Program-made: the position numbers and the translations under genes | The notes under the pieces: generated by a model | Told to the model about the DNA's origin: nothing | The model's input: only the letters and a program-made list of their open reading frames with translations | Databases searched by the model: none | Assembly: GCA_964591715.1 (NCBI GenBank) | Contig: CAZQDR010000003.1 | Span: forward strand, 269-64,268 | Origin: an uncultured Candidatus Saccharibacteria bacterium | GTDB taxonomy: Bacteria > Patescibacteriota > Minisyncoccia > Phycocordibacterales > JACOZG01 | Length of the DNA: 64,000 nt | Reading direction: 5' to 3' | Part shown: one piece after another, positions 1 to 64,000 of the stretch | How positions within the stretch are numbered: position 1 is the first letter of the stretch | Layout: each line of letters begins with the position of its first letter

Positions 1-11
1 CGATTTGTTAA

Positions 12-36
12 GAAAAAACCGCCCCAGGGGGCGGCC
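12..36 (-). terminator. rho-independent terminator (hairpin ccgcccc/ggggcgg + U-run on minus strand) downstream of paralog array
   Basis: GC stem 19-25/28-34, plus-strand A-run 13-18 = U-run on minus strand. Confidence 0.5.
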
Positions 37-188
37 TGTCGAGCGACAGAAAGTAGCTCAGCTAAGCCGCCTTTTGGAATGATTCTTTGGTAACATATCG
101 ATACTGGCCATTCTATAGGAAGACTTATCCCCCGTCAAGCGGCGGGATAGCTGCCTGTTTTTAGCTGTTAGCGCCTAGGTTTTAAGCC

Positions 189-773
189 CTATTTTGTGAA
201 CTTGAAGGAACTTAAAATGTTGTCAAAATCTGCATCGTAAGAAAACTGTTGGATTCCCAAAACAATACCCGATTTTTCAAAAGGAATAATTAATTCATTC
301 GAAGAACTCATTCCTGGAATATATTTGTAAAAGCTATAAGCATTGCCGTTTAGTATCTTTTCTACCTTCACTATCGAAGGATAGGACTCATAGGCCTTTT
401 TCACGACACTCCATTGCTGTAGGGAATAGTAATTAACGAAGACCCAACCATTGGTTTGGCCTCCCAAGGAATCACTTGTTATTTTTACACCCCAAACCGG
501 AACATCGTTATTGGTCACTTTTTGCCAACTACTGGGGTAAGTAAAGCTAAACCCAAATTGTTGATTCTGATAAAAGCTTTTACTGTCCGACAAGGAAACC
601 ACCACAGCGGGTTGAATTTGAATATTAGATTTAAGGTAAGTAATAGTTGGGTCAGAAACTTGAGAATTGCTCGTCGGAATTGCATCAACGGGTGTTTCGG
701 CTTTTTTGTTTAACAAGAAAATCCCACCAATAATTAGTGAAAGAACTAAAATGGCGATATGGGATTTTTTCAT
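189..773 (-). CDS. secreted/membrane-anchored protein, paralog family member 1 (N-terminal signal-anchor, YGF.F.YP..W ... FKFTK beta domain)
   Basis: 194 aa ORF; MKK + 20 aa hydrophobic N-terminus; shares FGFSFTYPSSW and C-terminal FKFTK with neighbours. Confidence 0.7.
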   Translation of the reverse strand: MKKSHIAILVLSLIIGGIFLLNKKAETPVDAIPTSNSQVSDPTITYLKSNIQIQPAVVVSLSDSKSFYQNQQFGFSFTYPSSWQKVTNNDVPVWGVKITSDSLGGQTNGWVFVNYYSLQQWSVVKKAYESYPSIVKVEKILNGNAYSFYKYIPGMSSSNELIIPFEKSGIVLGIQQFSYDADFDNILSSFKFTK

Positions 774-774
774 G

Positions 775-1296
775 CTACTTGGTGAACTTGAAGGTGGAGA
801 GAATTCGACGCTCTATCGTAAATGACTCTCCTGTATTACTGAATGCTGAAGTGGAAAAAGTTAGATCAGTTTTGGGATTAGTGGTCAGAGGTATTACTGC
901 TGCGTATGTATCATATCTAAGGTTGTATTCGGGACAACCTTTTTTCTCTTCGACAGTAACCTGTTTTTTATCGATAGTGATCGAGGATGAAACAAAAGAT
1001 GTACAATTACCACCATTTGTCTGACGATAATCGTTGATAATATCTATACTAATTATACGTTGGTCCAGAACAACTTTAACCACTTCGGGCAAAGAATTGT
1101 TTATTTTCCAATCACCGGGGTACTTAAATTCAAATCCATATTTATCATTCTTGTACGTTTTCCAGTCTCCTATCGAAACTTCATTTGTTGTGGTCGCAAC
1201 GGGCGCCACGGCCGTTTTGGATAAAAACGGAACAGCAAAATTAAGTCCAACAATCACAATAACAAGCACAATGAGAGCAGTAATTTGTTTTTTCAT
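775..1296 (-). CDS. secreted protein, paralog family member 2
   Basis: 173 aa; N-terminus MKKQITALIVLVIVIVGLNFAVPFLSKTAVAPVATTT near-identical to next gene; 1 nt spacing to neighbour. Confidence 0.75.
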   Translation of the reverse strand: MKKQITALIVLVIVIVGLNFAVPFLSKTAVAPVATTTNEVSIGDWKTYKNDKYGFEFKYPGDWKINNSLPEVVKVVLDQRIISIDIINDYRQTNGGNCTSFVSSSITIDKKQVTVEEKKGCPEYNLRYDTYAAVIPLTTNPKTDLTFSTSAFSNTGESFTIERRILSTFKFTK

Positions 1297-1297
1297 A

Positions 1298-2320
1298 TTA
1301 TGGTAATTGGCCTGGCTGGCAAGTAATTGTTCGCCCCGTCGGCACGCAGCGATTACTCACACAATCCGCCCCAGAATATTCAACAACTGGATAGGAAATT
1401 GCAACATCACACTGCTGGTTTAAGAAATTTTGGTCCTCTTGAGGATAGTGTCTCCCCTCACAACCCCAGCCCGAATTTATAAATGGATCATACGAATTAT
1501 ACGCTCCGTACCCACAAAAATGATCCCGAACTTGGCAGTCTGACTTTATTTCACAATAACTTGAGTCAGAAACATAGGGAGCTAATTTTGGATTAGCCTT
1601 CGCTAATGTGCCGTCATATTTAGCATTTTCATACTTACCAACTGCCAATTGACCGGAGGGGAAGCTTAGGTAAAATTCTCCCTTAAGTGGTTTGATGTAG
1701 GGGTTACTAACCTTACTTGCGTTGTAGACTAATCCAAAATTATTTACTGAAACGGGAATTTTAAGTAATTCCTTTATCTCATCGAGCTCACCGATAGATT
1801 CATCTTTTAAGACAACTGGAGATTTGGAGCGAACATCAATTACATACAAATCGGTATTTACTACTTGAGGAGAGGCAGTGAACTTGAAGGTCGAGATAAT
1901 ATCAGTTATTTGCTTAGCTAGCGGCAAAACAGAATCGACATAATCCTGAGAGCGAATATAAGAAAACACTAACCCATCCTTTTCAGCAATATATTGAGCG
2001 GGGTTTAATTCCGCTTTTTGAGCGTTAGCCCAATCAGCTTGAGTGGAAACTGAAAGGGTAAACATCCTTGGCTGATCCGAAACACCAAAACTCAGACCCT
2101 TATTATCCGTATTTTGAACTTGATAATTCGACCAACTAGCGGGAAATTTTAATTCAAATCCGTATTGGTCATTCTTATACGTCTTCGAATCCGCCATTGA
2201 AACTTCATCTGTCGTAGTCGTAACTGGCGCCACGGCCGTTTTAGATAAAAACGGAACAGCAAAGTTGAGACCAACAATCACTAGCACTAAAACAACGAGA
2301 GCAATGATTTGTTTTTGCAT
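1298..2320 (-). CDS. secreted protein, paralog family member 3 with extra C-terminal Cys-rich (10 Cys) module
   Basis: ORF 1298..2374; likely start at MQKQIIAL (2320) matching paralog leaders; C-terminal CEIKSDC...CQPGQLP module. Confidence 0.7.
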   Translation of the reverse strand: MQKQIIALVVLVLVIVGLNFAVPFLSKTAVAPVTTTTDEVSMADSKTYKNDQYGFELKFPASWSNYQVQNTDNKGLSFGVSDQPRMFTLSVSTQADWANAQKAELNPAQYIAEKDGLVFSYIRSQDYVDSVLPLAKQITDIISTFKFTASPQVVNTDLYVIDVRSKSPVVLKDESIGELDEIKELLKIPVSVNNFGLVYNASKVSNPYIKPLKGEFYLSFPSGQLAVGKYENAKYDGTLAKANPKLAPYVSDSSYCEIKSDCQVRDHFCGYGAYNSYDPFINSGWGCEGRHYPQEDQNFLNQQCDVAISYPVVEYSGADCVSNRCVPTGRTITCQPGQLP

Positions 2321-2327
2321 ATTATAA

Positions 2328-2765
2328 TTAGTATTTCCACCCAATCTCTGAGGCCTGAAAAATATTTTGACCATTAATATTTACCCATCTACCCTTTATT
2401 TCAAAACCATAATTATCTTTATTTTTAATTTTGTTATCAATTTTTGTCAGACTTTCTGGTTGTTCACAAGAAACATCACAATCGGGATTGTCGGTATACG
2501 AATAAACTCTTGCCTTATCTGCGGAGATAGTATACTGGGCACTCGTTTGCACTTCTACTGCTTCAATGGTTTTTTTACTTAAATCAACACTGATCAACCT
2601 AGCGGGTCGCATCTCAATTTCTTCGTCGAGATTTTTATCGACTACCACCTCGCTTGTTGTCGTTGCAACTGGAGCTACGGCCGTTTTTGGTAAAAATGGA
2701 ACAATGAAATTGAGCCCGACAATGATAATAACGAGCACGATAAAAGCTAAAATGGTCTTTTTCAT
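2328..2765 (-). CDS. secreted protein, paralog family member 4
   Basis: ORF 2328..2783 uses GTG; ATG at MKKTILAF (2765) fits conserved leader; YGFEIKGRW motif. Confidence 0.65.
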   Translation of the reverse strand: MKKTILAFIVLVIIIVGLNFIVPFLPKTAVAPVATTTSEVVVDKNLDEEIEMRPARLISVDLSKKTIEAVEVQTSAQYTISADKARVYSYTDNPDCDVSCEQPESLTKIDNKIKNKDNYGFEIKGRWVNINGQNIFQASEIGWKY

Positions 2766-2779
2766 ATACTTTAACCATA

Positions 2780-2806
2780 CCACAAACCCCTGCCGTACGG
2801 CAGGGG
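2780..2806 (-). terminator. perfect 9-bp palindromic hairpin (cccctgccg ta cggcagggg), probable terminator of upstream membrane protein gene
   Basis: hairpin 2787-2806 followed on minus strand by TTTGTGG. Confidence 0.35.
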
Positions 2807-2871
2807 TTGTTTCAAGTTAAATTATTTGGGGTATATTCCGCCAGAGGCGGACCCGCCGGTGGCGGGCTAGA

Positions 2872-3561
2872 TTAGCGGCGAGCGCCAACTTCGTCGCGCA
2901 ATTTCTCGATATAGCGCGCTGCGGCGTCCCGTCCACCCAAACCGAAGGCCAAGCCACCCGCGAGGGCCAACATGGCAACCAAACCAGTGAAGAGAGTCTG
3001 GAGCAAGACTACGGCTACTCCCAATTGGAGTAAAGCGGCAATCAAAGCGAAGATCCAGATCGCCCACTTGGCGATACCGCCCAAGAACTTAGCCGAAGTG
3101 ATGCCGGCCGCCATGGCGGAACCAGTCACTACGCGCTGGAGGGCATCAGCCAAAACCGCGGCTACCAAGAGAACCAAAGCGGCAACGATTACGTTTGGCA
3201 AGAAGCCAAGCACAATCTGGTGCAAGAAGTCACTGACCTGAACCAGGCCGAGCACCTCGACTGAGGCCAAAAGGAAAACGATGATAATAAACCACTTAAC
3301 CAAACCACCGATGAAAGCCCCGGCATTCAAGCGGAAGCCAGCGCGAGCCAACAGCTCGTCAGTACCAACCTCCTCGAGCGCCTTATCTACCCGGAGTGAC
3401 TTGATTAATTGCTCAACCCAACGGCCCAAAATAGTACCGATCAACCAACCAAAAATAAAGATAACGATCGCTACTAAGAGATTAGGAACGAAGGAGATGA
3501 CGCCGTACCATAAATTCTGGAACGAATTCGTCAAAACCTGGCCCCAAGTTTGTAACAACAT
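2872..3561 (-). CDS. membrane protein with two conserved-TM-helix repeats (MscS-N-terminal-like, PF05552-type)
   Basis: 229 aa, internal repeat FxxNLxxxxxxFxPNxxVAxxxxxxxxL, highly hydrophobic. Confidence 0.55.
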   Translation of the reverse strand: MLLQTWGQVLTNSFQNLWYGVISFVPNLLVAIVIFIFGWLIGTILGRWVEQLIKSLRVDKALEEVGTDELLARAGFRLNAGAFIGGLVKWFIIIVFLLASVEVLGLVQVSDFLHQIVLGFLPNVIVAALVLLVAAVLADALQRVVTGSAMAAGITSAKFLGGIAKWAIWIFALIAALLQLGVAVVLLQTLFTGLVAMLALAGGLAFGLGGRDAAARYIEKLRDEVGARR

Positions 3562-3618
3562 ATATTACGCGTTTAGTAAATTGCTAATAAACACACTCTA
3601 GAGTATACCATTTAGGCC

Positions 3619-4188
3619 CTAGACTTGAATACGGTCAATCAGTCGCTCGTGGGGATAATCAAGAACGTCACGCACAAATTTATCGCAGGCGTTGACCCGA
3701 TACTTAAAGTCATTCGTTTCCAAAACAGCATAGGCTAACTCCTTACCAATTTCGGCTTCCAAGCCGCGAATGACCCGCTCGATGGCGCGACGCTTTAAGT
3801 TCTCTCCCACCACCAAAAGATCCGCCCGACTATCAGTGTCCTCAATAAAGATACCAGAGATAATGAGGAGCGAGATGCGGCCACAACCGGCAAACTGACG
3901 AATTAATTCCTTTTTGCGAGCCACCAAGTCATTCTTCAATATTCCCTTCAGGTGACTAATAAACGGGAAGGTCGGGTTTAGCTGCCAGCCTTTGGTTTTT
4001 CCCTTAGCTCGCTTGGCAATAAACTCAATCGTCCCCAACCCATTTAGCTCCCGGCCCACCGTCCCCTTACTGACCCGGCTACGCTCGGCCACTTCCTTGT
4101 TAATAAAGACAGCCTCAGGATTAAGCAGGAAGAGGCGCATAATCTTAACCTTGTTGGCACTACCAAATAGCTTACCTAAGATTTCCAT
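3619..4188 (-). CDS. HTH-domain protein, putative transcriptional regulator
   Basis: 189 aa; N-terminal winged-helix-like segment (VSKGTVGRELNGL); no strong family call. Confidence 0.4.
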   Translation of the reverse strand: MEILGKLFGSANKVKIMRLFLLNPEAVFINKEVAERSRVSKGTVGRELNGLGTIEFIAKRAKGKTKGWQLNPTFPFISHLKGILKNDLVARKKELIRQFAGCGRISLLIISGIFIEDTDSRADLLVVGENLKRRAIERVIRGLEAEIGKELAYAVLETNDFKYRVNACDKFVRDVLDYPHERLIDRIQV

Positions 4189-4202
4189 GCCCCCTAGTAT
4201 AA

Positions 4203-4235
4203 CACAAAACCACCCGCCAAGGCGGGTGGTTTTAA
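4203..4235 (-). terminator. rho-independent terminator after rplL
   Basis: hairpin accacccgcc aag gcgggtggt flanked by A-run/T-run. Confidence 0.6.
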
Positions 4236-4256
4236 ATTCGGTAAGTGCGGGGAAGG

Positions 4257-4628
4257 TTATTTCAATTCCACCTTGCCACCAGCCTCTTCGATCTTCTTCT
4301 TCAAAGCATCGGCTTCGTCCTTCTTCATATTCTCCTTCAAGAGAGCGGGAGCGGCGTCAACCAAGTCCTTGGCCTCCTTCAAACCGAGAGCCAAAGCCTC
4401 CTTCAACACCTTGATCACTTGGATCTTCTGCTCGCCTGCCGCTGACAAGTGGACATTGAAGCTGTCCTTCTCCTCGGCCGCCTCACCAGCACCAGCGCCG
4501 GCACCACCAGCCATCACCATGGCCGCAGCGGAAACACCAAAGCGCTCCTCCAGAGCCTTAACGAGCTCGTTTAACTCGAGCACCGTCATGCCTTCTACCT
4601 TCTCAATTAATTCTTTAAATTTTTCCAT
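4257..4628 (-). CDS. rplL: 50S ribosomal protein L7/L12
   Basis: 123 aa; Ala/Gly-rich hinge, C-terminal ...[11 protein letters not shown]...[13 protein letters not shown]. Confidence 0.95.
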
Positions 4629-4633
4629 ACGAT

Positions 4634-5125
4634 TTATGCTTGTTTAGTTTTGCTAATTTGGTCGAGAGCCATCACTAGTCGCTGCAATGGCGAGTTGATC
4701 AAGTTTACAAACTTGCCCAACAACACCTCGCGGCCCGGGATCGTTGCCAGCGTCATCATAAATGCCGCATCCGCATACTTACCCTCGAAAATTCCGCCCA
4801 CAATCTTCACCGCATCTTTGTTCTTCTTCTCAAACTCGTAGACACCGCGAGCGGGTGCAATCGCATCAGCGCCATAGGCGACGGCGATCTCACCAGGCAG
4901 TTCGGGCATCGTCCCCTCAAATGAGCGGGTGTCGAGTAGTCGGCGAATCAAAGTCTTCTTGGCGACGGTCAAACCAACATTCTGGCTTCGTAAACCGCGG
5001 CGCAGTTCAGTGGCATTACCCACTGTCAGTCCGTGAAAGCTCACAAAGACCACCGTGTCGGCCTTACCCATTTTCTCGTCAAGATTTTTGACGATATCTA
5101 TCTTCTTCGTCTTCGTAATTGCCAT
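4634..5125 (-). CDS. rplJ: 50S ribosomal protein L10
   Basis: 163 aa; L10 signature region, immediately upstream of rplL. Confidence 0.9.
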
Positions 5126-5222
5126 AGAGTACTTGGGTTAATAAAAAAATAAAAACGACCAAAGCCGTTAGAAATTCCTCGGCAGGGCTTATGGACGCCT
5201 GCTGTCTAAGGCTTACATGATG

Positions 5223-5250
5223 AGTATACTGATTAACCCGACACCGTCAA
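5223..5250 (-). promoter_or_regulatory. sigma70-type promoter (TTGACG-16-TATACT) plus about 95 nt leader of rplJ-rplL
   Basis: minus-strand TTGACG at 5245-5250, TATACT at 5223-5228; structured leader 5126-5220 (possible L10 autoregulatory leader). Confidence 0.5.
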
Positions 5251-5257
5251 GCGTGAG

Positions 5258-5572
5258 TTACTCGGCTTGGAGCTGGGCTAAGGTAGCGTTTAAAGCGGAG
5301 ATTTGGTTAACGAGGTCAATGACTGACTGGCTTTCCGGTACGGGGGCACCTTGCCACTTTTGGAGGGCAGCCACCAGGTTAGCGAATTCGTAGATATATT
5401 GCTCACAGTTATCCCAAGCCTCGCCCACGAGCGGACCCTGGCTAAAGTCACACACCGCGGCTTGCGCCTGGTAGGCACTCGAGGCATCCAAATTCTCTTG
5501 GTCAGCGAACACAACCGGAGCGGTTAGTAAGGTAAGGGCCACCAAAATGGCGCTGGCAATGATTTTCTTCAT
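5258..5572 (-). CDS. small secreted protein (signal peptide, 2 Cys)
   Basis: 104 aa, MKKIIASAILVALTLLTAPVVFA signal. Confidence 0.55.
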   Translation of the reverse strand: MKKIIASAILVALTLLTAPVVFADQENLDASSAYQAQAAVCDFSQGPLVGEAWDNCEQYIYEFANLVAALQKWQGAPVPESQSVIDLVNQISALNATLAQLQAE

Positions 5573-5677
5573 GCTTAAACTATATCAGACTATTTAAAAT
5601 ATTGCAAGAGGAAGATACTACCCAGGCCAACCAGCAAAATAACGATAAAACCAACCGCCATTTGCCAAAATTTGTCG

Positions 5678-6934
5678 TCAAAATATTTCATGCCACAATC
5701 TTTGCCACCACGACGGGTCAGTTGGGAGTTCGACCATGGTCGCAGTGGCCGCCGGCAGTGAGCTTACTGACGGCGGTAAGTCTATTGTAGCAGTTTCTAA
5801 AACGACTGGCACCACTGTCGCTTCATAATCAGGCGATACTGCTACGGGTAGCGCTGGTGGGGCCAGAGATTGGAGTTGCCGCGCGAGCAAGGCGAGCGCG
5901 GCTCCTTGGGTATTCGTTTCCGCATAGACTCGCCCGTTCGGGGCCGCCAGCGACAACTGGTTCGCTACAGTCAAAAAAGGAATTTTAACGGAGCTGGCAC
6001 TATTCAAAATCGTATCTTCCGGCAGGATGATTTTTTTCTTGCTGTCGCCCAACTGCCAATTCCCTACATTTACCTCATAGTTAGAATTATTTTTTAATTC
6101 GACATAGGCTTGATCACCATCATTACCCGCCCTAATAGCTAGGACTGGTTCAACCACCGTAATTACCGTCCGCGCCACCGCCTCGTCACTACCCTGCCGA
6201 ACCGTTGCCACCACGTTATAAGTGCCCGGGAAGGCGTACTGGTGATCAACCACCTCGCGATAGGCGGCGACACCATCACCAAAGCTCCAGTGATACTCAA
6301 TTGGCGCCGCGTCATCAGCACCACTAACCACTGCCCGGAAGGGCAGTCCCGCCCCCACCGCCACTTGCCGCTTGCGACCAATTGATAATCCCAGCCCTAA
6401 TTTCTCCTTCGGATTAGAGAGGGCGACCTGACTTTGATGACTGGAGCTAATACCACCCGAAGTGGCCGTGCTACCAACAACACTTACGGCGGGTTCCTCA
6501 TCTGGGTCCGAGTCGCCGCCCGCGGCCGCGGGCGGCGCGTCCGCGCTCACCGTAATTGGCTGCGAGGTTTGCCAGCTTTGACCACTCGTGCGCCCGGTTA
6601 CCACCACCTTAATGGTATACGAACCGGCCGTGGAATCGCGGTAGAGAAAATTGCGATTGGCCGAATTTTTGCTCATTGTTGTCGTTACCGGATTACCGCT
6701 AGTACTTAAAAATTCGCCCGTCGCTGACGTACTGGTAAAAGTCAGATCAGCCGTCTCGGTAATATTTTCTTTAACTCCCGCATTATTTTGGGTTTGCACG
6801 GTAATCGTCGCCGAACTCGCCCCTGGCGCAATCGTTTGCGGCTCGGTAGTAAAGACCACTCCCGCTACCTCTGCCCGCACCAAAACCGGCAGGAGGAGGA
6901 TGAGTCCCACTGCCATCACGTGTTTGTAGTTCAT
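5678..6934 (-). CDS. secreted protein with PKD domain and lamin-tail (LTD) domain
   Basis: signal peptide; HWSFGDG...YNVVATV PKD hallmark; AYVELKNNSNYEVNVGNWQLGD LTD-like. Confidence 0.7.
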   Translation of the reverse strand: MNYKHVMAVGLILLLPVLVRAEVAGVVFTTEPQTIAPGASSATITVQTQNNAGVKENITETADLTFTSTSATGEFLSTSGNPVTTTMSKNSANRNFLYRDSTAGSYTIKVVVTGRTSGQSWQTSQPITVSADAPPAAAGGDSDPDEEPAVSVVGSTATSGGISSSHQSQVALSNPKEKLGLGLSIGRKRQVAVGAGLPFRAVVSGADDAAPIEYHWSFGDGVAAYREVVDHQYAFPGTYNVVATVRQGSDEAVARTVITVVEPVLAIRAGNDGDQAYVELKNNSNYEVNVGNWQLGDSKKKIILPEDTILNSASSVKIPFLTVANQLSLAAPNGRVYAETNTQGAALALLARQLQSLAPPALPVAVSPDYEATVVPVVLETATIDLPPSVSSLPAATATMVELPTDPSWWQRLWHEIF

Positions 6935-6937
6935 GGT

Positions 6938-7912
6938 TTAGTAACTTATTTGATCAACCAACAGACCGCTCTGGTCATAAAGACTGATTGTCTCGCGCTC
7001 CTTACCCCAGAGCTCATAACCTAAATTGAGATAAATATACCACGACTGACTGTAAAAGTCGCGCTCGCTTCGACTGCGATCCAGGCAAGCAGTATAGCTG
7101 TAATTTTGTTTGAGAAAATCCTTGCAGCGGGATGACAAGTTAGGTGTCTTATCCACAAAACCTGACTGCAATTCACCAGAGGAATCGCGAACTGATCCAA
7201 AAACTGGCGCGTGACAATATCCCAACCGCCTCACAAAGTTGTAACAGTCATCCTCCAGATTATCCACGCCAGCCACCTTGCTTGGCGTTGGGCAACGCGA
7301 GGAAATGGGTGGCGTAAACTGGTAACTAGGCAAATCTTCCAAATAACCGCTACACATATTAACTTTAAAACTAACGTCAATCGGATAAGGTGTCAGCGTG
7401 GGCATCCGACCAGTAATAATGTTGGCGTGATCCCCCCGCTCCAAAACAATGGGCTGCAAAATTTTAGCGGCGCGCGGATCGAAGAGTTTGACTCCGGAAG
7501 GGATGGCAGCGGTCGGGGCCTGATAGGCTACTTTTTGCTTGCTGTTTACCAACTTCCAACCCGTAATCGTTACCGGCTCTTGGGCTCGCGAGGTCAGTCG
7601 AATATACTCCTTCGCTGGCTGGACCTCATTGCGCGCACTGCCTAGAGAAATCTGAACTTGATCATACCAAATCGAGCGAGTCGGATCGCCCGACTTCGAA
7701 CCGGCACTGGAACTATTGGGGGTAACGGCGGAACCGGAGCTCGAGGGATAATTGCTCGGGCGAGCGGATACCCGGCTTTTCGACTCAAGGGGTGACTGGA
7801 TGAACGGCTTCTCTGTCGTTGATCGATTAGGACCACCAGTAAAAAGCCAAATGAAGCCGAGCGCCACAAAAATCCCAATCACCCACAGTAAATCGCGAAC
7901 CGCTTCACTCAT
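6938..7912 (-). CDS. membrane-anchored extracellular protein, LTD-like segment (VTITGWKL) and C-terminal Cys-containing domain
   Basis: 324 aa; N-terminal TM; no family call. Confidence 0.55.
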   Translation of the reverse strand: MSEAVRDLLWVIGIFVALGFIWLFTGGPNRSTTEKPFIQSPLESKSRVSARPSNYPSSSGSAVTPNSSSAGSKSGDPTRSIWYDQVQISLGSARNEVQPAKEYIRLTSRAQEPVTITGWKLVNSKQKVAYQAPTAAIPSGVKLFDPRAAKILQPIVLERGDHANIITGRMPTLTPYPIDVSFKVNMCSGYLEDLPSYQFTPPISSRCPTPSKVAGVDNLEDDCYNFVRRLGYCHAPVFGSVRDSSGELQSGFVDKTPNLSSRCKDFLKQNYSYTACLDRSRSERDFYSQSWYIYLNLGYELWGKERETISLYDQSGLLVDQISY

Positions 7913-7950
7913 AATAAATTATTGTACCATGAGCTGGTTTTTCCGCGCAC

Positions 7951-7981
7951 ACAAAAACACCCCGCCGAGGCGGGGTGTTTT
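7951..7981. terminator. bidirectional-looking terminator hairpin downstream of surface protein gene
   Basis: acaccccgcc gag ggcggggtgt flanked by A5 and T5. Confidence 0.6.
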
Positions 7982-8031
7982 TGATTAGCGATCCGATCAG
8001 CCAAACGCTGACGTCGGAAAGTTAAAGTTAC

Positions 8032-10020
8032 TTACTGAGGCAACGAAACCGTACCAGTTCTCCAGTCGGTCAAACCGGCCATGAAGGTGCTGGTGTTTAC
8101 ATCACTACCATTCAATGACGATTTGATTGCTTCGACACCAACCGCGTATGAGTCGAGGGTCGTAATACCCGCAACACCAGCCGCAGATTTGTCCAAGAAG
8201 GTGAAGGTAACCGGAATAGTTACATCATTACCGTCGGTGATCTTAGCCTTCTGGCCAGTAAGGAGGCCAGTAGTGATCACGCCAGCGTTTGAAGGAATAG
8301 TGAAGTCCGTCGTTGAAGCAACTGGGAAGGCCGTAAGCGTACCACCCTTGTAGATACCTAAGACAAAGGTAGAGGAAGCTGACTGCGTTCCGAGGTAAAC
8401 GTCAGAACCAACCGCCTTAACGTTAACGTTGAACTTGGCAGTAACCGTCGTAGTAGCGCGGCCATTACCATCATTGTTGGTCTCAGCAGTAATCGTAGGC
8501 GAACCAACGATAGTAAACTGAGGACCAGCACTGACAATGTACATCGTGTTACCAGCGGCGCTGCCTGACTTGTCGGTGATTACATCACCAACAGTGTTCT
8601 CAACCGTAACATCGGCATTAGCAACAGAAACGCTAATTGGCGAGGCTACAGAAGTTGCGCGGCGGACATCAGCCTTGATCGTAAGGGTCTTGGTAGAGTC
8701 CTTGGCAATCAAAACATCCAAGTCCGAGAAGGTGGCACGAGTGGTACCAGTCTCAGCACTGTCAATCTCGGTGGAACCGTCGTAGAGATAGATAGTAGTG
8801 GTGGTAGCACCGGCACCAGAAACCGTCGAGCTAGCGAGAGTAACAGTCAAGTCAGTCATGGTCAAATCATCCTTCTTGGCTTTGAGATCAAAGGTCAAGA
8901 GAGACAACTTGTTGTACTCGTTATCATTGCTGCCATCCGTAGCCGCAATCTGGCCAGAGAGAGGGTTGCTGCCACTGGCAGAAACCGTCAATGAAGCAGC
9001 GTCGGTTAGGGAAGAATCAACATTGATAGCACGGCTAACTGAGGAACCCGTAGCTGGGGAGTACTGGTCAATGCCAGCGCCATCCATACCGCGGATACCA
9101 TCATTAGCTAACTGAACCGTGTAAGTCTCGGTGTCAATATCGGTTGAATCGATACTGTCGCGAACGTCAGCCTTGATCGTCAAAATCTTGCTGGAGTTCT
9201 TTGGAACAACCAGGTTGATTCCGGCCAAAGTGATGTAGTAGCGCCCACCATCCTTAACTACCGTTGAGGAGTTAAGATCAGCAGAAGCCAAAACAGTTGA
9301 ACCATCCGTCACATAGACCTTTTGATAGATCTTGTTGTAGATAGCCGTTGAAGCACCGAGGTCTAACTTGACACGCTGGATAGCAATGTCTGAGTTCTTA
9401 GCCTCAACCTTGAAACCAAGGATTGCTGCCATGTCATCTCCTTCGTAAATCGTTGAGTTAACACCGACACTTGAAGAAGTAACAGAAAGCGTACCCTCGA
9501 TACCAGGAGTGGTGATCGTGCCTGTGCAGGAAGCACCCGTAACTGGATTAACTACCCAACCAGCCTGGCAACCAGAAGTGGTGGTCGTAGTGGTGGTCGT
9601 AGTCGTAGTACCACCCATCATCGCGTTGATAGCGGCGCGGGTCTGAGGACCAACCTGACCGACTTGGGCAATGCCCTTAGCGGCCTGGAAGGCTAGAACA
9701 GCGGCCTTGGTCTGTGCACCAAAGTAACCCGTTGGACCAGCTGGAATCGTATAACCATTACCTTGCAAGAAGTTCTGCAAAGCAGTAACTTCAGCGCCCC
9801 TGCTACCTACAGCCAACTGTTGGGTAAGCATTGCTGAACCAGTCGTGCTCGTGTTGCTACCACCCAAAAGAGCGGTCAACGATTGGAGCAAAGCTGGGTT
9901 AGCGGTCAAAGCGGCCATGATCTGATTAGCAGTCAAGGTCTCGGCGCCAGCGATCGAAACCGTCGCGCTCAAGGCCAAGGCTACTACAGCCAAGCCAACA
10001 AATAATTTCTTAATACTCAT
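8032..10020 (-). CDS. large secreted surface protein with N-terminal peptidoglycan-binding domain, Thr11 linker and beta-rich repeats
   Basis: signal peptide; LAVGSRGAEVTALQNFL...GYFGAQTKAAVLAFQ = PG_binding_1-like; T11 run; no SD upstream. Confidence 0.75.
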   Translation of the reverse strand: MSIKKLFVGLAVVALALSATVSIAGAETLTANQIMAALTANPALLQSLTALLGGSNTSTTGSAMLTQQLAVGSRGAEVTALQNFLQGNGYTIPAGPTGYFGAQTKAAVLAFQAAKGIAQVGQVGPQTRAAINAMMGGTTTTTTTTTTTSGCQAGWVVNPVTGASCTGTITTPGIEGTLSVTSSSVGVNSTIYEGDDMAAILGFKVEAKNSDIAIQRVKLDLGASTAIYNKIYQKVYVTDGSTVLASADLNSSTVVKDGGRYYITLAGINLVVPKNSSKILTIKADVRDSIDSTDIDTETYTVQLANDGIRGMDGAGIDQYSPATGSSVSRAINVDSSLTDAASLTVSASGSNPLSGQIAATDGSNDNEYNKLSLLTFDLKAKKDDLTMTDLTVTLASSTVSGAGATTTTIYLYDGSTEIDSAETGTTRATFSDLDVLIAKDSTKTLTIKADVRRATSVASPISVSVANADVTVENTVGDVITDKSGSAAGNTMYIVSAGPQFTIVGSPTITAETNNDGNGRATTTVTAKFNVNVKAVGSDVYLGTQSASSTFVLGIYKGGTLTAFPVASTTDFTIPSNAGVITTGLLTGQKAKITDGNDVTIPVTFTFLDKSAAGVAGITTLDSYAVGVEAIKSSLNGSDVNTSTFMAGLTDWRTGTVSLPQ

Positions 10021-10367
10021 AAATTGTAATAACTAATAAATTTAAACACCAAAACCTGGTGATCCATTTTAGCTTCGACAGTCACTAAAATTTCTCACCA
10101 TTTTCTAAATTTTACTAATCCTTCAAGCTAGCAGCCTAGGCCCTGTTCGACATGGCCCCGCCCACCAGAGAGAAGGTTAATAAACAATGGAACTTAATTA
10201 AGTGGATTTCAGATGAATCGGACATTCAGTAATTATTTAATTTTCAACGTTCCACCAAGACGGAAAAAACTGCCGTATCTGTTTGAGTAATTATAGTATT
10301 AGAGCCCCCCTAGCTGCAAATCCGGTGTGGATAAACCTCTTCAGTGAGGCGCTAATACTGCCTAAGC

Positions 10368-10396
10368 ACTATATACCAAATGACGAGCTAAGTCAA
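10368..10396 (-). promoter_or_regulatory. sigma70-type promoter TTGACT-17-TATAGT driving a ~350 nt leader toward the surface protein gene
   Basis: minus-strand -35 at 10391-10396, -10 at 10368-10373. Confidence 0.45.
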
Positions 10397-10405
10397 CGGC
10401 GATCT

Positions 10406-11059
10406 CTAGGGTATTAAGCGGTAGCGACTCCAGCGGCGATCACCTTCGCGCGAGACCTGACCCAGGCGAACCAAGTCAGATAATTCGCGCTGAACAGTCT
10501 TGTTGCTAACAGCTGGAACAGCTTGAGAAATGTCCTTTATGGATGATTCGCCGTGACTTTTTAAAAAGCGCAAAATCTGATCGCGGCGCGAACTGGCCGC
10601 CTCAGTTGCCTTAACGGGCAGGCTCGGTCGAGGCTCAATTTGTCTCTTAACTGGCTCCGGACTAGCGGGTATAGCGGCTGGGGACTTATTCTCGACCAAA
10701 TAAGGCGTGAGACTGGGTAACGGCTCGGCAATTACCGCCTGTTTCTCGCGCAGCAAAAGCTCTCCCAAACTTTGGTACTCTTGCTTCAAAATCGTCAGAT
10801 TCATCTCGGAAACTTGATGGGCCAAGAGCGCAATATCCAAGTAGCCAACCATCTGATTGATCGCGGAAAGTGAACCCTCGGGAGTGAGGGGGTTGATCTG
10901 CTTAGCAACAGCCAAAGCTTGCTCCCGCAAATGCCATTTGAGGGGGTCATTATCGTGCAAAAAACCACTAATTAGATAAGTGGCGCTGGCCAGCTTTTGG
11001 GCCTTTAAGACAGCCATTTCCTTTACGTTGTCTTTTAGATTATTGTCCTTTTGCTCCAT
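10406..11059 (-). CDS. putative DNA-binding regulator with C-terminal winged helix
   Basis: 217 aa; C-terminal SIKDISQAVPAVSNKTVQRELSDLVRLGQV wHTH-like; divergent from ftsK. Confidence 0.45.
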   Translation of the reverse strand: MEQKDNNLKDNVKEMAVLKAQKLASATYLISGFLHDNDPLKWHLREQALAVAKQINPLTPEGSLSAINQMVGYLDIALLAHQVSEMNLTILKQEYQSLGELLLREKQAVIAEPLPSLTPYLVENKSPAAIPASPEPVKRQIEPRPSLPVKATEAASSRRDQILRFLKSHGESSIKDISQAVPAVSNKTVQRELSDLVRLGQVSREGDRRWSRYRLIP

Positions 11060-11087
11060 GGCTTTTATATGTCCTTTATTATATATA

Positions 11088-11105
11088 GGACAAAACGTTT
11101 TGTCC
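11088..11105. promoter_or_regulatory. perfect 18-bp palindrome ggacaaaac|gttttgtcc (candidate operator) overlapping ftsK -35
   Basis: seen directly; adjacent second inverted repeat tgtcct-N11-aggaca (11069-11091). Confidence 0.5.
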
Positions 11106-11126
11106 AGTGGACGCTAGTGTTATACT
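11099..11126 (+). promoter_or_regulatory. ftsK promoter (TTTGTC-16-TATACT), near-leaderless transcript
   Basis: TATACT 11121-11126, ATG at 11136. Confidence 0.45.
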
Positions 11127-11135
11127 AATAGGCAC

Positions 11136-13352
11136 ATGGCCCGCCCCAAGAAGAAAGCTGCTAAAAAAGCAGTCGAGAAAGCCGAACCCGCCGCCCCGCT
11201 TTTGAAGACGGAAACGCTCCACGGCATCCTAGCGGTGGCCTGCTTTGCGGCAGCCCTGTTCTTCCTCTTATCGGCCACCCCCTACGCCGGGGCGGCAGGT
11301 GAGTTTACCTACAACTTCTTTGCCAAAATGTTCGGCACCGGCTTCTACGCTATCCCGATTGTCTTGGCGCTTTTGGGTATCTCCTTTATCCGATTGGTTC
11401 GACCCAACTTTGTGGTAGTTCGCCTAGTCGCTGGCCTAGTTTCCTTTATCGCCTTCCTGGCCATTATTAGTACGGTCTTCCATAACTCCGCCTCCGTCAG
11501 CGGTGGCGTCATTGGCACAGCGATCGCCAGTCCCCTCACCCAACTCTTTAATATCTACAGCCTAGTGCTGCTCTTCGCCCTGGTGATTATTTCGCAACTC
11601 GTCCTCTTTGATACTCACATCCGACGTCACTGGTTTACCCCCTGGCGCTACTTCCGCCGGGCCGAGATTGGCGAGGGAGAAGTAGGTATTACTCTCGCCC
11701 CTGATGCCATGGTTCCCAGCCTAGAAGCCGCGCCAGTAATGGCAGCCGCCACCAAGGAAGAAGAAATTAAAACCGAGAGCAAGCCGCTTAAAACTACCGA
11801 GCCGCCCACCGAGGAAGAGTCCATCTTTTCGCGCTTAACCAGCTTTGGTGGTAAGCGTTCTTACAATACAGAGTTCACTCCCCCGCCACTTAATCTTTTA
11901 GAGCACGATAGTGGCAAGCCGGGCGCCGGTGACATTAAAGCTAACGCCAATATCATTAAGCGGACGCTCCAGAACTTTGGCATCATGGTGGAAATGGATG
12001 AAGTGTCTATCGGTCCCTCCATTACTCGCTACGCCTTAAAACCAGCCGAGGGCGTTAAGCTCTCGCGCATTCTGGCTCTCCAAAATGATCTCTCGCTGGC
12101 CCTCGCCGCTCACCCAATTCGAATCGAAGCGCCAATCCCCGGCAAGTCACTGGTGGGTATCGAAATTCCTAACCGCACCAAATCAATTGTGGGCTTGGCG
12201 TCACTAATTGGTAGCAAAGAATTTAGCGAGTCACCTAACCCGCTCATGGTCTCGCTCGGCCGCGGCATTACTGGTATCTCCCACTTTGCCAACGTGGCTA
12301 AAGCGCCCCACTTACTGATCGCTGGTACTACCGGCTCGGGTAAATCGGTCGTTATCCACACCTTTATTACCTCCCTGCTTTATCGCAACGCTCCAGACCA
12401 ACTGCGCTTTATTATGATTGACCCTAAGCGCGTCGAGTTAACGCTCTATAATAAGATCCCCCACCTGCTTACCCCCGTGGTCACTGATCCAAAAAAGGCG
12501 ATCATGGTCTTAAAGTGGGCCATTAAGGAAATGGAACGGCGTTACAACCTGCTTGAGCAACATACCGTCCGCGACATTCAGTCGTATCACAAAAACATTC
12601 TGGAACCCGCCTACTCTCAAGTGGCCGGCCGCACCCTAACGCCCGAGGAGGAGACCGCCCTGCCGGAGAAGATGCCTTATATCGTCGTTATCATTGATGA
12701 GTTGGCCGATATCATGTCCACCTATCCACGCGAACTCGAGGCCGCTATTGTACGCCTCGCCCAAATGTCACGCGCCATCGGTATCCACTTAGTCCTCTCA
12801 ACCCAGCGACCGTCGGTGGAGGTTATTACTGGTTTGATTAAAGCTAACATTCCCACTCGGATCGCTCTCCAAGTCGCCTCGCAAATTGATTCCCGCACGA
12901 TTTTGGATATGGCTGGCGCCGAGAAGCTCTTAGGTTCGGGTGACATGCTCTACCTCTCGGGTGAAATGTCGAAGCCAAACCGCCTCCAGAGTGCCTTTAT
13001 CTCTGAAGAGGAGGTTAAAAAAGTGGTTGGTTATCTGGCCACAAACTATGGCGACCAAGCCGCTGACGAATTAGCCCTCAATACCGCTGAGGCTGGACCA
13101 TTTACCAGTGTTGACCTTGAGGACGACGGTGGTGGCGAAGGTGATGATGACGAACTTTACGAGGAAGCCCGCGAGATTGTCATTAAGGCTGGCAAAGCCT
13201 CCGCCTCCTACTTACAACGCAAATTAAAAGTGGGCTATGCCCGCGCTGCTCGCCTACTCGATATGCTGGAAGAGCGCGGCGTCATTGGTCCTGGCGAAGG
13301 AGCTAAACAACGAGAAGTCTATGAGAAAGATACTGCGCCGACTGAGTTCTAA
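11136..13352 (+). CDS. ftsK: DNA translocase FtsK/SpoIIIE
   Basis: 738 aa; N-terminal TMs, Walker A GTTGSGKS, Walker B VVIIDELAD, C-terminal gamma wHTH. Confidence 0.9.
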   Translation: MARPKKKAAKKAVEKAEPAAPLLKTETLHGILAVACFAAALFFLLSATPYAGAAGEFTYNFFAKMFGTGFYAIPIVLALLGISFIRLVRPNFVVVRLVAGLVSFIAFLAIISTVFHNSASVSGGVIGTAIASPLTQLFNIYSLVLLFALVIISQLVLFDTHIRRHWFTPWRYFRRAEIGEGEVGITLAPDAMVPSLEAAPVMAAATKEEEIKTESKPLKTTEPPTEEESIFSRLTSFGGKRSYNTEFTPPPLNLLEHDSGKPGAGDIKANANIIKRTLQNFGIMVEMDEVSIGPSITRYALKPAEGVKLSRILALQNDLSLALAAHPIRIEAPIPGKSLVGIEIPNRTKSIVGLASLIGSKEFSESPNPLMVSLGRGITGISHFANVAKAPHLLIAGTTGSGKSVVIHTFITSLLYRNAPDQLRFIMIDPKRVELTLYNKIPHLLTPVVTDPKKAIMVLKWAIKEMERRYNLLEQHTVRDIQSYHKNILEPAYSQVAGRTLTPEEETALPEKMPYIVVIIDELADIMSTYPRELEAAIVRLAQMSRAIGIHLVLSTQRPSVEVITGLIKANIPTRIALQVASQIDSRTILDMAGAEKLLGSGDMLYLSGEMSKPNRLQSAFISEEEVKKVVGYLATNYGDQAADELALNTAEAGPFTSVDLEDDGGGEGDDDELYEEAREIVIKAGKASASYLQRKLKVGYARAARLLDMLEERGVIGPGEGAKQREVYEKDTAPTEF

Positions 13353-13671
13353 ACATCTGATTGTTCTCGGGTTTATCTTCATTATTGTTGGCTATGCTAG
13401 CTACCAGATGTACGGCATCGCCAGTGGCCCAGTTCTCAAGATAACCGCTCCCTCGCCCGCGACTACGGTCAATTCGCCGCTGGTCACGGTTAGCGGCCAG
13501 GCTAAGCGCATTGCCCACATCTATTTAAATAACTCCCAAATCTTTACTGATGAGTCTGGTAACTTTAAAGAGAAATTGTTGCTCGCTCCGGGATATAATA
13601 TACTTAAATTAGCTGTTACTGATAAGTTCGGTCGATACGTCGAAAAGAAATTAGAAGTCGTCTACAATTAA
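13321..13671 (+). CDS. small membrane-anchored protein (overlaps ftsK 3' end by 32 nt)
   Basis: ORF 13237..13671; ATG MRKIL at 13321; one TM then beta-rich domain. Confidence 0.5.
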
Positions 13672-13681
13672 TATATACACT

Positions 13682-14698
13682 ATGGCAAAAAAAGCGCCCC
13701 GCGAAGATTTATCCGGGGCTGGTATTGAGGATACAATTCGTTCGATTGAGACCAAGTTCGGCGAGGGTTCGATTATGAAGCTGGGCGAGAAGCCCAAGGT
13801 TGACGTCGGCGCCGTCTCCACCGGCTCGGTCAGTTTAGATATGGCTTTAGGCATTGGCGGTCTCCCTCGCGGCCGCATTATTGAAATTTACGGACCCGAA
13901 TCATCCGGTAAAACGACGCTCGCCCTGCACGTCGTCGCTCAAGCCCAAAAGCTGGGTGGCGTTTGTGCTTATATTGATGCCGAGCACGCCCTAGACCCCG
14001 AGTATACGAAGAAGATCGGCGTTAAAATTGAAGACTTGCTGATCTCGCAACCAGACTACGGCGAGCAAGCTTTGGAAATCTCGGAAAGCTTAATCCGCTC
14101 TGGCAAAATTGATGTCATTGTCATTGACTCCGTTGCCGCTCTGACCCCTAAAGATGAGATCGAGGGCGACGTGGGAGCATATCATGTGGGCAAGCAGGCC
14201 CGACTCATGAGCCAAGCGCTCCGCAAAATGACCGCTATCGTTGCCAAGTCCAAAACCGTCGTGATCTTTATCAATCAGATTCGCATGCAAATCGGCGTCA
14301 TGTTTGGCAATCCGGAGACTACACCAGGTGGCAAGGCACTTAAGTTTTACGCTTCGGTCCGACTGGATATCCGCCGCATTGCTCAAATCAAGAAGGGTGA
14401 AGAAATTGTTGGTGGCCGGGTCCGAGTGAAGGTCGTGAAGAACAAGGTGGCGGCACCATTTAAGATTGGCGAGTTCGATGTTCTTTACAACGAGGGCATC
14501 TCCCCCGAAGGGGAAATTATTGCGCTTGGCGAGAAATCTGGTATTATCTCGAAGTCTGGGTCGTCCTACGCCTACGGTGAGATTAAACTCGGTCGCGGCT
14601 ATGACGCGGCTCGGACCTACTTGAAGGAGAATCCTAAACTTCAGAAAGAATTATTACAGAAGATTAAGGCCGCTTTGGCCGCCGAACAACAAGCATAG
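13682..14698 (+). CDS. recA: recombinase RecA
   Basis: 338 aa; [10 protein letters not shown]-loop, canonical RecA core. Confidence 0.95.
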
Positions 14699-14701
14699 CC
14701 T

Positions 14702-15277
14702 ATGGCGTCAATTGATTATAGTGAGGTAAAAGAGCGCCGCCACATCGTTTTGGATGGCGAACCGTACGAAGTTTTATCAAGCCACGTCTTTCGCAAACAA
14801 CAGCGCAAGCCGGTTAATGCGACGAAATTAAAAAACCTGATCACCGGCAAAGTGCGCGAGCACTCGTTCCACGTTAGCGATCAGGTCGAAGTGGCCGAAC
14901 TGAACGAGAAAGAAGTAATTTATTTGTATAATCACCGCGGTGAGTTTTGGTTTTGTGATGCCAGCAACAAGTCTAATCGCTTTGAACTGCCCGACAAGCT
15001 GGTTGGCGAACAAATGAAGTTCACCAAACCCAACACCACGATCTCCCTGCTCTCCTTTGGCGACCTGCCGATTGGCGTTAAAACGCCCGTGAAGGTGGAG
15101 TTGCGGGTAAAAGAGGCCGCGCCAGCCGTTAAGGGCAACACCGTCCAAGGTGGTACCAAACGGGTCATCCTAGAGACCGGCGCCGAGATGGACGTCCCAA
15201 TGTTCATTAACGAAGGTGATGTTTTGGTCATCAATACCAACACCGGCGAGTACGTTGAACGCTTAGGTAAGAAGTAA
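14702..15277 (+). CDS. efp: translation elongation factor P
   Basis: 191 aa; EF-P N-terminal KOW-like GKVREHSF region and OB domains. Confidence 0.85.
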   Translation: MASIDYSEVKERRHIVLDGEPYEVLSSHVFRKQQRKPVNATKLKNLITGKVREHSFHVSDQVEVAELNEKEVIYLYNHRGEFWFCDASNKSNRFELPDKLVGEQMKFTKPNTTISLLSFGDLPIGVKTPVKVELRVKEAAPAVKGNTVQGGTKRVILETGAEMDVPMFINEGDVLVINTNTGEYVERLGKK

Positions 15278-15289
15278 ACCTCTCTCACT

Positions 15290-15338
15290 AAAAAACCGCC
15301 CCGTTAAATCTGAACAAATTTAACGGGGCGGTTTTTTA
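15290..15338. terminator. bidirectional rho-independent terminator between efp(+) and rpsR(-)
   Basis: 15-bp stem accgccccgttaaat/atttaacggggcggt flanked by A5 and T6. Confidence 0.8.
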
Positions 15339-15344
15339 GTTGAC

Positions 15345-15545
15345 TTAGCGTGAGATGAACGGCAAGAGTGCCAAATGACGAGCGCGTTTTACTGCCTCGG
15401 TCAGCTTGCGCTGGTGGTTAGAGCAGTTGTTTGAGCGTTTGTGATTAACAATTTTGGCGTACGGATCAATAAACTTCTTTAAAAGTTCAGTGTCCTTGTA
15501 ATCAATATACTTAATATTATTCGTGCAAAAGTGACAGTATTTCAT
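15345..15545 (-). CDS. rpsR: 30S ribosomal protein S18
   Basis: 66 aa; ...KRSNNCSNHQRKLTEAVKRARHLALLPF S18 C-terminus. Confidence 0.9.
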   Translation of the reverse strand: MKYCHFCTNNIKYIDYKDTELLKKFIDPYAKIVNHKRSNNCSNHQRKLTEAVKRARHLALLPFISR

Positions 15546-15548
15546 AAA

Positions 15549-15998
15549 TTAGAATGGGATATCGTCAGGGTTAATGTCTTCCTCGGGGTACTCGATCGTC
15601 TTGACCGTCTCACGGGGGGCCTCGCCGGTCCCGGCCGCCGCGGCGGCGGGAGCACCACTGGGAGCGGCGCCGCCCTTGGGTCCAAACTGAACGCGGTCAG
15701 CGACGATCTCGGTCCGGTACTGCTTCTTGCCATCCTTATCGTCCCAGCTGCGGGTTTGGAGTCGGCCTTCAATCAACAGCGAGTTACCTTTCTTCATGTA
15801 CTGCGAGACATTCTCCGCTTGGCTACCGAAAACCACGACGTTGTGATACTGGGTGTCCTCCTGGCGAGCACCGTTCTTGTCGCGCCAGACGCGATTAGTG
15901 GCCATCCCCATCGTGCAAACCTTAATGCCTGACGGCAATGACTTGAGTTCGGGATCGCGGGTCAGATTACCAATCAAAATAACTTTGTTAAGATACAT
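15549..15998 (-). CDS. ssb: single-stranded DNA-binding protein
   Basis: 149 aa; OB fold, Gly/Pro/Ala tail ending DDIPF. Confidence 0.9.
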   Translation of the reverse strand: MYLNKVILIGNLTRDPELKSLPSGIKVCTMGMATNRVWRDKNGARQEDTQYHNVVVFGSQAENVSQYMKKGNSLLIEGRLQTRSWDDKDGKKQYRTEIVADRVQFGPKGGAAPSGAPAAAAAGTGEAPRETVKTIEYPEEDINPDDIPF

Positions 15999-16001
15999 AG
16001 T

Positions 16002-16505
16002 TTATTTATTTGGCGTTAAGAGACTATCAATCTCTTTATCAATGGCCTCGTCGGTCATGACGGCCGGCTTGGCCTCCGCCTCCACACTACCCTCAGGGAC
16101 CAAGACGCTTTTAGCAGCGGCTGGTGGTGGAATGCGGCGTTCGACCTTCTTATTATAATCCTTCGGCAAGATGATAAGGAGCGTGCGGACCAATTCAACA
16201 ATCTTCTTTAAATCATTAGTAAACGAAACGATTGACTCTGATCCTAGTTCAAAACGGATTGAACCAAAGTAAGACTCCTTAAACGTACTGGACTTGTGCT
16301 CCACAACTTGGCGAATTGGGTAAGCGAGAGCCATCATTTTGGGTCCGGTCTCCTCCTTTAGCTTAGCGCCAATCTTAGTAAGTTGGGCTTTGATTTTACT
16401 CTCGACCAATTCGAGCACCTTCTCCTCAGGCAATAACGGGGTTACTAAATAACCTAACTCGTAGGTCTTGACGCTCTTGGCGTTAATATCATCTTGTTTT
16501 TCCAT
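16002..16505 (-). CDS. rpsF: 30S ribosomal protein S6 with C-terminal extension
   Basis: ORF 16002..16541; S6-like YELGYLV...MALAYPI core; rpsF-ssb-rpsR order. Confidence 0.7.
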   Translation of the reverse strand: MEKQDDINAKSVKTYELGYLVTPLLPEEKVLELVESKIKAQLTKIGAKLKEETGPKMMALAYPIRQVVEHKSSTFKESYFGSIRFELGSESIVSFTNDLKKIVELVRTLLIILPKDYNKKVERRIPPPAAAKSVLVPEGSVEAEAKPAVMTDEAIDKEIDSLLTPNK

Positions 16506-16510
16506 TGCGG

Positions 16511-17284
16511 CTATAGTAGCAAAGACGGGAGATAATTGCAAATAGCGTTATTTAGAGTCGCCTTAAGCAGGCTCTCGGTCGAAATACCCTTAATTTGAGC
16601 CATCTTTTCGATAGTCGCTAAAACATGGAGCGGCTCATTCCGCTGGCCCCTAAAGGGTACCGGCGAGACATAGGGTGAATCGGTCTCGGCCATTAGTCGA
16701 TCTAAGGGCACCAGTTTAATTAGCTCATCGTAATCGGTGGTAAAAGTGATCACACCAGTAAATGACAGAGTAAAACCTAAGTCGAGAAACTGCTTTGCCT
16801 GGTCAGTGTTACCGGCAAAGAAGTGGGCGTTGCCTCGAGCCGCCGGAAAGTTTTTTAAAATCGCTAAGACATCATCGTAAGAATCGCGAATATGCAGCAT
16901 TAGCGGCTTGGCCAATTTAATCGCCAGCGCAATCTGCCACTCAAAGGCCGCTCGCTGTCGCTCTTTGGTGGCCGCGACATCATCAGTTAGTCTAAAATAG
17001 TCCAAGCCGCACTCCCCGATGGCCACCACTTTCTCGTGACTAGCCAGTTGCTCAAGCGCTGTCCACGCCGCTTCATCCAAGCCCGCAATCTCGTCCGGAT
17101 GAACGCCAACGGTCGCATAAAAATTGGGATTAGTCGTCAAAGCCACCACCGCCTCGGAACTTTTTAAATCGGTACCCACATTGATCACGCCGCAATCCGC
17201 AGCCACCGTCCGAGCGATCACCGCCTCGCGGTCAGCCTCAAAAGCGGCATCATTGAGGTGGGCATGGATATCAATTAATTTCAT
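16511..17284 (-). CDS. tatD: TatD-family metal-dependent hydrolase/DNase
   Basis: 257 aa; IDIHAHL start, TatD motifs. Confidence 0.85.
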   Translation of the reverse strand: MKLIDIHAHLNDAAFEADREAVIARTVAADCGVINVGTDLKSSEAVVALTTNPNFYATVGVHPDEIAGLDEAAWTALEQLASHEKVVAIGECGLDYFRLTDDVAATKERQRAAFEWQIALAIKLAKPLMLHIRDSYDDVLAILKNFPAARGNAHFFAGNTDQAKQFLDLGFTLSFTGVITFTTDYDELIKLVPLDRLMAETDSPYVSPVPFRGQRNEPLHVLATIEKMAQIKGISTESLLKATLNNAICNYLPSLLL

Positions 17285-17862
17285 GAAAATAAAGTCACCG
17301 CTTTAGCCACCTCGTCTTTAATGCCATCAATACAATCATAAGCCGCCACCTCGGCGACGTTGACCCAAGCAAAATCAGTAAAACCGCCCACCTCCGGCTT
17401 CACTTCCCCACTTCGATACTTGGCGGCAAATTTAACCAACATTACCGGTGTTTCGTCTGGTCGGACAAACGCGACGCTATTAATATATTTTAAATCTGGA
17501 TCAATCTCGATCCCCGCTTCCTCTCGCGTCTCCCGCACCAGCAAATCCTCCACCGCGTTCTCAAAATCAATCACCTCGCCATTTAAACGCGTGGGCCGCT
17601 CCAGCGGTAAGTCCTTCCATTCTAATTTACCGCCGGGCGTGGCCCACTTGCCGGGGTGGACCTTCTCGCGCGGGTCGCGTTTTAAAAGCAGGCAGCGACC
17701 GTCGCTCTCCCGATAGACCAACACATTGGCGACAAAATAAAACAGCTTCTCCGGTTTAGCATTATCAATACTGATCTTCTGGGCAGGCATAATTAAATTA
17801 ACTTTGTCTGGTTCCGCACCACGGGCAGAACCAAATCTTTTTATTTTTTGGCGCATCACCAA
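17281..17862 (-). CDS. NUDIX hydrolase
   Basis: Nudix box GGKLEW...E.LLRETREEAGIE. Confidence 0.8.
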   Translation of the reverse strand: MVMRQKIKRFGSARGAEPDKVNLIMPAQKISIDNAKPEKLFYFVANVLVYRESDGRCLLLKRDPREKVHPGKWATPGGKLEWKDLPLERPTRLNGEVIDFENAVEDLLVRETREEAGIEIDPDLKYINSVAFVRPDETPVMLVKFAAKYRSGEVKPEVGGFTDFAWVNVAEVAAYDCIDGIKDEVAKAVTLFS

Positions 17863-17918
17863 TTGACCACCATTTTTTACACTTAAAGCAAGTAAAGTGG
17901 GTCAGAACTTCTATGCTT

Positions 17919-18323
17919 TTAAATTTTGATTTTATTTTCATTTATCAAAGATTTAAAGTAATTATCCAGATCATCAATTTTCACCAATTCGTCCTTGGTT
18001 AACCATTGGTACATATCATTTTCGGAAGTATCTAGTCTGACTGTTCCGAAGGCCTGACCGACATATGTCAGTCGGACAACGTGGCGATCGTTTTTTAAAA
18101 TATCTTGAGCGGCTACAAGTTCACACTCTTTAAGCTCTAGGCCCGTTTCCTCCTCGACTTCTCGCTTGAGATTTTCCAAAAGAGCTGTGCCGGGATTAAT
18201 TCGCCCACCAACAATATCCCACCGACCATTTACCTCTGGATACTTTTCGAGCGAGCGGCGCAAAAGAAGATACTCTCCCTTTTGATTCTTCAAAAGCACT
18301 TTTACTCCGACTTGTAGTTCCAT
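17919..18323 (-). CDS. NUDIX hydrolase
   Basis: Nudix box GGRINPGTALLENLKREVEEETGLEL. Confidence 0.8.
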   Translation of the reverse strand: MELQVGVKVLLKNQKGEYLLLRRSLEKYPEVNGRWDIVGGRINPGTALLENLKREVEEETGLELKECELVAAQDILKNDRHVVRLTYVGQAFGTVRLDTSENDMYQWLTKDELVKIDDLDNYFKSLINENKIKI

Positions 18324-18324
18324 A

Positions 18325-19761
18325 TTACTTTCTTAAAAAGAGGGGCTCGGCGGGCATTTGGTTGGCAGTAATCAAATCTTGAATAGTCTTGGCGGTTGCT
18401 GGCATAAACGGTCGGAGCTCCCCACCGATCTCCCAAAGTCCGGACAATAGTTCTTTGATTATTTCTTTAGCTTTGATCTCGTCAGTTTTAATCAATTTAA
18501 ACGGCTCGGTGGTTTGGATTTTCAAATCTAACTCACTAATCTTTTTCCAAATTTCTTCAATCGCTTTTTGAATATCAAAATTATCTAAATTTGCGCTCGT
18601 TAAACTTTTCACTTCGCTTGTTTTGATTTGAACATTATTCGTCGTGGCCATTTTCATCACTCGACTAACCAGGTTGCCCAAGCCATTAGCTAAGCCGGCA
18701 TTGTAGGCCTCCTTAAAACGCTCAAGCGTCACCGGTGAATCTTCAAACGGATTAATATGCCGCGCGATAAAATAGCGCACCGCCTCGGTACCATATTCGG
18801 CGACTAGGTCCAGAGGATTAATCGTGTTACCCAAACTCTTCGACATTTTTTGCCCACCTTCGGCAGTGACGAAGCCGCGGATAATTATTTGTTTCGAAGG
18901 TGGCAGTTGGGCTGACATCAGCATGGCCTGCCACATTGCGGCCTGCTGCCGCAAGTTATCTTTACCGGCCAGTTGGATCACTGGCCACCACTGCTCAAAC
19001 TTTTTTTGATCAGTGGGCCAACCGATCGCCGAAATATAATTCACTAACGCATCAAACCAAACGTACATCACCTGCCTACCGGCAGGCAGGCTTGCTTCCT
19101 CATCGGGCACGGGTACTCCCCAAGGCATTTTGCTGGCCAGGCGTGAGATACTAAAATCTTCTAGTCCCCGCTCCACAAAAGCTTTGATTTCACCGAAGCG
19201 CGAAGCCGGAACAACGAAATCAGGGCGTTCAGAATAAAGTTTTAAAAGCGGCGCCTGATATTTGGAAAATTTGAAGAAATAATTTTCCTCATCAATTATT
19301 TCCAGCTCCAAATTTGGATGGATCGGACATTTCCCCTCGACCAACTCCGACTCAGTCTTCTCTAACTCGCAGCCCACGCAATACTTAATCTGGTAGGTTT
19401 TTTTATAAATATCCCCCGCCGACGCGCAACGCCGCCAAAACTCCTGCGCGGCGGCAACGTGAGCCGCGTCAGTGGTGCGGATGAAATTGACTTGGTTCCA
19501 AATCCCGAGCGCTGGGATCAGCTCCTTAAACTTAGCCGCAAAGCCGTCCACATACTGCTGGGGTTCCACCTCCGCCGCCAGCGCGTTACGATAAACTTTT
19601 AAGCCATGTTCGTCGGTGCCGGTGTTTAAAAAAACCGCTGCTCCTTTAAGCAGTTGGTAGCGGGCAAGAATGTCAGCGTGGACTAGCTCGGCAGCAAAGC
19701 CGATATGGGGATCGGCGTTAACGTAAGGTAAGGTCGTGGTCAGGTAAATTTTATTCGGCAT
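18325..19761 (-). CDS. metG: methionyl-tRNA synthetase (short form)
   Basis: ORF to 19794; start at MPNKI (19761); HIGH motif PHIGFA, KMSKS. Confidence 0.9.
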   Translation of the reverse strand: MPNKIYLTTTLPYVNADPHIGFAAELVHADILARYQLLKGAAVFLNTGTDEHGLKVYRNALAAEVEPQQYVDGFAAKFKELIPALGIWNQVNFIRTTDAAHVAAAQEFWRRCASAGDIYKKTYQIKYCVGCELEKTESELVEGKCPIHPNLELEIIDEENYFFKFSKYQAPLLKLYSERPDFVVPASRFGEIKAFVERGLEDFSISRLASKMPWGVPVPDEEASLPAGRQVMYVWFDALVNYISAIGWPTDQKKFEQWWPVIQLAGKDNLRQQAAMWQAMLMSAQLPPSKQIIIRGFVTAEGGQKMSKSLGNTINPLDLVAEYGTEAVRYFIARHINPFEDSPVTLERFKEAYNAGLANGLGNLVSRVMKMATTNNVQIKTSEVKSLTSANLDNFDIQKAIEEIWKKISELDLKIQTTEPFKLIKTDEIKAKEIIKELLSGLWEIGGELRPFMPATAKTIQDLITANQMPAEPLFLRK

Positions 19762-20812
19762 CAATTTTCCGGAAGAGATACTTACTCTTCTCAAAGTCGG
19801 TCACCGCCTCCATTAATACCGCAGCAAGCGGCACCGCCAAAATTAAACCCAAAAATCCGGCCAGCTGGGCTCCCACCAACAGCGAGAGAATAACCAAGAG
19901 CGGCGGTACACCAACAATCTTCTTTACTACCAGCGGATAAATTAAATGATTCTCAAACTGCTGCATAATAATGTAAAGACCGATCGTCATTAAACCTAAG
20001 GTCACACTATCAGAGAAGCCTAACAACACCGCTGGAACGGCTGACAAGATTGGCCCGAAAAATGGGATCAACTCAAACAGAGCAGCCAAGATGGCGAGCA
20101 CTAGCGCATACTTAACTTGCAAAATAGTTAGGCCCAAGAAAACCAAGATGCCAATAATCAGTCCGAGCAGTAGTTGGCCCTGCATCCAATAGCCAATCTT
20201 TTGCTGGGATCGACGCCATAGACCCAAAACATATTTCTCGCGATCTAGTGGCGTAACCACGCGCAAGAAGTTCTCAATCCCATTTTGCTGGACGGAAAGA
20301 TAGAAGGAAATGACGATAATCAAAATAAATTTAAAGAAACCGCCAAAGACTAGGCTGGTGGTCTGGACAAAACCACTAGGAAGTTCGCCCAGATTAGCCT
20401 GCAGACTCAGGAAAACGTCGTGGATAGAGAAGGATTCGCCCAAAGTACCCGTCCACGAACCGAAGGAAGAGTTGCTAAGTAAGGCTGGGATTGTGCCGAT
20501 CTTATCGGCCACGGTGGTCGACAGTTCCGACAAGTCTCCAAGAATAGGGAAAACAAAGAGCGGCACTAACACTAAAATTAAACCAAAAAAGATAATGTAC
20601 ATTAGCAAGACAGCTGGTACGCGTGGAATCCGATAACGAGCCAGGCGTCGGGTAATGGGCTCAACAGCAGAAGCGATCACCACCGAAACGAGCACCACCA
20701 TTACCAGATCCCTAAGCAAATAAAGCACAATCAAGAAAAGCACCAGCCCAACCGCCTTTAAAATCGTGCCGAAGCTGATGCTAACGTAAACCTTTTCGGG
20801 TGAGGTGGCCAT
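19751..20812 (-). CDS. AI-2E family transporter (UPF0118/PerM-like)
   Basis: 353 aa, 8 TM, family-typical topology. Confidence 0.75.
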   Translation of the reverse strand: MATSPEKVYVSISFGTILKAVGLVLFLIVLYLLRDLVMVVLVSVVIASAVEPITRRLARYRIPRVPAVLLMYIIFFGLILVLVPLFVFPILGDLSELSTTVADKIGTIPALLSNSSFGSWTGTLGESFSIHDVFLSLQANLGELPSGFVQTTSLVFGGFFKFILIIVISFYLSVQQNGIENFLRVVTPLDREKYVLGLWRRSQQKIGYWMQGQLLLGLIIGILVFLGLTILQVKYALVLAILAALFELIPFFGPILSAVPAVLLGFSDSVTLGLMTIGLYIIMQQFENHLIYPLVVKKIVGVPPLLVILSLLVGAQLAGFLGLILAVPLAAVLMEAVTDFEKSKYLFRKIDAE

Positions 20813-20828
20813 AGATAGCTATAGTCTA

Positions 20829-22112
20829 CTATAGTCGCAGAAGCGACTCAAACCTCGCCCCCTCCCGCTCAGGGCCAATCAAAGCCAGATTAAGTGCCTC
20901 GGTTTTGAAGATTCGGCGAGCCACTGCCTTGATCTCCTTGGCAGTCACCGCCCGAATTTTTTTGGCGATCAGCTCTGGGGATTCTAGTTTACCCTTTATA
21001 ATTTCCTCGGTGCCAAAAAAGCCGGCTAAACTTGAGGAGCGCTCGAGCCCCAAAAACAGGGAGCCGATCATCGACTCTTTGACCCGCTCCAGTTCAACGG
21101 CTGGGACCAAAGTCTCGGTTAGCTTGCGGCATTCAGCTAAAATAGCGGTAATAATTTCGTCAACCCGCTTGGTGTCTGAACCCACCGCAATCTCTAAAAC
21201 CCCGTGATCGGTATAGGTATCATTTTCGGCTCGGACATAATAGGCGGCGCCCAATTCCTCTCTAATTTTGAGAAACAAGCGCGAGCTCATTCCCCCACCA
21301 AGCACTGCCGCTAAAACATCGGCCGCGTCCGACTCGGGGGCGGTTGCGGAGAAGGTTCGCACCCCTAAAATCAAATGGGTTTGATCAGATTTTTTGTATT
21401 CTACTCGGTACTCAGGCTTGGTCTGCTTTTCGATCACGGCTGGTTTAGATAAATTAGGCCCAGACGGGATGGTCTTAAACTGCTTGGTGATCTTTTTAAT
21501 CATCGCCGCTTCGTTAAACTTACCCGAGACCACCACCACGGTGGCAGGAGCAACATAGTGGTTAGCCTGGTAACGCAAAAAATCCGCTCGAGTAAAACTT
21601 TTGACAGTCTCCTTGGTGCCCAAAATTGATCGCCCTGCTGGCTGATCACCGTAAAGTAGCGCGAGGAAAAGTTGGGCCACTCGATCGCGTGGCATATCCT
21701 CATACATATTTATTTCTTCCACGATCACCCCAGATTCCTTTTTTATTTCCACTTCGGGAAAAGTGGAGTTCAAATACATGTCGGCAATAATATCTAGCGC
21801 CCGATCCACCAGCTTGGGCTGAACCGTGGCGTAGTAGCCAGTGTACTCCTGCGAGGTAAAGGCATTGTAATTGGCACCTAAACCATCAAGCTCGGTCGAA
21901 ATGTCGGCCGCCCGGGGTCGGCGTTTGGTCCCTTTAAAAAACATATGCTCTAAAAAGTGCGACAAGCCGCCCTCGGCCTTGGACTCGTACTTGGAACCAG
22001 TCTCGGCTAAAACTAGAACATTAGTGGCCAGCGCCTCTGGCCGGGGAATCGTAATAATACGCAAGCCATTCGGCAACACCCTTTTATTAAAATTGGTCTT
22101 AGATTTTGGCAT
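20829..22112 (-). CDS. M16-family zinc peptidase (insulinase-like)
   Basis: 427 aa; HFLEHMFFKGT inverted zinc motif HxxEH. Confidence 0.85.
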   Translation of the reverse strand: MPKSKTNFNKRVLPNGLRIITIPRPEALATNVLVLAETGSKYESKAEGGLSHFLEHMFFKGTKRRPRAADISTELDGLGANYNAFTSQEYTGYYATVQPKLVDRALDIIADMYLNSTFPEVEIKKESGVIVEEINMYEDMPRDRVAQLFLALLYGDQPAGRSILGTKETVKSFTRADFLRYQANHYVAPATVVVVSGKFNEAAMIKKITKQFKTIPSGPNLSKPAVIEKQTKPEYRVEYKKSDQTHLILGVRTFSATAPESDAADVLAAVLGGGMSSRLFLKIREELGAAYYVRAENDTYTDHGVLEIAVGSDTKRVDEIITAILAECRKLTETLVPAVELERVKESMIGSLFLGLERSSSLAGFFGTEEIIKGKLESPELIAKKIRAVTAKEIKAVARRIFKTEALNLALIGPEREGARFESLLRL

Positions 22113-22149
22113 GCGCCTAGACTACCATACTTATTAAATTTTAGACAAA

Positions 22150-22412
22150 AAAAATAGCCCCGTCATTCTTCTGAAGAATGTGTGGTCGGAGCTGGTGTCG
22201 CGCAACATGGTTGCGAAGAAGGTCTTAGTGCCTGTTGGCTAGCCCTCATTTAACGTATCTGCGTCGTGGCCTGCGGTGGTGATACGTGACTCTTACGTAA
22301 CCGCAGGGGTACTACTACAAACCCTTATTTACGCCTCTGCCGTCTAGGACCACTGGGCTTTGGCGGGTCTGCCAGCGCCAGCACTTGATGTGCTTCGGCT
22401 GGACATGTCTGA
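22150..22412 (-). ncRNA. candidate structured ncRNA of unknown class (~265 nt), bounded by promoter and terminator
   Basis: no ORF >=60 aa; minus-strand TTGACA-16-TATACT at 22417-22444; 3' hairpin cattcttc/gaagaatg + U8 at 22141-22175; several internal stems (e.g. CUGCGGU...ACCGCAG). Confidence 0.45.
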
Positions 22413-22416
22413 TGGC

Positions 22417-22444
22417 AGTATAGCATAGCCACAATTCTTGTCAA
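22417..22444 (-). promoter_or_regulatory. consensus sigma70 promoter TTGACA-16-TATACT
   Basis: seen directly. Confidence 0.55.
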
Positions 22445-22477
22445 GTATTTTCAGGATTGTTAATGACGACACAAGAA

Positions 22478-22500
22478 AAACGGCTCTGCTGGGCCGTTTT
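22478..22500 (-). terminator. terminator of glyQS (acggc-loop-gccgt + T5)
   Basis: hairpin flanked by A5/T5. Confidence 0.6.
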
Positions 22501-22518
22501 TGGAAGGGTGATTTTTAA

Positions 22519-23832
22519 TTAGGCTAGCTTAGCCGCTAGTTCAGAGATTTTGACCCGGGTTTGCTCACCAGTATCGCGATCGCGGAGCGTGACCGTGTTT
22601 AAGAGGTCAGGGTTTTCACCGAGAGTATCGAAGTCGATGGTCACGCAGTAAGGCGTCCCAATCTCATCCTGGCGGCGATAGCGCTTACCAATATTGCCAT
22701 TATCATCAAAAATAGCTACTAGCGAAGAGCTTTCAGCTTTTAGCTTTAAATACACCTCGCGGGCTTTAGCCACCAACTCCGGTTTGTTTTTTAAGAGCGG
22801 GAAGACGGCCACTTTAATAGGAGCAATATTTTTACTTAATTTAAGATAGACCCGCTTTTCGCCACCCAGTTCGTCCTCGCGATAGGCATCCACCAGTACC
22901 GCCAAGAAGGTTCGATCCACTCCGAGCGATGGCTCAATAACATGGGGCATAAAACGTTCACCGCTAGCCTCATCAAAGTAGGACAAATCAACCCCACTAT
23001 ACTCCTGGTGCTTCGACAAATCATAGTCGGTCCGATAAGCCAAACCATAGAGCTCTTTGCGACCAAAACGAAAATCAAATTCACAATCACTCGTTCGCTT
23101 GGAGTAATGCGCCCGCTCCCCGTCCTCAACTTCAAGTTCATGAACCGAGTCGCGATCCAAACCAATTAGATCGATCCACTGCCACATTAAGTTCCGCCAC
23201 AGTTCAAAATTATTCTGCCAATCAGCCTCGCGAGTAAAATATTCTACCTCCATCTGCTCCAGCTCCCGCACGCGGAAGATAAAATCCCGCGGCGTAATCT
23301 CGTTGCGGAAAGCTTTGCCGATTTGAGCGATACCGAAAGGTAATTTAGGATGAAACGAATCCACCACATTTTTAAAATTCACGAAAATTCCCTGCGCTGT
23401 TTCTGGTCGCAAGTAGGCGGTAGCCGCGGAATCATCCATCGCTCCCACCTTAGTCGAAAACATCATATTAAACTGACGGGCCTCGCCTAGTGCGCCGCCA
23501 CAGTCCGGACACTTATCACTCTCTAGTTGATCGGCGCGGAAGCGACGCTTGCACGTGGTACACTCCACCAATGGATCGGCAAACCCGGCCACGTGTCCCG
23601 AGGCCTCCCAAACTTTAGCGTTCATGAGCAGGGCCGCATCCAAGCCAAACATCTCCTCGCGGTCGGTCACAAAGAGCTTCCACCAGGCATTTTTAATATT
23701 ATTCTTTAGCGCGACGCCCAAAGGACCGTAATCCCAAGTACCGGCTAAACCACCATAAATTTCCGAGCCTTGATAGACAAAGCCGCGGCGCTTGGCTAGG
23801 CTCGAGATCTTCTCCATTAGTTCAGGGTTCAT
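22519..23832 (-). CDS. glyQS: glycyl-tRNA synthetase (alpha2 dimeric type)
   Basis: 437 aa; RRGF.YQGSEIYGGL..WDYGPLG class II GlyRS N-terminus. Confidence 0.9.
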   Translation of the reverse strand: MNPELMEKISSLAKRRGFVYQGSEIYGGLAGTWDYGPLGVALKNNIKNAWWKLFVTDREEMFGLDAALLMNAKVWEASGHVAGFADPLVECTTCKRRFRADQLESDKCPDCGGALGEARQFNMMFSTKVGAMDDSAATAYLRPETAQGIFVNFKNVVDSFHPKLPFGIAQIGKAFRNEITPRDFIFRVRELEQMEVEYFTREADWQNNFELWRNLMWQWIDLIGLDRDSVHELEVEDGERAHYSKRTSDCEFDFRFGRKELYGLAYRTDYDLSKHQEYSGVDLSYFDEASGERFMPHVIEPSLGVDRTFLAVLVDAYREDELGGEKRVYLKLSKNIAPIKVAVFPLLKNKPELVAKAREVYLKLKAESSSLVAIFDDNGNIGKRYRRQDEIGTPYCVTIDFDTLGENPDLLNTVTLRDRDTGEQTRVKISELAAKLA

Positions 23833-23843
23833 GACTGTATATA

Positions 23844-25769
23844 TTACTTAACTACCTTCTCTTGTCCAAGTTGGAACTGGGGATCCGTATTTAAATTGGT
23901 GTCCAGGGGTCGTTTAAAGGTGGTCTCCAACGTCTGGCCCGTGGAACCATCAATGGCCGTAAAGGTCGGTTCGCTGACCAAATTAGGGATAGTGCCCACC
24001 TGGCTTAAGCTGGGCTTAAGCGCCACCTGGAAGGAAACCTGCCGCGGTGCTGTCCCAAAGCCCGTAGCGGCGCTAATCGTGCCCAGCGACCAGACTACCT
24101 GACCACCACCACCGGAAGCGGGCGTAAAAGTCAGGTTCTCATTGGCTGGGCTTTGACTGTTGGTCCAGGCCACATAAGAAGGCAAAACAGCAGTAACAAA
24201 CGCTTCGCTCAAATTATTGGAGGAGTTAAGTAGCGACCAGGTAATTGTATAAGTCGTTTCTTGATCAACCTTGGGTGGGAGCGGTCCACGATTGAGGAGT
24301 GGGCCGCTGGCATAATTAGCCTTAGCCGCCAACTGGACAACCGAATTTAGTTTAAGACTGCGCGTCAGCTTGGTCTCCACTAGCTCGGTACCACCACCAT
24401 CGGCCACGCGCTTGCCCCGCAAAGTAATCACTAAATCAATCTGGGGATTTTTAATTTGATAATTATTGGCGCTTACTAGTGAGACTGGTGAGAAAGTAAA
24501 GTCAGCCGAGCCTTCACTGCTGGGTGCCAAGGAACCTAGACCACTGTAATTCGAGCGATTCCAGCGAATTAGATTAGCCGCCGAGTCATAAAAGCCCCGA
24601 GGCGCCAGCACACTCGACTTATCCAAGGCGTCGCCCTTAAACTCAACCGTAATTTCCGTATCTGTTACCGGCGTCGCTAAATTATTGCGCCAGTCAATTT
24701 TACCCTGAACTGTTTGGCGACTCTCACCAACCGACACATTCTCACTGGAGTTGTTAATGAGAGCCCCCAAACCAACCGAGGCGCGCTCGATCGTAAGCTG
24801 CTTGGTAATGGCGCCAAAACTAACAGCAATTGCGGTGTCGGTAATCGTGCGACCACTACCAACTTCAATCCTAAAAGCTTTATCCTCAGCATCTTGACCA
24901 GTAATCACACCCTTAACGGTATAGGTAACTTTGTCTCCCGGCTTAAGCGGATCCAGCAGCCAAACATTGCGACCATAAGTGGGTGACAGGCTAGCACTGC
25001 GAAACTCGAAGCCGCTCGGATAGTTCATGACCACTAGCGGCGCCGAGATTGTTGAAGCGGCATTAGAGACGATTGTCACTTTGGCTGTCACCTCTTGATT
25101 GGCATTAACCGTCTCGGGTAAATCAAGCGTCACATCAATCGGCGAAGAACTAATTGATAAATCTAAAGTCTGACTGGTATGGAAAGTCGCGTTCGAATTT
25201 ACTAGTCGGTACTGCGCGGTAACTTTAATTGGTAGGTCGGCATCTTTTTGGCCAAACAAAACTGGTCGCAAGGTGCGCCGAACCACCTCGCCTGATGCGA
25301 TCTTGCCGATCGACTGTTTATCGTAAGTTAGCTCTCTGGTACTAGTGGCCGCGCTTTTGGTGCCGGCTGGATATTCTGCAATTAAATCTACCAACTCCAT
25401 CGCTACGGCGTTTTTGTTGGTGATAGTTACCTCAATGGCCGCCGCTTGGCCAGAGCGCACCGACAACGGCCCCGTCATGTCTACCACCACATTACCACTC
25501 GAGACAACATTCTCCCCGCGCAAGAAAACAAAAAGAGTAACACCAATCATTAGCACAAAAAAGACCGCCGCAACGAGCAGTAACTTTTTTAACCATTTAG
25601 GACTAAGGTACTTTGATGTGGCCATGTTGTTATTGGGGGCGGACCAGTCGCGAGGCAAAGTGGGCTCGCGCTCCTCTAGCGGCGAACGCCGAACTGGCGG
25701 AGCCTCATTAGTGCGACCGTGCAACTTGCGCTTTAAACGTTCAATGCTATCTTCTCCGGGATCAACCAT
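23844..25769 (-). CDS. large membrane-anchored cell-surface protein with beta-sandwich repeats
   Basis: ORF to 25895; probable start MVDPG (25769); single TM then ~560 aa extracellular region. Confidence 0.55.
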   Translation of the reverse strand: MVDPGEDSIERLKRKLHGRTNEAPPVRRSPLEEREPTLPRDWSAPNNNMATSKYLSPKWLKKLLLVAAVFFVLMIGVTLFVFLRGENVVSSGNVVVDMTGPLSVRSGQAAAIEVTITNKNAVAMELVDLIAEYPAGTKSAATSTRELTYDKQSIGKIASGEVVRRTLRPVLFGQKDADLPIKVTAQYRLVNSNATFHTSQTLDLSISSSPIDVTLDLPETVNANQEVTAKVTIVSNAASTISAPLVVMNYPSGFEFRSASLSPTYGRNVWLLDPLKPGDKVTYTVKGVITGQDAEDKAFRIEVGSGRTITDTAIAVSFGAITKQLTIERASVGLGALINNSSENVSVGESRQTVQGKIDWRNNLATPVTDTEITVEFKGDALDKSSVLAPRGFYDSAANLIRWNRSNYSGLGSLAPSSEGSADFTFSPVSLVSANNYQIKNPQIDLVITLRGKRVADGGGTELVETKLTRSLKLNSVVQLAAKANYASGPLLNRGPLPPKVDQETTYTITWSLLNSSNNLSEAFVTAVLPSYVAWTNSQSPANENLTFTPASGGGGQVVWSLGTISAATGFGTAPRQVSFQVALKPSLSQVGTIPNLVSEPTFTAIDGSTGQTLETTFKRPLDTNLNTDPQFQLGQEKVVK

Positions 25770-25791
25770 GATATGCAGTATACCACAAGCT

Positions 25792-26376
25792 TTAGAGGTG
25801 ACTGTGGTGTAAGGCTTGATTAATAATTTCGAGCGCCAGCTGCTGGCGCTCGGCCGACAACTCGAGCGGCGCCATGTCCCAGTCGTTGAAAGCAAAAATG
25901 ACCTCGAGCTCCGGGCGCTCCTCTACATAACCCAAACGGCGCAAAAGCCGCGCCACCCAAATTAGCTCAAAATTGACTAGCTCCGCTTCGGTCAAAAAAG
26001 GTCGTTCCAAAAAATGGGCTCCGCTTTTAAACTCCTCAAAAAAATCGGGCTGGGCCACTTCACCGGTTACTAAGCGCAAAATCAGTTGGGCAACCCGGGC
26101 CAGGAGCTGCAGGCGCACCGCTTCGCGGTGCGCCGCCAATTCCCCCGCCTCAACATGCACCACGCGCCAGACCTCCCGGCCTCGCACCAACGAGACCTCC
26201 GGCCAACTAAATAATTGCAGATTATAACGGAGCTTAGACTTTAATTCCCGCAAACCTTGGGCGGTAGCGTTAACCAAACCGTGATCACGCGTATACAAAG
26301 TCAGCGTCCGGGTTGCTTCGCTCGCCTCTCGGACACCCAACACGACCGCTGGCGTGGTGTAAATTTGATGCGACAT
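25792..26376 (-). CDS. recO: DNA repair protein RecO
   Basis: 194 aa; N-terminal OB fold pattern typical of RecO. Confidence 0.6.
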   Translation of the reverse strand: MSHQIYTTPAVVLGVREASEATRTLTLYTRDHGLVNATAQGLRELKSKLRYNLQLFSWPEVSLVRGREVWRVVHVEAGELAAHREAVRLQLLARVAQLILRLVTGEVAQPDFFEEFKSGAHFLERPFLTEAELVNFELIWVARLLRRLGYVEERPELEVIFAFNDWDMAPLELSAERQQLALEIINQALHHSHL

Positions 26377-29300
26377 TATTCGTAACGAAAAGCGCTCGCG
26401 CAGGTCGCGACTTTTATTTCGTGCTCATACTTCTCGGCCAAGCTCTGTTTGGCAATCGGTATAACCACTTCCGCTTGTTCTCCTGCCTTCAAGCCGCTTT
26501 CTTTACGCCAATCCTGAATTTCGCGAATCAAATCGCGCAGTTCCCCCTCCTCCTTAAGTTCAGGAGTGATAGTCAAATCAAGTTCTACCACTGCCGACAA
26601 GTTAGGATCAAAGATTACCGCTTTAACATTTACTTCGTCTTGGATAAGTTGAGCCAGTTCAGCGGAGAGCGGAGCACTTTTGGCTTTAAGTTCTTTTAGT
26701 GGTTGGCGAACTTTAATCGCGGCTTTGGCTCGCGCCTCTAAGCCACCCGAGACGAGCTGGCGCACGAGTTGCATCGCGGTAATAATTTCTTCGTCGCTCT
26801 TGTCGGCCTCGGGCCAATGCTCTAAGTGCACGCTCTCCGCGCCACCTTTCAATTTCAAATAAATTTCCTCAGCAACAAAGGGCGTAAATGGGGCCATCAA
26901 GCACGACAACACCAACAGCGTCCGGCGGAGCGTATCCATCACTGCCTGCGCCTCAGCGGGATCAGTGGGCTTAAAGCGATCGCGCGACCGGCGTAAATAC
27001 CAAGTTGATAAATCGTCCACAAATTCGTCGATGGGCCGCAAAGCCCGATCAAGCTCATAAGACTCCATCGCCGCTGTTACTAATCCAATCACTTCGTTAA
27101 GCCGGTCGTTAATCCAACGATCTAAAATATGAGTACTAGCGGCATCGCTCGGAACGTGGGCGCCGGCGTACAGTTCATAAAACGCCACCACGTTCCGCAG
27201 ACGGCCCAGCACCCGATTACTGGTCTCGCGCAAACCACGCTCCGAAAAATTAAATTCTTCAGCATGTACCGCTGGTGATGAGAGCAAGTAAAAACGCAAC
27301 GCGTCCGCGCCAAAAGTATCAATCGTGGGTTCCAGATCGGGATAATTTTTTAGACGCTTAGACATCTTTTGGCCATCCTCGGCTAAAATCAAACCATTCA
27401 CTACGACACGCTTAAAGGGGGGGCGATTAAAAAGTCCCAGCGAGAGCACCAGCAAAACATAAAACCAGCCGCGAGTTTGATCCAAACCTTCGGCAATAAA
27501 GTCCGCGGGAAAATGCTTTTCAAACTCTTCCTTGTTGGCAAACGGATAATGTAACTGGCCGTAAGGCATGGAACCGGACTCAAACCACACATCAAAAACA
27601 TCGGGTACGCGCGCCATCTCGGCACCACACTCGCAACGGAGTTTAACCTCATCAATATACGGCCGGTGAAAGTCGAGCTCGTAGGCTTGATTGTGCGGGA
27701 GAGCGACAAAGGGCAGTGGTCGCGATTCGGCGGTTTTTAAAAAGTAACGATCCTCACTCTGCGCGGCTTCGGCCTCGTGATCATTAAAGCCTTGGGCTCC
27801 CACCATCAATAACCAGCCCACCGCTTCGTGAGTGATCAGTAAAATATTTTTACCCGCATAACGAGCGTCAATCTCATACAGCGACTGGAGCGCCCGCGCC
27901 TTCACCTCATGAAAGTTTTCCCCCGCTGGTGGCGCCTTAGTAAAGCGCTCGGCTCGACCACTGAAAAAAGCGTGGAACTTAGCCACCGACCCCCCCTCCA
28001 ATTCGCCAAAGCCCACCTCGCGCAGGCGCTCATCCAAAACCACTTGATCGGCCGGTACTCCTAAAGCCTCCGCCATGAGCGCCGCCGTCTCTCGTGTTCG
28101 CAAAACTGGCGAAGTAATGATCAGATCAATTTTTTCCTTAGCCAAAGTTTTACCGGTGGCTTCTACTTGCTCACGGCCATTTTCCGTTAAATGATTGTCG
28201 CCATCGAGCGCCGAGGTAACAATGCTTTGTACGTTCGACTGGGCCTCGCCGTGACGCATGACCCAATAATTATTTTTTGGCTGCCGCTTAGCAGTGAGCT
28301 CCTCGAGTGAGCCAATCACTTCAATTTTTTTGCAGCTTTCGCAACGCCAGACCGGTAGCGGCGCCCCCCAGTAACGCGAACGCGATACTGCCCAATCGCG
28401 CGCCCCCTCCAGCCATTTACCAAAGCGACCGTCTTTAATATATTCCGGCACCCAAGTTACGCCCTCGTTTGCCTTCAAGAGTGCCTCCTTCATCGTACTT
28501 ACAGCAATAAACCAGGATGATGACGCGTAGTTTAAGAGAGGTGTATCGCAACGCCAACAATGAGGGTAGGGGTGAGTAATTTTTTCCTTCGCAAAAAAGG
28601 TGCCATGCTCCTGCAAATATTTTAAGACTGCAATGTCAGCCGAGAGACGCTCCTTCTCATCTTCACTCTTGGGTTTAACTGGCAGACCGGCAAAATCTTT
28701 GACCGCCGCTTTAAAGTGACCGCTAGTATCAACGTGCTGGATAAAAGGTAAATTTTTAGCCTGACCCAACTTTAAGTCGTCCTCGCCGAATGCCGGTGCA
28801 ATATGGACAATGCCGGTACCATCCTCGGTTGTCACAAAATCCGCGCCGTAAACCTGCCAACCGTTCTCCTTATTTTTCAGCGTCGTATCATTCTGATAAT
28901 AATCAAAAACTGGTTGATACTTTTTACCCACCAATTTTTGTCCGGTAAATGTTTCTTCAATGGTAAAATTATCGGTTAAAACTTTTGTGGCCAGCGCCTC
29001 CGCCACAATCAACTTAATTCCGCCCTTTTCGACTCGAACATAGTTCAGTTCGGGATTAACCGCCAGCGCCACATTACCTGGCAGCGTCCAAGGTGTCGTG
29101 GTCCAGGCCAACAAGTAAGTCCCCGGCTCATCAACCAGTTCAAATTTTACCGTCACCGACAAATCCGTGACATCTTTGTAACCCTGATTAACCTCAAAGT
29201 TAGCCAGCGTTGTCTCACAGCGCGGGCACAAATGCATAGACTTGTAACCTTCGTAGGCCAAGCCCTTGTCGTAGAGTTGTTTAAAAATCCACCACACCGT

Positions 29301-29771
29301 CTCGGTGTAACTGGAGTCCATCGTTTTATAATCGTTCTCCATGTCCACAAAACGGCCAATGCGGGGAATAATCCTTTTCCACTCGTCAGCATAACGGAGC
29401 ACGCTCTCTCGTGCCTTTTGGTTAAAGACGTCAATCCCCAACGCTTCAATATCCTTTTTGGTTTTTAGACCCAACTCTTTCTCGATCAGGTTCTCGATCG
29501 GCAAGCCGTGACAATCCCAACCCCAGCGACGCGCCACTCTAAAGCCGCGCATGGTTTGATAGCGTGGAATAGCGTCTTTAATCGAGGTCGGCAGCAAGTG
29601 ACCAAAGTGAGGCAAACCGGTCGCAAAGGGCGGCCCATCATAAAAAACGTACTCGCCTTTGGGCGCATCTTTAGCCAGGGACTTGGCGAAAATTTGGTGA
29701 TCTTGCCAGAACTTAAGGATCTCTTCCTCGCGTTTGGCAACATCGGATTTTTGGGGCAGAGCTTCGGCCAT
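26376..29771 (-). CDS. ileS: isoleucyl-tRNA synthetase carrying an inserted histidine-phosphatase (PGM-family) domain
   Basis: 1131 aa; HIGH (PHFGHLL), WDCHGLP, GWFY, KMSKR; insertion aa ~500-700 with RHGEAQSN ... TSPVLRTRETA ... LITHEAVGW motifs. Confidence 0.9.
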   Translation of the reverse strand: MAEALPQKSDVAKREEEILKFWQDHQIFAKSLAKDAPKGEYVFYDGPPFATGLPHFGHLLPTSIKDAIPRYQTMRGFRVARRWGWDCHGLPIENLIEKELGLKTKKDIEALGIDVFNQKARESVLRYADEWKRIIPRIGRFVDMENDYKTMDSSYTETVWWIFKQLYDKGLAYEGYKSMHLCPRCETTLANFEVNQGYKDVTDLSVTVKFELVDEPGTYLLAWTTTPWTLPGNVALAVNPELNYVRVEKGGIKLIVAEALATKVLTDNFTIEETFTGQKLVGKKYQPVFDYYQNDTTLKNKENGWQVYGADFVTTEDGTGIVHIAPAFGEDDLKLGQAKNLPFIQHVDTSGHFKAAVKDFAGLPVKPKSEDEKERLSADIAVLKYLQEHGTFFAKEKITHPYPHCWRCDTPLLNYASSSWFIAVSTMKEALLKANEGVTWVPEYIKDGRFGKWLEGARDWAVSRSRYWGAPLPVWRCESCKKIEVIGSLEELTAKRQPKNNYWVMRHGEAQSNVQSIVTSALDGDNHLTENGREQVEATGKTLAKEKIDLIITSPVLRTRETAALMAEALGVPADQVVLDERLREVGFGELEGGSVAKFHAFFSGRAERFTKAPPAGENFHEVKARALQSLYEIDARYAGKNILLITHEAVGWLLMVGAQGFNDHEAEAAQSEDRYFLKTAESRPLPFVALPHNQAYELDFHRPYIDEVKLRCECGAEMARVPDVFDVWFESGSMPYGQLHYPFANKEEFEKHFPADFIAEGLDQTRGWFYVLLVLSLGLFNRPPFKRVVVNGLILAEDGQKMSKRLKNYPDLEPTIDTFGADALRFYLLSSPAVHAEEFNFSERGLRETSNRVLGRLRNVVAFYELYAGAHVPSDAASTHILDRWINDRLNEVIGLVTAAMESYELDRALRPIDEFVDDLSTWYLRRSRDRFKPTDPAEAQAVMDTLRRTLLVLSCLMAPFTPFVAEEIYLKLKGGAESVHLEHWPEADKSDEEIITAMQLVRQLVSGGLEARAKAAIKVRQPLKELKAKSAPLSAELAQLIQDEVNVKAVIFDPNLSAVVELDLTITPELKEEGELRDLIREIQDWRKESGLKAGEQAEVVIPIAKQSLAEKYEHEIKVATCASAFRYE

Positions 29772-29782
29772 ATAGCGTTTAT

Positions 29783-29815
29783 CCTAGCATTTTTCGGCCA
29801 AGAAAAAAGCCCGCG
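29783..29815 (-). repeat. conserved ~33 nt leader element (copy 1, upstream of ileS) shared with argS leader
   Basis: atcctagcatttttcggMcaagaaaaaagccc identical except 1 nt to 31621-31654; followed by GC hairpin 29805-29827. Confidence 0.7.
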
Positions 29816-30012
29816 AGATGCGGGCGAAGGGTCAGGGGCTCGAAGGCGGTGTCTTGTCGCCACAAAGGCTAAAGATTATCGCCAAGATCCCCAACAGGAA
29901 GACAGTGAGCAACCAGGCTCCGGGAGAGTGAGCGAACTCTTCAAGCGTCACAGCGTCCACGGCGAATCCTTTCGCACTTAAAACTAATTGAGCGGCGGCC
30001 GATTTAGTTATA

Positions 30013-31611
30013 TCACATCTGGTCCGGAGTCTGTATCCCCAACAGCCCGAGGCCATTTTTGAGCACTTGGGCGACGGCCGCCGTCAGTGCCAAGCGATAG
30101 TTCTCGTTCTCACTGCCAATAATCCGATTTTGGGCATAGTAGGCGTTAAAAGCCGAGGCCAGCTCCAGCAAGTAAGTCACAATATAGTTTGGCGCCAATT
30201 CTTGGGCCGCAAATGCCGCCAGATCCGGGAAACGAATTAATAATTTCTCTACCGCTGTCGCGTCCTCCGCCACTAACTCGACTGCCAAATTCGGCGCCTT
30301 AGCAAGAATAGACTGCGCGCGCACGGCAGTGTACTGCAGGTAAGGACCGGAGTCGCCTAAAAAGGAGAGCGATTTTTCTAAATCAAAAATAATATCGCGA
30401 CCAGGCGCCTGTTTCAAAATCGAATATTTAATTGCGGCCACCGCAATCGGCTCAGTCACATCCTCCCGCGCCTTCATCGCCTCGGCTAATAAAAATTCCG
30501 CCGTAATGACATCGCCAGTCCGGGAAGACATTTTTCCGGTTGGCAAACGAAGCATCCCGTGAGCCACATGTTTAGTTTTAGCGGCCAAGTCAGGAAAAAC
30601 CAACGACATCGCCTTTAACAACACTTTAAAATAGGCTTGGATTTCGTTGCCGGTCACCACGATCGACTGATCATACGGGAACTCGTCAAATTTAATTTTA
30701 GCTAGCCCCAACTCCTTCGCTTCATAAGTCGGCAACCCGTCCGAGTTAATAAAAACTCGGGTATGTAAGCCCTCCTCTTCGGCTCCCTTAAAGACTACGG
30801 CGCCATCGCTCTTTTCAAACACTTTACCTAAGTTATCCTCCACCACCTGCTTACCAAACGGTCCCGCCGCACTCTCAAAGAAATAATAATCAAATTTAGT
30901 CCCCAGCTTCTCGTAAATGGTTTCGAAATATTCTAAACTGACCCGCCGACCCTCGTCATAAATTTTATTAATTGCCTCGTCGCTCTTGTCATAAATCTTT
31001 TTGTTGATTTCTCTGATCGCCGCCTCGTCACCCTTGGTGGCGCCGTAGGCGTAGGCCTCGCCGAGCGTTGCGGCCGAGAGTTGGGCGGGCTTAAGTTCAA
31101 GTAACCCCCAAACCGCCCTGGCGACGTGTAACCCGACATCACCCTGATAACACGCCCGTTTAACCTCCGCGCCACTAAAAGCCAAGAGGCGGGACAGTGA
31201 CTCGCCGATCACATTTGGCATCAGGTGACCAATGTGAAATTCTTTAAATGGATTAGGGTCGGTATACTCGACAATCACTTTTTGCCCGGCCAGCTTTTGA
31301 CCACGACCATAATTCTCCTTCTCGCTTAAAACTTTTTTAATTTCCGCTGCAAAAACGGAGGTGGCTAAATAAAAATTAATAAAACCTGGACCGGCCACCT
31401 CCACCTTGGCCAACCACTCGGGTTTATCAGCTAAAATTTTTTCCTTAATTTTCTCCGCCACGGCTTTGGGATTCTCTCCCGCAGTTTTAGCGGCAACCAT
31501 GGCGACGTTAGAAGCAAAATCTCCGTGCGCCAAATCAGCCGGATATTCGACGGAAAATTTAACGGGCGCCTCCAGCACCCCCTCAATTAGTTTTTTGACC
31601 ACCTCTTTCAT
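30013..31611 (-). CDS. argS: arginyl-tRNA synthetase
   Basis: ORF to 31620; HIGH motif FHIGHLM; ArgRS N-terminal add domain; SD AGGA 8 nt before third ATG. Confidence 0.9.
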   Translation of the reverse strand: MKEVVKKLIEGVLEAPVKFSVEYPADLAHGDFASNVAMVAAKTAGENPKAVAEKIKEKILADKPEWLAKVEVAGPGFINFYLATSVFAAEIKKVLSEKENYGRGQKLAGQKVIVEYTDPNPFKEFHIGHLMPNVIGESLSRLLAFSGAEVKRACYQGDVGLHVARAVWGLLELKPAQLSAATLGEAYAYGATKGDEAAIREINKKIYDKSDEAINKIYDEGRRVSLEYFETIYEKLGTKFDYYFFESAAGPFGKQVVEDNLGKVFEKSDGAVVFKGAEEEGLHTRVFINSDGLPTYEAKELGLAKIKFDEFPYDQSIVVTGNEIQAYFKVLLKAMSLVFPDLAAKTKHVAHGMLRLPTGKMSSRTGDVITAEFLLAEAMKAREDVTEPIAVAAIKYSILKQAPGRDIIFDLEKSLSFLGDSGPYLQYTAVRAQSILAKAPNLAVELVAEDATAVEKLLIRFPDLAAFAAQELAPNYIVTYLLELASAFNAYYAQNRIIGSENENYRLALTAAVAQVLKNGLGLLGIQTPDQM

Positions 31612-31620
31612 TGCCATCAT

Positions 31621-31654
31621 CCTAGCATTTTTCGGACAAGAAAAAAGCCCCGCG
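31621..31654 (-). repeat. conserved leader element copy 2 (upstream of argS)
   Basis: see copy 1; followed by long hairpin 31649-31690. Confidence 0.7.
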
Positions 31655-31701
31655 TTTCTCTGTCGTTAAACAGAAAAATGCGGGGCATGAGGCACGCCAA
31701 C

Positions 31702-32292
31702 TCAGCGGGAGAATACCCGACTGCCGTCGCGCCACTCACGCGGACCCTCGACCGCACGGGCGTTCACGCCCCAACCGGCCTTAAGCCAGTCCACACCGAC
31801 CAAGAGCAGAACTCCTTCAGCGTCGCGAACGTAAAAGATGTTCACGTAACCATTGTTAAGGAGCGCGCCACTCTCGCCTTTCGCCTGCCGACTGATCAGC
31901 TGAACAATGGCGGAAAGCGTGGTCTCCACCTTCTCCTCTCCACCCAACTCGGCGATGATTCGTAGATCGCGAGACTGCTTCCTGAGTCGGTGGGAGCGGA
32001 GCACAGTCTCCGGCTGCGGTTCCTCCACCTTGTTGCCGAACCAAGTCTTGAAGTTCTTACCAAGCCAGGCGATACCACTCTGGCCGACGACCAACTCCTG
32101 TTCGGCAACGAACTTGGCCGTGGTCGCGACGATGGTGATAGTAGTGAGGAAGTCGAGAATGCTGTCCACGATTTCCTCAATCACCACCTTTGCCTTTCCG
32201 GCGAGCAGGCTCTTGGCGTTCTCCTCACCAATAATGTTGATGAGCGCTTCCACCTGACCGAACGACCAACCGCTATACTTGTAACTAGCCAT
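31702..32292 (-). CDS. hypothetical protein in GC-rich insert
   Basis: ORF to 32397; start MASYKYS (32292); own promoter; region GC ~58-60%. Confidence 0.5.
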   Translation of the reverse strand: MASYKYSGWSFGQVEALINIIGEENAKSLLAGKAKVVIEEIVDSILDFLTTITIVATTAKFVAEQELVVGQSGIAWLGKNFKTWFGNKVEEPQPETVLRSHRLRKQSRDLRIIAELGGEEKVETTLSAIVQLISRQAKGESGALLNNGYVNIFYVRDAEGVLLLVGVDWLKAGWGVNARAVEGPREWRDGSRVFSR

Positions 32293-32388
32293 AGCACACA
32301 AACCTTTCCGGCTAAAAGCCGAGAAACTGCCTCTACCCGAGGTGGGGGCTGTATTCACTCGAATCCAGCGTTTCAAAGAACTAATATT

Positions 32389-32417
32389 AGTATACACCTA
32401 ATTACCCTATTTGTCAA
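32389..32417 (-). promoter_or_regulatory. consensus sigma70 promoter TTGACA-17-TATACT
   Basis: seen directly on minus strand. Confidence 0.55.
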
Positions 32418-32444
32418 TAATAGAAAGTGGCTTAAATTGGCGAT

Positions 32445-32480
32445 AAAAAAGAGCCCCATCACTGGTGTGATAGGGCTCGG
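32445..32480 (-). terminator. rho-independent terminator (gagccc...gggctc + T6)
   Basis: hairpin 32452-32479, A-run 32446-32451 on plus strand. Confidence 0.6.
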
Positions 32481-32499
32481 GGTCAGGGGCACAACGGGC

Positions 32500-32997
32500 T
32501 TAGCGGCGGGCGATGTCGACGGAGAAGAAGCGCACTTGGCGACTCTTCAACCAGCCGTCGTAATCGGCCCAAGTCAGGCCAACATTCCAGCGTCGGGAAT
32601 ACTTAAAGAGAACGACGCATCGAGGCTGCCGGCGGCCGTCCAGGATATTGAACAGATTCAACCCGCCATCGGCAATCAGGGCGTCGCCACCCTGGGACGA
32701 TTGATCAATCAACCAAGCCAGGTCGGCCAAGGTCGTATGGGCTCGAGCCCACTCGGCGAGAGAGACCTCCATCTCGGCCCGATTGGACCAATTTGAAGAT
32801 TGATCCCACCTCAACTGCGCCGCCGCCTGGGCCGCCTCCACCTTGTCGAGGAAGCTGTTCCTAAAGTGGGGTGATAGAGCCGCTGGGTCGAACCGCTCGG
32901 CGGTGAAGAACTTGGCGGCCACAAACCGTGGCAGGGCTGGCCGAACAATGGCTGCTGGGCTCTGAATTACCGTCGCACTACTCGTTACCATCATTTC
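32500..32997 (-). CDS. hypothetical protein in GC-rich insert
   Basis: ORF to 33201 overlaps dut; start MMVTSS at 32997 preceded by GGAGGAGG SD. Confidence 0.55.
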   Translation of the reverse strand, partial: EMMVTSSATVIQSPAAIVRPALPRFVAAKFFTAERFDPAALSPHFRNSFLDKVEAAQAAAQLRWDQSSNWSNRAEMEVSLAEWARAHTTLADLAWLIDQSSQGGDALIADGGLNLFNILDGRRQPRCVVLFKYSRRWNVGLTWADYDGWLKSRQVRFFSVDIARR

Positions 32998-33073
32998 CTC
33001 CTCCCGGGGAAAATATAACAAACAACAGATACTCCACCCTTGTTTATACCTCTTCTTTAACCTATTGTCAACT

Positions 33074-33502
33074 CTACTTGCGGCCCGTGCTACCAAAAGC
33101 ACTGGTGCCCCGAGAAGAATCGGCCAGTTCAGCGGCTTCTTCCAACTCGGCGACCGCGACGGGATAAATGATAAGTTGAGCCACCTTATCCCCCACTTCA
33201 ACGGTATATGCCTTGTCGCTCAAATTAACCAAGTGAACATTATACTCGCCGCGATAACCAGCATCGAACACGCCACCCATGGTATGTAATCCTGCTTTAG
33301 AGATACTCCCCTTGTCTTTAATAATCGCCGCATAACCAGCTGGGAACTCTAAGGCAAAACCCAAATGGAATCGCGCGTGATCACCCGGCAGAATAGTTTG
33401 TTCTTCTAGAGCATACAAATCTAATCCGGCGTCTCCAGGATGACCATAGGTTGGCTGCTTTGCTTCCGGCTTTAATTTTTTAAACTTTATGGACAGGGAC
33501 AT
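33074..33502 (-). CDS. dut: dUTP diphosphatase
   Basis: 142 aa; trimeric dUTPase motifs incl. GVFDAGYRGE. Confidence 0.9.
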   Translation of the reverse strand: MSLSIKFKKLKPEAKQPTYGHPGDAGLDLYALEEQTILPGDHARFHLGFALEFPAGYAAIIKDKGSISKAGLHTMGGVFDAGYRGEYNVHLVNLSDKAYTVEVGDKVAQLIIYPVAVAELEEAAELADSSRGTSAFGSTGRK

Positions 33503-34187
33503 GTTTCTTCACTAATTTATAAACTTGCTCATGGACCGCTTCGGGCGTTTGGCAAACCATTCCGGCACAACACTCAATGCGGCGCCACTTTTTATCTTTC
33601 TCGGCTAAGGCCAGCGCGCTCTGGCGCGAATTTTTAAGATGGAGCAGATTATCCTCGGCAACATCTTTGCGGCCCTTTAAATATTTCTTACGGCGCTTGG
33701 CGATCTTTTTCTCAAGCCACAGCTTACTCACCTCAAATGGCACGTCTAAATAAATCACCAAATCTGGTTTGGGAATTTTAAAAACGCCGTACTCCATTTT
33801 ATCAAGCCAAGTTAAAAACTCCTGACGCTTTTTAGGATCAGCGATTTTGCCACCCTGGTGGATTTGGTTAGCACTGACATAACGATCAGCGACAACAACA
33901 AAGCCAGCCGCGAGCCACTCTTTAATTTTGGCACTAGTCTCAAAACGGTCCGCGGCATAGAGCACTGAGGCTAGGCGTGGATCAGCCTGAATAAAATCAC
34001 CATGGAGTCCGGAAAGATATTCGCCAATTAAAGCGCCAAAAAAATTATCATAATAACGAGGGAAGTCGATCGTTTTAACCGGCACCTTCTCTTTTTTCAA
34101 CCGGTCAGCTAAAAGTTTAGTTTGCGTCGCCTTGCCTGAACCATCAATCCCGTCAATCACCACTAACCGTCCTGCCGTTTTAGTCAT
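33480..34187 (-). CDS. tmk: thymidylate kinase with Cys-rich C-terminal tail
   Basis: VIDGIDGSGKATQ P-loop, DRF motif. Confidence 0.85.
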   Translation of the reverse strand: MTKTAGRLVVIDGIDGSGKATQTKLLADRLKKEKVPVKTIDFPRYYDNFFGALIGEYLSGLHGDFIQADPRLASVLYAADRFETSAKIKEWLAAGFVVVADRYVSANQIHQGGKIADPKKRQEFLTWLDKMEYGVFKIPKPDLVIYLDVPFEVSKLWLEKKIAKRRKKYLKGRKDVAEDNLLHLKNSRQSALALAEKDKKWRRIECCAGMVCQTPEAVHEQVYKLVKKHVPVHKV

Positions 34188-35445
34188 TTTGTTTTTTAAT
34201 TTTTCTTAAAATTTGATCAATCTTGCCGGCCAATATTTTTACCTGTTTTTCTTTGGCACCGCGGGTAGTCTCGGCCGCTAAACCAATCCGGATTCCCGAC
34301 GGGTCAACGGGCGGCCGAGTATCAAAAGGAATCGCATTTTTGTTCACAATAATCCCCGCCTGCTCTAGCGCCTCACTCGCTGCCTGACCACCAACACCGA
34401 CGCCGTTTAACCAAGTGTCCAGCAAGATCAAGTGGGTGTCGGTGCCATCACTGACTAGCCGCCAGCCCAGCTTCTTTAACTCCATTGCTAGCGTTTTGGT
34501 GTTCTTGATAATTTGAGTGGCGTACTTCTTAAACGCCGGCGTGGCTGCCTCGGCAAGCGCCACCGCCACGCCGGCAATTTGGTTAACATGCGGCCCCCCT
34601 TGGATACCCGGGAAAACCGCTTTATCTATTAAGTCAGAAATAAGCTTCGGTTCGGGCGCAGACTTTCTTCCATCACGGTCAACGAGGGAAATGATTCCAG
34701 AAAGCCCGCGCCCAACCTGCGCCGGTACCCGCCGGCTGAAGATTAATGCCGCTCTCGGACCACGCAAAGTTTTGTGGGTGGTAGTGGTCACGACGTCAGC
34801 GTATGGGAAAGGGCTCGGATGGACGCCCGCGGCCACCAGACCAGCAATGTGCGACATGTCTACCATCAGGATTGCTCCGCAGGCGTCGGCAATCTCGCGA
34901 AACTTTTTGAAATTAATCTGACGCGGATAAGCCGTAAAACCGGCGACAATAATATTTGGTTTTTCTTTAACTGCCAAAACTTTAACCGCTTCGTAATCTA
35001 ACTGTTCACTATCACGGTCAACGGTAAACGGGATTTGCTGCCAGGCTTTGCCAGTTAGGGAGACTTTGTGACCGTGCGTTAAATGACCGCCATGCGCTAG
35101 CGACATGCCCATAATTTTCCCCCCGATTGGGACGAGCGCAGTGTACACCGCCAAGTTGGCCGGTGAACCAGAAAGCGGCTGAACATTCACGGCCCACTTC
35201 TTTGGGCTAAGTTTAAAAAGTTTCAGCGCTCGTTCTTGGCAAAGTCGCTCTACCTGATCAATGATTTTATTGCCGCCATAATAACGCGCGCCCGGATAAC
35301 CCTCGGCATACTTATTATTTAATTCCGAACCCAGCGCCGCCAAAACATCGGCGGAAACATAGTTCTCTGACGCAATTAAATTAACTACCTTCTGTTGTCG
35401 CTCTCGCTCGGCCTTGATCAATCGTTCAATCGGTTTATCTTTCAT
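34180..35445 (-). CDS. glyA: serine hydroxymethyltransferase
   Basis: 421 aa; TTTHKTLRGPR PLP-lysine motif. Confidence 0.95.
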   Translation of the reverse strand: MKDKPIERLIKAERERQQKVVNLIASENYVSADVLAALGSELNNKYAEGYPGARYYGGNKIIDQVERLCQERALKLFKLSPKKWAVNVQPLSGSPANLAVYTALVPIGGKIMGMSLAHGGHLTHGHKVSLTGKAWQQIPFTVDRDSEQLDYEAVKVLAVKEKPNIIVAGFTAYPRQINFKKFREIADACGAILMVDMSHIAGLVAAGVHPSPFPYADVVTTTTHKTLRGPRAALIFSRRVPAQVGRGLSGIISLVDRDGRKSAPEPKLISDLIDKAVFPGIQGGPHVNQIAGVAVALAEAATPAFKKYATQIIKNTKTLAMELKKLGWRLVSDGTDTHLILLDTWLNGVGVGGQAASEALEQAGIIVNKNAIPFDTRPPVDPSGIRIGLAAETTRGAKEKQVKILAGKIDQILRKIKKQND

Positions 35446-35454
35446 GTTTAAGAT

Positions 35455-35943
35455 TTATTTTTTACGACTGCCGTGGAATCTGAGATGGGCATCATCCGTA
35501 ACATACAGCGTTTTTATCCCCGCCTCCAGCATCCGCTCCCAGCAAGGTTGGCAGGCCCACCAGTGACCCCACAAATAGACTTCCGCCCCCGCGGTGACTT
35601 CCCCATTTTTTATTGCATCCGCCACGGCTCGTGATTCTGAGTGAAGCTTGTAATTAGAGCACCCCGGACAAAGCCAATACTTTTGGCCAGTTTTAATTTT
35701 TAACTTGTGCCGGACACACCAACCCTTGGTGTGAAGATCAGCCAAAAAAGCATTCTTTAGTGCTGATTGATTGGCTCCCCGACCGATAATTTTACCGCCC
35801 TCAACAACCACCGCCCCACTTGGCTGATTACGTTCCGTGGCCGACTGAAAACGCATTTTCTTGGCTTCAGCCATAAATTGGTCCGTCTCAGGCACCAACT
35901 TAATCTCGCAACCAGCAGGCAAATAAGGGTAGATAATCGTCAT
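35455..35943 (-). CDS. dCMP deaminase (ComEB/T4 cd-like zinc deaminase)
   Basis: HAE...PCxxC zinc motifs (HAESRAV, CQPCWERM). Confidence 0.85.
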   Translation of the reverse strand: MTIIYPYLPAGCEIKLVPETDQFMAEAKKMRFQSATERNQPSGAVVVEGGKIIGRGANQSALKNAFLADLHTKGWCVRHKLKIKTGQKYWLCPGCSNYKLHSESRAVADAIKNGEVTAGAEVYLWGHWWACQPCWERMLEAGIKTLYVTDDAHLRFHGSRKK

Positions 35944-35982
35944 GTGGCCATTGTCTCATAGCTCTAGTATAATTGGCAAAAT

Positions 35983-36819
35983 ATGACCGCCTTTGACCGA
36001 ATCTACCAGAATCTGTTAAGGCAAATCATGACCGAGGGCATTGCGGAAATGAGCGAGCGCACCGGCCACGAAACCCGGGCCATCCCCGGCCTCCACTTTA
36101 CGACCGACCTCCAAAAAGACGGCTTCCCCCTACTTACCCTGCGCAAAATACCAATTCGGGTCTTCGTGGCCGAGCAAATTTGGTTTCTCCTTGGCTCGCG
36201 CAAACCAGCCGACTTTCTGCGGGAGTACACTAAAATTTGGGATGACTTTACCAACCCAGGCGATGTCGTCACGGTCGCTTACGGTTACCGTTGGCGCAAA
36301 CATTTTGGCCGCGATCAAATCGCCCTGTTGATTGAACTTTTAACCAAGGAGCCAAGTTCGCGCCACGGCGTCGTAATTGCTTGGGATCCAGCCCAGGATG
36401 GCTTGTCGCTGTTTAAAAAGAAAAACGTCCCCTGTCCCTACACCTTTACCGTTAATATTATTGGCGGACACCTCCATCTCCACAACATGATTCGCTCTAA
36501 CGACGTCATGCTCGGCATGCCTCACGACGTGGCGGGCTTTGCTTTGCTCCAGTGCATTTTAGCCGAACGATTAGGAGTAAAGCCGGGCATTTACTCGCAC
36601 TCTATTTCTAACGCTCATGTTTACGACATTCACTACTCAGCCGCGGAAGAAATAATTAGCCGCCACAACGATCATCCTAATGTGACACTCGAGATTCCCG
36701 CCAACACCTTTGCCCGGATCGAGAACCGCGACCCGGCGATAGCCAAAGAACTAATCGATCAACTGACTAACCAGTACACACCAATGGATGCCATTAAAGG
36801 TTTACAAATTGTCCTCTAA
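35983..36819 (+). CDS. ThyA-family pyrimidine C5 (hydroxy)methylase with dCMP-type active-site signature (not a canonical thymidylate synthase)
   Basis: 278 aa aligns to E. coli ThyA without gaps over PCH..LPFN: C146 kept (C151), H147->P, RSCD->RSND, N177->D182; stop overlaps folA start. Confidence 0.75.
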   Translation: MTAFDRIYQNLLRQIMTEGIAEMSERTGHETRAIPGLHFTTDLQKDGFPLLTLRKIPIRVFVAEQIWFLLGSRKPADFLREYTKIWDDFTNPGDVVTVAYGYRWRKHFGRDQIALLIELLTKEPSSRHGVVIAWDPAQDGLSLFKKKNVPCPYTFTVNIIGGHLHLHNMIRSNDVMLGMPHDVAGFALLQCILAERLGVKPGIYSHSISNAHVYDIHYSAAEEIISRHNDHPNVTLEIPANTFARIENRDPAIAKELIDQLTNQYTPMDAIKGLQIVL

Positions 36820-37316
36820 TGATTCCAGCGTTTATTATTGCCAGCGTGACCGCCGACGGCCTGATTGCCCGTGATGCTAGTCACGCGGCCACCTGGTCCA
36901 GCCAAGCTGATAAAAAGTTTTTTGTGACCCGAACCAAAGCCGCTGGTGCGATCATTATGGGCGCTAAAACTTTTGCCACTATTGGCCGACCCCTCCCAGA
37001 ACGCTTAAATGTGGTTTACACCCATCAACCTTCACCTCACCCTGAAGTCTTGGCCACCGCTTTGCCGCCAGCGGAACTACTGGCGGAACTTGAGCGCCGG
37101 GGCATTAGGGAGGCGGCCATTTGCGGGGGCAGTTCAATTTATACGCTCTTTCTTAAGGCCGGCCTGGTCCAGAAAATTTATTTAACTGTTGAACCACGCC
37201 TCTTCGGCCAAGGCCTCTCGCTTTTTAATCAGGAACTGGACCTCACCCTCAAGCTTTTGTCGACTCAACAATTAGCCCCAGACGTCGTATTATTGGAGTA
37301 TCAAGTAATCACCTAA
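36819..37316 (+). CDS. folA: dihydrofolate reductase
   Basis: 165 aa; DHFR fold motifs (IASVTADGLIA, GGSSIY). Confidence 0.85.
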   Translation: MIPAFIIASVTADGLIARDASHAATWSSQADKKFFVTRTKAAGAIIMGAKTFATIGRPLPERLNVVYTHQPSPHPEVLATALPPAELLAELERRGIREAAICGGSSIYTLFLKAGLVQKIYLTVEPRLFGQGLSLFNQELDLTLKLLSTQQLAPDVVLLEYQVIT

Positions 37317-37318
37317 TC

Positions 37319-37960
37319 ATGGCTGTTATCACCAAAGAAGACATTATCGAACGAATCAAGGGAGGGAGCTTAAAGTTTGTCCCCAATCTCGACGTCTTCC
37401 AGCTTCAAAGCCACTCGGTTGACTTGCGGCTGGGCTTTACTTTTATGCTGCCCAAGATTTGGCATCTCACTACCCGCGGCCGCGAGTCACTCGACATCCT
37501 CCATTTTGATAAACGGACTCAAGAATATTTTGATATCGTAGAACTAGAGGAGGGTCAATACTTTGATCTCTTGCCTCAAGAATATATTTTGGTTTCCACC
37601 CTCGAGACTTTAACTGTCCCTAAAGATTTGATGGCTGTGCTTTATCCGCGCTCCTCGACCAATCGCAAAGGTTTGTCGCTCGACTTAACGGGCATTATTG
37701 ATTCGGGTTACGAAGGCCAGCTAAGCTTACCGATTCGCAATAATACTCGTTCGCAAACAGTGCGACTTTATCCGGGCGAGCGTCTCTGCCAAGTGGTTTT
37801 TGAAGAACTAACCCAAACAATTAACCCGCGCCAAAGTAAGTATCACCAGCGTGACATCATTGACGGCGTTCAGCGCGAAGCCGAAACGGAAGTTAAGTTG
37901 TTGTTAGCCGGAAAAATAAAAGAGTTAAAGCGTGACCACGCTGTCGAGGGCTTGATATAG
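37319..37960 (+). CDS. dCTP deaminase/dUTPase-superfamily protein lacking the Dcd catalytic Glu
   Basis: 213 aa; Dcd-like VDLRLG, PRSSTNRKGL (Ser/Arg kept) but E138 position = Pro138; dUTPase motif III Asp also replaced (IDSGYEG). Confidence 0.7.
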   Translation: MAVITKEDIIERIKGGSLKFVPNLDVFQLQSHSVDLRLGFTFMLPKIWHLTTRGRESLDILHFDKRTQEYFDIVELEEGQYFDLLPQEYILVSTLETLTVPKDLMAVLYPRSSTNRKGLSLDLTGIIDSGYEGQLSLPIRNNTRSQTVRLYPGERLCQVVFEELTQTINPRQSKYHQRDIIDGVQREAETEVKLLLAGKIKELKRDHAVEGLI

Positions 37961-38470
37961 CTCTTCCACCTCGCCATTGTTATTGATCACCACCGAAGCG
38001 GCGTCTTTAAGCGACCGGATTTGAATCTCGGTTTCCAGTTGCTGATCTTTTTGAAATTGCTCCCAAGTTTTGCCGTTATCATCTGGATTCTCACCGCGAA
38101 CTGATAAACGCTTAAATCGAACCTCCGGGTCAGCCTCAAGATAAATTAATTTAAATTGGGGTAACTTTTGGAGAGCCTTAATGTCAGGCAAGCGACGGAT
38201 ACCATCAATGACCACCAGATCAGTCTTGGCGCCCGCCGCGTCCTTGGCCACTATCTCGGAAAATAAATCTTCGCCGAAGGTCTGGCGCAAGGCCAGCGAC
38301 AGTGCCGACATGTTCTCTCGCGTCTCGGTTAGATACAAGCGAGCCATAACGTCGCGCAGTGGCGTAGAAAAGCGATACGACTCGGCGTTAAACTTTTTAG
38401 CTAAATATTTCGTACTGAACGTCTTTCCTGAAGCCATCTCCCCCGTCAAACCAATAATTAATTTAGCCAT
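37925..38470 (-). CDS. P-loop kinase, candidate deoxynucleoside-monophosphate kinase
   Basis: 181 aa; GLTGEMASGKT P-loop; VIDGIRR and C-terminal VINNNGEVEELY resemble my recollection of phage T4 gp1 dNMP kinase (unverified). Confidence 0.55.
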   Translation of the reverse strand: MAKLIIGLTGEMASGKTFSTKYLAKKFNAESYRFSTPLRDVMARLYLTETRENMSALSLALRQTFGEDLFSEIVAKDAAGAKTDLVVIDGIRRLPDIKALQKLPQFKLIYLEADPEVRFKRLSVRGENPDDNGKTWEQFQKDQQLETEIQIRSLKDAASVVINNNGEVEELYQALDSVVTL

Positions 38471-38518
38471 ATGGGGATAATAATAATTGACCCCACCCTA
38501 AAAAGCAAAAGCTGGGCT

Positions 38519-46700: not shown

Positions 46701-47926
46701 ACTTCGCCCCAAAACGGCAGTGGTAATCGCCGATTCATCGACCCGCCTCTGGCGGGTCGATGTTGTTTAGCCACCAAACTCGAGGCTAAAAATACCGCCG
46801 CGGTGCCGCGATCACAGTGGAGGCGATCAACTATTTGATAGAGTTCCCGCGCTTGGTCACCACGGCAACTGTCGCCAAAAAGGTCCAATTGCGCTGGCGA
46901 TCGATCTCTAAAATGACTCAGCGTTACCCCGGTACTTCGATAACGGCAACCAGAGCGATACCAACGCAAACAGTAGCGAGAGGCCAGCGTCACCAACTCT
47001 CCTGGTTCAACAATTGGTCGCTCAAGCCTAAGCTCAAAAGAGTGGTAACGAAAGTCTTGGGTTTTAAAAAAGAAAAACACATGACATGGCTCCAACTCGT
47101 AGGCCCGGGCCTCTCGGCAAGCCGCTTCAATGTTTTTAGACAAATGAGACAAGAGAAAAGAAAGTTCCGTGGTGGGTGGAGTAAAAGTGCCGGTCCGACT
47201 AATCGAGCCATAGCTCTCCCGACCAACTGTTCCCACTAACTTAACCGCCTTGCCGCCCAACTCCAACCACAACTCATAGTAGGGTTGGGCAAAATGCTCC
47301 CGCACCCACCACTCGGGCTTAGCGGCAAATTGAGCGGCCGTCTTTAACCCCAGAGCCGCCAGCGCCCGAGTGGTCCGCGGTCCAATACCCCAAACTTTAC
47401 CCAAGGCTAATTGCTGCAAGATTTCCAGACGATTGGTCTCATCCATTATCACTAAGCCCGAGGGCTTACGCCACTTCGAGGCCACTTTTGCCAAAACTTT
47501 AGTTTCCGCCAGGCCCAAAGAGAAGGTGGTATTCAATTCCCGCTCTAGAGCATTTTTAATTTCCGCCACTAAGGCTCGGTAGTCCAAGCGCCGCGGCAAC
47601 TGCCAACCAGTAAGATCAGCAAAACACTCATCAATACTGTACTCCTCAACCACAGGGGTATAGCGACGAACAATCGCATACATCCGCCGAGCGTAACTTC
47701 GATAGAGCTCGTAGTCAGAGGGCAAAATAACTACTTCCGGATAACGGCGTCGGATTTGGAACACTGGCATCCCCCGCGTCACACCTAAAGCCTTGGCTTC
47801 ATAACTAAGAGCCGCAGCTATCCCCCGATCTTGGCCGACCACCACTGGTTTACCGCGCAAAGACGGGTCACGAGAAATTTCACACCCAGCGAAAAAGGCA
47901 TCACCATCAACATGCAAAATAGGCAT
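46694..47926 (-). CDS. dinB: Y-family DNA polymerase (Pol IV/DinB-like)
   Basis: 410 aa; HVDGDAFFAGCE...SIDECFADLTG motifs. Confidence 0.85.
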   Translation of the reverse strand: MPILHVDGDAFFAGCEISRDPSLRGKPVVVGQDRGIAAALSYEAKALGVTRGMPVFQIRRRYPEVVILPSDYELYRSYARRMYAIVRRYTPVVEEYSIDECFADLTGWQLPRRLDYRALVAEIKNALERELNTTFSLGLAETKVLAKVASKWRKPSGLVIMDETNRLEILQQLALGKVWGIGPRTTRALAALGLKTAAQFAAKPEWWVREHFAQPYYELWLELGGKAVKLVGTVGRESYGSISRTGTFTPPTTELSFLLSHLSKNIEAACREARAYELEPCHVFFFFKTQDFRYHSFELRLERPIVEPGELVTLASRYCLRWYRSGCRYRSTGVTLSHFRDRSPAQLDLFGDSCRGDQARELYQIVDRLHCDRGTAAVFLASSLVAKQHRPARGGSMNRRLPLPFWGEVY

Positions 47927-47929
47927 CGC

Positions 47930-48499
47930 TTAACGATACTTACGTACCACTGCCGTTACAACAGCGGCAATTTTTAAATCATGCTCCGGATAAATCGGTT
48001 TGTAGTTTTTATTGGCGGGTTCTAGGTAAGCGCGAATCCCTTGGCGGCGGTAATACTTCATTGTCCAGCCGCCATCAATCTCGGCAATCACAATGTCACC
48101 CTCATGAGGAGTCCGGCCGCGTTCCACCAACACCATGTCACCCTCCTGAATGCCAGCATCAATCATGGAGTCGCCTTTTACCTCAAGCATGTAAGTCGCC
48201 TCTTTATTATTGATTAGATAATCATCTAAGCTTACTGTATCCAACACGTGCTCCTCAGCGATGGTGGGGAAACCAGCCTCCACCAAACCCAAAACTGGCA
48301 CCTCGCCAAACAACTTCAGCGGAATCAGTCGGCCGGTGCTATCTTTAGACAACATCCCCTCCTCGATTAATTTGTGGACCAGTTTAAAAGCGGCGTTTTT
48401 AGATTTGAAACCGCAGAGCGTCATGATCTCCTGATAGCTCGGCATGCGCTTGTGGCGTTGATAGAAGCCAATGATTTTATCTTTATAGCGATTCATCAT
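47930..48499 (-). CDS. lexA: LexA-like repressor (HTH + S24 peptidase)
   Basis: N-terminal wHTH, GDSM Ser, Lys dyad; upstream SOS box. Confidence 0.85.
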   Translation of the reverse strand: MMNRYKDKIIGFYQRHKRMPSYQEIMTLCGFKSKNAAFKLVHKLIEEGMLSKDSTGRLIPLKLFGEVPVLGLVEAGFPTIAEEHVLDTVSLDDYLINNKEATYMLEVKGDSMIDAGIQEGDMVLVERGRTPHEGDIVIAEIDGGWTMKYYRRQGIRAYLEPANKNYKPIYPEHDLKIAAVVTAVVRKYR

Positions 48500-48642
48500 A
48501 CCCGGGCCAACTTACTTAGTAATTGCTTGTGGCGGCGAGCCTCGACGCGGTAATCTTGACCGCGCAGAATCTTTTGATCGATCAGACGATTAAGCCAGTT
48601 AATCTCAACCTTGATGATGCTAACCATTTGCGTGCGACTCAT
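48496..48642 (-). CDS. small basic protein co-transcribed with lexA (48 aa), leaderless
   Basis: MSRTQMVSIIK...; ATG 6 nt after -10; ATGA overlap with lexA. Confidence 0.35.
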   Translation of the reverse strand: MSRTQMVSIIKVEINWLNRLIDQKILRGQDYRVEARRHKQLLSKLARV

Positions 48643-48648
48643 GCTTAT

Positions 48649-48677
48649 ATGATAGGTGAACGATCGTTTACCGTCAA
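48649..48677 (-). promoter_or_regulatory. SOS promoter TTGACG-17-TATCAT with LexA box GAACGATCGTTT (48658-48669) in the spacer
   Basis: near-perfect palindrome tgaacgatcgttta = GAAC-N4-GTTC-type box. Confidence 0.6.
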
Positions 48678-48708
48678 GCACTCTTCCTGGGGATAACTCG
48701 GTTTTAGC

Positions 48709-49899
48709 CTAGGCTTGGGGCTCGGGTGCCACCGCAACTTGCGGAAAAAAGTGAGCAATGATCTGAGGCAGCAAGCTTAGTATCACCAAAAGCAACAACG
48801 CCGCCAAATAGCGAAAATCAACGACCAAGTATTTTAAAGCCGGAATAGCGGTCGACAAATACGGTAAGTAGGCGAGAAAAGAAACCAGGAGAACGGCAGC
48901 GGGCACATGCCATTGGCGCGGATAATAGTAAACGTATAACACAGATAAGACATCCGCTAAATAGAAGTAACGCTCGTGCATCCGCGGCAACAGGAACGGA
49001 ATCACGATCACGCAAAACAAACTGATTAAAACCGCCCGAGGAGCAGTTAAACTCTCCCGACTCCGCCGCAACAATACGACCAGCGCCAGAGCCGCAATCG
49101 CTGCCACCACAACCCCACTAAACACCGCCAGCGAACGAGTGCCCTCGGTCAAAGTTAGACGCTCAATAAAAGCGTAAACGGTTGGCGCCGACAAAACTAA
49201 GGCTTGATACTCATTAGCCTGATTGGCGTAGACTAATAATAATTCTGAAAACGATCCCCCACCGAGCCAGGCTGGCAACACCGAAAGAACATAGATCAAG
49301 GGAATTAAAAATAAGTACAGCCATCGACCCCGCGCTCGCAAAAGATAACCCGCCAGAACGGGCAAGAAAAATAGACTTTGAACTTTAAAACAAAAGCTGA
49401 TCGCAAAGGCCAACGTTGCCCCGAGCGGCTTATCGCGAATAATCAACCACAGGCTAAGTAAAACAAAGGTGGCGTAGAGCGAGTCGGACTGACCCCAGAG
49501 GGCGCTATTAATAATGACGGTGGGGAGTGCCAGCACGGATGCAAAAACCAAGCTCTTTTTTTGCGCGATAATAGCCGCCAAAGAGGCTAAAACAAGATCA
49601 AAAATCACCGAAAGAGTCTTGAGACTCACCAAGCTGTCCACTGGCAACCAGGTCAAAACTTTGATCAGGTAAAGATATAGCGGAGCATAATTGGAAAACG
49701 GGGTTTGGAAGGCACTCAATCCGGGAGCTGAGGCTAGGGCAGAGAACCAAGGTTGCAAAAAATACCGATAGTCATCAGTGGTAACCGGATAAGCCATAAC
49801 TCTCACCAACAGCGCCAAGACGACAATAATTAGTGACGCCCAAAAGGCGTAGCGCCAAGCCCGTTGCTCAAGGCCAGGTTTAATAGAAGCCGGGGGCAT
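48709..49899 (-). CDS. polytopic membrane protein, GT-C-fold glycosyltransferase-like (DUF2029/PMT-like)
   Basis: 396 aa, ~10 TM. Confidence 0.5.
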   Translation of the reverse strand: MPPASIKPGLEQRAWRYAFWASLIIVVLALLVRVMAYPVTTDDYRYFLQPWFSALASAPGLSAFQTPFSNYAPLYLYLIKVLTWLPVDSLVSLKTLSVIFDLVLASLAAIIAQKKSLVFASVLALPTVIINSALWGQSDSLYATFVLLSLWLIIRDKPLGATLAFAISFCFKVQSLFFLPVLAGYLLRARGRWLYLFLIPLIYVLSVLPAWLGGGSFSELLLVYANQANEYQALVLSAPTVYAFIERLTLTEGTRSLAVFSGVVVAAIAALALVVLLRRSRESLTAPRAVLISLFCVIVIPFLLPRMHERYFYLADVLSVLYVYYYPRQWHVPAAVLLVSFLAYLPYLSTAIPALKYLVVDFRYLAALLLLVILSLLPQIIAHFFPQVAVAPEPQA

Positions 49900-49949
49900 T
49901 TACCCATTCTCAGCTATAAGCTTAGAGATTTGATGAAGACAATCTGGGA

Positions 49950-50273
49950 CTAGCGGGGACGGGTGGTCGTAGCCAAAGGCTGAGCCACGGTGAAGGTGTA
50001 GCGATCATCCAGAGCTGGTCCCATCATTAAAGTAGGGGTCCGACTCCATTGGCGTCCAGGATAATCGCTGCTGTGCTCAATCCAACCCTTCATTTCTCCC
50101 ACCTGGAGACCAAGCGAGAAAATCATCACCACCACAATTAATCCTAAAATCCAGCGCGTGATTGGTGCGGAACCATAATAATTTTGGTGACCACATTTAC
50201 AACCGCAATTACACTGGCAACCACCACACTCCGCCAAAGGAATCATCTTTGTTTCTTCTTTGGTGCTTTTCAT
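49950..50273 (-). CDS. small membrane protein with N-terminal Cys cluster CGGCQCNCGCKCGH
   Basis: 107 aa; 7 Cys in 13 residues then one TM. Confidence 0.5.
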   Translation of the reverse strand: MKSTKEETKMIPLAECGGCQCNCGCKCGHQNYYGSAPITRWILGLIVVVMIFSLGLQVGEMKGWIEHSSDYPGRQWSRTPTLMMGPALDDRYTFTVAQPLATTTRPR

Positions 50274-50728
50274 TACACCAGTATAGTACTGAGCACGTAC
50301 AAGAGCAACGCTAACAAGAAAAATTTATAGTAGGAAAAAGGAACACCAAACACCCAGCGACTATGCCACGGCACATTACTCTTGGTAAAACGAAAGAACC
50401 CGTAGTGGGGATTTAGTACAAACCATAAAAAATCTTCCACCAGCCAAAACAAAAAGAACATCGCTAAAATCTTTAGCTCAAAAGCCAAGGTCCAAGGAAT
50501 ACCTGCGACAAATGGAAAATGGAAAAACAATCCCACCAGCATACCCAAATAAAAATGGTAGCCGGTTAAGGGATGGTAAGCGTCACCAAGAACAAACGAG
50601 GTAACAATATTACTAACGCGCCAGGTTGGTAGTTGGCCAGCCCAGCCGTTTTTGCCTTCAATTTGAATTTCCAACTTCGCTAGAACAGCCGAAATCAGAA
50701 TCGTAAAAATGAATAAGCCAATATCCAC
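50273..50728 (-). CDS. integral membrane protein (4 TM), unknown
   Basis: 151 aa hydrophobic ORF. Confidence 0.5.
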   Translation of the reverse strand: MDIGLFIFTILISAVLAKLEIQIEGKNGWAGQLPTWRVSNIVTSFVLGDAYHPLTGYHFYLGMLVGLFFHFPFVAGIPWTLAFELKILAMFFLFWLVEDFLWFVLNPHYGFFRFTKSNVPWHSRWVFGVPFSYYKFFLLALLLYVLSTILV

Positions 50729-50751
50729 ACCCTAAGTATACCCCGTTTTTA

Positions 50752-51090
50752 CTAGACGGAAAGTTTGCCCTCGCGGCGCCAATAGATCGCCAGTGGAATA
50801 AGACCCATCAGGGCATAGATAATCGGATCAACAATCAAGTTGGAACGATGGAAGATAAAAATTTCCGCGAGAGTACCGACAACCGCCCAGGCGATCGCCG
50901 CTACCCACCAGCGGCGATCGCGCAGAGTCACATAAGAGACAGTCTGGAGCAGACCGTACCAAATAATAAAAAATACGACAGCGCCTTCCACCTGGAAAAG
51001 CTTCCCGTCGCCGATAGTGTTAGCCACAATCTCAAAGAAAAGTGACGTGGCGTAACCGGCCACCATAAACCATAAATAATTCTTCATCAC
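50752..51090 (-). CDS. integral membrane protein (3-4 TM), unknown
   Basis: 112 aa hydrophobic ORF. Confidence 0.5.
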   Translation of the reverse strand: MMKNYLWFMVAGYATSLFFEIVANTIGDGKLFQVEGAVVFFIIWYGLLQTVSYVTLRDRRWWVAAIAWAVVGTLAEIFIFHRSNLIVDPIIYALMGLIPLAIYWRREGKLSV

Positions 51091-51135
51091 CTCAGTATAA
51101 GCTCAACAATGAATTTTTGCTTAAGCTCAACCGAT

Positions 51136-54100
51136 CTAGAGATGCTGCTTTTTGTCTTTCATTAGCTCCAAAAAGAAAGCTGGCACAATATATAGAGTGA
51201 GGAAGGAAGACAAAGTGAGGCCAAAGATAACCGCACCGCCAAGTGAGCGCCATAGCTCATTGGAAAGAGTGACTGGCAAAATACCAAAAATTGTACTAAT
51301 CGAAGTGATAAAAATCGCCTCCAACCGCGACTTACCAGCATCCGCAACCGCCTCTTGAAAAGGAATGCCACTTCGAATATTTAGATTAATTTTATCAACG
51401 AGAATAATCGCGTTCTTCACCACAATTCCGAAGAGGGCCAAAATACCGATTAGCCCAGGGAAACTGAGGGGGACGTCAAAGAGAGCCATCCCAATAAAGA
51501 CGCCAATTAGCGCTAGTGGAATCGGCACCAAAACAATCAAAGCTTTGCGGAAAGAATTAAACTGGATAATCAGTGTTGCCACAATCAAAACGAGCGCAAT
51601 AATCATGGCCCGGAGCACTGAGGTGACCGACTCGGTATTTTGCTCATTCTCACCACCATAGGTAAGAGTGTAGCCGGCCGGCAAACTATAGCCGGCAATT
51701 CTTTTTTGGAAATCCGACAAGATGGCCTGGCCGTTTGTTGAGGAATCGGCGCCAGCGGAAATAATAATGGTGCGCTTCTGATCAATGCGAGTGATCACAT
51801 CCACGGCCGGCTTCAATTCAACCTTGGCCACATCCTTCAAAAACACCGGCTGCTTGCGTAGATTAAGAATTTGCATGTTTTGAATAGCGGCCAAATCAGG
51901 AATCGCGGTTTGATCGAAAGTAGCAATCAACTGAACCTCCTTATCCCCTTCTACAATCTTAGTCAGCTCAACTCCCGAAACCGCAGTGCGGAGGGTTGAA
52001 CCAACAATCAGAGCGTTTAAATTATTTTGCTCCATAGCAGCCGAATCAAGCGTAAAGGTATACTCGGGAACAGACTCCTTCTGAGAAACATTTACGTTAA
52101 TGACGCCAGGCACTGAGACTAAGATTGGTTTGAGATCGCGGATGATTCCCGCTAGACGATCAAGGTCATCACCAGCCAAGTGCGCCTCGAAAGAAGCCCC
52201 CGAGGGCGGGCCACCCGCCAAAGTGGAAACGTTGACTGTTAAACCGGTAGTTGTTGCCAAGTCGACCCGCAAGCGATCAGAGAATTCGTAAGATTTTTCG
52301 GAGCGCTCCCCTTTCTCTTTAAGAATAATGGAAATACCCGCCAGGTTGGCGCCACTCCCAGAACCAGAAAAGGAACCTGAGTTGGGACTGGATTGTCCCA
52401 CCACGGTTGAAAAATTAGCAATGTCTTCGTAGTGGCGCAATTGCTGTTCCACCTTCTGAACCCGAGAGTCCGTTTCGGCCAGAGTAGTACCAACCGGCGC
52501 TCTTAGGTCAACGAAAACATAGTCACTATCCTGAATCGGAAAGAAGACGCTCTTAACAAAACCCAACGCCACCAGCGCCACCGCCACAAAAAACAAAACA
52601 ACGACGACGCCAATAACGCGACGACGTTTCTTTTTGTCGATAATATAGTATCGAAATGAGCGCTCATATAGCGGCAAGAAACGCTGAAAGTTAATAATGC
52701 CGTGCATTACTTTGCCAGCAAAGTTTTCGTGATCGCGGCTTCCCTGCGCGGCCAATTTTGCTTTGATTAGATCATCACTGTCCCACTCGCGCTCCATCTG
52801 CTCTTTATTGACCGACAGCTTAGACTTGCCCCCTTTCTCGTACCAGCGGATTAAATAGAGGGAAATCGCCACCAAAACAATGCCCACAATAGTAGCAATA
52901 ATCCCACCGACATAAAAAAGAATTGCTGCGATCGTCAAAAGCCCAGCTTCGAGTAAGAATAAGAAACGCCGCGTCAAGCGAAGGCGCTCAAGCACCGCGG
53001 CAAGCGGGTGGTTAATCATGAGAGCGATCAAGAGCGATGCAATCAGCGTAATCGACACGGTAACTGGAATTGATTTTAAGTATTGGCCAATGATGCCCGT
53101 GGCAAACAAGAGCGGCAAGAAAGCCCAGACCGTCGCCAGAGTCGTAGTTAACAGCACCCCCTTAAAATCGTTGAGCACCAAAAGCACCGCTTCTTCGGGC
53201 GTAAACTTACCGGTATTTAAATATTGCTTTGTCGCTGACACCACCACGATCGCATCGTCAACCAACAAACCCAACGCTAAAATAAGAGAAAACAGGGAGA
53301 GAAAGTTAAGCGAGATGCCGAGCAATAAAAGTGAGCCGAAGGTGACAAAGAAGACCAGCGGAATCGCCAGCACGGCCACAAACGCCTCCTTCAAACCAAC
53401 AATCAAAAAAAGAATGATGGATACCAGCAGAATCGTGAGCAAAAAATCATCAGAGAGCTGAACAAAATCCTCCCGCACTTGTTTAGCCATATCCGTACCA
53501 ACCACGTCATAAGTAATTCCCGGGGGTAGACTGGCCACCATTTTATCGACCGTCGCTTTAGCCTCGTCAACCGTGTCTAATACTGAGGCCCCCTGACGCT
53601 TAACCAGCGAGAGAGTAACTGCATTCTTCGGTGCCGCCCCCGCAATCGACAGACGCGAATAAACAGTTTTTTTATGCGCCTTTTCTGTAACTTCGGCCAC
53701 ATCTTTAAGCAAAATCACTCCCCCGCTTTCAGGATGAGCAATCGCCAGTGAGGCAATTTGCTCAACTGTCTCTAAAGGCAAGTCCGTTCGAATTGGCACA
53801 ATAAACGAACCCGTTTCGAGATTACCAGCGGGGATCGCTGTGTTGGCTGCCAAGATAGCATTGTTTGCCTCGGCCGCTGTGACCCCGTAAAACAAAAGTT
53901 GGTCGGGACGATAGGCTACCTCGATTTCCTTCTCATCACCACCGGAAATTTCAATCTGACGCACGCCAGGAATCTTCTCAAGTTCTGTTTGAATATCTTC
54001 CGCATATTTGCGAAGCGTGAAGGCATCATATGGACCAGTGACCGAAATTGACCAAACCGGCATATCATCAAGCGAGACTTCAGTCACGATTGGATCTTTA

Positions 54101-54543
54101 GCATCAGTGGAAATGCTAGACTTGGCCGCATCAACCGAGTTTCTTAACAGCTGAATCGAGCTTTGAATGTCAGCGCTGGCGTTAAACTCAACAACAATGG
54201 AAGACAAGGAGTTATAAGAATTAGAGGTAATTTTATTAAGCCCCCTCAGTCCCGACAACTCAGTCTCAATTTTTTTGGTCACAAATTGCTCCACGTCCGA
54301 CGGCGAAGCGCCCGGAAAAACAGTGGTTACCACTGCGATGGGAATTTTTACCTCTGGATTCGATTCTTGGGGCAAGCTAAAAAAAGCGTAGAGACCCCAG
54401 ACGCTGATTAATAAAATCATTAAAACAACTACCCGAAAATTGGTGACAAAAAAGTTAAACCACGTCTGACGCAGCTCGGGCCGAAAAGTTAAGCGCTCAA
54501 GATATTTGCTGTCTGAAGAGTGTTCGTGGTTGAAGTCCGCCAT
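51136..54543 (-). CDS. RND-family efflux permease (AcrB/CzcA-like)
   Basis: 1135 aa; 12 TM with two large periplasmic loops. Confidence 0.9.
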   Translation of the reverse strand: MADFNHEHSSDSKYLERLTFRPELRQTWFNFFVTNFRVVVLMILLISVWGLYAFFSLPQESNPEVKIPIAVVTTVFPGASPSDVEQFVTKKIETELSGLRGLNKITSNSYNSLSSIVVEFNASADIQSSIQLLRNSVDAAKSSISTDAKDPIVTEVSLDDMPVWSISVTGPYDAFTLRKYAEDIQTELEKIPGVRQIEISGGDEKEIEVAYRPDQLLFYGVTAAEANNAILAANTAIPAGNLETGSFIVPIRTDLPLETVEQIASLAIAHPESGGVILLKDVAEVTEKAHKKTVYSRLSIAGAAPKNAVTLSLVKRQGASVLDTVDEAKATVDKMVASLPPGITYDVVGTDMAKQVREDFVQLSDDFLLTILLVSIILFLIVGLKEAFVAVLAIPLVFFVTFGSLLLLGISLNFLSLFSLILALGLLVDDAIVVVSATKQYLNTGKFTPEEAVLLVLNDFKGVLLTTTLATVWAFLPLLFATGIIGQYLKSIPVTVSITLIASLLIALMINHPLAAVLERLRLTRRFLFLLEAGLLTIAAILFYVGGIIATIVGIVLVAISLYLIRWYEKGGKSKLSVNKEQMEREWDSDDLIKAKLAAQGSRDHENFAGKVMHGIINFQRFLPLYERSFRYYIIDKKKRRRVIGVVVVLFFVAVALVALGFVKSVFFPIQDSDYVFVDLRAPVGTTLAETDSRVQKVEQQLRHYEDIANFSTVVGQSSPNSGSFSGSGSGANLAGISIILKEKGERSEKSYEFSDRLRVDLATTTGLTVNVSTLAGGPPSGASFEAHLAGDDLDRLAGIIRDLKPILVSVPGVINVNVSQKESVPEYTFTLDSAAMEQNNLNALIVGSTLRTAVSGVELTKIVEGDKEVQLIATFDQTAIPDLAAIQNMQILNLRKQPVFLKDVAKVELKPAVDVITRIDQKRTIIISAGADSSTNGQAILSDFQKRIAGYSLPAGYTLTYGGENEQNTESVTSVLRAMIIALVLIVATLIIQFNSFRKALIVLVPIPLALIGVFIGMALFDVPLSFPGLIGILALFGIVVKNAIILVDKINLNIRSGIPFQEAVADAGKSRLEAIFITSISTIFGILPVTLSNELWRSLGGAVIFGLTLSSFLTLYIVPAFFLELMKDKKQHL

Positions 54544-54549
54544 AACTAT

Positions 54550-56073
54550 TTATTGCACCACGACCGTTTGGCCCTCATCTAACTCGTAAACCGGCGTCAC
54601 TAAATTAATCGTGTCATTCAATCCAGAAACAACCTCAATAAAGTCGCCTTGGATTTCCCCCAAAATAACCGGGAGACGTTTGATCTTAGAGCTTTGATCG
54701 ACAGTATAAACAAAAGCATCCCCTGGAATAATTTTGACGTTTTGAATCGGTAGCACGTAGGTCACGGGTTTATCTGAGTTTTCGGTAACCGCGGCGGCAC
54801 CCGTAATAATGGCCACACCCACATTTTGGCCGACCACCAATTTAGTATTGGCACTATCTGTAACTGAGATGTTAACCTCCGCTTTTTTAGTGAGGAGATC
54901 AACGCTCGGTGCCACCCCGGAAACCACCCCCTTAGCTGAACCCTGAATCAGCGCTGCTTGGCCGACTTTTATTCGCGAGAGATCATCACCGCTGGCGCGC
55001 GCCTTAATTTGCAAATTAACATTATCGCCCACCACCGTGGCCAACAAGGCACCAGGCAGGGCCAGCTCACCGGGTCGCAAAGGCAAGGAAGCAATCCGCC
55101 CAGTGATCGGCGAAGTAATAACCGTTTTGGCTAGCTGGGCCTGCAGGTTGTTAACCCCGGCCCGGGCGGCGGCCACTCCCGCCGAAGCAGTGGTGTTTTG
55201 CGAAGCATTGCCAGTAGCCAAAGCTGCTCCGGCACCAGTAAGTGCCTGGGCAGCACCACTAACAATGCCTCGAGAAGTGGAGATGGTCGTCTTCCAGCCA
55301 TTAAGTCTCGTCAATTCTGAAGCGGGAGAAGTTTTTGCTGTGTCATTAAGCGCTTGGGAAATGTAACTAAGGAGATTATCAATTACTCCCAAATTTCTTT
55401 CAGATAACTCAACAACCGCCGTGACACTTTCGAGATCAGTGGCAACCGATAGAGAGTTAACCGCAATTTTCCATTCTACTAAATCAGTTCGCAAATCCAG
55501 CCAGGTGTCTAAGATGTTTGTTTTTAATTTGCTGTCGCCAATCATCGATTCTAGTCTTCCACCAGTACCATCATTGTTATATAAAATTGGCTCAAGCTGA
55601 GAGTTAACAATGTCGTAACCTTTAACATAGGCGTCGCGGATTTTATCAATCGCCCCCTGCTTAGCCGACTCGACCGACACTGAACCGGTGTACTGCTGGC
55701 CTTCGGCCACCGCGAGTCCCGCTTGAGCCTGGGCCAACTGAGCCCGAATGTCCGCGTTAGTAAGTTCCATAATTACTTGGCCAGCATAGACAGTATCCCC
55801 AACCGCCACATTAACCGTCGCCACCGGTGCCGATAATTGGCTCTTTAAATCAGCCTGAGATAACGACTCCACCACGCCATTGGCGGCCACGTTCAGATTA
55901 CCTCGACGAAAAGTGCCAGCATTTACTAAGGTAACTTTGGTGGGGGCAACATTGACCTCGGTCGCCGGCCGACTCAATAGCGCTCGGCCACCAATGATGG
56001 CCACCATTACCACAATCACTCCAATCACCGACGCCGCCGCCACATGTTGGCGAAGATAAGAAAATTTATTCAT
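54550..56073 (-). CDS. RND efflux periplasmic adaptor (membrane fusion protein)
   Basis: 507 aa; N-terminal TM, coiled-coil, beta-barrel. Confidence 0.8.
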   Translation of the reverse strand: MNKFSYLRQHVAAASVIGVIVVMVAIIGGRALLSRPATEVNVAPTKVTLVNAGTFRRGNLNVAANGVVESLSQADLKSQLSAPVATVNVAVGDTVYAGQVIMELTNADIRAQLAQAQAGLAVAEGQQYTGSVSVESAKQGAIDKIRDAYVKGYDIVNSQLEPILYNNDGTGGRLESMIGDSKLKTNILDTWLDLRTDLVEWKIAVNSLSVATDLESVTAVVELSERNLGVIDNLLSYISQALNDTAKTSPASELTRLNGWKTTISTSRGIVSGAAQALTGAGAALATGNASQNTTASAGVAAARAGVNNLQAQLAKTVITSPITGRIASLPLRPGELALPGALLATVVGDNVNLQIKARASGDDLSRIKVGQAALIQGSAKGVVSGVAPSVDLLTKKAEVNISVTDSANTKLVVGQNVGVAIITGAAAVTENSDKPVTYVLPIQNVKIIPGDAFVYTVDQSSKIKRLPVILGEIQGDFIEVVSGLNDTINLVTPVYELDEGQTVVVQ

Positions 56074-56100
56074 AAATCGGATATTACACCAGAACTCGTT

Positions 56101-57204
56101 CTAGGGCAACTCGTCAACAATTTTATCTTTCCGAGGCAAGCTGAAGTAGAATGACGAGCCCTTGCCCTTCTTACTTTCCAGCCACATTTTTCCTTTATGG
56201 GCCACCACTATTTGCTTGGCCACATATAAACCCAAGCCAATACCTTCGATCTTGAGATTAATCGCCCCCGTAGTCCGATAAAAGCGCCCGAAAATTTCAG
56301 GCTGTTCCGCCTCTGCAATACCCAACCCAAAATCTTTGACCGAGACCACAATGTTGTCCACCTTATCGACACCCTTAACAATCACCTCATCAGCACCGGG
56401 AGAATATTTGATAGCATTCGTTAGAAGATTGACCAAAACTTGAGCCAGTCTGTCTCGATCACCGTATACCTTCTCAGCAATTTTACCCTCGTGGAGAATC
56501 GTGTGCTTTTTGGTGACCATCTGAATCGTCCCAATTGTCTCCTCGATAAGAATATTCATATCAAAGAATTTCTTTTTCAATTGCAATCTCCCCTTCTGAA
56601 TCTTACCGACATCTAAAAGATAATCCATCAGCGTTACGATCTTATCTACTTGTTTATTTAAATCAACAACTGATTGGATATGAGCTTCATTATTAGATCG
56701 CCTAGTTTCCGCTTCGACAATTTCTCCGTACAGTTTCAGACTCGTAACCGGAGATTTAAGTTCGTGGGTGGCAGTGCTAATGAAAGAGTCCTTTCTTTTT
56801 TCAAACTCCGCCTTCTCGCTTAAGTCGCGCACAATAAAAGTAAAGCCTTGCGCGGCCGCCTTCTCATCATTTAAAGCAAAAATCAATCCACTAGCCCAAA
56901 ACTGCGTACCATCTTTGCGTAGATGATGACGTTCAATAACCACCTTGCCTTTGGCGACAGCCGCCAAAAGTTCTTTCCTTAGTTTGTGGCTATCAACATC
57001 TTCCTTGCGAAAAATAATCGACGCATTTTTACCCAGAACTTCAGGCTCTTTATAGCCAAATAGCTTTTGGGCTCCGCCATTCCAGCTGTTGATATGGCCC
57101 CTCCTGTCGGTCGTGAAAATCGCGTATCCAGTAAGACTCTCTACGAGCAAGCGGTAAAAATTATCATCTACCCGAAAACCTTCATGTTTGATTGGTTTTT
57201 TCAA
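56101..57204 (-). CDS. cytoplasmic PAS-domain sensor histidine kinase (orphan)
   Basis: PAS then HisKA H-box (ATHELKSP) then HATPase_c. Confidence 0.85.
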   Translation of the reverse strand: MKKPIKHEGFRVDDNFYRLLVESLTGYAIFTTDRRGHINSWNGGAQKLFGYKEPEVLGKNASIIFRKEDVDSHKLRKELLAAVAKGKVVIERHHLRKDGTQFWASGLIFALNDEKAAAQGFTFIVRDLSEKAEFEKRKDSFISTATHELKSPVTSLKLYGEIVEAETRRSNNEAHIQSVVDLNKQVDKIVTLMDYLLDVGKIQKGRLQLKKKFFDMNILIEETIGTIQMVTKKHTILHEGKIAEKVYGDRDRLAQVLVNLLTNAIKYSPGADEVIVKGVDKVDNIVVSVKDFGLGIAEAEQPEIFGRFYRTTGAINLKIEGIGLGLYVAKQIVVAHKGKMWLESKKGKGSSFYFSLPRKDKIVDELP

Positions 57205-57305
57205 TGATTAGTTGCATAGTCGCGAGGAAGAGGCTATTTCCCACACTGTACACCTTATTGATTAGTATTCAATGAAGCTAGCGAGTGACCTTGTGGTAAA
57301 CCCCC

Positions 57306-57692
57306 TTAATTAAACTTGATTTCAAACGGGTACATACCCATGCCACAGGAACCTTTAAGTGTGCCAAGCTGACCACTGCCAATATCAATATCCGTTGACC
57401 CCGTTTGAGGCAGTAGCTTTGAAATATTCATACTGGCGATCCTAACCGATGACGAACAATCAAACGTATTTTGAGTGTTAAATCGAAGAATGGTCGGGAT
57501 CCCGGCTTTAGCCACACTCTTGCGAGGCTGAAAACCGCCCCGAGCCGTAATCTCTATTATTTGTTTCCCATCAACAATGGTGACATTATTGCCGTTCTCG
57601 GTTAACTCCGCGCCGTCTTTATTACCGGCAAACAGGAAAGCTCCTCCAATGAGAGCCAGGGCGATAAATATGGCGATAACGGTTGCTTTCAT
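57306..57692 (-). CDS. small exported cupredoxin-like/metal-binding protein
   Basis: ORF to 57737; start MKATV; C-terminal GSCGMGMYPFEIKF Cys/Met cluster. Confidence 0.5.
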   Translation of the reverse strand: MKATVIAIFIALALIGGAFLFAGNKDGAELTENGNNVTIVDGKQIIEITARGGFQPRKSVAKAGIPTILRFNTQNTFDCSSSVRIASMNISKLLPQTGSTDIDIGSGQLGTLKGSCGMGMYPFEIKFN

Positions 57693-57705
57693 AAATATTA
57701 TTATT

Positions 57706-58737
57706 TTAAAAATTAAACACTGGCGGAATAAGCCCAATGACCACCAAACTATTTATAAGGTTAAACAGCGCAAACATGATCACGATCAAGCCAGCCGTCT
57801 TAAAGAAAACTCCAGCCTTCGAACTTTTTTGGATGCTGAATGAACTAAAACTGATCAGGGCTAAAACGGGCAAAGTACCCAAAGCAAAAGCCAACATCGT
57901 TAACCCGCCAGCAATAAAGCTCCCCGTGGTCAGCGTGTAAAGCTGCATCGACTGAGTAAAACCGCAAGGCAAGAAGAAAGTGGCCACACCAACCGCGAGT
58001 GGGGTGAGAGTGTGATTAAGCTTTGAGACCCCATGAGCGTGTTTGGCAATAAACTTTGGCATCGAGGGCTGAAGCTTCTTAGCCCAATGAAAGGTGTCGA
58101 GAAGGTTAATCCCCAAAATAAGCATAACGGCAGCAATAACCAGACCCAAAATAAAAGTGGCGGTCGAACTTAGAGTAAAGGCTGACCCGATCGCCCCAAT
58201 AACTCCACCCAAAACAAAGAAAGAAACGATTCTTCCCCCATGGAACATCAGCTGGGGACGGACTTTGTCGCCCTCTTTAGCAAAGGTGGCGGACATCGAT
58301 AGAACCAGGCCACCCACTACCGCCATACAGGTCGAAAGCGAAGCGATTACTCCAACAATAAAAGTGGTGCCGTAGGAGACATTGCCGGCACTAACCAGGT
58401 TTACGATTCCCATTTTTTGAAGTCCGACAAATAAAACAGCAAAGGCAACCGCAATGGGAGCGGCAATCTTAAAGTCTCGCCACTTTGCTTGATGTTGCTG
58501 CTTAGATACCGAAACCGTATAGCCGTGGGATTTAAGAGGTACGGTGAGCTCCTCCGCGATCTGCTCTGGCGCCTGATTGCCAAAATTACCGACTACCTCT
58601 ACCGAATGATGTTTCAGACTGGATTTGACTTTAGTCAATTGAGGTAAATCACGCAACTCACTTTCGATCATGAGGACACAGGAATTACAGTGCATGCCGT
58701 GGACGTGAAAAATATAGGTTTGGTTTTGAGTGGCCAT
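57706..58737 (-). CDS. HMA-domain protein fused to DsbD_2/CcdA-like membrane domain
   Basis: N-terminal GMHCNSC; 6-8 TM with Cys in TM (LSTCMAV, FLPCGF). Confidence 0.7.
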   Translation of the reverse strand: MATQNQTYIFHVHGMHCNSCVLMIESELRDLPQLTKVKSSLKHHSVEVVGNFGNQAPEQIAEELTVPLKSHGYTVSVSKQQHQAKWRDFKIAAPIAVAFAVLFVGLQKMGIVNLVSAGNVSYGTTFIVGVIASLSTCMAVVGGLVLSMSATFAKEGDKVRPQLMFHGGRIVSFFVLGGVIGAIGSAFTLSSTATFILGLVIAAVMLILGINLLDTFHWAKKLQPSMPKFIAKHAHGVSKLNHTLTPLAVGVATFFLPCGFTQSMQLYTLTTGSFIAGGLTMLAFALGTLPVLALISFSSFSIQKSSKAGVFFKTAGLIVIMFALFNLINSLVVIGLIPPVFNF

Positions 58738-58742
58738 AGTAA

Positions 58743-60986
58743 TTATAATTTTTTAGCTTTGATTCTAAGCGAGTTGGAGACGACCGACACACTGGAAAAG
58801 GCCATCGCCAAACCGGCAAACACCGGATTCAACAGCCAGCCAAAGACTGGATAAAACACGCCCGCCGCCAGCGGGATGCCGATGATGTTATAGATAAAGG
58901 CCCAGAAAAGATTTTGCTTAATCCCCCGCATTGTCATCCGGGACAACTTAATAGCTTTTACCAGCTTCGAAATGTCGCCGCCCAACAGAGTAATACCGGC
59001 TGACTCGATCGCGACGTCAGTGCCCGTCCCCATCGCAATTCCCACGTCAGCTTGAGCTAAGGCGGGAGCATCATTAACCCCATCACCAGCCATGGCCACC
59101 GTTTTACCTTGCGATTGTAATTCTTTTATTTTTGCTAGTTTATCTTGAGGTAAAACATGAGCGACCACATCATCAATGCCCACCAGCGAGGCGATATAGT
59201 TGGCCGCCTTTTCATCATCGCCCGTTAGCATCACCACCTTAATTCCCAGCCGATGAAGAGCGGTTACCATTGGTTTTGATTCTGGTTTAATTTCGTCAGC
59301 CACCATCACAAAACCAATAACGTTCTCGGTCGTCGCCAGAATAACCGGCGTTTTACCTTGTGCGGTGAAGAGGTCTAGGGCGCTGACATCAAAAGCCAAC
59401 CCCCGCTCATTAATCAGCTTGGCATTGCCCACAAAATATCCGACCCCTTTAACTGATCCTTTGAGTCCTCTCCCCTGTAACGCTTCGAAGTCTTCCACAT
59501 TTTCGATGATTATTTTTTTCTCTTGCGCGTAATTAACAATCGCCTGAGCAATCGGGTGCTCGGACTTCTTCTCCAATGAGGCTAGGATGGAAATCAGTTC
59601 TTCGTCTGAAAGGTTAGAGAAGTGTTTAATAACCGTGTCTACCTCGTGAAGTTTTTCTAGCGTGGCGGCATCTTTAATCAAAATTCCCTCCTTGGCTCCC
59701 TTACCAACCCCCACAATAATAGCGGTCGGCGTTGCCAGCCCCAAGGCACAAGGACAGGCAATGACCAGCACTCCCACAAAGGAAACCAGCCCAAACGATA
59801 AAGCTTGCGAGAAACCAAGAGCGGGAATGCCGAGCATTAACCAGATTCCCAGAGTCAGGAACGAGATCGCCAAAGTGATCGGCACAAAAACACTGGAAAT
59901 TTTATCGGCCAGCGCTTGAATCGGAGCTTTACTGCCCTGGGCCTCTTCGACCAGCTTGATGATCTGCGCCAGCAGAGTCTCCGCTCCCACTTTGGTAGCG
60001 CTAAAAATAAATGAACCGGTCGTATTTATTGTTCCCGCCACCACACTGTCGCCGATTTTCTTTTGGGCTGGCATCGGTTCGCCCGTCACCATCGACTCAT
60101 TAACGAAAGAGGCACCCTCGGTAATTACTCCATCGACAGGGATCTTAGCTCCCGGTTTTATCACAATCAGATCTCCATGCTTGACCTCATTCACCGAAAT
60201 CTCGACTTCTTCTCCCCCTCGAACCACCAGAGCCGTTTTAGCTTGAAGGTTGAGAAGTTTTTCAATCGCATCACCTGTCTTAATTTTTGATCGCGCTTCC
60301 AAATATTTACCGAGCGCAATAAAGGTAATAACCACGATTGTCACATCATAATAAGTCTGTTCAACATTAATGAAGGGCTGGAGTGATGACTCAAAAGCCG
60401 TAACAATAAAACTATAGAGAAACGCCGCGGAAGTACCAATACCAATCAGCGTATCCATGTTGGCTTTGCCGTAGCGGAGGAAACGATAAAAACCAAGGAG
60501 ATAGGGTTTGCCCACCACCAATAGGGCATAGGCGGCAAAGATCGGTAAAAGGTGATGGAAAAATTCTTTGCTAACGGGCCCCATTTCTGGCACCAGATTA
60601 TACTGAGCGAGAATATCCCAACCCATCACCAAGATGCTAAAAATCGCCAAAGGAATTGCGGATAAAACTTTTGATCGCATATCGGCCACCTCCGCCAACT
60701 TCTCCTTCTTTGATTGATTTAACCCTAAGTGAGCGGCGTGCTCGTCCTCTGACATCCCCATCTCACTCGCGGTAGGCAGCTCCAAGGAATACCCCAACTT
60801 TTCTATTTTTTGAGAAAGGTGGTGGGCGTTAGTCTGAGATTCATCAAAGCTTACTTTGGCCGTTTCCGTCCCATAGTTCACTTCAACCGAATCAACACCA
60901 GCTGTTTTTTTAAAAGTTTTCTCGATGATGCCCGCGCAAGAGGCGCAATGCATTCCCTTTACCCGATAAATTTTAGTGTGACTCAT
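58743..60986 (-). CDS. copA: Cu+-type P1B ATPase homologue lacking the DKTGT phosphorylation motif
   Basis: HMA GMHCASC, TGEP, CPC, SEHP, GDGVNDAP, MAFSS all present; between CPC and SEHP reads ...LHEVDTVIKHFSNLSDEE; about 17 aa incl. FDKTGTLT absent. Confidence 0.8.
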   Translation of the reverse strand: MSHTKIYRVKGMHCASCAGIIEKTFKKTAGVDSVEVNYGTETAKVSFDESQTNAHHLSQKIEKLGYSLELPTASEMGMSEDEHAAHLGLNQSKKEKLAEVADMRSKVLSAIPLAIFSILVMGWDILAQYNLVPEMGPVSKEFFHHLLPIFAAYALLVVGKPYLLGFYRFLRYGKANMDTLIGIGTSAAFLYSFIVTAFESSLQPFINVEQTYYDVTIVVITFIALGKYLEARSKIKTGDAIEKLLNLQAKTALVVRGGEEVEISVNEVKHGDLIVIKPGAKIPVDGVITEGASFVNESMVTGEPMPAQKKIGDSVVAGTINTTGSFIFSATKVGAETLLAQIIKLVEEAQGSKAPIQALADKISSVFVPITLAISFLTLGIWLMLGIPALGFSQALSFGLVSFVGVLVIACPCALGLATPTAIIVGVGKGAKEGILIKDAATLEKLHEVDTVIKHFSNLSDEELISILASLEKKSEHPIAQAIVNYAQEKKIIIENVEDFEALQGRGLKGSVKGVGYFVGNAKLINERGLAFDVSALDLFTAQGKTPVILATTENVIGFVMVADEIKPESKPMVTALHRLGIKVVMLTGDDEKAANYIASLVGIDDVVAHVLPQDKLAKIKELQSQGKTVAMAGDGVNDAPALAQADVGIAMGTGTDVAIESAGITLLGGDISKLVKAIKLSRMTMRGIKQNLFWAFIYNIIGIPLAAGVFYPVFGWLLNPVFAGLAMAFSSVSVVSNSLRIKAKKL

Positions 60987-60991
60987 AAAAT

Positions 60992-61255
60992 CTATTTACG
61001 CTTAAGCTTATAGACCTTGAGCACTTCCCCGACAGCCTTATCGGGCTTGCCTTCTTTTATTTGTTTAACCACACAATGTGAGAGATGGTGCTCCATAAGC
61101 AGATCCTCCACATTCGACAAACCCTGCTTGGCGGCCGAGCTTTGGGTAATGACGTCAATGCAATAGGTCCCCTTCTCCACCATTTCCCGCAAGCCCCGGA
61201 CCTGACCTTCAATAATCTTTAGGCGACGAGCCAGCTTCTCCTTGTTTGTATTCAT
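60992..61255 (-). CDS. csoR: CsoR/RcnR-family metal-sensing repressor
   Basis: 87 aa; C..H..C signature (YCIDV...HLSHC). Confidence 0.85.
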   Translation of the reverse strand: MNTNKEKLARRLKIIEGQVRGLREMVEKGTYCIDVITQSSAAKQGLSNVEDLLMEHHLSHCVVKQIKEGKPDKAVGEVLKVYKLKRK

Positions 61256-61266
61256 AGTTCTATCCT

Positions 61267-61284
61267 ATACCCCCCAGGGGGTAT
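61267..61284. promoter_or_regulatory. CsoR-type operator: perfect inverted repeat ATACCCCC-CA-GGGGGTAT overlapping a TTGACG-17-TATAGG promoter
   Basis: seen directly, 12-29 nt upstream of csoR ATG. Confidence 0.65.
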
Positions 61285-61317
61285 CCGTCAAGTATAGATA
61301 TCCCCCTTACCGTCAAA

Positions 61318-61356
61318 ACAAAAATGACCCCGCGAATAGTGTTCGCGGGGTCATGA
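61318..61356 (-). terminator. rho-independent terminator after HIT gene (13-bp stem)
   Basis: atgaccccgcgaa/ttcgcggggtcat + U-run on minus. Confidence 0.7.
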
Positions 61357-61380
61357 AAACTGGCGCCTAGTGACAACGGG

Positions 61381-61836
61381 TCAGGCAATGGTTTTATCTA
61401 AAGTCAATTTAAGCTGTTTCGCCACCTCTTTAAGTTCCGCCTCTGGACTCGCCTCTCGGCTACCAGGACGATATAAAAATTGACGAGGTTCATATTCAAT
61501 AATTCCTGCGTCACCTTCCTTTCGTGGCAACAAGTGCAAATGAAAGTGCGGCACTGATTGTCCCGCCAATTTACCCTCATTCCAGGCAAAGTTGAAACCT
61601 TCAGCGCCAAACACTTTAGTCAGTGCCCCTTTAAGTGTCCCCATTAAATTAAAAATGGCTTGTCGTTCCGCTTCGGTCAACTCCGCAAAAGTAGCGACAC
61701 AGCGAGTCGGCACAATTAAAACGTGGCCAGGCACAATCGGGATATTGGTTGGGAAAGCGAAAGCTAATTCATTAGAAATAATCACCCGCTCTTTAATAGC
61801 TGGGATTTCACAAAACGCGCAGTAAATATCAGTCAT
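61381..61836 (-). CDS. HIT-family hydrolase
   Basis: histidine triad HFHLHLL. Confidence 0.85.
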   Translation of the reverse strand: MTDIYCAFCEIPAIKERVIISNELAFAFPTNIPIVPGHVLIVPTRCVATFAELTEAERQAIFNLMGTLKGALTKVFGAEGFNFAWNEGKLAGQSVPHFHLHLLPRKEGDAGIIEYEPRQFLYRPGSREASPEAELKEVAKQLKLTLDKTIA

Positions 61837-61962
61837 AAATTTGAAAGCCAGTATATCAACTAATCTCTTGGTTAGAAAGTTAATTGAGTTATTTAAATAA
61901 AAGAAGCCCCGTCAGCATCACGCTGCGGGGCTATTAAGGTTGTGACTGGGGCACTTCTGACT

Positions 61963-62343
61963 TCAGTCCGGCAGAGCTTCGTTATCAAGCTTGATCGCCA
62001 GAGCTAGAAGAACTAACGCATTTCTGACTCTCAAACTACGACCGCCACCGATCATCGTTCGAAAGCGCAAAACCGGTCCGCGGTGCTGGTCGGTGCTTAA
62101 CCAAGCATCACCATCCCGAGTAAACCCGACAATCATCCGTCCTTCCCGCGTGCCATCATGATCATCGTGCAATCTCAAGTATTGCTCATCCACCGATAAT
62201 CCGGTTGGCCAAAAAGGATTGTTCAGCACCCGCAACGCATCTTTGTTCAGTCTTTCGCTGGAGGGTTCCACATTGATCTCCTTATATTTAACCAAGCTCC
62301 CCTCTTCCTCTTTAAAACTACTGCGTTTAGAAGATAGGGTCAA
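61963..62343 (-). CDS. hypothetical protein
   Basis: 126 aa ORF, no family call. Confidence 0.4.
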   Translation of the reverse strand: MTLSSKRSSFKEEEGSLVKYKEINVEPSSERLNKDALRVLNNPFWPTGLSVDEQYLRLHDDHDGTREGRMIVGFTRDGDAWLSTDQHRGPVLRFRTMIGGGRSLRVRNALVLLALAIKLDNEALPD

Positions 62344-62344
62344 A

Positions 62345-62839
62345 TCATTTCCTTGCTCGATATATTTTTAACTTACTGTACTCTTTATCCTCTTCTGACT
62401 CTAACACTAACTCTGGCTCTAGATTAAACACTGGAACACCTTCTACCACTTCAACTGGCACGACATTAAAAATAACCTTGTCGATCAAACCAAGCTTATA
62501 AAAATCAGTATTTAAAGTCGGGCCACTTGATAATAAAATCTTTTTCCCTTGCTCTACCGCCTCTTCTGGCGACCCCACTTTTACATAGCCAAGCTTAGGA
62601 ACGAATTCCTCATTCTTGCTTACGACGACTTTTTTAATTTTAAGCTCTCCAAAACTTCTAACTAAACCTGGTTCATATGATTGAATCACTTCATACGTCC
62701 TTCGGCCCATTACCACGACATCGCACTGACGGCACAAGTTTAAAAAATCACTCCATAGCTCGTCGGGTATAAAATCCTCCGAGTCATCTAATCGAGAAAT
62801 AAACCCATCGGCCGAAATGGCGTTATATAGAGTTACCAT
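62345..62839 (-). CDS. RibD C-terminal domain / dihydrofolate-reductase-like family protein
   Basis: 164 aa; LYNAISADGFI...VVVMGRRTYE pattern. Confidence 0.6.
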   Translation of the reverse strand: MVTLYNAISADGFISRLDDSEDFIPDELWSDFLNLCRQCDVVVMGRRTYEVIQSYEPGLVRSFGELKIKKVVVSKNEEFVPKLGYVKVGSPEEAVEQGKKILLSSGPTLNTDFYKLGLIDKVIFNVVPVEVVEGVPVFNLEPELVLESEEDKEYSKLKIYRARK

Positions 62840-62892
62840 CCCTAAAGTATAGCAGACCAGCTTTCTCCATACCCACCTGGAAAAAAGTGTAC

Positions 62893-62917
62893 TGAGAAGT
62901 CGTTTTGGTTTTAGGTG
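62893..62917. repeat. 25-nt direct repeat copy A (tgagaagtcgttttggttttRggtg), partner at 63943-63967 abutting a tRNA 3' end
   Basis: 24/25 identity. Confidence 0.7.
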
Positions 62918-63074
62918 AGGTCGTAGAGGATGTTAGAACTATATTTGAGAAAAGGAATGATGCGACGATCTACATTCCTGATTTATACCCTACCCCAGCA
63001 CGTCAAAACTAGAACCGATTTTACAGCTCAAAGAAAACCGCCCTCTAACGGTTTTCGTTAGTGGGCGGTGGTGG

Positions 63075-63605
63075 TTAAACAAAAGAACAAATACAACTTT
63101 CTTTCCGCCGGCCGCAACCGAGACAGTCGCGGTTTACAGGTTCGCTCTCGGTGAGAAAGTCCTCTTCGTCATACTGCTCGCACCGTGCTTCGTCGGCATC
63201 GCGTTGAGAATTGTCCGTCGAGAACAGATTGATACGCCCCGGACGGTGAACCGACATCGAGACTTCGTGTTCAAGCTCGCAGCAGGCAAGCGTCGTCCTT
63301 GTGTCAGCGTCGCGAATCACTCTCATGAGCTTGTTGCGCACAGACTTCAGAAGTTTCTGGGGGTTGCGCAGTTCCCCTCGGAGGCTGTACTCAAAAAGAA
63401 TAATTTCACCCATACCCCCGAGCCGATGCTGAACAATCACGCAGTTGCTGGCGAAGCATTCCAAATCTTCTACTGTCAGTCCAATGGTCGTGATTCCATA
63501 AACCATGAACACGACTCGTGAGCATGACTGGCCGATGATGGCGAGCGTACCCTCACTCTGGATTTGAACTTGCCGAGACGCCGAAACGATGACGTTGCTT
63601 TTCAT
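63075..63605 (-). CDS. hypothetical Cys-rich protein
   Basis: ORF to 63632; start MKSNV with AGGAG SD; C-terminal CLGCGRRKESCICSF. Confidence 0.45.
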   Translation of the reverse strand: MKSNVIVSASRQVQIQSEGTLAIIGQSCSRVVFMVYGITTIGLTVEDLECFASNCVIVQHRLGGMGEIILFEYSLRGELRNPQKLLKSVRNKLMRVIRDADTRTTLACCELEHEVSMSVHRPGRINLFSTDNSQRDADEARCEQYDEEDFLTESEPVNRDCLGCGRRKESCICSFV

Positions 63606-63784
63606 CTCTAGACTCCTAATTTGAAGGAACAATGTGTCGAATGTTTATTGAGCCCAACACGTTGGCTCACAGGATCGAATGATTCTTGCTTTTACTATTA
63701 TATCTTTATTCCAGTTTTTTGTCAATAGCTCGGGTAGAACTAAAACATGCCTTAAAATAAGGCTAGATTGGAGAAAATTATCGC

Positions 63785-63800
63785 TGGGTGCCCACTAGGA
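63785..63800. repeat. duplicated tRNA 3'-end segment (tgggtgcccactRgga), partner 63962-63977
   Basis: 15/16 identity. Confidence 0.6.
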
Positions 63801-63963
63801 CGCTTCGCTATCTCACATCGCTTCGCTCCTACAAACCCCTCGGTTTGTATTGTTCCGCCACGGGGAACTAATGTTCCCCGACCCCCTCCTTGTTCTATTC
63901 CCACTGGGGCCCAACAGCGAAACACAAAACGACCCCTCGTAATGAGAAGTCGTTTTGGTTTTG

Positions 63964-64000
63964 GGTGCCCACTGGGAATCGAACCCAGATTGAGAGATCC
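63964..64000 (-). tRNA. 3' portion of a tRNA gene running off the window edge (identity unknown)
   Basis: minus strand reads ...CTGGGTTCGATTCCCAG (T-arm) TGGGCAC C (acceptor + discriminator); anticodon outside window. Confidence 0.6.

Follow-up and report, generated by a model that had tools for sequence, protein, structure and literature searches.

Genes at the locus

The window, that is, the whole stretch of 64,000 nucleotides that was analysed, contains close to its start a compact block of four open reading frames (ORFs), designated A to D:

Positions 2328-2765, minus strand: gene A, ORF of 145 aa; family leader and orphan ectodomain, with a DNYGFEIK motif in the tail
Positions 1298-2320, minus strand: gene B, ORF of 340 aa; leader, short PsbP-like module and C-terminal extension of 191 residues
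Positions 775-1296, minus strand: gene C, ORF of 173 aa; leader and one PsbP-like module
Positions 189-773, minus strand: gene D, ORF of 194 aa; diverged leader and one PsbP-like module

The four genes are co-directional and make up the whole content of the block, with spacers of 7 nt (A/B), 1 nt (B/C) and 1 nt (C/D). This confirmed four tandem ORFs with gaps of 1-7 nt, as described in an earlier note on this DNA, and placed all of them on the minus strand. The further proposal of an operon of paralogs was supported by the sequence, with co-transcription being probable. A-D are thus supported as tandem paralogous envelope proteins with divergent ectodomains and one N-terminal export/anchor sequence in common, and a surface-protein family duplicated in tandem is the best reading of the array. 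The B-C-D and A-B junctions were 100% identical in contigs from other samples (L001-L003 and L089), with the independent contig L089 spanning the A-B junction at 100% identity over 1031 nt. An assembly chimera was therefore ruled out.

The leader is a probable membrane anchor

Each protein has one hydrophobic segment of 21-23 residues and no usable AxA site, because Pro is present at +1 or -3. The structure model predicted a transmembrane (TM) helix at residues 2-25 with a pLDDT above 90. These features make a membrane anchor more likely than the secretion assumed in the earlier note. Judged by eye, the leader is most likely an uncleaved signal-anchor (N-in, C-out) rather than a cleaved signal peptide, and not a pilin or lipoprotein signal. 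The class III signal of type IV pilins consists of a short basic leader with G at -1, F/M at +1 and E at +5. The leaders read MKKQITALIVLVIVIVGLNFAVPFL and contain neither the G|F(T/S)LxE motif nor a Glu in the hydrophobic segment, which argues against pilin-like proteins. Cys, and with it a lipobox, is absent from all four leaders. Relatives of the array proteins are tethered too, by TM anchors or, in some relatives from other genomes, by lipoboxes; tethering is a family trait. In each protein the hydrophobic helix would be followed by a linker rich in Thr/Ala/Pro/Val.

B, C and D contain a PsbP-like module

The following module features were located:

Positions 1874-2191, minus strand: PsbP-like module of B, residues 44-149; module HMM positions 1-125; P0003 is 37% identical there
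Positions 778-1167, minus strand: PsbP-like module of C, one module
Positions 192-587, minus strand: PsbP-like module of D; module HMM positions 1-126
Positions 196-218, with copies at 782-804 and 1878-1900, minus strand: 3' end motif (…S[ST]FKFT…, TTC-AAG-TTC-AC), repeat family D3

The module starts with YGFxFxYP..W and ends with ILSTFKFT in B, C and D. The YGFxFxYP...FKFT domain noted previously is therefore present in these three proteins and absent from A. Against PF18933 (PsbP_2), C scored 24.8, B 19.8 and D 14.0 bits, each below the gathering cut-off of 27 bits (a whole-protein score), and A had no match. Membership was established by homology to matching proteins: PF18933 was matched at E<=0.01 by 40 of 49 aligned homologues (best E 5.6e-13), and a precomputed PF18933 domain is present in many of the sequences matched by the module profile. 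Using hhalign and family profiles built without the window sequences, B was matched with a probability of 99.1% (residues 5-67) and D with 98.4% at the YGFxFxYP motif. The family profile and cyanobacterial PsbP (2xb3) could be aligned end to end at an E value of 0.009, indicating a PsbP/Mog1 fold, the support for B and D consisting of the terminal motifs only. Unrelated folds among the paralogs, considered earlier as a possible outcome, were not found for B, C and D, which form one fold family; A is not demonstrably in the same fold.

By these profile comparisons, the module of B, C and D belongs to a very large, uncharacterised PsbP_2-related family with the PsbP/Mog1 fold. The module profile produced at least 1273 matches, and at E<=1e-3 the family comprises 3818 cluster representatives, many of them containing 2-14 modules. 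The labels of 76 genome loci of the family are mostly Patescibacteria lineages. Near-invariant are the first strands (W-K-T-Y-x-N-x-x-Y-G-F-E-F-K-Y-P-x-x-W) and the last helix and strand (I-L-S-T-F-K-F-T), and the alignments showed the core between these ends to be hypervariable in sequence and length. The module of B (106 residues) has a much shorter core. Family members neighbour mostly housekeeping genes (L9, CTP synthase) and a few cell-wall hydrolases, and one subfamily lies between L9 and CTP synthase, an arrangement that is conserved. Thus, a housekeeping role in the envelope fits as well as host recognition. We found nothing relevant in the literature on PF18933 or PsbP-like proteins in CPR. 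We also considered whether the 3' motif encoding FKF is constrained in its nucleotides across the family and rejected this, as other genomes mostly use TTT-AAA-TTT, following background codon usage.

The extension of B and the ectodomain of A

Gene B had been described as encoding a knottin-like module with 10 Cys. The relevant feature is:

Positions 1319-1555, minus strand: Cys-rich part of the C-terminal extension of B, residues 256-334, 8 Cys

The count is 8, all within residues 256-334. Knottins contain six Cys that form a knot within about 30-50 residues; here 8 Cys are spread over 79 residues without a family match, and a knottin assignment is not supported. The region had no Pfam or NCBIfam match and no homologues. 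The short motifs YCxxxSDC and NRC[VL]P of the extension also occur in a Cys-rich tail in L032. A single-sequence structure model of B reached a pLDDT of 34, too low for use.

A search for homologues of A among 5.8 billion proteins returned only A itself, and no profile matched it beyond the TM helix. Against the module HMM, A scored a weak 8.4 bits, equalled in 1 of 500 shuffles, with the matching pieces in the wrong order; the module-start motif DNYGFEIK lies 21 residues before the stop codon. The ectodomain of A is an orphan and possibly degenerate, as judged from its sequence.

The leaders are similar but probably old

The three alignable leaders are:

Positions 2649-2765, minus strand: codons 1-39 of A (leader); 67-74% identical to the leaders of B and C at the nt level
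Positions 2204-2320, minus strand: codons 1-39 of B (leader); 84% identical to the leader of C at the nt level, with dS 0.56
Positions 1180-1296, minus strand: codons 1-39 of C (leader); serves as the reference for repeat D1

A, B and C have the leader MKKxIxALIVLVIVIVGLNFAVPFLSKTAVAPVATTT in common (28-33 of 39 residues identical), and the leader of D is far more diverged and barely alignable. The ~85% DNA identity attributed to genes 2-4 applies in register to C-B (84/99 nt), but not to C-A (74/99) or B-A (68/99). The pair given as an example, 1198-1296 and 2220-2318, was 2 nt out of register (33/99 identical); the correct partner of 1198-1296 is 2222-2320. A repeat search recovered three copies of a 121-nt direct repeat, those of B and A being 84% and 75% identical to that of C, the reference. 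It also returned a 194-nt repeat of 81% identity between C and B. A 38-nt leader pattern occurred twice in the window, with 0 occurrences expected by chance. There were no extra leader copies elsewhere in the 64-kb window or in JGI metagenome scans by a 26-nt flank pattern or by leader alignment, and the protein databases contained a sole further copy, P0002.

We compared synonymous codon choice at conserved residues with the expectation from codon bias. B-C had identical codons at 22 of 33 residues versus 12.1 expected (p=0.0002), and both proteins also exceeded the prediction when paired with P0002 (p<=0.001 for all three pairs). In contrast, A-B showed no excess (p=0.20) and A-C a marginal one only (p=0.02). 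The concern that leader similarity might not rise above codon-bias background thus applies to A and not to B/C, the only pair among the array genes with DNA-level similarity beyond amino-acid constraint. The leader dS was ~0.56 for B-C and saturated for A, exceeding the dS of orthologous flanking genes of two strains (0.05-0.39); dN across the leader comparisons was 0.09-0.22, and for the leader of A pS was 0.63-0.75 versus a pN of 0.13-0.19. These values argue against the recent gene conversion or recent duplication proposed in the earlier note. Instead, the array would stem from an old tandem duplication, and purifying selection on the protein would preserve the leader, with the extra DNA-level likeness confined to B and C.

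The block is a strain-variable hotspot

Comparison with the sister strain L004 delimited the block by the following features:

Positions 2766-2845, minus strand: conserved 5' region before gene A; 78/80 nt identical to L004, up to the ATG
Positions 2785-2808, minus strand: 24-nt GC-rich palindrome, 100% identical in L004; resembles a terminator of the upstream channel gene
Positions 16-37, minus strand: intrinsic-terminator-like hairpin and T-run after gene D, from a terminator scan

The window neighbours of the array are a channel-like protein, L7/L12, L10 and the 23S rRNA, the block being located between the mechanosensitive-channel-like gene and the 23S rRNA gene. The latter starts ~170 nt beyond window position 1, as located in L001 and L004, and an Rfam search of the region downstream of D found nothing besides its 5' end. 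L004 has the same neighbours, with L10, L7/L12, a 189-aa gene and the channel gene 92.5-98.8% identical at the nucleotide level, and carries a single 227-aa family gene (P0002) in place of the four genes of the window. Identity resumes at window position 208, 18-20 nt before the last stop codon. The variable segment thus begins at the first ATG and ends where the last 18 nt of gene D begin. Two alleles were found at this site, and the block is a strain-variable hotspot. The coding part would be an old, deeply divergent allele, set between the same 5' UTR and the same last 18 nt and terminator as in L004.

The block also differs in base composition, with a GC content of 37-41% and a GC3 of 0.33-0.37 versus 0.47-0.65 in all remaining genes of the window, including those for other surface proteins (the PKD and LTD genes). 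The GC3 of the sister allele is similarly low (0.33). In a first comparison, family GC3 was below that of the neighbours in 56 of 61 loci. A stricter recomputation on 56 loci gave a Wilcoxon p of 2e-10, with family GC3 tracking host GC3 at a slope of 0.6. Low GC3 is a family-wide trait, suggesting evolution within the genomes rather than derivation from one low-GC donor pool.

Alternative explanations

Low GC and GC3, together with the completely different content of the site in a close relative, would also be expected if the block were foreign DNA, transferred horizontally from a lower-GC donor and inserted beside the rRNA gene. We consider this unlikely, as low GC3 follows the host across the family and is just as low in the sister allele, which has the same 5' UTR and 3' end. 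Moreover, the block consists of the four genes alone, none matching a phage or defence-system family; searches of PHROGs and of PADLOC, a library covering phage defence only, returned nothing significant. Repeats are absent at the block borders, and a tRNA is absent from the whole window. Somewhat less improbable is partial decay of the array, in which A and perhaps the extension of B would be functionless remnants of broken modules. The lack of any homologue of A and the weak, out-of-order module similarity of A, with DNYGFEIK near the stop codon, are what such a remnant of a module might look like. However, the pN and pS of the leader of A indicate purifying selection, and its ORF is unbroken in AT-rich DNA and does not differ between two independent samples, so that decay remains a rather unlikely reading.

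Leader DNA could be kept alike while the cargo diverges if gene conversion were ongoing or recent, or if the duplication were very recent. The codon excess among B, C and P0002 is in line with this, as is the abrupt loss of alignable sequence after the first 194 nt, which are 81% identical. All four modules also end in TTC-AAG-TTC-AC despite the preference of the island for TTT and AAA, and a run of C-like sites in the leader of the sister strain hints at mosaicism. Yet recent gene conversion was rejected on the dS and codon tests: leader dS lies above the between-strain flank dS, and amino-acid conservation accounts for the leader similarity of A. The drop in identity coincides with the boundary at which the constrained part of the protein (anchor, first strands) gives way to the unconstrained part, and this boundary is also visible across unrelated genomes. 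We therefore regard this explanation as a whole as improbable. The least probable alternative, and very unlikely in our view, is that the array encodes immunity proteins against envelope-targeting toxins. The immunity proteins Tsi3, TplEi and Tli4 share the fold and occur as diversified tandem copies, and the array genes are likewise tandem, strain-variable and membrane-tethered. However, no toxin, effector or secretion-system gene is adjacent here, and no toxin or secretion-system families appeared among the matches listed for genes adjoining family members (best 25 Pfam families, 61 loci on each side). PADLOC gave no match from its phage-defence library. Many relatives are multi-module (up to 14), which is not an immunity-protein architecture and also sets them apart from Tsi3, TplEi and the Tli4_C-domain protein (PDB 7wdk), and one subfamily has the conserved L9-CTP synthase synteny.

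Interpretation and comparison with known systems

The block is thus likely to represent a strain-variable tandem array of four anchored extracytoplasmic proteins, three of them with the PsbP/Mog1 fold, which arose by old duplication and would have a surface-binding role. The host bacterium probably belongs to the Patescibacteria (CPR). The membrane-tethered modules would be displayed on the cell surface as binding modules, their variable faces recognising envelope, host or environmental ligands. Recombination and/or frequency-dependent selection would maintain the diversity between strains. A diversity-generating retroelement was not detected: positions 1-3000 contain no repeats other than the leaders and the 3' motif, and no reverse-transcriptase family was present among the matches listed (best 25, window Pfam and NCBIfam surveys).

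The modules have the same ends as PF18933 and PsbP (PDB 2xb3, 2lnj), the first strand reading YG[FY]EFxYPxxW and the last I[LV]S[ST]F. They differ in the below-threshold scores of B, C and D, in their much more variable core and in being membrane-tethered and arranged as tandem genes or tandem repeats; there is no photosystem gene among the scanned window genes. The mycobacterial PsbP-fold envelope proteins and lipoproteins LpqN, Mtc28 and Apa have no detectable sequence similarity to the array proteins, which are anchored by a TM helix rather than through a lipobox and have no link to an MmpL-type transporter here. At the level of the locus, the block resembles the 'metagenomic islands', variable hotspots for surface proteins in free-living and host-associated bacteria, in its conserved flanks, sharply bounded strain-different segment, surface-exposed products and AT-richness. 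In contrast to those islands, only two alleles are known here, and glycosyltransferase and phage-receptor genes are not involved.

Patescibacteria are tiny, mostly uncultured bacteria, many of which are attached to other cells; to our knowledge, their surface display is largely unknown. The locus belongs to a member-rich family with thousands of sequence clusters that behaves like a variable surface-protein system, and two genomes that are near-identical otherwise carry completely different genes at the site. It is a real yet fairly ordinary variable surface-protein site and adds no new mechanism. New here are the hotspot position, the sister allele with one different family gene, the segment bounds and the family-wide low GC3. 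Being tethered, tandem and strain-different, with conserved ends and hypervariable cores, the family is a reasonable candidate for studies of host or phage interaction. A bolder view, which we hold to be doubtful, is that the PsbP_2-like module is the main variable surface-recognition scaffold of Patescibacteria and that such loci are cassette sites at which segments are exchanged under selection by host or phage. Whole coding segments would then recombine at the leader/5' UTR and at the ILSTFKFT-coding 3' end. The invariant end strands, hypervariable core and AT-rich coding sequence would fit such a scaffold role.

Gene array and its surroundings

The island lies at window positions 189-2783 on the minus strand and comprises four ORFs, transcribed in the order A, B, C, D with intergenic spacings of 7, 1 and 1 nt (A/B, B/C and C/D).

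2328-2765, minus strand: gene A, ORF of 145 aa
1298-2320, minus strand: gene B, ORF of 340 aa
775-1296, minus strand: gene C, ORF of 173 aa
189-773, minus strand: gene D, ORF of 194 aa
2785-2808: GC-rich palindrome of 24 nt, upstream of A
37-16, minus strand: terminator-like hairpin with T-run, downstream of D

The C and D proteins were identical in L001-L003, all from other assemblies. L001 matched window 1-2006 with 100% DNA identity, and L089, a Logan contig from a different sample, matched window 1991-3021 with 100% identity, spanning the A-B junction. These matches rule out an assembly artefact. Contigs reaching past the window edge placed the start of the 23S rRNA ~170 nt beyond window position 1 on the same strand. 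Note that the 23S rRNA gene (L001 2164-2247; L004, the sister-strain contig, 7677-9416) has protein-coding genes ahead of it rather than a 16S gene or tRNA, and the rRNA genes therefore appear unlinked in the source organism.

A shared leader, probably a membrane anchor, under purifying selection

The sequence MKKxIxALIVLVIVIVGLNFAVPFLSKTAVAPVATTT is common to A, B and C (28-33 of 39 residues identical), while the leader of D shows only loose likeness to it. Nucleotide identity in register was 84/99 for C-B, 74/99 for C-A and 68/99 for B-A; between C and B, 81% identity continued over 194 nt, into the first strands of the domain. We compared same-codon use at conserved residues with the expectation from the amino acids and island codon usage. 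B and C used the same codon at 22 of 33 conserved residues (12.1 expected, p=0.0002); the excess was marginal for A-C (p=0.02), and for A-B identical codons did not exceed expectation (p=0.20). Thus, of the DNA-conserved leader proposed in the earlier note, the sharing among A, B and C stood and the DNA-level excess applied to B-C, but not to A-B. The correct coordinates of the B stretch in this comparison are 2222-2320; those first assigned (2220-2318) are shifted out of register by 2 nt.

Over the first 39 codons (Nei-Gojobori), dS was 0.56 for B-C, 1.35 for A-C and saturated for A-B, with dN of 0.09-0.22. The leader is therefore kept by purifying selection acting on the peptide. The duplicates are old, with B and C the youngest pair, and there was no sign of recent homogenisation of the leaders.

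Each of the four proteins carries one strongly hydrophobic N-terminal segment of ~21-23 residues after MKK. Nearby small-x-small sites all have Pro at +1 or -3, the A-D leaders contain neither a lipobox Cys nor a pilin-type signal, and the model of C has a helix at residues 2-25 (pLDDT above 90). Sequence and model suggest that the segment is an uncleaved signal-anchor, and we infer that the proteins are seated in the membrane with the module facing outside. Gene order and the shared anchor are established.

A PsbP-like module in B, C and D

Following a linker, B, C and D contain a module that starts with W/S-K-T-Y-K-N-D-x-Y-G-F-E-F-K-Y-P-x-x-W and ends with I-L-S-T-F-K-F-T. The first motif scored 24.8 (C), 19.8 (B) and 14.0 bits (D) against Pfam PsbP_2 (PF18933), all below the cut-off of 27. 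A profile built from 12 modules matched at least 1273 proteins; for many of these a PF18933 domain had been precomputed, and PF18933 was matched by 40 of 49 aligned homologues. The family profile aligned end to end with cyanobacterial PsbP (2xb3; E 0.009). Against a profile lacking window sequences, B and D reached probabilities of 99.1% and 98.4%, over the first motif only. The fold family of C is thereby established, as is the membership of B and D at motif level.

The final F-K-F is encoded by TTC-AAG-TTC in all four modules of the lineage: those of D, C and B (window 196-218, 782-804 and 1878-1900, respectively) and of P0002, a sister-strain protein (L004 7323-7342). Island codon preference is the opposite (TTT 39:14; AAA 57:25), and other genomes mostly use TTT-AAA-TTT. 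This could weakly point to a short conversion tract or recombination junction, spanning only 11-14 nt.

Gene A had no homologues but itself and no profile matches outside the TM helix. It shows a weak, out-of-order likeness to the module, including DNYGFEIK near the C-terminal end. It ends in ...NKDNYGFEIKGRW plus 18 residues (window 2328-2400), which places a module start motif 21 residues ahead of the stop codon and just upstream of the B leader. This suggests that A derives from a truncation or rearrangement.

The 10-Cys module reported earlier contains 8 Cys by our count (residues 256-334), within a 191-residue C-terminal extension of B for which no homologues were found. Small Cys-rich units occur in many relatives, for example as CPDGSxVGRxGPNCEFAxCP N-terminal to the module or as tails after it (L074 1-4466; P0031; L032 2517-3320; L030 5830-6477). 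The extension of B may be one further add-on of this type.

The family at large

A phmmer search of 1.84 billion cluster representatives with gene C gave 3818 matches at E<=1e-3, many with 2-14 matched stretches, and the module is therefore often repeated within one protein. We collected 76 loci from species-representative genomes, mostly labelled Patescibacteria (Saccharibacteria, Paceibacterota, Doudnabacteria, Parcubacteria and others). In all of them both module ends are near-invariant, with a core that is hypervariable in both sequence and length. Relatives use TM anchors or lipoboxes as tethers, and tandem family genes occur elsewhere too (e.g. L073, L074, L041); the 64-kb window holds no further member besides the array. 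Paralogues within a genome often have their own near-identical leader, of TM or lipoprotein type, and different modules, while leaders differ between genomes (L014 3779-6456; L029 2784-6474; L080 4086-6369). Thus, the combination of the same leader with different cargo is a general habit of this PsbP_2-like family.

Family neighbours (61 loci per side) are mostly housekeeping genes, with ribosomal protein L9 upstream in 9/61 loci and CTP synthase downstream in 8/61; cell-wall hydrolases and FtsX account for a few (M23 4, CHAP 2, FtsX 2). One subfamily keeps conserved synteny between L9 and CTP synthase in several Patescibacteria lineages (L017, L019, L020, L028, L038, L046, L086, L088 and others), a possible sign that this subfamily has a housekeeping role in the envelope.

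A strain-variable hotspot

The same neighbourhood was found on L004 (JGI) and several Logan contigs. Between the channel-like gene and 23S, these L004-type contigs carry one gene, encoding P0002 (227 aa), versus four in the window; only these two alleles were found.

Flanking genes, window versus L004-type contigs
L10: 98.8% nt identity, dS 0.054
L7/L12: 96.5% nt identity, dS 0.154
189-aa protein: 92.5% nt identity, dS 0.39
Channel-like protein: 97.5% nt identity, dS 0.107, proteins identical

Between window and L004, 78 of the 80 nt leading up to the first ATG are identical. Identity falls to ~71% within the leader, the module core is unalignable, and from 18-20 nt ahead of the last stop codon and beyond it the two sequences are again 97.6% identical. 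These comparisons establish both the hotspot and its limits. Over the first 39 codons, the P0002 leader is 83% and 81% identical in nucleotides to those of B and C (dS 0.47 and 0.69), whereas dS to A, its positional counterpart, is saturated. This makes the coding segment an old and deeply diverged allele set in young flanks, not a vertically inherited orthologue. Just past the end of the channel-like coding sequence, the window has a 26-nt GC-rich hairpin-forming insertion (2846-2871) that is missing from L004.

Base composition

The island has a GC content of 37-41% and a GC3 of 0.33-0.37 (0.33 in the sister allele on L004), versus a GC3 of 0.47-0.65 in all other window genes, among them those for the PKD, LTD and Thr-rich surface proteins close by. 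Lower-GC patches also occur at window 10001-10400, 56001-57000 and 62001-63000 (0.38-0.43 vs ~0.50). In a first pass, family genes had lower GC3 than their neighbours at 56 of 61 loci; stricter recomputation on 56 loci (L013-L088 set) gave means of 0.353 and 0.474 (Wilcoxon p 2e-10). Family GC3 follows host GC3 with a slope of 0.6, and the gap widens with host GC3. The pattern could stem from mutational drift in rapidly evolving genes or from a common gene pool. Its host-tracking, family-wide nature speaks against one low-GC donor pool and for rapid evolution towards AT under weak constraint, with horizontal exchange as a possible contributor.

Interpretation of the locus

The A-D locus belongs to a known, uncharacterised kind, the PsbP_2-like envelope proteins; two further features are notable, the allelic replacement with its sharp bounds and the AT-richness across the family. 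The initial description of secreted paralogues with a conserved leader and diversified ectodomains holds in part, both as observation and as interpretation. In our proposal, the invariant terminal strands would form a scaffold and the variable core a putative binding face, and strain-level diversity may be kept by recombination and/or frequency-dependent selection.

Other explanations are less well supported. Recent gene conversion is difficult to reconcile with leader divergence that reaches saturation in dS, and arrival of the genes as a foreign island with a low GC3 that is shared family-wide and tracks the host. Neither toxin nor mobility families were seen next to family genes among the best 25 families listed, and the lack of toxin families speaks against an immunity-protein array. 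Partial decay of the array is likewise less well supported.

The PKD-/LTD-domain surface proteins (window 5678-7912 vs L004 1571-3772) are 78-80% identical in nucleotides and 79-83% in amino acids, whereas adjoining housekeeping genes are 96-99% identical; fast surface-protein divergence is therefore general in the lineage. Synteny with the sister strain stops at ~window 7929 (window ~7929-10020 compared with L004 1-1564). Here window 8032-10020 encodes a secreted, Thr-rich protein of 662 aa whose N-terminus is peptidoglycan-binding-like, and the counterpart position on L004 a 332-aa Beta-lactamase2-domain protein. The region from ~window 7929 may thus be a second variable site.

Follow-up and report, generated by a model that had tools for sequence, protein, structure and literature searches.

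The stretch of DNA analysed here, called the window, is 64,000 nucleotides long (1-64000). Nearly all of its genes are on the minus strand, and its GC skew is steadily negative. The part of interest lies within a conserved gene order consisting of a surface protein gene (DUF11/CLIPPER-like), glyQS, the gene of an M16 peptidase, an AI-2E transporter gene and metG. The best matches of the glycyl-tRNA synthetase (GlyRS) encoded by glyQS are 65-74% identical and come from MAGs labelled Parcubacteria, Paceibacterota, Candidatus Saccharibacteria and related candidate phyla, and we read the organism as a member of the Patescibacteria/Paceibacteria (CPR). Between glyQS and the M16 gene a first-pass annotation had placed a minus-strand RNA, with a promoter at one end and a terminator at the other, in which there is no open reading frame. 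Pfam identifies both neighbours as named there, and the unit is intergenic between them. As judged from the signals at its two ends it is a genuine promoter-to-terminator unit without a protein gene.

The promoter is of the sigma-70 type and covers positions 22417-22444 on the minus strand. The -35 box TTGACA (22444-22439) is followed by a spacer of 16 nt which ends in TG (22425-22424), and the -10 box TATACT is at 22422-22417 (TGcTATACT). The first-pass annotation called it a consensus promoter, and it is close to that, with 11 of the 12 consensus positions matched plus the extended -10, and it is the top site in a scan of 5 kb. The 64-kb window contains four sites with at least 11 of 12 positions, where dinucleotide shuffles would lead one to expect 0.65. 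Since each of the remaining three is found just upstream of a minus-strand gene, consensus sigma-70 promoters look functional in this organism. Transcription would start at A22410, 7 nt past the -10 box.

At the other end there is an intrinsic terminator (22147-22193, minus strand) with a two-tier stem followed by an A and eight U residues (22154-22147). AGCUCCG (22193-22187) pairs with CGGGGCU (22162-22156) around the inner hairpin CAUUCUU-CAG-AAGAAUG. The folding energy is -13.6 kcal/mol (z -3.6), and not one of 200 shuffled sequences was equally stable, so that the claimed hairpin (22193-22156) with its U8 tract holds up. A simple terminator scan did not report this hairpin, which we read as a consequence of the internal loop. 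The transcript predicted from these signals runs from 22410 to 22147 on the minus strand and would have a length of about 264 nt (255-265), with the 3' end within the U8 tract; we infer that the unit is transcribed into an RNA of ~260 nt with several hairpins.

The glyQS gene ends at 22519 and is directly followed by a terminator of its own (22476-22501, minus strand; inverted repeat I5), which has the form AAAAACGGC-loop-GCCGUUUUU and a folding energy of -10.6 kcal/mol. The -35 box of the unit begins 31 nt beyond it. This terminator is conserved in the related locus L085 with a local alignment score of 19-19.5, which was reached by none of 500 and none of 300 shuffles in two comparisons, and it probably insulates the unit from transcription coming from upstream.

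On the downstream side the M16 gene is preceded by an element resembling a promoter, TGgTAGTCT, 6 nt and ATG (22110-22127, minus strand), which is of a leaderless type and lies outside the unit. The arrangement TGnTAGTCT-N6-ATG is conserved in the related loci L081, L085 and L086 and is visible in L058, L090 and L091. The tail of the unit terminator together with TATGGTAGTCT-N6-ATG is conserved between the window, L081, L085, L086 and L058, and the 3' half of the unit terminator with its U-tract is homologous to the terminator tail of L081 and L058. Looking at the box itself among the relatives, we find TGnTA(G/A)(T/G)CT exactly 6 nt before the ATG and no Shine-Dalgarno sequence in L081 (2980-3003), L085 (2978-3003) and L086 (2975-3003), and the box is found in L058, L071, L090 and L091 too; the arrangement is different in those relatives in which M16 adjoins glyQS without a slot insert. 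This suggests that the box is an extended -10 promoter of the M16 gene which gives a leaderless mRNA in this clade of Paceibacteria.

The position of the unit raises the question of a cis-acting leader or attenuator of the M16-AI-2E-MetRS operon, in which the terminator would be the expression platform, as in a riboswitch or a T-box. The terminator ends only ~35 nt before the M16 start codon on the same strand, and a UUCUUC at about 22218-22213 is a second copy of the terminator's 5' strand and a potential competitor for GAAGAA (repeats D1 and I2). This alternative pairing is however weak, and a classical antiterminator would be located on the other side. The M16 gene appears to have its own leaderless-type promoter between the terminator and the ATG, and because of this the unit would not be the leader of M16; in relatives the same promoter is preceded by unrelated cargo or by no cargo at all. 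Like riboswitch and T-box leaders, the unit is predicted to be a structured RNA with a length of a few hundred nt, and it ends in an intrinsic terminator shortly before an operon with an aminoacyl-tRNA synthetase gene, metG. It differs from them in that the downstream gene has a promoter of its own, that the element is absent from relatives having the operon, and that no family matches: no aptamer or specifier core of the curated riboswitch and leader families is recognised in the body of the RNA, and no cis-regulatory Rfam family matches at E<=10. We consider a leader function very unlikely. With the glyQS terminator upstream and the M16 promoter downstream the unit would be insulated on both sides, and thus be neither a 3' UTR nor a leader.

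The first-pass annotation found no open reading frame of at least 60 aa in the unit, and there is indeed none on either strand. Three minus-strand frames of 39-42 aa all begin upstream of the predicted transcript start at ~22410. Within the transcript only two frames have a start codon, one of 20 codons (22344-22406, minus strand; MSSRSTSSAGAGRPAKAQWS), which is the sole one near the 5' end and would have a leader of ~4 nt, and one of 28 aa with its AUG at 22247. Could one of them be a small-protein gene? The clade appears to use leaderless starts, M16 being an example, the slot of the relatives carries protein genes of 30-90 aa, and the first AUG is only ~4 nt past the predicted start of the transcript. 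Neither frame, however, has a Shine-Dalgarno sequence, unlike the genes of this genome and the slot genes of the relatives, which use AGGAG-type sites, and the 20-aa peptide is a low-complexity sequence rich in Ser, Ala and Gly. When the six frames of the unit were joined as a pseudo-protein and compared with 5.8 billion proteins no match was obtained at E<=10. A hidden Markov model of the 235/251-aa protein family found in the slot of relatives gave negative bit scores against the six frames, and the slot peptide family of ~32 aa matches the window at chance level only. A conserved small frame with a ribosome-binding site, the finding which according to the first-pass annotation would speak against a non-coding RNA, was thus looked for and not found in the unit. 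A small protein would also leave ~190 nt of structured RNA as 3' UTR. The 20-codon frame is considered not coding, and the chance that either frame is a gene is in our opinion slight.

Small genes may be overlooked elsewhere in the window. At 41590-41330 (minus strand), in a gap of ~400 nt which would seem non-coding at an ORF cut-off of 120 aa, there is a small open reading frame with an AGGAG Shine-Dalgarno sequence and its ATG at about 41574, and other gaps of ~400 nt in the window may likewise be sites of small genes.

Folding of the unit was analysed on the single sequence. Both the minimum free energy and the centroid structure predicted for the body consist of five or six successive hairpins. 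The first (H1, 22373-22401, minus strand) is predicted as CCAGC / AGCAC-loop-GUGCU / GCUGG, and the segment 22402-22371 has a folding energy of -15.2 kcal/mol (z -2.5). The second (H2, 22317-22372) is a long irregular stem GCAGACCC ... GGGUUUGU. The third (H3, 22270-22307), predicted as CCUGCGGU-UACGU-AAGAGUC-ACGUA-UCACC-ACCGCAGG, is the most stable internal element with -16.9 kcal/mol and z -3.8, none of 200 shuffles being equally stable. Three short hairpins (H4-H6) are predicted between 22202 and 22265. H1 and H3 contain the two internal stems already pointed out in the first-pass annotation (CCAGC...GCUGG and CUGCGGU-[UACGU..ACGUA]-ACCGCAG), and they fold as it described. The body without the terminator (22410-22195, 216 nt) has a minimum free energy of -74.4 kcal/mol (z -2.8). 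In a scan of the window by tiles it is number 25 of 580 with z -3.3, and the opposite strand has z -1.4. By these calculations the structure is above background, but moderately so (z about -3), and not exceptional.

The strongest outliers of the tile scan, with z -5 to -8, are found at 15155-15374, 63775-63994, 5695-5914, 41115-41334, 43095-43314 and 44195-44414. None of these six tiles has a match in Rfam. Inspection of two of them (15280-15340 and 41270-41240) showed bidirectional terminators with long stems, which adjoin small open reading frames.

The Rfam scan proposed in the first-pass annotation was carried out with the 4227 families of Rfam 15, at gathering thresholds for the whole window and in E-value mode to E<=10 for queries of 801 nt and 275 nt around the unit. 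At gathering thresholds there are no matches in the entire 64-kb window. At E<=10 there is none within the unit with the 801-nt query and none at all with the 275-nt query; the 801 nt contain a sole match, to ALIL with E 3.1, which falls within glyQS on the opposite strand. Rfam has no match in 16 related loci either, and ARAGORN found no tRNA or tmRNA in the window and nothing in 18 related loci. The unit therefore matches no family known to Rfam, even at E<=10. The first-pass annotation could match it with neither tmRNA nor RNase P RNA nor SRP RNA, and we agree that it is none of these three.

The individual classes can be dealt with briefly. A tmRNA has a tRNA-like domain, with an acceptor stem ending in ACCA and a T-arm, and a tag reading frame. 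It is ruled out by the negative ARAGORN result in the window and the lack of an Rfam match at E<=10, and the string AGCUCCGACCA, which resembles the 3' end of a tmRNA, is explained as the ascending 5' strand of the unit terminator, its GGGGCU partner lying 3' of it. A permuted tmRNA was rejected as well, as nothing but the U-tract and the M16 promoter comes after the GGGGCU partner. RNase P RNA has a conserved P4 helix and the CR-I/CR-V motifs, which are represented in the RNaseP_bact_a/b models; no Rfam match was obtained at gathering thresholds or at E<=10, and by eye there is no partner to a P4-like 5' strand. Bacterial SRP RNA, small or large, is characterized by domain IV (helix 8), which carries a GNRA tetraloop along with conserved loops, some symmetric and some asymmetric. 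None of the predicted hairpins has a GNRA tetraloop, and no SRP RNA family matches at E<=10. Nor does the unit look like a MITE or the remnant of an IS element, as there are no terminal inverted repeats at its boundaries and it is present in a single copy within the 64-kb window.

The first-pass annotation considered that the RNA may be 6S-like. The 6S RNA (RF00013) is a rod in which the 5' and 3' ends are paired and a large central bubble mimics an open promoter. The unit is like it in being a putative non-coding RNA with a strong promoter of its own which looks highly expressed. Unlike 6S RNA, its predicted fold is multi-branched, with neither an end-to-end closing stem nor a central bubble, which is a weak argument because the fold is a single-sequence prediction; no 6S family matches at E<=10, and, although a housekeeping regulator of RNA polymerase should be conserved between related genomes, nothing similar is present in the syntenic slot and flanks of 92 related loci, the closest relative among them. 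The suggestion is not supported, and the unit should not be annotated as 6S or another known RNA. One may still imagine a housekeeping RNA (6S, SRP, RNase P or tmRNA) so divergent that the Rfam models miss it in CPR. RNAs of CPR bacteria can be divergent, and a size of ~215-260 nt together with a strong dedicated promoter would be typical. Against this stand the lack of any match among the 4227 families at E<=10, the negative ARAGORN search and the fold which is not rod-like. Moreover a protein gene occupies the site in the closest relative, and no similar sequence or structure is seen in any relative; since the unit is specific to one strain it is unlikely to be an essential RNA. We regard this possibility as extremely improbable.

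What occupies the corresponding position in relatives is of importance for the interpretation. The M16 gene is directly downstream of glyQS in 37 of 80 species representatives. In about half of these 37 the two genes abut or overlap (gap at most 50 nt), and the rest have inserts of 110-2800 nt containing protein ORFs. The junction between glyQS and M16 is thus a variable insertion slot. In the closest relative (L081-L084) the M16 protein is 96% and GlyRS 94% identical to that of the window. A blastn comparison of the window with L081 gives 89% nucleotide identity up to 22547 and 84% from 22161 on, with nothing aligned between, so that the segment 22162-22546 (minus strand) is a replaced cargo region. 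In place of the unit L081 has a GC-rich ORFan gene of 235 aa with its own promoter and terminator. The slot of L085, whose M16 is 69% identical, contains a homologous gene of 251 aa (E 7e-13) and in addition a decayed, duplicated C-terminal fragment of a paralog. L090 has two mini-modules of 32 aa and 49 aa, L091 and L092 have a gene of 74 aa, and in L086, L088 and L089 the slot is without cargo. The cargo proteins of the relatives belong to no family in Pfam, PADLOC, PHROGs or NCBIfam.

The -35 region ACTTGACAAGAA of the unit promoter is common to the slot promoters of L085, L090 and L091. The promoter sequence of the window, ACTTGACAAGAATTGT, is identical to that of L090, ACTTGACAAGAACTGT, in 15 of 16 positions; as 21 of 300 shuffles score as high, it is mainly the position that is shared. 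The slot promoter of L091, GATTGACAAGAAAATT, is similar to that of the window, and the -35 box of the L085 slot is 31 nt from the homologous glyQS terminator, exactly as in the window. The slot promoter therefore appears to be conserved across the clade of the window while the cargo differs.

Relatives of the RNA body itself were sought in several ways. No homolog of the ~215-nt body was found in the 92 related loci with nhmmer, blastn, tblastx or Smith-Waterman alignments with shuffle controls. The only parts common to the window and these loci are the promoter, the glyQS terminator and the tail upstream of M16, and beyond the shared promoter and terminator parts no alignment of the window with a slot was above shuffles. 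A covariance model of H1-H3 built on the single sequence (R1) found only itself, both in a search of 778 kb and in one of 46 kb with the filters off. A metagenome scan for a pattern made of the H3 loop and R/Y-degenerate stems gave no relevant match; its single match, antisense in an apparent histidine-kinase gene, has only a 22-mer in common with the unit and was rejected as chance. Four viral pattern scans and blastn against phage and plasmid collections gave nothing relevant, and exact-protein look-ups of the GlyRS, M16 and AI-2E proteins of the window for sister strains found none on record. Among all sequences sampled the unit seems to be specific to this genome. It has no relatives, and in related genomes the slot holds unrelated small protein genes; it is therefore a strain-specific orphan rather than the representative of a conserved class of RNA. 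The earlier label "lineage-specific" is hence overstated: no relative carries the unit, the closest one has the 235-aa protein gene in the slot, and others have small protein genes there.

The interpretation that we prefer, tentatively and with a rough probability of 0.4, is that the unit is a stand-alone, strain-specific non-coding transcript, an orphan sRNA, in a hypervariable accessory slot. The near-consensus sigma-70 promoter conserved in the slot would start transcription at ~22410 and the intrinsic terminator would end the transcript at ~22150. The product would be an RNA of 255-265 nt which is predicted to fold into five or six hairpins and which is presumably insulated by the glyQS terminator on one side and the leaderless-type M16 promoter on the other. 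If it has a function, the RNA would act in trans as an orphan sRNA, because the unit appears to be neither a 3' UTR nor a leader.

Several observations argue for the orphan sRNA. Promoter and terminator are both intact and of a quality exceeding chance. The unit has no ORF of at least 60 aa, no start codon linked to a Shine-Dalgarno sequence and no protein match at E<=10 in any frame. Folding is strand-asymmetric, with z -2.8 to -3.3 for the minus strand against -1.4 for the plus strand. The neighbours have their own signals, glyQS the terminator conserved with L085 and M16 the conserved TGnTAGTCT-N6-ATG, and in L085, L090 and L091 the slot promoter ACTTGACAAGAA is found again before differing cargo. 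Finally, no coding remnant of the protein families of the relatives is seen, despite flanks that are 84-89% identical to the nearest relative.

The same promoter is on the other hand used by the small protein genes of the relatives, which fits equally well with a transcribed relic. This second interpretation postulates that the ancestral slot promoter and terminator have been kept, that the protein cargo has been lost or replaced by non-functional sequence, and that the RNA does nothing. The promoter drives protein genes in relatives (251 aa in L085, 32 and 49 aa in L090, 74 aa in L091), and by parsimony the 235/251-aa family occupied the slot before the lineage of the window split from L081. 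Decay in the slot can be seen directly in the duplicated C-terminal gene fragment of L085. The GC content of the body (55.6%) is raised toward that of the slot cargo genes (60-61%) compared with flanks of about 49%. The body is unique to this genome, so that neither covariation nor a sign of selection on the RNA speaks for a function, and its structure score is moderate, values of z -5 to -8 being found for plain terminators at other places in the window. A search for target-site complementarity among 59 start regions within the 64-kb window gave no outlier either, 28% of shuffled RNAs being as good as the real one. A relic would however be expected to look different in some respects. With flanks that are still 84-89% identical to L081, pieces of open frame ought to be recognisable after a recent deletion, and a remnant of the known slot proteins is detectable in no frame; stops are found in every frame with a spacing which by our estimate is about random. 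The intact state of both signals, the promoter with its 11/12 plus TG and the terminator, also speaks against a relic. A relic is quite possible, and the two interpretations stay close.

The orphan sRNA can be compared with systems that are better known. The unit has an independent promoter, an intrinsic terminator and no coding ORF, the features by which a trans-acting sRNA gene is recognised. It resembles stand-alone trans-acting sRNA genes in its dedicated promoter, its several hairpins, the terminal hairpin with a U-tract and its position in a variable accessory region; such genes are in bacteria often strain-specific or island-borne. They are typically 50-200 nt long, and the unit is longer than most (~260 nt). 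It also differs from them in that no seed or target pairing was identified, that no homologs were found and that the host is a CPR bacterium. A second comparison is with the ORFan cargo of intergenic hot spots. The unit is in the exact slot of the ORFan modules of the relatives and shares their promoter, and these modules each have their own promoter and terminator, but the cargo of the relatives encodes 32-251 aa whereas that of the window has no ORF. We conclude that the unit is of a known kind, a stand-alone intergenic unit of the sRNA type in an accessory slot, which belongs to no known family.

A more far-reaching proposal would be that the junction between glyQS and M16 in Paceibacteria is a promoter-anchored modular cargo site at which strains exchange protein and RNA modules, and that the window has as its cargo a structured RNA which is functional and represents a new class. 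If true, the RNA could for example be an accessory riboregulator, or the RNA part of a system by which an episymbiotic CPR bacterium interacts with others or defends itself. We find this unlikely. The body is known from one sequence, which precludes an analysis of covariation, and it can therefore not be called a new RNA class. The present outcome is an element which is real but an orphan. A literature search for non-coding RNA in CPR/Patescibacteria found nothing relevant, and a strongly expressed, strain-specific sRNA in Paceibacteria would, if confirmed, be a useful first example. A conserved promoter with swappable cargo could also be a model for the turnover of accessory genes and RNAs in tiny genomes.

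Some minor observations concern the slot in the relatives. The ORFan family of 235-251 aa is found in L081 (2162-2869), in L085 (1425-2180, with the fragment at 2447-2566) and in L014 (2865-3614), and it adjoins glyQS in several Paceibacteria. Its genes have 60-61% GC against about 49-54% in the flanks, and the proteins have the C-terminal motif GGHLD.EN.T ... W..RD.R.A.GRARE.V. The motif of ~32 aa, T[LM][DE][DE][VI][KR][DE].A..G...A..F[LM], is present in three slot lineages, at L058 5386-5478, L090 2505-2600 and L091 2811-2906 (equal to L092 984-1079), which find each other in reciprocal tblastn searches with E 0.004-0.01. It is either a free-standing mini-gene or the C-terminus of the 74-aa ORF, and nothing in the window corresponds to it. 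L090 (2700-2765) and L091 (2610-2685) have a hairpin-like element in common, AAGCUUUGUGGCUUAGC, in the 5' UTR of their second slot gene, and this element may be a conserved leader structure. The sequence in the window nearest to it is GGGCUAGCCAACAGG (22244-22230), which bears a weak resemblance.

Follow-up and report, generated by a model that had tools for sequence, protein, structure and literature searches.

In textbook thymidylate synthesis, ThyA or ThyX methylates dUMP, and in canonical thymidylate synthases (TS) Asn177 hydrogen-bonds O4 and N3-H of uracil. The Asn-to-Asp TS mutants of Liu & Santi 1992 and Hardy & Nalivaika 1992 are reportedly crippled catalysts. A change of Asn177 to Asp turns a TS from dUMP to dCMP, and no other positions tell phage TS homologues of cytosine-modified contigs from those of unmodified contigs as well as 177 and 147 do (PMC8670742). 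A structure of such a mutant, L. casei TS N229D, is available with bound dCMP (PDB 1NJC). In vivo, 5mdC was made by the TS homologue of phage Xp12 and by 5/7 Asp177 homologues from metagenomes, while the other 2/7 gave none when tested; deaminases found in cis with Asp177 homologues yield dT from 5mdC, and the phage pairing of TS(Asp177) with mSCD was interpreted as dT synthesis from 5mdC (bioRxiv 10.1101/2024.12.05.627091). It is also known that dCMP deaminases accept 5-methyl-dCMP (PMC12088426). In T4-type dCMP hydroxymethylase (dCH), the C-terminal tail that covers the folate site of TS is missing, so the folate site is open, and DHFR is not needed because THF is released (PMC5175136). The methylation of dCMP as a route to dTMP has to date been described in 5mC phages only, where it is a side-path.

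The window, which is the whole stretch of 64,000 nucleotides that we analysed, carries a ThyA-family ORF that belongs to the thymidylate synthase superfamily and has the ThyA fold (Table 1). The profile match spans residues 7-248, and an AF2 model (pLDDT 81.5) matches TS structures in Foldseek with E ~1e-18 and a TM of ~0.7, with pLDDT below 50 at residues 83-107 and 136-151, the loops that hold Tyr100 and the short stretch leading up to Cys151. The window and the related loci are cellular chromosome, with ArgRS, IleRS, L11, NusG, SecE and gyrase genes nearby. These housekeeping neighbours, and synteny that is conserved on contigs of up to 686 kb, rule out that the window comes from a phage or prophage.

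Table 1. Features of the ThyA-family locus, in window positions
Feature	Position	Strand	Evidence or remark
Conventional dUTPase	33074..33502	-	PF00692, E = 4e-25
Thymidylate kinase (Tmk)	33480..34187	-	PF02223, E = 1e-20
Serine hydroxymethyltransferase (SHMT; supplies CH2-THF)	34180..35445	-	PF00464, E = 2e-158
Divergent dCMP-deaminase-like gene, 162 aa	35455..35943	-	Proposed 5-methyl-dCMP deaminase
Divergent intergenic region, 39 bp	35944..35982	.	Promoter-like sites on both strands
ThyA-family ORF, 278 aa, Asp177-type	35983..36819	+	PF00303, E = 1e-52
Cys151-Pro152 (E. coli C146-H147)	36433..36438	+	Nucleophile kept, His to Pro
Arg171-Ser172-Asn173-Asp174 (E. coli R166-S167-C168-D169)	36493..36504	+	Alignments
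His181-Asp182 (E. coli F176-N177)	36523..36528	+	Asp at the pyrimidine-specificity position
TS-type C-terminal tail QYTPMDAIKGLQIVL	36775..36816	+	Aligns to E. coli GYDPHPGIKAPVAI
DHFR-like gene	36819..37316	+	DHFR_1, 3e-17; RibD_C, 4e-18
DCD-family protein, Pro138 at 37730-37732	37319..37960	+	PF22769
P-loop (d)NMP-kinase-like gene	37925..38470	-	AAA_17, weak DNMK, PRK08356

Between Cys151 (codon tgt, 36433-36435) and Asp182 (codon gac, 36526-36528, counted from the ORF start at 35983), the query aligns without gaps to three solved thymidylate synthases in phmmer, where the aligned query stretch runs from pcpytf through irsnd and mphd to agfall, and to E. coli ThyA in BLASTP (E = 1e-31). MAFFT alignments, which also take in T4 gp42 and Xp12-type sequences, give the same ungapped register. 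All three methods thus confirm the placement of Cys151, Pro152, Asn173 and Asp182 on E. coli C146, H147, C168 and N177 that was made in the original prediction, and their agreement rules out a register shift that would restore Asn. It had further been claimed that the catalytic Cys, Arg166 (here R171) and Tyr94 (here Y100) are kept, and the alignments agree: with the E. coli residues in parentheses, R26 (R21), E64 (E58), Y100 (Y94), R127 (R126), C151 (C146), R171 (R166), S172 (S167), D174 (D169), H212 (H207) and Y214 (Y209) are kept and are invariant among 120 homologues, and W86 (W80) is kept as well. The changed residues are P152 (H147), N173 (C168), H181 (F176) and D182 (N177), together with F89 (W83), H128 (R127) and I170 (Q165), which the earlier note did not list, so that both Asn177 and the accompanying signature of canonical TS are missing. 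In MAFFT the C-terminal tail aligns all the way to where E. coli TS ends.

We checked the conservation of these residues in 120 close database homologues and in 81 loci consisting of the window and 80 GTDB Paceibacteria loci. Asp is found at position 182 in 120/120 of the homologues and 81/81 of the loci, or 201/201 overall. P152 is kept in 118/120 and 76/81, and N173 in 118/120 and 81/81, respectively. Given this invariance in more than 200 homologues, D182 as a one-off mutation or sequencing error is ruled out, and Asp182 is a lineage-wide trait. The change of RSCD to RSND is not diagnostic alone, because residue 168 varies among canonical TS clusters (A/G/C/T/N). When homologues are ranked as 50%-identity clusters, the nearest clusters covering site 182 have Asp in 91/91 cases, and the canonical W83/R127/H147/Q165/F176/N177 signature, which reads W-R-H-Q/M-x-F-N in canonical TS clusters, is first seen at about rank 92. 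In a neighbor-joining tree without bootstrap, in which deep branching is unreliable, the query falls among the Asp-type sequences and outside the canonical clade, and the query and Xp12 fall in different Asp subclades.

The Asp motif is universal in the Paceibacteria proteins that are auto-annotated as TS. Formally, then, the motif is widespread in the TS of related lineages, and its wide occurrence in bona fide TS had been named as an observation that would speak against retargeting. None of these proteins is a characterised TS, and we therefore take the pattern as a sign of ancient clade-wide retargeting and not as a refutation.

Among characterised proteins, the query is most similar to the Xp12 TS homologue (QNN97214, from MT664984, with relatives in PaMx74, ZQG1, and other Bradleyvirinae), at 37% identity and 170 bits, compared to 31% and 105 bits for E. 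coli TS and 25% and 40 bits for T4 dCMP hydroxymethylase. The proposal of an active enzyme retargeted from uracil to cytosine is supported by this comparative evidence, with the query closer to Xp12 than to any canonical TS, and the activity should be considered putative and sequence-based. The analogy with dCMP hydroxymethylase that was drawn for the Asp holds in part: the Asp and the RSND motif are common to both, but the enzyme to compare the query with is the dCMP methylase of the Xp12 type and not that of T4.

The neighbouring genes were counted in the 80 related GTDB Paceibacteria loci. A dCMP-deaminase-like gene adjoins the ThyA gene in all of them (80/80), a DCD-family gene lies downstream of ThyA in 76/80, SHMT is in the cluster in 62/80 and DHFR in 51/80, and Tmk in 22/60 of the loci that have enough upstream sequence. 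In the window, a promoter-like TGGCCA-17-TATAAT on the plus strand ends 9 nt upstream of the ThyA ATG, and the start codon of the DHFR-like gene overlaps the ThyA stop codon (ATGA). The CPR deaminase has no detectable likeness to the Xp12 or mSCD-type deaminases beyond the zinc motif, so selectivity for 5mC cannot be transferred by homology. The conventional dUTPase indicates that dUTP/dUMP metabolism exists in the cell, a point against the pathway proposed below.

The DCD-family protein would by its profile be a dCTP deaminase, as it is still above the TIGR02274 cut-off (109 vs 92.8) and keeps the nucleotide- and triphosphate-binding motifs. Its SLPIRN aligns over TLELxN, which puts Pro138 under the catalytic Glu of four solved dCTP deaminases (E138 in E. 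coli). Pro replaces this Glu in 76/76 of the locus copies and 120/120 homologues. The same Glu-less variant also lies beside a fusion of a deaminase and ThyA(Asp) (P0143) on an unrelated phage-like contig (L087), and a scan of IMG/VR with narrow patterns gave no match to it. Natural fusions of ThyA(Asp) are found with a deaminase and, in P0157, with a MazG-like NTP-PPase. We propose that the DCD-family protein may be a (5-methyl-)dCTP pyrophosphatase.

We think it probable, though well short of certain, that the query is a dCMP C5-methyltransferase that feeds a dCTP→dCMP→5-methyl-dCMP→dTMP pathway in a cellular organism, which would make it an Xp12-type deoxycytidylate methyltransferase that a bacterium of the Paceibacteria (CPR) encodes in its core chromosome. 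Minisyncoccus archaeiphilus, in the class Minisyncoccia, is a cultured relative. The enzyme would be a ThyA-fold, folate-dependent pyrimidine C5-methyltransferase with a base pocket set for cytosine. In the proposed pathway, the DCD-family protein, having lost the deamination Glu, would hydrolyse dCTP and/or 5-methyl-dCTP to the monophosphate, and ThyA(Asp) would convert dCMP to 5-methyl-dCMP with CH2-THF as carbon donor and reductant, releasing dihydrofolate. SHMT would provide the CH2-THF and DHFR would recycle the dihydrofolate, the divergently transcribed deaminase would convert 5-methyl-dCMP to dTMP, and Tmk would phosphorylate the dTMP. Methylation would thus come ahead of deamination, reversing the textbook order, and dUMP would be bypassed. 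The basis is sequence and gene context: from the observed residues, their invariance, the homology ranking, and the linkage we infer the substrate, the product, the order of the steps, and the activities of the DCD-like protein and the deaminase. The conserved cluster suggests that the whole bacterial class may make thymidine via cytosine methylation before deamination. Gene content cannot fix the order of the steps, as the deaminase, ThyA, and DHFR would also fit the classical dCMP→dUMP→dTMP pathway.

The main alternative, which we consider unlikely, is that the query is an ordinary dUMP thymidylate synthase whose Asp182 still binds uracil, perhaps because it is protonated in a pocket remodelled with Pro152, His181, and Ile170, and that the deaminase makes dUMP from dCMP in the classical order. 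SHMT, DHFR, Tmk, dUTPase, and dCMP deaminase are exactly what the classical pathway needs, all Paceibacteria homologues are annotated as TS, and a normal ThyA is assumed in the CPR literature. The query is also the sole ThyA/ThyX homologue in 1.26 Mb of related sequence (the window plus 80 loci), where no second ThyA or ThyX was found, although this is weak evidence because only about ±10 kb per genome is covered. The query passes the cut-off of one TS model, TIGR03284 (125 vs 108.35), but it is far below those of the other seven of the eight NCBIfam TS models, NF002497 (147 vs 327) and six more. An ordinary TS would also have had to replace the whole co-varying signature, including the established determinant of uracil specificity, Asn177, that Asp reverses (PMC8670742; 1NJC). 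Its nearest characterised homologue is a dCMP methylase, and the "dCTP deaminase" that should feed it dUMP lacks the catalytic Glu in every copy.

It is improbable that the query is a dCMP hydroxymethylase like T4 gp42, with 5-hydroxymethyl-dCMP as its product, destined for a modified base or for some nucleoside metabolite. T4 dCH likewise has the RSND motif and an Asp where canonical TS have N177, which would fit such an enzyme, but the match to T4 dCH is the poorest of the three comparisons above, the query still has the tail which closes off the folate site, and its gene is translationally coupled to a DHFR for which a hydroxymethylase would have no use. The tail and the coupled DHFR argue for reductive methylation over hydroxymethylation. 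The ThyA cluster contains neither glycosyltransferase genes nor any others for hypermodification, and the context is chromosomal and housekeeping across the whole class. We consider it highly improbable that 5-methyl-dCTP is made for incorporation, giving bulk 5-methylcytosine in Paceibacteria DNA as in Xp12 with the DCD-like protein as a dCTPase that removes dCTP and with dTMP as a side product: the set of NTP hydrolase-like protein, ThyA(Asp), deaminase, and DHFR mirrors phages of the Xp12 type that fully replace C, and a dNMP-kinase-like gene adjoins the cluster in the window, but that gene is in only 1/80 related loci and is not a conserved member of the cluster, T4 gp1 kinase was needed for 5mdC in E. 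coli DNA (bioRxiv 10.1101/2024.12.05.627091), so a dedicated kinase seems required, and nothing in the sequence needs cell-wide replacement of C. We know of no organism with such cell-wide replacement.

If methylation of dCMP followed by deamination is indeed how these bacteria make dTMP, a major and very abundant bacterial class would use a third route to dTMP, and CPR genes now annotated as "thymidylate synthase", "dCTP deaminase", and "dCMP deaminase" would be renamed by the thousand. The metabolic models for host-dependent CPR organisms would need revising, the logic of antifolates and 5-FU-type inhibitors would be affected, and how cells exclude 5-methyl-dCTP from DNA would become a question. 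One candidate for a sanitising or feeding role is the Glu-less DCD protein, and for the dUTPase/DCD superfamily either activity would be new. It is very doubtful that Paceibacteria also phosphorylate and incorporate 5-methyl-dCMP and so replace some or all chromosomal C at the precursor level, but if bulk 5mC were real, they would be the first cellular organisms in which a non-canonical base is put in place ahead of replication.

Compared to known systems, the query is set apart from CMP hydroxymethylases of the MilA/BcmA type by description, since those have an extra five-helix C-terminal domain and lie in a secondary-metabolite cluster (PMC5175136), whereas the query (278 aa) ends with the TS tail and lies in a housekeeping nucleotide-metabolism context. 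T4 gp42 shares the Asp at the specificity position (T4 D179, query D182) and the RSND motif, and acts on cytosine, but it has no TS tail, and its reaction hydrates the methylene group and leaves THF as the folate product. E. coli ThyA (EC 2.1.1.45) shares the fold, the catalytic Cys/Arg/Ser/Asp/Tyr/Glu/His set, the C-terminal tail, and the linkage to DHFR and SHMT; the query differs from it by N177D, H147P, W83F, R127H, Q165I, and F176H and by two changes in length, as the AWPTPDG loop of 7 residues is missing and 5 residues are inserted ahead of the catalytic Cys. The L. casei N229D and E. coli N177D mutants, which are dCMP methylases, have the same Asn-to-Asp change with intact Cys, Arg, Tyr, and Glu, and the natural CPR enzyme goes beyond them with the co-varying P152, F89, I170, H128, and N173, which presumably optimise cytosine chemistry. 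The phage TS(Asp177) and mSCD modules from MetaGPA resemble the CPR locus in that an Asp177 ThyA is paired in cis with a CDA-fold deaminase. The MetaGPA modules come from viruses, and the substrates of mSCD-B5 are triphosphates, whereas the CPR module is chromosomal, class-wide, and linked to Tmk, and this linkage suggests deamination at the monophosphate level.

The closest likeness is to the Xp12 enzyme. Both have the ThyA fold, PCP in place of PCH, Asp at N177 (Xp12, ZQG1, and the query all read PCP ... P[HY]D), Phe at W83, a hydrophobic residue at Q165, a TS-like C-terminal region, and common clade-specific indels and motifs (AYGYRWRxHFGRDQ and WDPxxDGL..KNVPCP), and in both dCMP-deaminase and DHFR genes adjoin the ThyA homologue. 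The Xp12 operon consists of a hydrolase, TS, dCMP deaminase, and DHFR, and the ZQG1 operon likewise has a deaminase. The Xp12 type is phage-encoded and serves to put 5mC in place of C in bulk in the DNA of the virion, whereas the query gene and its related loci are on cellular CPR chromosomes among aminoacyl-tRNA synthetase and ribosomal genes. The CPR sequences also have His or Gln in place of Arg127 and a variable residue 176 (A/H/S), which is Tyr in Xp12, their partner deaminase is unrelated to that of Xp12 beyond the zinc site, and their partner NTP hydrolase is of the DCD family and neither of the HAD nor of the MazG type. The presumed purpose of the CPR system is the supply of dTMP, whereas that of Xp12 is bulk 5mC DNA.

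The thyA gene of the window encodes a 278-aa protein of the thymidylate synthase (TS) family (PF00303, E = 1e-52). The register from Cys151 to Asp182 is ungapped and identical by phmmer against solved TS structures, BLASTP against E. coli ThyA (E = 1e-31), and MAFFT, and it pairs C151, P152, R171, N173, D174, H181, and D182 with E. coli C146, H147, R166, C168, D169, F176, and N177. The catalytic set R21, E58, W80, Y94, R126, S167, H207, and Y209 (E. coli numbering) and the C-terminal tail are also kept, and therefore the substitutions in the original prediction (PCH to PCP, RSCD to RSND, LPFN to MPHD) are confirmed, with C168N as the sole weak element because position 168 is variable in ordinary TS. 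Three more canonical residues are changed (W83F, R127H, Q165I). In the predicted structural model the active-site loops have low confidence. H212 and Y214 correspond to E. coli H207 and Y209, the 3'-OH contacts in TS, and their retention is consistent with a 2'-deoxy substrate.

The Asp-type ThyA is shared across the clade. Searching 5.8 billion proteins gave more than 2,000 homologues, the best 120 of which (69-97% identity; named entries are Paceibacterota/Parcubacteria MAGs labelled 'thymidylate synthase') have Asp182 in 120/120 and Pro152 in 118/120. Across the window plus 80 related loci from GTDB species representatives (Taylor-, Kaiser-, Adler-, Nomura-, Colwell-, Vogel-, and Doudnabacteria among others), the counts are 81/81 for Asp, Asn173, and Phe89, and 76/81 for Pro152. 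Many of the GTDB records with this Paceibacteria-type cluster, L008, L010, and L011 among them, are titled 'uncultured Candidatus Saccharibacteria bacterium', a title that seems generic or wrong for Patescibacteria MAGs. In an exhaustive HMMER search over 1.84 billion 50%-identity cluster representatives, Asp is found in all 91 of the best-scoring clusters covering the site, and the canonical signature W83-R127-H147-Q165-F176-N177 appears at rank ~92 at the earliest; it co-varies as a block, the alternative being F-(Q/H/R)-P-hydrophobic-(Y/H)-D. A neighbour-joining tree (without bootstrap) places canonical TS, including E. coli, in one clade and our protein among Asp-type sequences.

The neighbours in the window (ArgRS, IleRS, L11, NusG), together with gyrase, SecE, and a sigma factor on related contigs, show that it is cellular chromosome. 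ThyA lies within an eight-gene nucleotide island, whose last member, after the plus-strand genes, is a convergent P-loop kinase. The deaminase gene is divergent from and adjoins thyA in 80/80 related loci, and the DCD-like gene is downstream in 76/80, the other four ending less than ~0.6 kb from thyA; SHMT is present in 62/80, and Tmk in 22 of the 60 loci that extend 4 kb or more upstream. The 1.26 Mb of flanking DNA contained no thyX or Asn-type thyA. More distant Asp-type proteins include natural fusions, dCMP-deaminase::ThyA (P0143, at L087 10001-11302, a phage-like contig with RNR genes as well) and MazG-like NTP pyrophosphohydrolase::ThyA (P0157, with a MazG/PRA-PH part).

Features of the window around the nucleotide island
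Feature	Position	Strand	Remarks
Low-GC end	1-2000		GC 0.40, against ~0.50 in the rest of the window
IleRS	26376-29771	-	1131 aa; His_Phos_1 histidine-phosphatase domain inserted at residues 503-667; same architecture in a related genome (L003 1400-4942)
dUTPase	33074-33502	-	nucleotide island
Tmk	33480-34187	-	nucleotide island
SHMT	34180-35445	-	nucleotide island
Deaminase	35455-35943	-	nucleotide island
Spacer	35944-35982		39 bp between divergent start codons
ThyA	35983-36819	+	nucleotide island
Active-site stretch	36433-36528	+	exactly codon of Cys151 through codon of Asp182
ATGA	36816-36819	+	DHFR start codon overlapping ThyA stop
DHFR		+	nucleotide island
DCD-like	37319-37960	+	213 aa; nucleotide island
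Pro138 codon	37730-37732	+	at the catalytic Glu position
P-loop kinase	37925-38470	-	nucleotide island; 3' overlap of 36 nt with DCD-like gene

In the spacer a TATAAT box ends 9 nt upstream of the ThyA ATG and the opposite strand has a second promoter-like site, an arrangement that suggests near-leaderless, co-regulated divergent transcripts. The P-loop kinase, present beside the cluster in only 1/80 related loci, has weak DNMK/dNK/CoaE matches, with PRK08356 as top NCBIfam match; both it and the deaminase faintly match the anti-phage dCTP deaminase model NF041025.

The deaminase, which has the CDA fold (PF00383, E = 2e-10), is very divergent and scores far under every NCBIfam cut-off; it has an intact H-x-E...C-x-x-C site and, across its family, an invariant second H/C/C/C cluster (H71, C76, C92, C95). 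The family has GHWWxCxxCW where PCxxC is usual, and YPYLP is conserved near its N-terminus; G(Y/W)N(A/G), which usually serves dCMP deaminases as allosteric motif, is not evident in it.

The DCD-like protein scores above the TIGR02274 cut-off and retains the equivalents of S111, R115, and D128 and a dUTPase-like IDxGY motif, but it reads LSLPIRN where solved dCTP deaminases have (I/V)TLELxN, placing Pro138 at the catalytic Glu (E. coli E138). This Pro is found in 76/76 locus copies and 120/120 database homologues, whose named entries are annotated dCTP deaminase. Judged by its sequence, this 'dCTP deaminase' is probably not a deaminase, and the Glu-less proteins probably form a misannotated family whose activity would be new to the dUTPase/DCD superfamily. 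On an unrelated phage-like contig, the deaminase::ThyA(Asp) fusion has beside it a 36%-identical protein (L087 11335-11973) in which the Glu is likewise Pro, so the variant travels with Asp-type ThyA. In Xp12-type operons the place that the DCD-like gene has in the CPR cluster is taken by a nucleotide hydrolase of HAD or MazG type; by analogy, the protein might be a (5-methyl-)dCTP pyrophosphatase, supplying dCMP to the methylase or excluding 5-methyl-dCTP from DNA.

The residues, their conservation, the ranking of the homologues, the gene linkage, and the fusions are observed; we propose with moderate confidence the route dCTP to dCMP to 5-methyl-dCMP to dTMP to dTDP, the substrates, product, and step order of which we infer. 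The Glu-less DCD protein would convert dCTP to dCMP, ThyA(Asp) would methylate dCMP with CH2-THF from SHMT and DHFR recycling the DHF, the deaminase would then convert 5-methyl-dCMP to dTMP, and Tmk would form dTDP; methylation would thus precede deamination. Gene content alone is also compatible with the classical order, in which ThyA would be an Asp-tolerant dUMP TS, and a normal dUTPase is present; we consider this possible but rather unlikely. That ThyA(Asp) is a dCMP hydroxymethylase seems to us very doubtful, given its low similarity to T4 gp42 (T4 dCH; BLASTP 40 bits), its TS-type C-terminal tail (QYTPMDAIKGLQIVL against E. coli GYDPHPGIKAPVAI by MAFFT), which T4 dCH lacks, and its coupling to DHFR, which is in the cluster at 51/80 related loci. 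In TS this tail shuts over the folate; hydroxymethylases, which release THF, can do without DHFR (PMC5175136). It is also very doubtful that 5mC is built into the chromosome in bulk, the sole candidate extra kinase being present in 1/80 loci.

The methylase reading agrees with the closest characterised relatives. Among 50,697 phage genomes the top match is Pseudomonas phage ZQG1 (37.5% identity; PCP...RSSD...LPYD), whose protein shares 69% identity with the ThyA homologue of Xanthomonas phage Xp12. By BLASTP our protein matches the Xp12 homologue at 170 bits (37% identity) and E. coli TS at 105 bits. Unlike E. coli TS, the clades of our protein and of Xp12 have in common the derived AYGYRWRxHFGRDQ with the AWPTPDG loop missing, WDPxxDGL..KNVPCP with 5 inserted residues, and PCP; the Xp12 operon also carries DHFR. 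In Xp12, 5mC replaces all C and the TS homologue produces 5mdCMP, and 5/7 other Asp177 homologues gave 5mdC in vivo; the deaminases encoded in cis with them turn 5mdC nucleotides into dT (bioRxiv 10.1101/2024.12.05.627091). Positions 177 and 147 best discriminate TS homologues on cytosine-modified from those on unmodified viral contigs, and Asn177 to Asp turns TS into a dCMP methylase (PMC8670742). PDB entry 1NJC is the L. casei N229D-dCMP complex. In the literature that we found discussing CPR thyA it is treated as ordinary TS, and what we found on dCMP methylase concerns only phage or engineered enzymes. It is already known that phage Asp177 ThyA homologues are dCMP methylases paired with deaminases; what is new, in our judgement, is a chromosomal, class-wide Asp-type ThyA that lies inside a housekeeping cluster for thymidylate and is partnered by a Glu-less DCD protein.

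Follow-up and report, generated by a model that had tools for sequence, protein, structure and literature searches.

What can a protein of the dCTP deaminase (Dcd) family do when proline stands in place of the glutamate by which Dcd deaminates? This question is raised by one gene, here called DcdL, in a stretch of 64,000 nucleotides from an uncultured Candidatus Saccharibacteria bacterium, which was analysed as a whole and is referred to as the window. Automatic annotation names the gene "dCTP deaminase"; the original prediction described its product as a Dcd-like protein without the catalytic Glu. The reading frame starts with ATG and stops with TAG:

37319-37960, plus strand: DcdL, 213 aa, Dcd fold without the catalytic Glu

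Both sequence and fold place the product within the Dcd family. It matches the Pfam family DCD (PF22769, 1.6e-32, 113 bits), and the profile check recommended with the original prediction came out for DCD (TIGR02274, dCTP_deam, 109.4 bits at a cutoff of 92.8) and not for DUT (TIGR00576, 45.9 bits at a cutoff of 102.55); the match to PF00692 (dUTPase) reaches 54.6 bits, with motifs I-IV recognisable. The structure model (pLDDT 77) confirms the fold as a beta jelly-roll of the Dcd type, its best Foldseek matches are Dcd and DCD:DUT structures (E about 1e-14), and the best match among solved sequences is 4xjc (HMMER, 63.5 bits). Judged by these matches, DcdL is a genuine member of the Dcd/dUTPase fold. 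Its C-terminus carries an SKYHQRD arm followed by an extra, family-specific helix of about 30 aa, and in this extension Glu191 and Gly198 are invariant across the family.

Pro138 (codon 37730-37732, context LSLPIRN) falls exactly on the catalytic Glu of Dcd in HMMER alignments with four Dcd or DCD:DUT sequences of solved structure, just as had been predicted. The corresponding strand reads ITLELFN in 4xjc, ITLELS-N in 2qlp/2qxx and IVLAFYN in 1xs4, the E138A mutant of E. coli Dcd. MAFFT and hmmalign place Pro138 identically, and with all of these alignments giving Pro, a realignment that recovers the catalytic Glu is ruled out. The residue is kept in 120 of the 120 best homologs and in 80 of 80 Patescibacteria genome loci, so that the substitution is due neither to chance nor to sequencing error, and it is also invariant across the wider clade at 33-58% identity. 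Neither within the active-site strand nor beside it do the family and wider-clade alignments show a conserved acidic residue. Two glutamates considered as replacements were discarded: Glu132 of GYEG, whose position varies among homologs (E/D/S/K/Q/T/A), and Glu191, which lies too far along the C-terminal extension. The strand after motif III lacks the Glu that defines a Dcd, and the known Dcd mechanism of deamination is not open to DcdL.

Other residues of the site are retained. Ser112 and Arg116 (PRSSTNRKG) align with Ser111 and Arg115 of E. coli Dcd and are invariant; this Dcd pair is present as predicted. The same type of pair occurs in archaeal Dcd-type dUTPases, and it is therefore not diagnostic of deamination, nor can the base specificity of DcdL be read from it. 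The motif III Asp had been reported as absent, which turned out to be wrong: Asp128 (IIDSGYEG, codon 37700-37702) has as its aligned counterparts Asp128 in the IDPGW of E. coli Dcd and the ID of motif III in E. coli Dut (LIDSDY), and is invariant in 80 of 80 loci and in the wider clade. Apparently, the second, non-catalytic Asp of IDxDY had been sought. Motif IV of DcdL, PGERLCQ, resembles the GERIAQ of dUTPases, while E. coli Dcd has PGMLIGA at this place. YPRSSTNRKG is conserved in 79 of the 80 loci and PGER.CQ in all of them, and even at 33-58% identity R111, R116, D128, P138, N141 and R155 do not vary.

Motifs II (PRSS), III (ID.GY.G) and IV (GER.CQ) of DcdL are thus all dUTPase-like, including the motif III Tyr. 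From the combination that marks bifunctional DCD:DUT enzymes (Glu, motif III Asp, motif IV Gln), Asp128 and Gln158 are present and Glu is absent. The elements for triphosphate binding are retained, in agreement with the original prediction, and the presence and invariance of Asp128 make phosphoester hydrolysis by DcdL plausible. However, these motifs do not guarantee hydrolysis by DcdL: monofunctional E. coli Dcd is no hydrolase despite its motif III Asp.

The gene neighbourhood in the window comprises the following features, some of them given with their frequency in the 80 loci:

33074-33502, minus strand: canonical trimeric dUTPase (Dut), PF00692 3.8e-25, motif V RGTSAFGSTG
33480-34187, minus strand: thymidylate kinase (Tmk), found in 23 of 80 loci
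34180-35445, minus strand: serine hydroxymethyltransferase GlyA, recognised from its translation and a GlyA homolog in 55 of 80 loci
35455-35943, minus strand: Zn-dependent cytidine/deoxycytidylate-type deaminase, HSE at aa 101 and CQPC at aa 131
35983-36819, plus strand: ThyA-like enzyme, first operon gene, predicted Xp12-type dCMP C5-methyltransferase
36819-37316, plus strand: dihydrofolate reductase (folA, DHFR), stop 2 nt before the DcdL ATG
37925-38470, minus strand: dNMP-kinase-like P-loop kinase, PHROG139 'deoxynucleoside monophosphate kinase' 1.3e-18

The ThyA-like, DHFR and DcdL genes are translationally coupled, the stop of the first overlapping the start of folA (TAATG). The ThyA-like enzyme has its catalytic Cys151 and carries Asp182 (codon 36526-36528) at the position of E. 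coli Asn177. Since a DHFR is present, its reaction should yield dihydrofolate, which means methylation and not hydroxymethylation; GlyA regenerates methylene-THF. The Zn deaminase gene is divergent from the thyA-like gene, and its product, only 162 aa long, is a predicted 5-methyl-dC nucleotide deaminase. The dNMP-kinase-like gene is convergent with DcdL, overlaps its 3' end by 36 nt and is linked to DcdL only occasionally elsewhere (L080, L085). A tRNA scan of the window gave none.

The search for a canonical dcd that accompanied the original prediction (phmmer with DcdL and the Dcd and Dut of E. coli as queries against all six-frame ORFs) found none in the window, although it did find the canonical dut at 33074-33502. 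DcdL was consequently rejected as the sole dUTPase candidate of the genome. Because of this Dut, and because a Dut occurs within 10 kb in 16 of the 31 fully flanked loci, DcdL is not the housekeeping dUTPase. Three things go beyond the original prediction: the large conserved Patescibacteria family, the canonical dut only 4 kb from the DcdL gene, and the place of DcdL within a thyA-folA operon.

The nature of this operon is best seen from its ThyA-like enzyme. Replacement of Asn177 by Asp in thymidylate synthase (TS) switches its substrate from dUMP to dCMP (PMC8670742), and Asp occupies this position in 73 of 73 loci. When the enzyme was compared with the TS homologs in 3481 phage records, its closest relatives proved to be the dCMP methylases of Xp12-like 5mC phages. 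With the TS of Xp12/RcRudolph it reaches 170-194 bits, with E. coli ThyA 105 bits, and it has indels in common with the phage enzymes. The Xp12-type TS makes 5mdCMP, and deaminases encoded in cis give T from 5mC nucleotides; assayed so far are only the phage TS and deaminases (bioRxiv 10.1101/2024.12.05.627091). The operons of Xp12 and RcRudolph contain a PRA-PH/MazG pyrophosphohydrolase, TS, deaminase and DHFR, and in the window, too, a TS with the Asp (Asp182) adjoins a deaminase and a DHFR. We suggest that these four functions recur in the module of the Patescibacteria (CPR), where DcdL takes the slot of the pyrophosphohydrolase. The CPR deaminase is related to that of Xp12 only at the superfamily level, and the PRA-PH domain was detected only in the phage proteins. 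The dCTPase role, originally offered as one example by analogy with cytosine-substituting phages, is favoured by this context, that is, by the Asp177 ThyA-like neighbour and the likeness to the Xp12-type module.

The arrangement is not confined to one genome. The DcdL family numbers more than 1300 database proteins and at least 133 species-level genomes, and in over 200 DcdL-type sequences Asp128 is invariant, as are Arg155 and Gln158 of GER.CQ. The order deaminase (divergent), ThyA, DcdL, DHFR is found in 42 of the 80 loci and the order deaminase (divergent), ThyA, DHFR, DcdL in 21, and the Zn deaminase is part of the module in 72. Divergent members of the clade keep the linkage as TS(Asp177)-DcdL-deaminase (L086) or TS(Asp177)-DHFR-DcdL (L088), while some others are not beside a TS (L087, L090, L091). 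In the window and the 80 loci no ThyX was detected, except for spurious motif matches in short ORFs. From these alignments, DcdL is a conserved family of ultra-small Patescibacteria in which the deaminating glutamate has been lost.

A defence-system role, e.g., anti-phage depletion of dCTP, was considered and rejected, with no PADLOC match for either DcdL or the deaminase. A viral origin was rejected as well: GenBank phages have only the Dcd proteins of archaeal viruses, which are 27-36% identical, and a pattern search of IMG/VR (A1) revealed no core member of the family.

The reading that we prefer, to which we give roughly even chances, is that DcdL is a (5-methyl-)dCTP diphosphatase in a route leading from dCMP through 5-methyl-dCMP to thymidine nucleotides. 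DcdL would bind a 2'-deoxypyrimidine triphosphate with Mg and cleave it to monophosphate and pyrophosphate, Asp128 activating a water for attack on the alpha-phosphate as in dUTPase-type chemistry; its physiological substrate would most likely be dCTP and possibly 5-methyl-dCTP too. The route would begin with conversion of dCTP to dCMP by DcdL and continue with methylation of dCMP to 5-methyl-dCMP by the Asp177 ThyA-like enzyme with methylene-THF, DHFR and GlyA recycling the folate. The Zn deaminase would then turn a 5-methyl-dC nucleotide into a thymidine nucleotide, on which Tmk would act, and the canonical Dut would only sanitise dUTP. In this scheme we infer that DcdL is active, which base it prefers, in what order the reactions follow each other and on which level of phosphorylation the deaminase works. 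A natural fusion of DcdL with the deaminase (P0154) fits consecutive steps better than the non-consecutive order proposed here; examples would be 5-methyl-dCTP to 5-methyl-dCMP to dTMP, or dCTP to dCMP to dUMP.

Other explanations have to be weighed against this one. DcdL may be a second, Dcd-derived monofunctional dUTPase similar to P45, which cleaves dUTP to dUMP and PPi and feeds the dUMP to thymidylate synthase. The only characterised Glu-less proteins of the Dcd family (9ln0, 8y1w) are dUTPases, the dUTPase-like motifs II-IV with their Tyr would suit such an enzyme, and the gene does sit in a thymidylate operon. We nevertheless consider this unlikely: a five-motif Dut is encoded close to DcdL in the window and, among the fully flanked loci, near the module in half or more, a redundancy that is unexpected in a genome of about 1 Mb. 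Furthermore, the Asp177 of the partner TS disfavours dUMP in all 73 loci (PMC8670742), and DcdL, with only 45.8 bits against the archaeal dUTPase profile NF002598 (cutoff 130), is closer to the bacterial DCD:DUT.

It is also quite improbable, in our opinion, that DcdL is a non-catalytic sensor of dCTP/dTTP which exerts allosteric control over the deaminase or the ThyA-like enzyme and replaces the allosteric site of classical dCMP deaminases; a regulatory or binding protein was the other option named in the original prediction. Residues that serve the chemistry and not binding alone, Asp128 and Arg155/Gln158, do not vary in over 200 sequences, nor at 33-58% identity, and the phage analogues have a true hydrolase in the same slot. 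This has to be set against the fusion P0154, the shortness of the CPR deaminase (162 aa), the helical extension with invariant Glu191 and Gly198, which could mediate protein contacts, and the ability of the Dcd fold to bind dTTP, a Dcd inhibitor, in its active site (PDB 2j4q, 2qxx). Most improbable of all would be a deaminase with a relocated or different catalytic group. It might turn 5-methyl-dCTP into dTTP, for instance, as has been described for cells infected with Xp12. In its favour, the residues that partner Glu138 in Dcd, Ser112 and Arg116, do not vary, nor does Glu191, and Pro138 might open space by C4/C5 of the base. But no conserved acidic residue lies in or beside the active-site strand, and Glu191 is 17 residues past the phosphate-binding Lys174, beyond the end of Dcd, in a helix preceded by a disordered arm. 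The module already has its dedicated Zn deaminase in 72 of the 80 loci, and for E. coli Dcd, structures of E138A variants were determined as substrate traps (1xs4).

Our literature search did not find the Xp12-type 5-methyl-dCMP route described in any cellular organism, including the Patescibacteria/CPR. We propose tentatively, as something that may well prove otherwise, that a large cellular lineage, the Patescibacteria (CPR), makes thymidine nucleotides without a dUMP-dependent TS by the Xp12 route, DcdL being a new Dcd-derived (5-methyl-)dCTP diphosphatase for its entry or sanitising step. The module suggests a thymidylate pathway via 5-methyl-dC nucleotides in minimal, host-dependent bacteria, by a chemistry otherwise known only from 5mC phages. 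If true, this would show cells solving an essential, drug-targeted step in a new way, and it would raise the question of whether CPR DNA holds 5mC derived from the nucleotide pool. The extreme version, in which 5-methyl-dCTP enters the replication pool and 5mC replaces C in DNA to a substantial extent, appears highly unlikely to us; the gp1-like dNMP kinase beside DcdL fits it, but the GC content of the window (48.9%) and its CpG o/e (1.12) do not suggest it. On the practical side, the NCBI and JGI pipelines name DcdL proteins 'dCTP deaminase' because they pass the TIGR02274 cutoff, and since the known mechanism of deamination is not open to these proteins, CPR metabolic reconstructions contain a wrong step. 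The linked deaminase family could newly supply 5mC-selective deaminases of the kind used for methylome sequencing.

Comparison with the known enzymes shows where DcdL belongs. With Dcd and DCD:DUT it has in common the N-terminal SVDLRLG, the RSS..R motif, the motif III Asp, the C-terminal K-Y-x-Q arm and the lack of dUTPase motif V. It differs from them in having Pro where the catalytic Glu stands in E. coli (E138) and M. jannaschii (E145), PRSS instead of GRSS in motif II, Tyr instead of Phe/Trp in motif III, the additional C-terminal helix and the linkage to a TS with Asp177. The canonical trimeric Dut (PF00692) belongs to the same jelly-roll superfamily, but DcdL falls short of its five motifs, having no motif V (RGxxGFGSTG), and its N- and C-termini are of the Dcd type.

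The best mechanistic precedent is given by the archaeal Dcd-type dUTPases, P45 of P. furiosus (9ln0/9ln3) and the T. pacificus enzyme (8y1w, with dUMP), which are also named 'dCTP deaminase' and are monofunctional dUTPases, i.e., pure nucleotide diphosphatases. In them RSS..R and the motif III Asp are kept, the Glu site holds Met (TLMLYN, where DcdL has SLPIRN) and GERFVQ stands where DcdL reads GERLCQ; DcdL agrees with them in the Dcd fold without Glu, GER..Q and the motif III Asp. However, they are 156 aa long without the N-terminal hairpin and C-terminal helix of DcdL, have Met and not Pro, and Trp and not Tyr, and serve as the dUTPase of their organism, whereas in DcdL genomes a canonical Dut is present as well. 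The match to 9ln0 amounts to 41 bits. The low NF002598 score and the closeness to bacterial DCD:DUT imply that the Glu was lost independently of the archaea. Beside the archaeal Glu to Met, Glu to Pro in DcdL may represent a second, independent reversion of Dcd to nucleotide diphosphatase activity alone, and it can help to explain how this fold divides the two chemistries. The 'dUTPase/dCTP deaminase' proteins of archaeal rudiviruses and PhiF1 were rejected as precedents, as they keep the Glu (TIE/TLE).

In operon position and partners (TS with Asp177, an enzyme of the dCMP deaminase family, DHFR), DcdL corresponds to the dCTP pyrophosphatases of phages that replace cytosine, T4 gp56 and the PRA-PH/MazG-like proteins encoded beside the TS homolog in Xp12, PaMx74 and RcRudolph, which convert dCTP to dCMP and PPi, the reaction proposed for DcdL. 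Their MazG/PRA-PH fold is all-alpha and unrelated to that of DcdL, which makes DcdL their analogue and not their homologue. The phage enzymes are viral and also exclude C from DNA, while DcdL is cellular.

The sequence of DcdL, the Dcd-like protein studied here, places it unambiguously in the Dcd branch of the dUTPase superfamily: the Pfam profile DCD (PF22769, 1.6e-32) prevails over dUTPase (PF00692, 1.3e-14). The NCBIfam model TIGR02274 "dCTP deaminase" matches it with 109.4 bits at a trusted cutoff of 92.8 bits; therefore, annotation pipelines call it a dCTP deaminase, which is visible in the source names of its relatives. Dcd requires Glu138 (M. jannaschii E145) for deamination, hence the crystal structures of E138A/D and E145A/Q variants (PDB entries). 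The predicted absence of this Glu is borne out: in HMMER alignments to solved structures, Pro138 stands on its position, with SLPIRN facing ITLELFN in the B. halodurans DCD:DUT (4xjc), ITLELS-N in M. tuberculosis (2qlp/2qxx) and IVLAFYN in E. coli E138A (1xs4), and MAFFT and hmmalign agree on this register. The Ser/Arg pair is retained as predicted, Ser112 and Arg116 of PRSSTNRKG aligning with E. coli Ser111 and Arg115. The motif III Asp, which was thought to be missing, is in fact present as Asp128 of IIDSGYEG, aligned both with Asp128 in E. coli Dcd and with the motif III Asp of dUTPases.

DcdL retains everything associated with dUTPase-type hydrolysis, in a form that looks more dUTPase-like than in Dcd. 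Its motif II begins with PRSS, motif III carries the sugar-stacking Tyr, and motif IV reads GER(L/I/F)CQ in the family, compared with GERIAQ in E. coli Dut and PGMLIGA in E. coli Dcd.

Among 1377 DcdL relatives found in the protein database at E ≤ 1e-5, the best 120 (68-96% identity) come from Patescibacteria (Parcubacteria, Paceibacterota, Taylorbacteria, and Liptonbacteria), and all 120 have Pro at the Glu position and an invariant PRSSTNRKG. When one genome per species was scanned, 133 genomes encoded a relative; in the 80 loci retained, Pro138, Asp128 and PGER.CQ are each found in 80/80 and YPRSSTNRKG in 79/80. An exhaustive HMMER search against 1.84 billion cluster representatives yielded a wider Pro clade (33-58% identity) with the signature YPRSS..R(R/K)G…TG(I/V)(I/V)D.GY.G.L..P(I/V).N, canonical Dcd (GRSS…G(F/W).G.ITLE..N) appearing only below about 91 bits. 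R111, R116, G125, D128, G133, P138, N141, G153, R155 and E191 are invariant across this clade; Arg140, which stands out in the core family, is not among them. Judged from these alignments, the Glu-less DcdL is a selected family and not a defect. Conservation at this level rules out a pseudogene or an artefact.

A tightly coupled operon ends with DcdL, whose start lies 2 nt past the stop of the upstream gene. The genes concerned are:

33074-33502 (-), canonical five-motif dut (PF00692, 3.8e-25)
35455-35943 (-), Zn deaminase (HSE…CQPC), divergent, upstream of the operon
35983-36819 (+), thyA-like, in operon with folA and DcdL; stop codon and folA start codon overlap in TAATG
36819-37316 (+), folA, between thyA-like and DcdL
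37319-37960 (+), DcdL, a real ORF of 213 aa
37925-38470 (-), P-loop kinase matching the phage dNMP-kinase family (PHROG139, 1.3e-18), PRK08356-like

The window belongs to a bacterial chromosome and also encodes ArgRS, a presumed IleRS and RecO; glyA, tmk and dut are also divergent and upstream of the operon, and the search for a canonical dcd found none within the window. The Zn deaminase, a small protein of a family specific to Patescibacteria (CPR) with the motif GHWWAC.PCW, has no PHROG or PADLOC match and essentially no phage homolog, and scores only about 20 bits against solved dCMP deaminases; 5-methyl-dC nucleotides are its candidate substrates. The kinase is convergent with DcdL, overlaps its 3' end by 36 nt and could phosphorylate 5-methyl-dCMP; its homologs adjoin DcdL only at L080 and L085.

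Several other features of the region were recorded. The canonical dUTPase has Lys for the usual Arg in motifs II (DKGS) and IV (GDKVAQ), motif V being intact. The class I aminoacyl-tRNA synthetase at 26376-29771 (-) (1131 aa; tRNA-synt_1, Anticodon_1, DUF5915; presumably IleRS) has a complete histidine-phosphatase domain (His_Phos_1) inserted at aa 503-667. Two ORFs of about 230 aa each, at 31702-32397 (-) and 32500-33201 (-), lie between ArgRS and dut and have no Pfam match; the latter may be spurious because it overlaps the dut ORF. The 686-aa product of 38519-40579 (-) looks secreted; it has right-handed beta-helix (NosD-like) repeats and, at the C-terminus, a peptidoglycan-binding domain. 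The window composition (GC 48.9%, CpG o/e 1.12) gives no hint of 5mC-driven decay.

The module is conserved across the 80 loci: the order Deam|ThyA-DcdL-DHFR occurs in 42 and Deam|ThyA-DHFR-DcdL in 21, the remainder being mostly contig-truncated forms of these two. Of the 31 loci with at least 8 kb on both sides, 16 have a canonical Dut within ±10 kb, and neither a second TS nor ThyX was found in the window or within ±10 kb of the 80 loci. The link to the module persists in divergent relatives, such as P0127 (39% identity; TS(Asp177)-DcdL-Deam) and P0125 (40% identity; TS(Asp177)-DHFR-DcdL, then an unknown ORF and Tmk). In P0154 (L085:1-1416, JGI 3300009376), a Pro-clade Dcd-like domain is naturally fused to the CPR Zn deaminase; the tail of this protein weakly resembles nucleoside-2-deoxyribosyltransferase, and a homolog of the window kinase and Tmk follow downstream. 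In three Saccharimonadales-labelled loci (L059, L064, L070), an unusually long ORF of ~800 aa with a thymidylate-kinase-like region stands upstream of the deaminase in place of the short Tmk. ORFs without a Pfam match lie directly 3' of divergent Pro-clade genes at L088:8659-9696 (+) (345 aa) and L087:8672-9340 (+) (222 aa); at L087 a glutaredoxin precedes the Dcd-like gene and there is no TS nearby.

The ThyA-like enzyme may be a bigger finding than DcdL itself. In the HMMER alignment, its Asp182 (codon 36526-36528) occupies the E. coli Asn177 position (GMPHDVAGF versus GLPFNIASY), and Asp is found there in all 73 Patescibacteria loci with the site covered. This position sets the substrate of TS: Asn gives dUMP specificity, and Asp directs the enzyme to dCMP with 5-methyl-dCMP as the product (PMC8670742). 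Of 3481 phage records carrying a TS homolog, those of Xp12-like 5mC phages (Xp12, PaMx74, Bosa, Elanor, DLP4, AXL_1, phiH1/H2, and RcRudolph and RcSimone-Hastad of Rhodobacter) match the window enzyme best; blastp gives 170-194 bits against their enzymes versus 105 bits against E. coli ThyA. The NVPCP motif, the AWDPAxDGL insertion and the HFGRDQ deletion are common to the window and phage enzymes. According to a preprint, the Xp12 TS homolog and 5/7 Asp177 TS homologs from modified metavirome contigs make 5mdCMP; mSCD-B5, an in-cis deaminase from one such contig, converts 5mdCTP into dTTP, which was proposed to spare the need for a dUMP-dependent TS, and the TS linked to it has homologs in Xp12 and PaMx74 (bioRxiv 10.1101/2024.12.05.627091).

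We propose, with about even chances of being right, that DcdL is a (5-methyl-)dCTP diphosphatase feeding the Asp177 TS. The proposal starts from the observed Glu loss, conserved motifs and operon, TS Asp177 state, Xp12 likeness and coexistence with a canonical Dut; that DcdL is catalytically competent, which base it prefers, how the steps are ordered and at which phosphate level (mono- or triphosphate) the deaminase acts are what we infer. With Mg, DcdL would bind a deoxypyrimidine triphosphate as Dcd does, without deaminating it, and water activated by Asp128 would cut the alpha-beta bond, releasing dNMP and PPi. The substrate would be dCTP and/or 5-methyl-dCTP, Pro138 removing the carboxylate and presumably making the wall next to N3/C4/C5 differently shaped and more hydrophobic. 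The Asp177 TS would methylate the dCMP product; the presence of DHFR in the operon points to the formation of dihydrofolate and hence to methylation, not hydroxymethylation. The Zn deaminase would then convert the 5-methyl-dC nucleotide into a thymidine nucleotide, and it should act after methylation because dUMP made from dCMP would be a dead end with this TS.

DcdL might instead be a second dUTPase, for which Glu-less archaeal enzymes offer a fitting precedent; this is unlikely with a canonical Dut nearby and Asp177 in the TS partner. The archaeal P. furiosus dUTPase P45 (9ln0/9ln3) and T. pacificus dUTPase with dUMP (8y1w), deposited under the molecule name "dCTP deaminase", have Met on the Glu position (GNLTLMLYN versus GQITLELFN) and GERFVQ as motif IV. 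DcdL is nearer to the bacterial DCD:DUT (63.5 bits) than to these dUTPases (41 bits); therefore, its Glu loss was independent.

If DcdL were non-catalytic and regulated the deaminase or TS as a sensor of dCTP/dTTP, the deaminase fusion and the extra C-terminal helix would fit, but the invariant catalytic residues make this quite improbable. That DcdL deaminates by a relocated catalytic group, e.g., 5-methyl-dCTP to dTTP, seems scarcely credible: the pocket offers no candidate residue, and the module already has a dedicated deaminase. Across the Pro clade, no conserved acidic residue was found in or beside the former Glu strand, and Glu132 of GYEG is variable. The invariant Glu191 lies 17 residues past the phosphate-binding Lys174, beyond Dcd's own C-terminus, and in the AlphaFold model (pLDDT 77 overall, <50 for residues 171-187) it falls within a helix after a low-confidence arm.

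As a (5-methyl-)dCTP diphosphatase, DcdL would join the Glu-less Dcd-fold diphosphatases, which are already known, as is the 5-methyl-dC route in phages. The two in combination, and as a conserved core operon in cellular organisms of one lineage, seem not to have been described. Published work on the 5-methyl-dC module concerns viromes only, and our literature search found no paper tying Xp12-type chemistry, 5-methyl-dCMP or Asn177 variants to Patescibacteria. DcdL shares the fold family of Dcd and DCD:DUT but fails their defining catalytic feature; unlike canonical Dut it has no motif V, and its score against the archaeal dUTPase model falls short of the cutoff. In function it appears to stand in for the MazG/gp56 dCTPases, to which it is unrelated in fold. 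The Xp12 operon holds a PRA-PH/MazG-type pyrophosphohydrolase (annotated as HAD hydrolase), TS, "dCMP deaminase" and DHFR, and that of RcRudolph a MazG-like pyrophosphohydrolase, TS, deaminase and DHFR; PRA-PH is reported to co-localise with the phage module (bioRxiv 10.1101/2024.12.05.627091). Thus, the four functions of the phage modules recur in the patescibacterial one, where DcdL occupies the slot of the pyrophosphohydrolase.

Follow-up and report, generated by a model that had tools for sequence, protein, structure and literature searches.

The gene under study lies in the window, i.e., the whole 64-kb stretch of DNA that was analysed, and encodes a small, uncharacterised nucleotide kinase that is remotely akin to the phage dNMP kinases (Table 1). 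It is a real gene and no chance ORF. Database searching gave 159 homologs at E<=1e-3, the best of them with E-values from 1e-109 to 1e-47, and a library of 1.84 billion representatives contained 396 matching cluster representatives at E<=1e-30 and 3753 at E<=1e-10. The alignment of 30 diverse homologs has 23 invariant columns, and the AlphaFold2 model reaches a mean pLDDT of 92.3. As had been read from the sequence alone, this gene and the Dcd-like one converge: they lie on opposite strands and share 36 nt at their 3' ends (37925-37960).

The kinase had also been placed inside a deoxypyrimidine cluster, which is borne out by its neighbours, namely DHFR, a ThyA-like enzyme, thymidylate kinase (Tmk), dUTPase and a deaminase. 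Among 20 small and medium ORFs of the window, no further NMP kinases were found with Pfam, a result that covers 64 kb and says little on the genome. An orphan ORF between L11 and the kinase (40664-41221) has no Pfam match, only two near-identical homologs and an AlphaFold2 model with a pLDDT of 43; it gives the impression of carrying a nucleoside 2-deoxyribosyltransferase-like motif.

Table 1. Features of the kinase gene and of its surroundings in the window.
Feature	Coordinates	Strand	Remarks
Kinase CDS	37925..38470	minus	ATG ORF, 181 aa; NMP-kinase fold; gp1/UPF0200/CoaE clade
P-loop GEMASGKT (GxxxSGKT), residues 10-17	38420..38443	minus	G10, G15, K16 invariant
RFSTPLRD, residues 33-40, start of NMP-binding domain	38351..38374	minus	S35, R39 invariant
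VIDGIRR, residues 87-93, after strand beta3	38192..38212	minus	G90, R92, R93 invariant
LID segment RFKRLSVRGENPDD, residues 118-131	38078..38119	minus	R121, R125, N128, D131 invariant
C-terminal VINNNGEVEELY, residues 161-172, strand beta5 and loop	37955..37990	minus	N164 invariant
Dcd-like gene, dCTP deaminase family	37319..37960	plus	catalytic Glu replaced by Pro
Dihydrofolate reductase (DHFR_1 / RibD_C)	36819..37316	plus	
ThyA-like enzyme, Xp12-type putative dCMP methyltransferase	35983..36819	plus	Asp at E. coli Asn177, Pro at His147
Divergent dCMP-deaminase-fold protein	35455..35943	minus	H-S-E and C-x-P-C zinc motifs, inserted Cys-rich segment
Serine hydroxymethyltransferase	34180..35445	minus	syntenic ortholog in L081 carries PF00464
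Thymidylate kinase (Tmk)	33480..34187	minus	
dUTPase	33074..33502	minus	
Ribosomal protein L11 and NusG	41634..42632	minus	flanks the operon upstream, conserved among CPR genomes

The gene context was counted around 79 orthologs of the kinase from CPR (Patescibacteria) genome loci, within flanks of at most 10 kb. A same-strand dCMP/dCTP deaminase is located directly upstream of the kinase in 56 of the 79 loci (median gap 4 bp), and a same-strand ThyA or ThyX directly downstream in 49 (median gap 9 bp). Within a few genes of the kinase, a deaminase is present in 72 of the 79 loci and a thymidylate synthase likewise in 72, and at least one dTTP-pathway gene is found nearby in all 79. The usual order of the CPR operon is cytosine-nucleotide deaminase, kinase, thymidylate synthase (ThyA or ThyX), DHFR, dUTPase, in some loci Tdk, and Tmk. 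The slot of the kinase is constant, and the neighbours are exchanged for non-orthologous equivalents (ThyA-N, ThyA-D, ThyX or TS-DUF4346; dCMP deaminase or a two-domain Dcd). The same operon has its own gene for Tmk and, in some loci, one for Tdk, so the kinase is neither of these. The gene arrangement of the window recurs in L081, whose kinase is 71% identical. The kinase adjoins SecE-NusG-L11 and belongs to an operon conserved over the 79 CPR genome loci; it is chromosomal, conserved vertically throughout CPR and not of phage origin. Gene fusions that could hint at the substrate were looked for among the 150 best matches of the 1.84-billion-representative search, and none was informative: these are proteins of about 180 aa, apart from the tandem kinase-kinase proteins P0241 and P0266, the protein P0140, whose sequence continues into the beginning of an Adk/Cmk-like kinase, and several with N-terminal extensions.

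The call of a P-loop nucleotide kinase made from the sequence alone is upheld by fold, invariant catalytic motifs and homology, and the three motifs named there, the P-loop, VIDGIRR and the C-terminal segment, were all located. In the 30 homologs, which share about 50% identity, the invariant residues include G10, G15, K16, S35, R39, R51 and R62, as well as G90, R92, R93, R121, R125, N128 and D131. The model has the five-stranded parallel core of an NMP kinase (strands 4-10, 30-33, 85-89, 106-112 and 160-163), and K16, R39, R92, R93, R121 and R125 are all kept. The LID, at about residues 121-148, is the mobile part of lower pLDDT. RFSTPLRD is the counterpart of 'LAGPIKD' in gp1 and 'FATPLKK' in the Bacillus phage proteins, and the C-terminal motif is common to gp1 (VITNDGSLEELF) and CoaE (VIDNNG). 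VIDGIRR resembles the 'DGFPR' of adenylate kinase and, by analogy, would form the binding site for the acceptor phosphate. There is no acidic general base after strand beta2, which, judging from established P-loop kinase enzymology, would suit a phosphate acceptor better than a hydroxyl acceptor.

The protein belongs to a clade of small P-loop kinases together with the archaeal UPF0200 family and the phage gp1-type dNMP kinases (PHROG_139); CoaE is a more distant member. Judging by its fold, its intact catalytic motifs, its homology and its place in the operon, it is probably a catalytically competent ATP:(deoxy)nucleoside-monophosphate phosphotransferase and a vertically conserved housekeeping part of the CPR deoxypyrimidine (dTTP) operon. 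Its acceptor may tentatively be given as a pyrimidine dNMP, with dCMP (dCMP <-> dCDP), the branch point at which the adjacent deaminase also acts, as the foremost candidate. The phage relatives suggest that a broader range of dNMPs may be accepted. By the standard NMP-kinase mechanism, Lys16 of the P-loop and R121 and R125 of the LID would grip the phosphates of ATP, S35/R39 and R92/R93 would hold the 5'-phosphate of the acceptor, and the LID would close before in-line transfer of the gamma-phosphate.

Other functions have to be weighed against this assignment. The enzyme could be a deoxynucleoside kinase that converts deoxycytidine or deoxyuridine into the monophosphate for the adjacent deaminase and thymidylate synthase, providing an entry for salvage. 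The position beside dCMP deaminase would fit a kinase, deaminase, thymidylate synthase and Tmk sequence, the Pfam dNK model gives a weak match at the N-terminus (4.7e-4), and the TK1-type Tdk of some operons is not known to use deoxycytidine. Dependence on salvage would be expected, since CPR bacteria are described as having very reduced genomes and as generally unable to make nucleotides (PMC7304191). Nevertheless, this function is unlikely: hydroxyl-directed kinases have an acidic base after beta2, in place of which an invariant Ser/Thr and Arg are found here; the seven invariant arginines, including the Adk-like DG-x-R-R and those of the LID, are typical of phosphate acceptors; and those relatives that can be recognised, the gp1 family and Adk, phosphorylate NMPs. 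Sequence models of anti-phage systems (the PADLOC 'dCTPase' model, 4.6e-7 over residues 3-171; the NCBIfam anti-phage dCTP deaminase, 1.2e-4) and the CDA-fold deaminase that directly precedes the kinase in most loci, at the median gap given above, would fit a nucleotide-binding partner of the deaminase that senses or presents (d)NTPs in a split DcdV-type architecture. However, every catalytic kinase residue is invariant, the kinase is kept where a dUTPase-fold Dcd takes the upstream place of the CDA-fold deaminase (L001/L002), kinase and deaminase stand apart in the window, and the only fusions among the 150 best matches are kinase-kinase tandems, none with a deaminase, all of which makes such a partner quite improbable. 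By pure inference, the kinase might also act as a surrogate for nucleoside-diphosphate kinase (dTDP to dTTP, dUDP to dUTP). The operon loci cover all steps to dTDP and have no Ndk, R51, R62 and R93 are extra invariant arginines relative to the paralog of the family, and the tandem fusions could run consecutive steps; still, no relative is known with dNDP to dNTP conversion as its main activity, and this role is hardly to be expected. Dephospho-CoA kinase, the JGI annotation of many homologs, is the least credible of all. Best matches to CoaE or to an unrelated kinase family, which would speak against the original call, did not turn up; the CoaE matches are partial and stay below the cutoffs (Pfam PF01121, 19.6 bits vs 27 and N-terminal only; TIGR00152, 25.1 bits vs 65.55). 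The catalytic Asp that in CoaE directly follows strand beta2 and acts on the 3'-OH falls on the invariant Ser35 ('VNVDRIG' in T. maritima 2GRJ vs 'yrfStil'), the N-terminal and central regions fail to align in hhalign, and deoxypyrimidine enzymes, not a CoA pathway, neighbour the kinase in 79 of 79 loci. The archaeal CoaE-like proteins TK1334 and TK2192 have no DPCK activity (PMC6650551). The CoaE identity was therefore rejected.

The sequence-only reading had further proposed a role in phosphorylating a modified dNMP. In such a scheme, 5-methyl-dCMP (or 5-hydroxymethyl-dCMP) made by the ThyA-like neighbour would be carried through the modified dNTP into DNA, as T4 gp1 does with hm-dCMP. What leaves this role a small probability in this genome is the Xp12 dCMP-methyltransferase type of the ThyA-like neighbour: the enzyme carries Asp at the position of Asn177 and Pro at that of His147, the two positions most associated with cytosine-modifying thymidylate synthase homologs (PMC8670742). 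Its nearest phage homologs are those of Xp12, a 5-methylcytosine phage, and its relatives (36-40% identity, vs 27-30% to the Asn-type ThyA of CPR); the Dcd-like gene without the deaminase Glu could serve as a dCTPase; and the kinase is in the PHROG family of T4 gp1. A dedicated role is nevertheless improbable and was not sustained. Orthologs of the same group (about 50% identity) are also found in operons whose thymidylate synthase is a canonical Asn-type ThyA (ThyA-N) or ThyX and makes no modified nucleotide, and the gene is chromosomal and CPR-wide. No residue specific to the kinases of ThyA-D operons was found in the alignment comparison, and the window kinase is 46-51% identical to these kinases and up to 58% to others. 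The NTP-pyrophosphatase, thymidylate synthase, deaminase and DHFR cassette of Xp12-type phages has no homolog of the kinase. In ThyA-D loci, GC content and the CpG observed/expected ratio are ordinary, and a comparison of GC, CpG and TpG observed/expected between variant and canonical loci as a signature of genomic 5-methylcytosine gave no difference, a result that is not decisive. Deamination to dTMP could use up all the 5-methyl-dCMP. For the variant-operon lineages (this window, L081, L005, L057, L060, L062 and L071), it can be imagined that the Glu-less Dcd-like protein gives dCMP from dCTP, the Xp12-type ThyA homolog makes 5-methyl-dCMP, the kinase phosphorylates it, and 5-methylcytosine replaces chromosomal cytosine before replication, which is very improbable. 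If true, it would mean nucleotide-level cytosine methylation in a cellular organism, while we know of such replacement of cytosine by 5-methylcytosine only in phages so far. Much likelier, if still short of an even chance, is that an Xp12-like 'methylate first, deaminate last' route to dTMP only passes through 5-methyl-dCMP and that the kinase takes ordinary dCMP. The kinase of this genome could also meet 5-methyl-dCMP and yet not be specialised for it. No literature joining Patescibacteria, thymidylate synthase and dCMP was found, and none joining CPR with dNMP kinases.

The kinase has a central place in the CPR thymidylate operon across the radiation, yet its annotations go no further than 'AAA family ATPase', 'hypothetical protein' or, wrongly, 'dephospho-CoA kinase'. 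Assigning its substrate would fill a step in the DNA-precursor synthesis of CPR bacteria, to which salvage should matter because their genomes are described as very reduced and nucleotide synthesis as generally absent (PMC7304191). It would also offer a first functional lead for the related archaeal UPF0200/arCOG01045 kinases, found in almost every archaeon but of no known function (PMC6650551), and shed light on the gp1-like kinases encoded beside thymidylate synthase in many phages. In the cluster of the window, the kinase is the only one that could act on the product of an Xp12-type dCMP methyltransferase; its specificity would therefore decide between 5-methyl-dCMP remaining an intermediate on the way to thymidylate and its entering the DNA.

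Among known families, the kinase has full-length sequence and fold similarity to UPF0200, the archaeal group represented by Sulfolobus SSO1041 (PDB 3LW7/3H0K; arCOG01045 'CoaE-like'), which was crystallised with AMP and has Ser in place of R93. The archaeal model NF006226 (PRK08356) matches over its full length (4-190 of 195, E 1.8e-23) with 83.3 bits, below the equivalog cutoff of 189, and this family is thus related to the kinase and distinct from it. No papers on UPF0200 were found in the literature, where 3LW7 is mentioned only in passing. Adenylate and UMP-CMP kinases differ in the sequence of the NMP domain and in the LID, and the kinase is no member of them; Pfam ADK or Cytidylate_kin gave no match at E<=0.1, and the thymidylate kinase model PF02223 gave a partial one (E 0.0027). 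The anti-phage dCTP deaminases (PADLOC 'dCTPase', NF041025, DcdV type) have a homologous kinase domain, and the pairing of such a kinase with a cytidine-deaminase-fold enzyme recurs in both. The DcdV type fuses the two domains, whereas here each has a gene of its own within a housekeeping operon. The resemblance is only weak, and there is no defence context.

The likeness to T4 gp1 noted from the sequence alone stands as remote homology via PHROG_139, while the comparison with gp1 alone is too weak. The PHROG_139 profile matches the kinase over its full length (1.3e-18, profile positions 81-260), T4 gp1 (1.8e-65, positions 83-261) and the kinase of Bacillus phage BSP14 (1.4e-46, positions 81-265), and hhalign of the kinase with BSP14 gp030 gives 98.5% probability over 171 columns, also at full length. 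Directly against gp1 (PDB 1DEK), phmmer gave E 0.46, the profile match was 1.2e-4 in two short stretches, and hhalign reached 66% over 39 columns; the similarity is restricted to the N- and C-termini. The Pfam DNMK model (PF21448) stays below its gathering threshold (22.8 bits vs 27.1) and covers residues 5-68 only (positions 2-64 of 232). As judged from these profiles, the link to gp1 holds only through PHROG_139 and its Bacillus phage members. The only phage matches to the kinase are to 24 Bacillus phages, at 23-27% identity and none above 27.5%; their genes sit between thymidylate synthase and DHFR, a neighbourhood like that of the kinase. The phage PHROG_139 kinases are of the same remote-homology family and share with it the motifs [FL]-[SA]-x-P-[LI]-[KR], D-x-x-R, E-T-E and V-I-x-N-[ND]-G-x-x-E-[ED]-L. 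With 241 aa, gp1 is 60 residues longer, and in the Bacillus phage alignment the extra residues fall in the NMP-binding region. T4 gp1 acts on dGMP, dTMP and hm-dCMP, a specificity that cannot be transferred to the kinase. The PHROG_139 kinases are phage-borne, whereas the gene described here is a chromosomal one that CPR bacteria have conserved vertically.

The kinase is encoded by what is clearly a genuine gene. Its open reading frame and motifs are present exactly as the sequence-only reading had claimed, and the convergence with the Dcd-like gene noted there was also borne out, the 3' ends overlapping by 36 nt. The first protein search returned 159 relatives, each of about 180 aa, with best E values from 1e-109 to 1e-47. 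An exhaustive profile search recovered 396 cluster representatives at E<=1e-30, a number that rose to 3753 at the looser E<=1e-10. Among 30 homologs of about 50% identity, 23 positions are invariant, and the AlphaFold2 model has a mean pLDDT of 92.3 and a pTM of 0.86.

Features of the kinase gene and of the surrounding window (L numbers denote fetched genome loci with relatives of the kinase)
Feature	Position	Strand	Remarks
Kinase CDS	37925..38470	-	ATG start, 181 aa, ORF listing
P-loop GEMASGKT	kinase residues 10-17
VIDGIRR	kinase residues 87-93
C-terminal motif VINNNGEVEELY	kinase residues 161-172
Dcd-like gene	37319-37960	+	cluster-29 homologs in L005, L057, L060, L062, L071
ThyA-like gene	35983-36819	+	also in L081, L005, L057, L060, L062, L071
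Divergent cytidine-deaminase-fold gene	35455-35943	-	cluster-30 homologs in L005, L057, L060, L062, L071
Two inserted genes	38519-41221	-	between L11 and kinase, relative to L081
Orphan ORF (inserted gene 2)	40664-41221	-	168-185 aa
Second RibD_C/DHFR-like region	61381-62839	-	ORF 62345-62839; HIT-family protein 61381-61836

The comparison of dNMP kinase, CoaE and AAA families proposed in the sequence-only reading left only the generic kinase models AAA_17 and AAA_18 assigned by Pfam. DNMK (T4 gp1), dNK, CoaE, phosphomevalonate kinase and Tmk gave partial, sub-threshold matches. The closest solved relative by sequence is Sulfolobus SSO1041 (UPF0200, "AdkA-like"; phmmer 3.4e-10), an uncharacterised homolog matched over its full length by the family profile (4.1e-23). 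The nearest NCBIfam model is the archaeal PRK08356 "hypothetical protein" (1.8e-23, far under its cutoff). In the phage family search, the kinase matched PHROG_139, "deoxynucleoside monophosphate kinase", over the full length at 1.3e-18; this family contains T4 gp1 (1.8e-65; query 100% identical to T4 gene 1) and a Bacillus phage kinase (1.4e-46). Profile-profile comparison with the Bacillus phage BSP14 kinase gave 98.5% probability (E 2.7e-15, 171 columns) and aligned the P-loop, [FL][SA]xP[LI][KR], D-x-x-R, the LID motif R-x3-K/R-x-G-[ED]-N, E-T-E and V-I-N-N. With gp1 alone the alignment was confined to 39 N-terminal columns (66%), with E. coli CoaE to 62 C-terminal ones (90%). Structure search against viral models returned mostly proteins named dNMP kinase, plus "dephospho-CoA kinase" and "adenylate kinase". 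The kinase is therefore a member of a clade uniting UPF0200, the gp1-type dNMP kinases and, more distantly, CoaE. It falls by profile criteria within the gp1-containing PHROG_139 superfamily, misses the curated thresholds of Pfam DNMK, CoaE, Tmk and PRK08356, and can best be classed as a separate, uncharacterised bacterial subfamily of Patescibacteria (CPR), an enzyme of known kind; a search for literature on this subfamily found none. The proposed resemblance to phage-type dNMP kinases is thus real but remote. The C-terminal motif taken as a sign of gp1 is present, but V-I-x-N-N-G also occurs in CoaE and is not diagnostic.

Dephospho-CoA kinase (CoaE), the competitor raised in the same reading, did not appear as the best match and is excluded. 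Every CoaE model remained under its cutoff, and in the profile alignment the catalytic Asp after beta2 of T. maritima CoaE (2GRJ) aligns with the invariant Ser35. Two purified archaeal CoaE-like proteins of arCOG01045, TK1334 and TK2192, had no dephospho-CoA kinase activity (PMC6650551); judging from annotation and N-termini, they would correspond to UPF0200 and PRK08356. JGI annotates many homologs of the kinase as "dephospho-CoA kinase", which for these three reasons is most likely an over-annotation.

For the genomic context, 80 loci with kinase relatives were fetched and their neighbouring genes were clustered. All are apparently CPR/Patescibacteria MAGs, a few bearing other automated taxonomic labels. 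The main ortholog group comprises 79 proteins of about 49% identity to the window kinase in a single conserved slot. A same-strand cytosine-nucleotide deaminase lies directly upstream in 56 of the 79 (median gap 4 bp), and a same-strand thymidylate synthase directly downstream in 49 (median gap 9 bp); within a few genes, each is found in 72/79, and at least one dTTP-pathway gene is near the kinase in all 79. The consensus order is NusG, L11, (L1), dCMP deaminase, kinase, ThyA/ThyX, DHFR, dUTPase, (Tdk), Tmk, (MazG), GatB. The kinase slot is constant while the neighbours are swapped for non-orthologous equivalents: the synthase may be an Asn-type ThyA, an Asp-type ThyA, a ThyX of about 450 aa or a TS carrying a fused pterin-binding domain; among the deaminases, dCMP deaminase alternates with a two-domain dCTP deaminase.

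The genes for L10, L11, NusG, SecE, EF-P, RecA, RecO and TatD mark the window as ordinary bacterial chromosome. In L081, whose kinase is 71% identical, the gene arrangement is exactly the same: one strand carries SecE, NusG, L11 and kinase, the other Dcd-like, DHFR and ThyA, after which come deaminase, SHMT, Tmk and dUTPase. Given this locus and the conserved CPR order, the convergent orientation is a local inversion of the ThyA/DHFR/Dcd-like block inside a conserved operon. Of the two inserted genes of the window, one encodes a 686-aa protein with a hydrophobic N-terminal segment, from its sequence possibly a secreted repeat protein. The other is the orphan ORF, which has only two near-identical homologs, no Pfam match and an unusable structure model (pLDDT 43); its resemblance to nucleoside 2-deoxyribosyltransferase motifs is an impression only. 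The second RibD_C/DHFR-like ORF, near a HIT-family protein, is distant from the operon's own DHFR.

Several loci show further variation. The unusually long ThyX (Pfam Thy1, about 430-485 aa) occupies the ThyA slot in L008 (10548-11900), L049 (5383-6750) and about 40 others. In L001 (4719-8556) and L002, which carry the closest kinases (57-60% identity), a two-domain dCTP deaminase (DCD_N + DCD_C, 369 aa) precedes the kinase, which faces a 500-aa TS-like protein fused to the pterin-binding DUF4346, plus an NAD-binding oxidoreductase, an unusual thymidylate synthase system. Single-polypeptide thymidylate kinase-dUTPase fusions of 394-445 aa lie directly downstream of the kinase in L070 (10592-11929; domains by Pfam), L078 (8762-9988) and L045 (1400-2584; both from BLAST matches). 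A paralogous kinase of about 30% identity occurs in L017 (8752-9312), L026 (1189-1758), L027 (4120-4734), L028 (3351-3929) and 13 others, often directly ahead of the dCMP deaminase, so that the order becomes kinase-deaminase-kinase. It has a more gp1-like GSGKDT P-loop, Lys for R39 and NG.RM for DG.RR; these differences at the NMP site suggest a different substrate. Two kinase domains of this family are joined in tandem within each of P0241 (379 aa) and P0266 (395 aa).

Alignment and model show an NMP-kinase fold. Its P-loop is intact (K16), S35, R39, R51 and R62 of the NMP-binding domain are invariant, beta3 is followed by an adenylate-kinase-like D-G-x-R92-R93, and the mobile, Arg-rich LID contains R121 and R125. 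An acidic general base after beta2 is absent. By established P-loop kinase enzymology, this absence together with the many arginines argues for a phosphate (NMP) acceptor and not the hydroxyl of a nucleoside or dephospho-CoA. Since Tmk, and Tdk in some genomes, have genes of their own in the operon, the kinase is neither. From both arguments it is rather likely to be a (d)NMP kinase in deoxypyrimidine metabolism. The preferred acceptor, put forward tentatively, is dCMP: dCMP <-> dCDP would be the branch point common to the kinase and the neighbouring deaminase, and the reversible step could feed dCTP or yield dCMP from reduced CDP. The phage relatives suggest that a broader dNMP range may be possible. 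Less likely explanations would make the protein a deoxynucleoside kinase, an NDP-kinase surrogate or a deaminase partner as in DcdV-type enzymes, the last favoured by a PADLOC match (4.6e-7).

In the ThyA-like protein of the window, Asp stands in for Asn177 of E. coli ThyA and Pro for His147 (GMPHDVAG, VPCPYTF). These are the two TS positions most strongly associated with cytosine-modifying homologs, and changing Asn177 to Asp makes TS a dCMP methylase (PMC8670742). Among phage proteins, the TS homologs of Xanthomonas phage Xp12 and relatives come closest to the ThyA-like protein (36-40% identity) and share the signature motifs AYGYRWRxHFGRDQ, NVPCP and P[HY]DVxGxALL with it; its identity to CPR Asn-type ThyA is 27-30%, and its best match to a solved TS scores 127 bits. 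This gene of a bacterial chromosome probably encodes a dCMP methyltransferase. The variant operon, found in the window and the same six loci as this gene, combines it with DHFR, the Dcd-like gene and the divergent deaminase. The Dcd-like protein scores above the TIGR02274 cutoff, with the catalytic Glu of all solved Dcd structures (TLEL) replaced by a conserved Pro (LSLPIRN); it occurs only alongside Asp-type ThyA and probably acts as a dCTP or dUTP pyrophosphatase, not as a deaminase. The divergent deaminase keeps H-[SAG]-E and C-x-P-C, has an inserted Cys-rich segment and a zinc motif reading GHWW.C, and stands in for the ordinary CPR dCMP deaminase wherever Asp-type ThyA is present. It is a candidate 5-methyl-dCMP deaminase and does not specifically resemble the deaminases of Xp12-type phages. 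Read most economically, the variant operon would provide an Xp12-like route from dCTP through dCMP and then 5-methyl-dCMP to dTMP; 5-methyl-dCMP is thus probably a metabolite of the organism. Both substitutions also occur in canonical long-lineage ThyA of L024 (10539-11450) and L048 (10541-11449; PPCPSFFQFY, VPFDIASY), which keep the ordinary dCMP deaminase and lack the Dcd-like gene; these enzymes seem to have shifted independently towards a cytosine substrate.

Such a route would provide a modified dNMP, and the sequence-only reading had suggested that the kinase phosphorylates one. The evidence points away from a specialisation for it. Operons with Asn-type ThyA or ThyX contain the same ortholog, no alignment position separates variant-operon kinases from the others, and the window kinase is 46-51% identical to the former and up to 58% to canonical ones. 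Moreover, Xp12-type phages have no kinase homolog, and GC content and CpG statistics are unremarkable. A dedicated role is accordingly improbable, and full genomic replacement of C by 5mC is more improbable still.

The kinase is ordinary as a fold and mechanism, a conserved step of CPR DNA-precursor metabolism. In this cellular genome it adjoins what seems to be a route to thymidylate through dCMP methylation in the manner of phages. Both have phage counterparts. In Xp12, all cytosine is replaced by 5-methylcytosine; the phage induces a folate-dependent dCMP methyltransferase, and "new thymidylate biosynthesis" was reported for it (PMC8543423). The phages with the closest TS homologs, Xp12 (L085), RcRudolph (L086), ZQG1 (L087) and PaMx74 (L088), all four carry the same cassette of NTP pyrophosphohydrolase (MazG or HAD), TS homolog with Asp, dCMP deaminase and DHFR. 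Gene for gene, its functions match those of the CPR variant operon, with a non-orthologous pyrophosphatase. The Bacillus phage kinase homolog is located between thymidylate synthase and DHFR; in Bastillevirinae phages (BSP14, L083, 3069-5194) it overlaps the thymidylate synthase end by 4 nt and DHFR comes next, a neighbourhood functionally the same as that of the CPR kinase.
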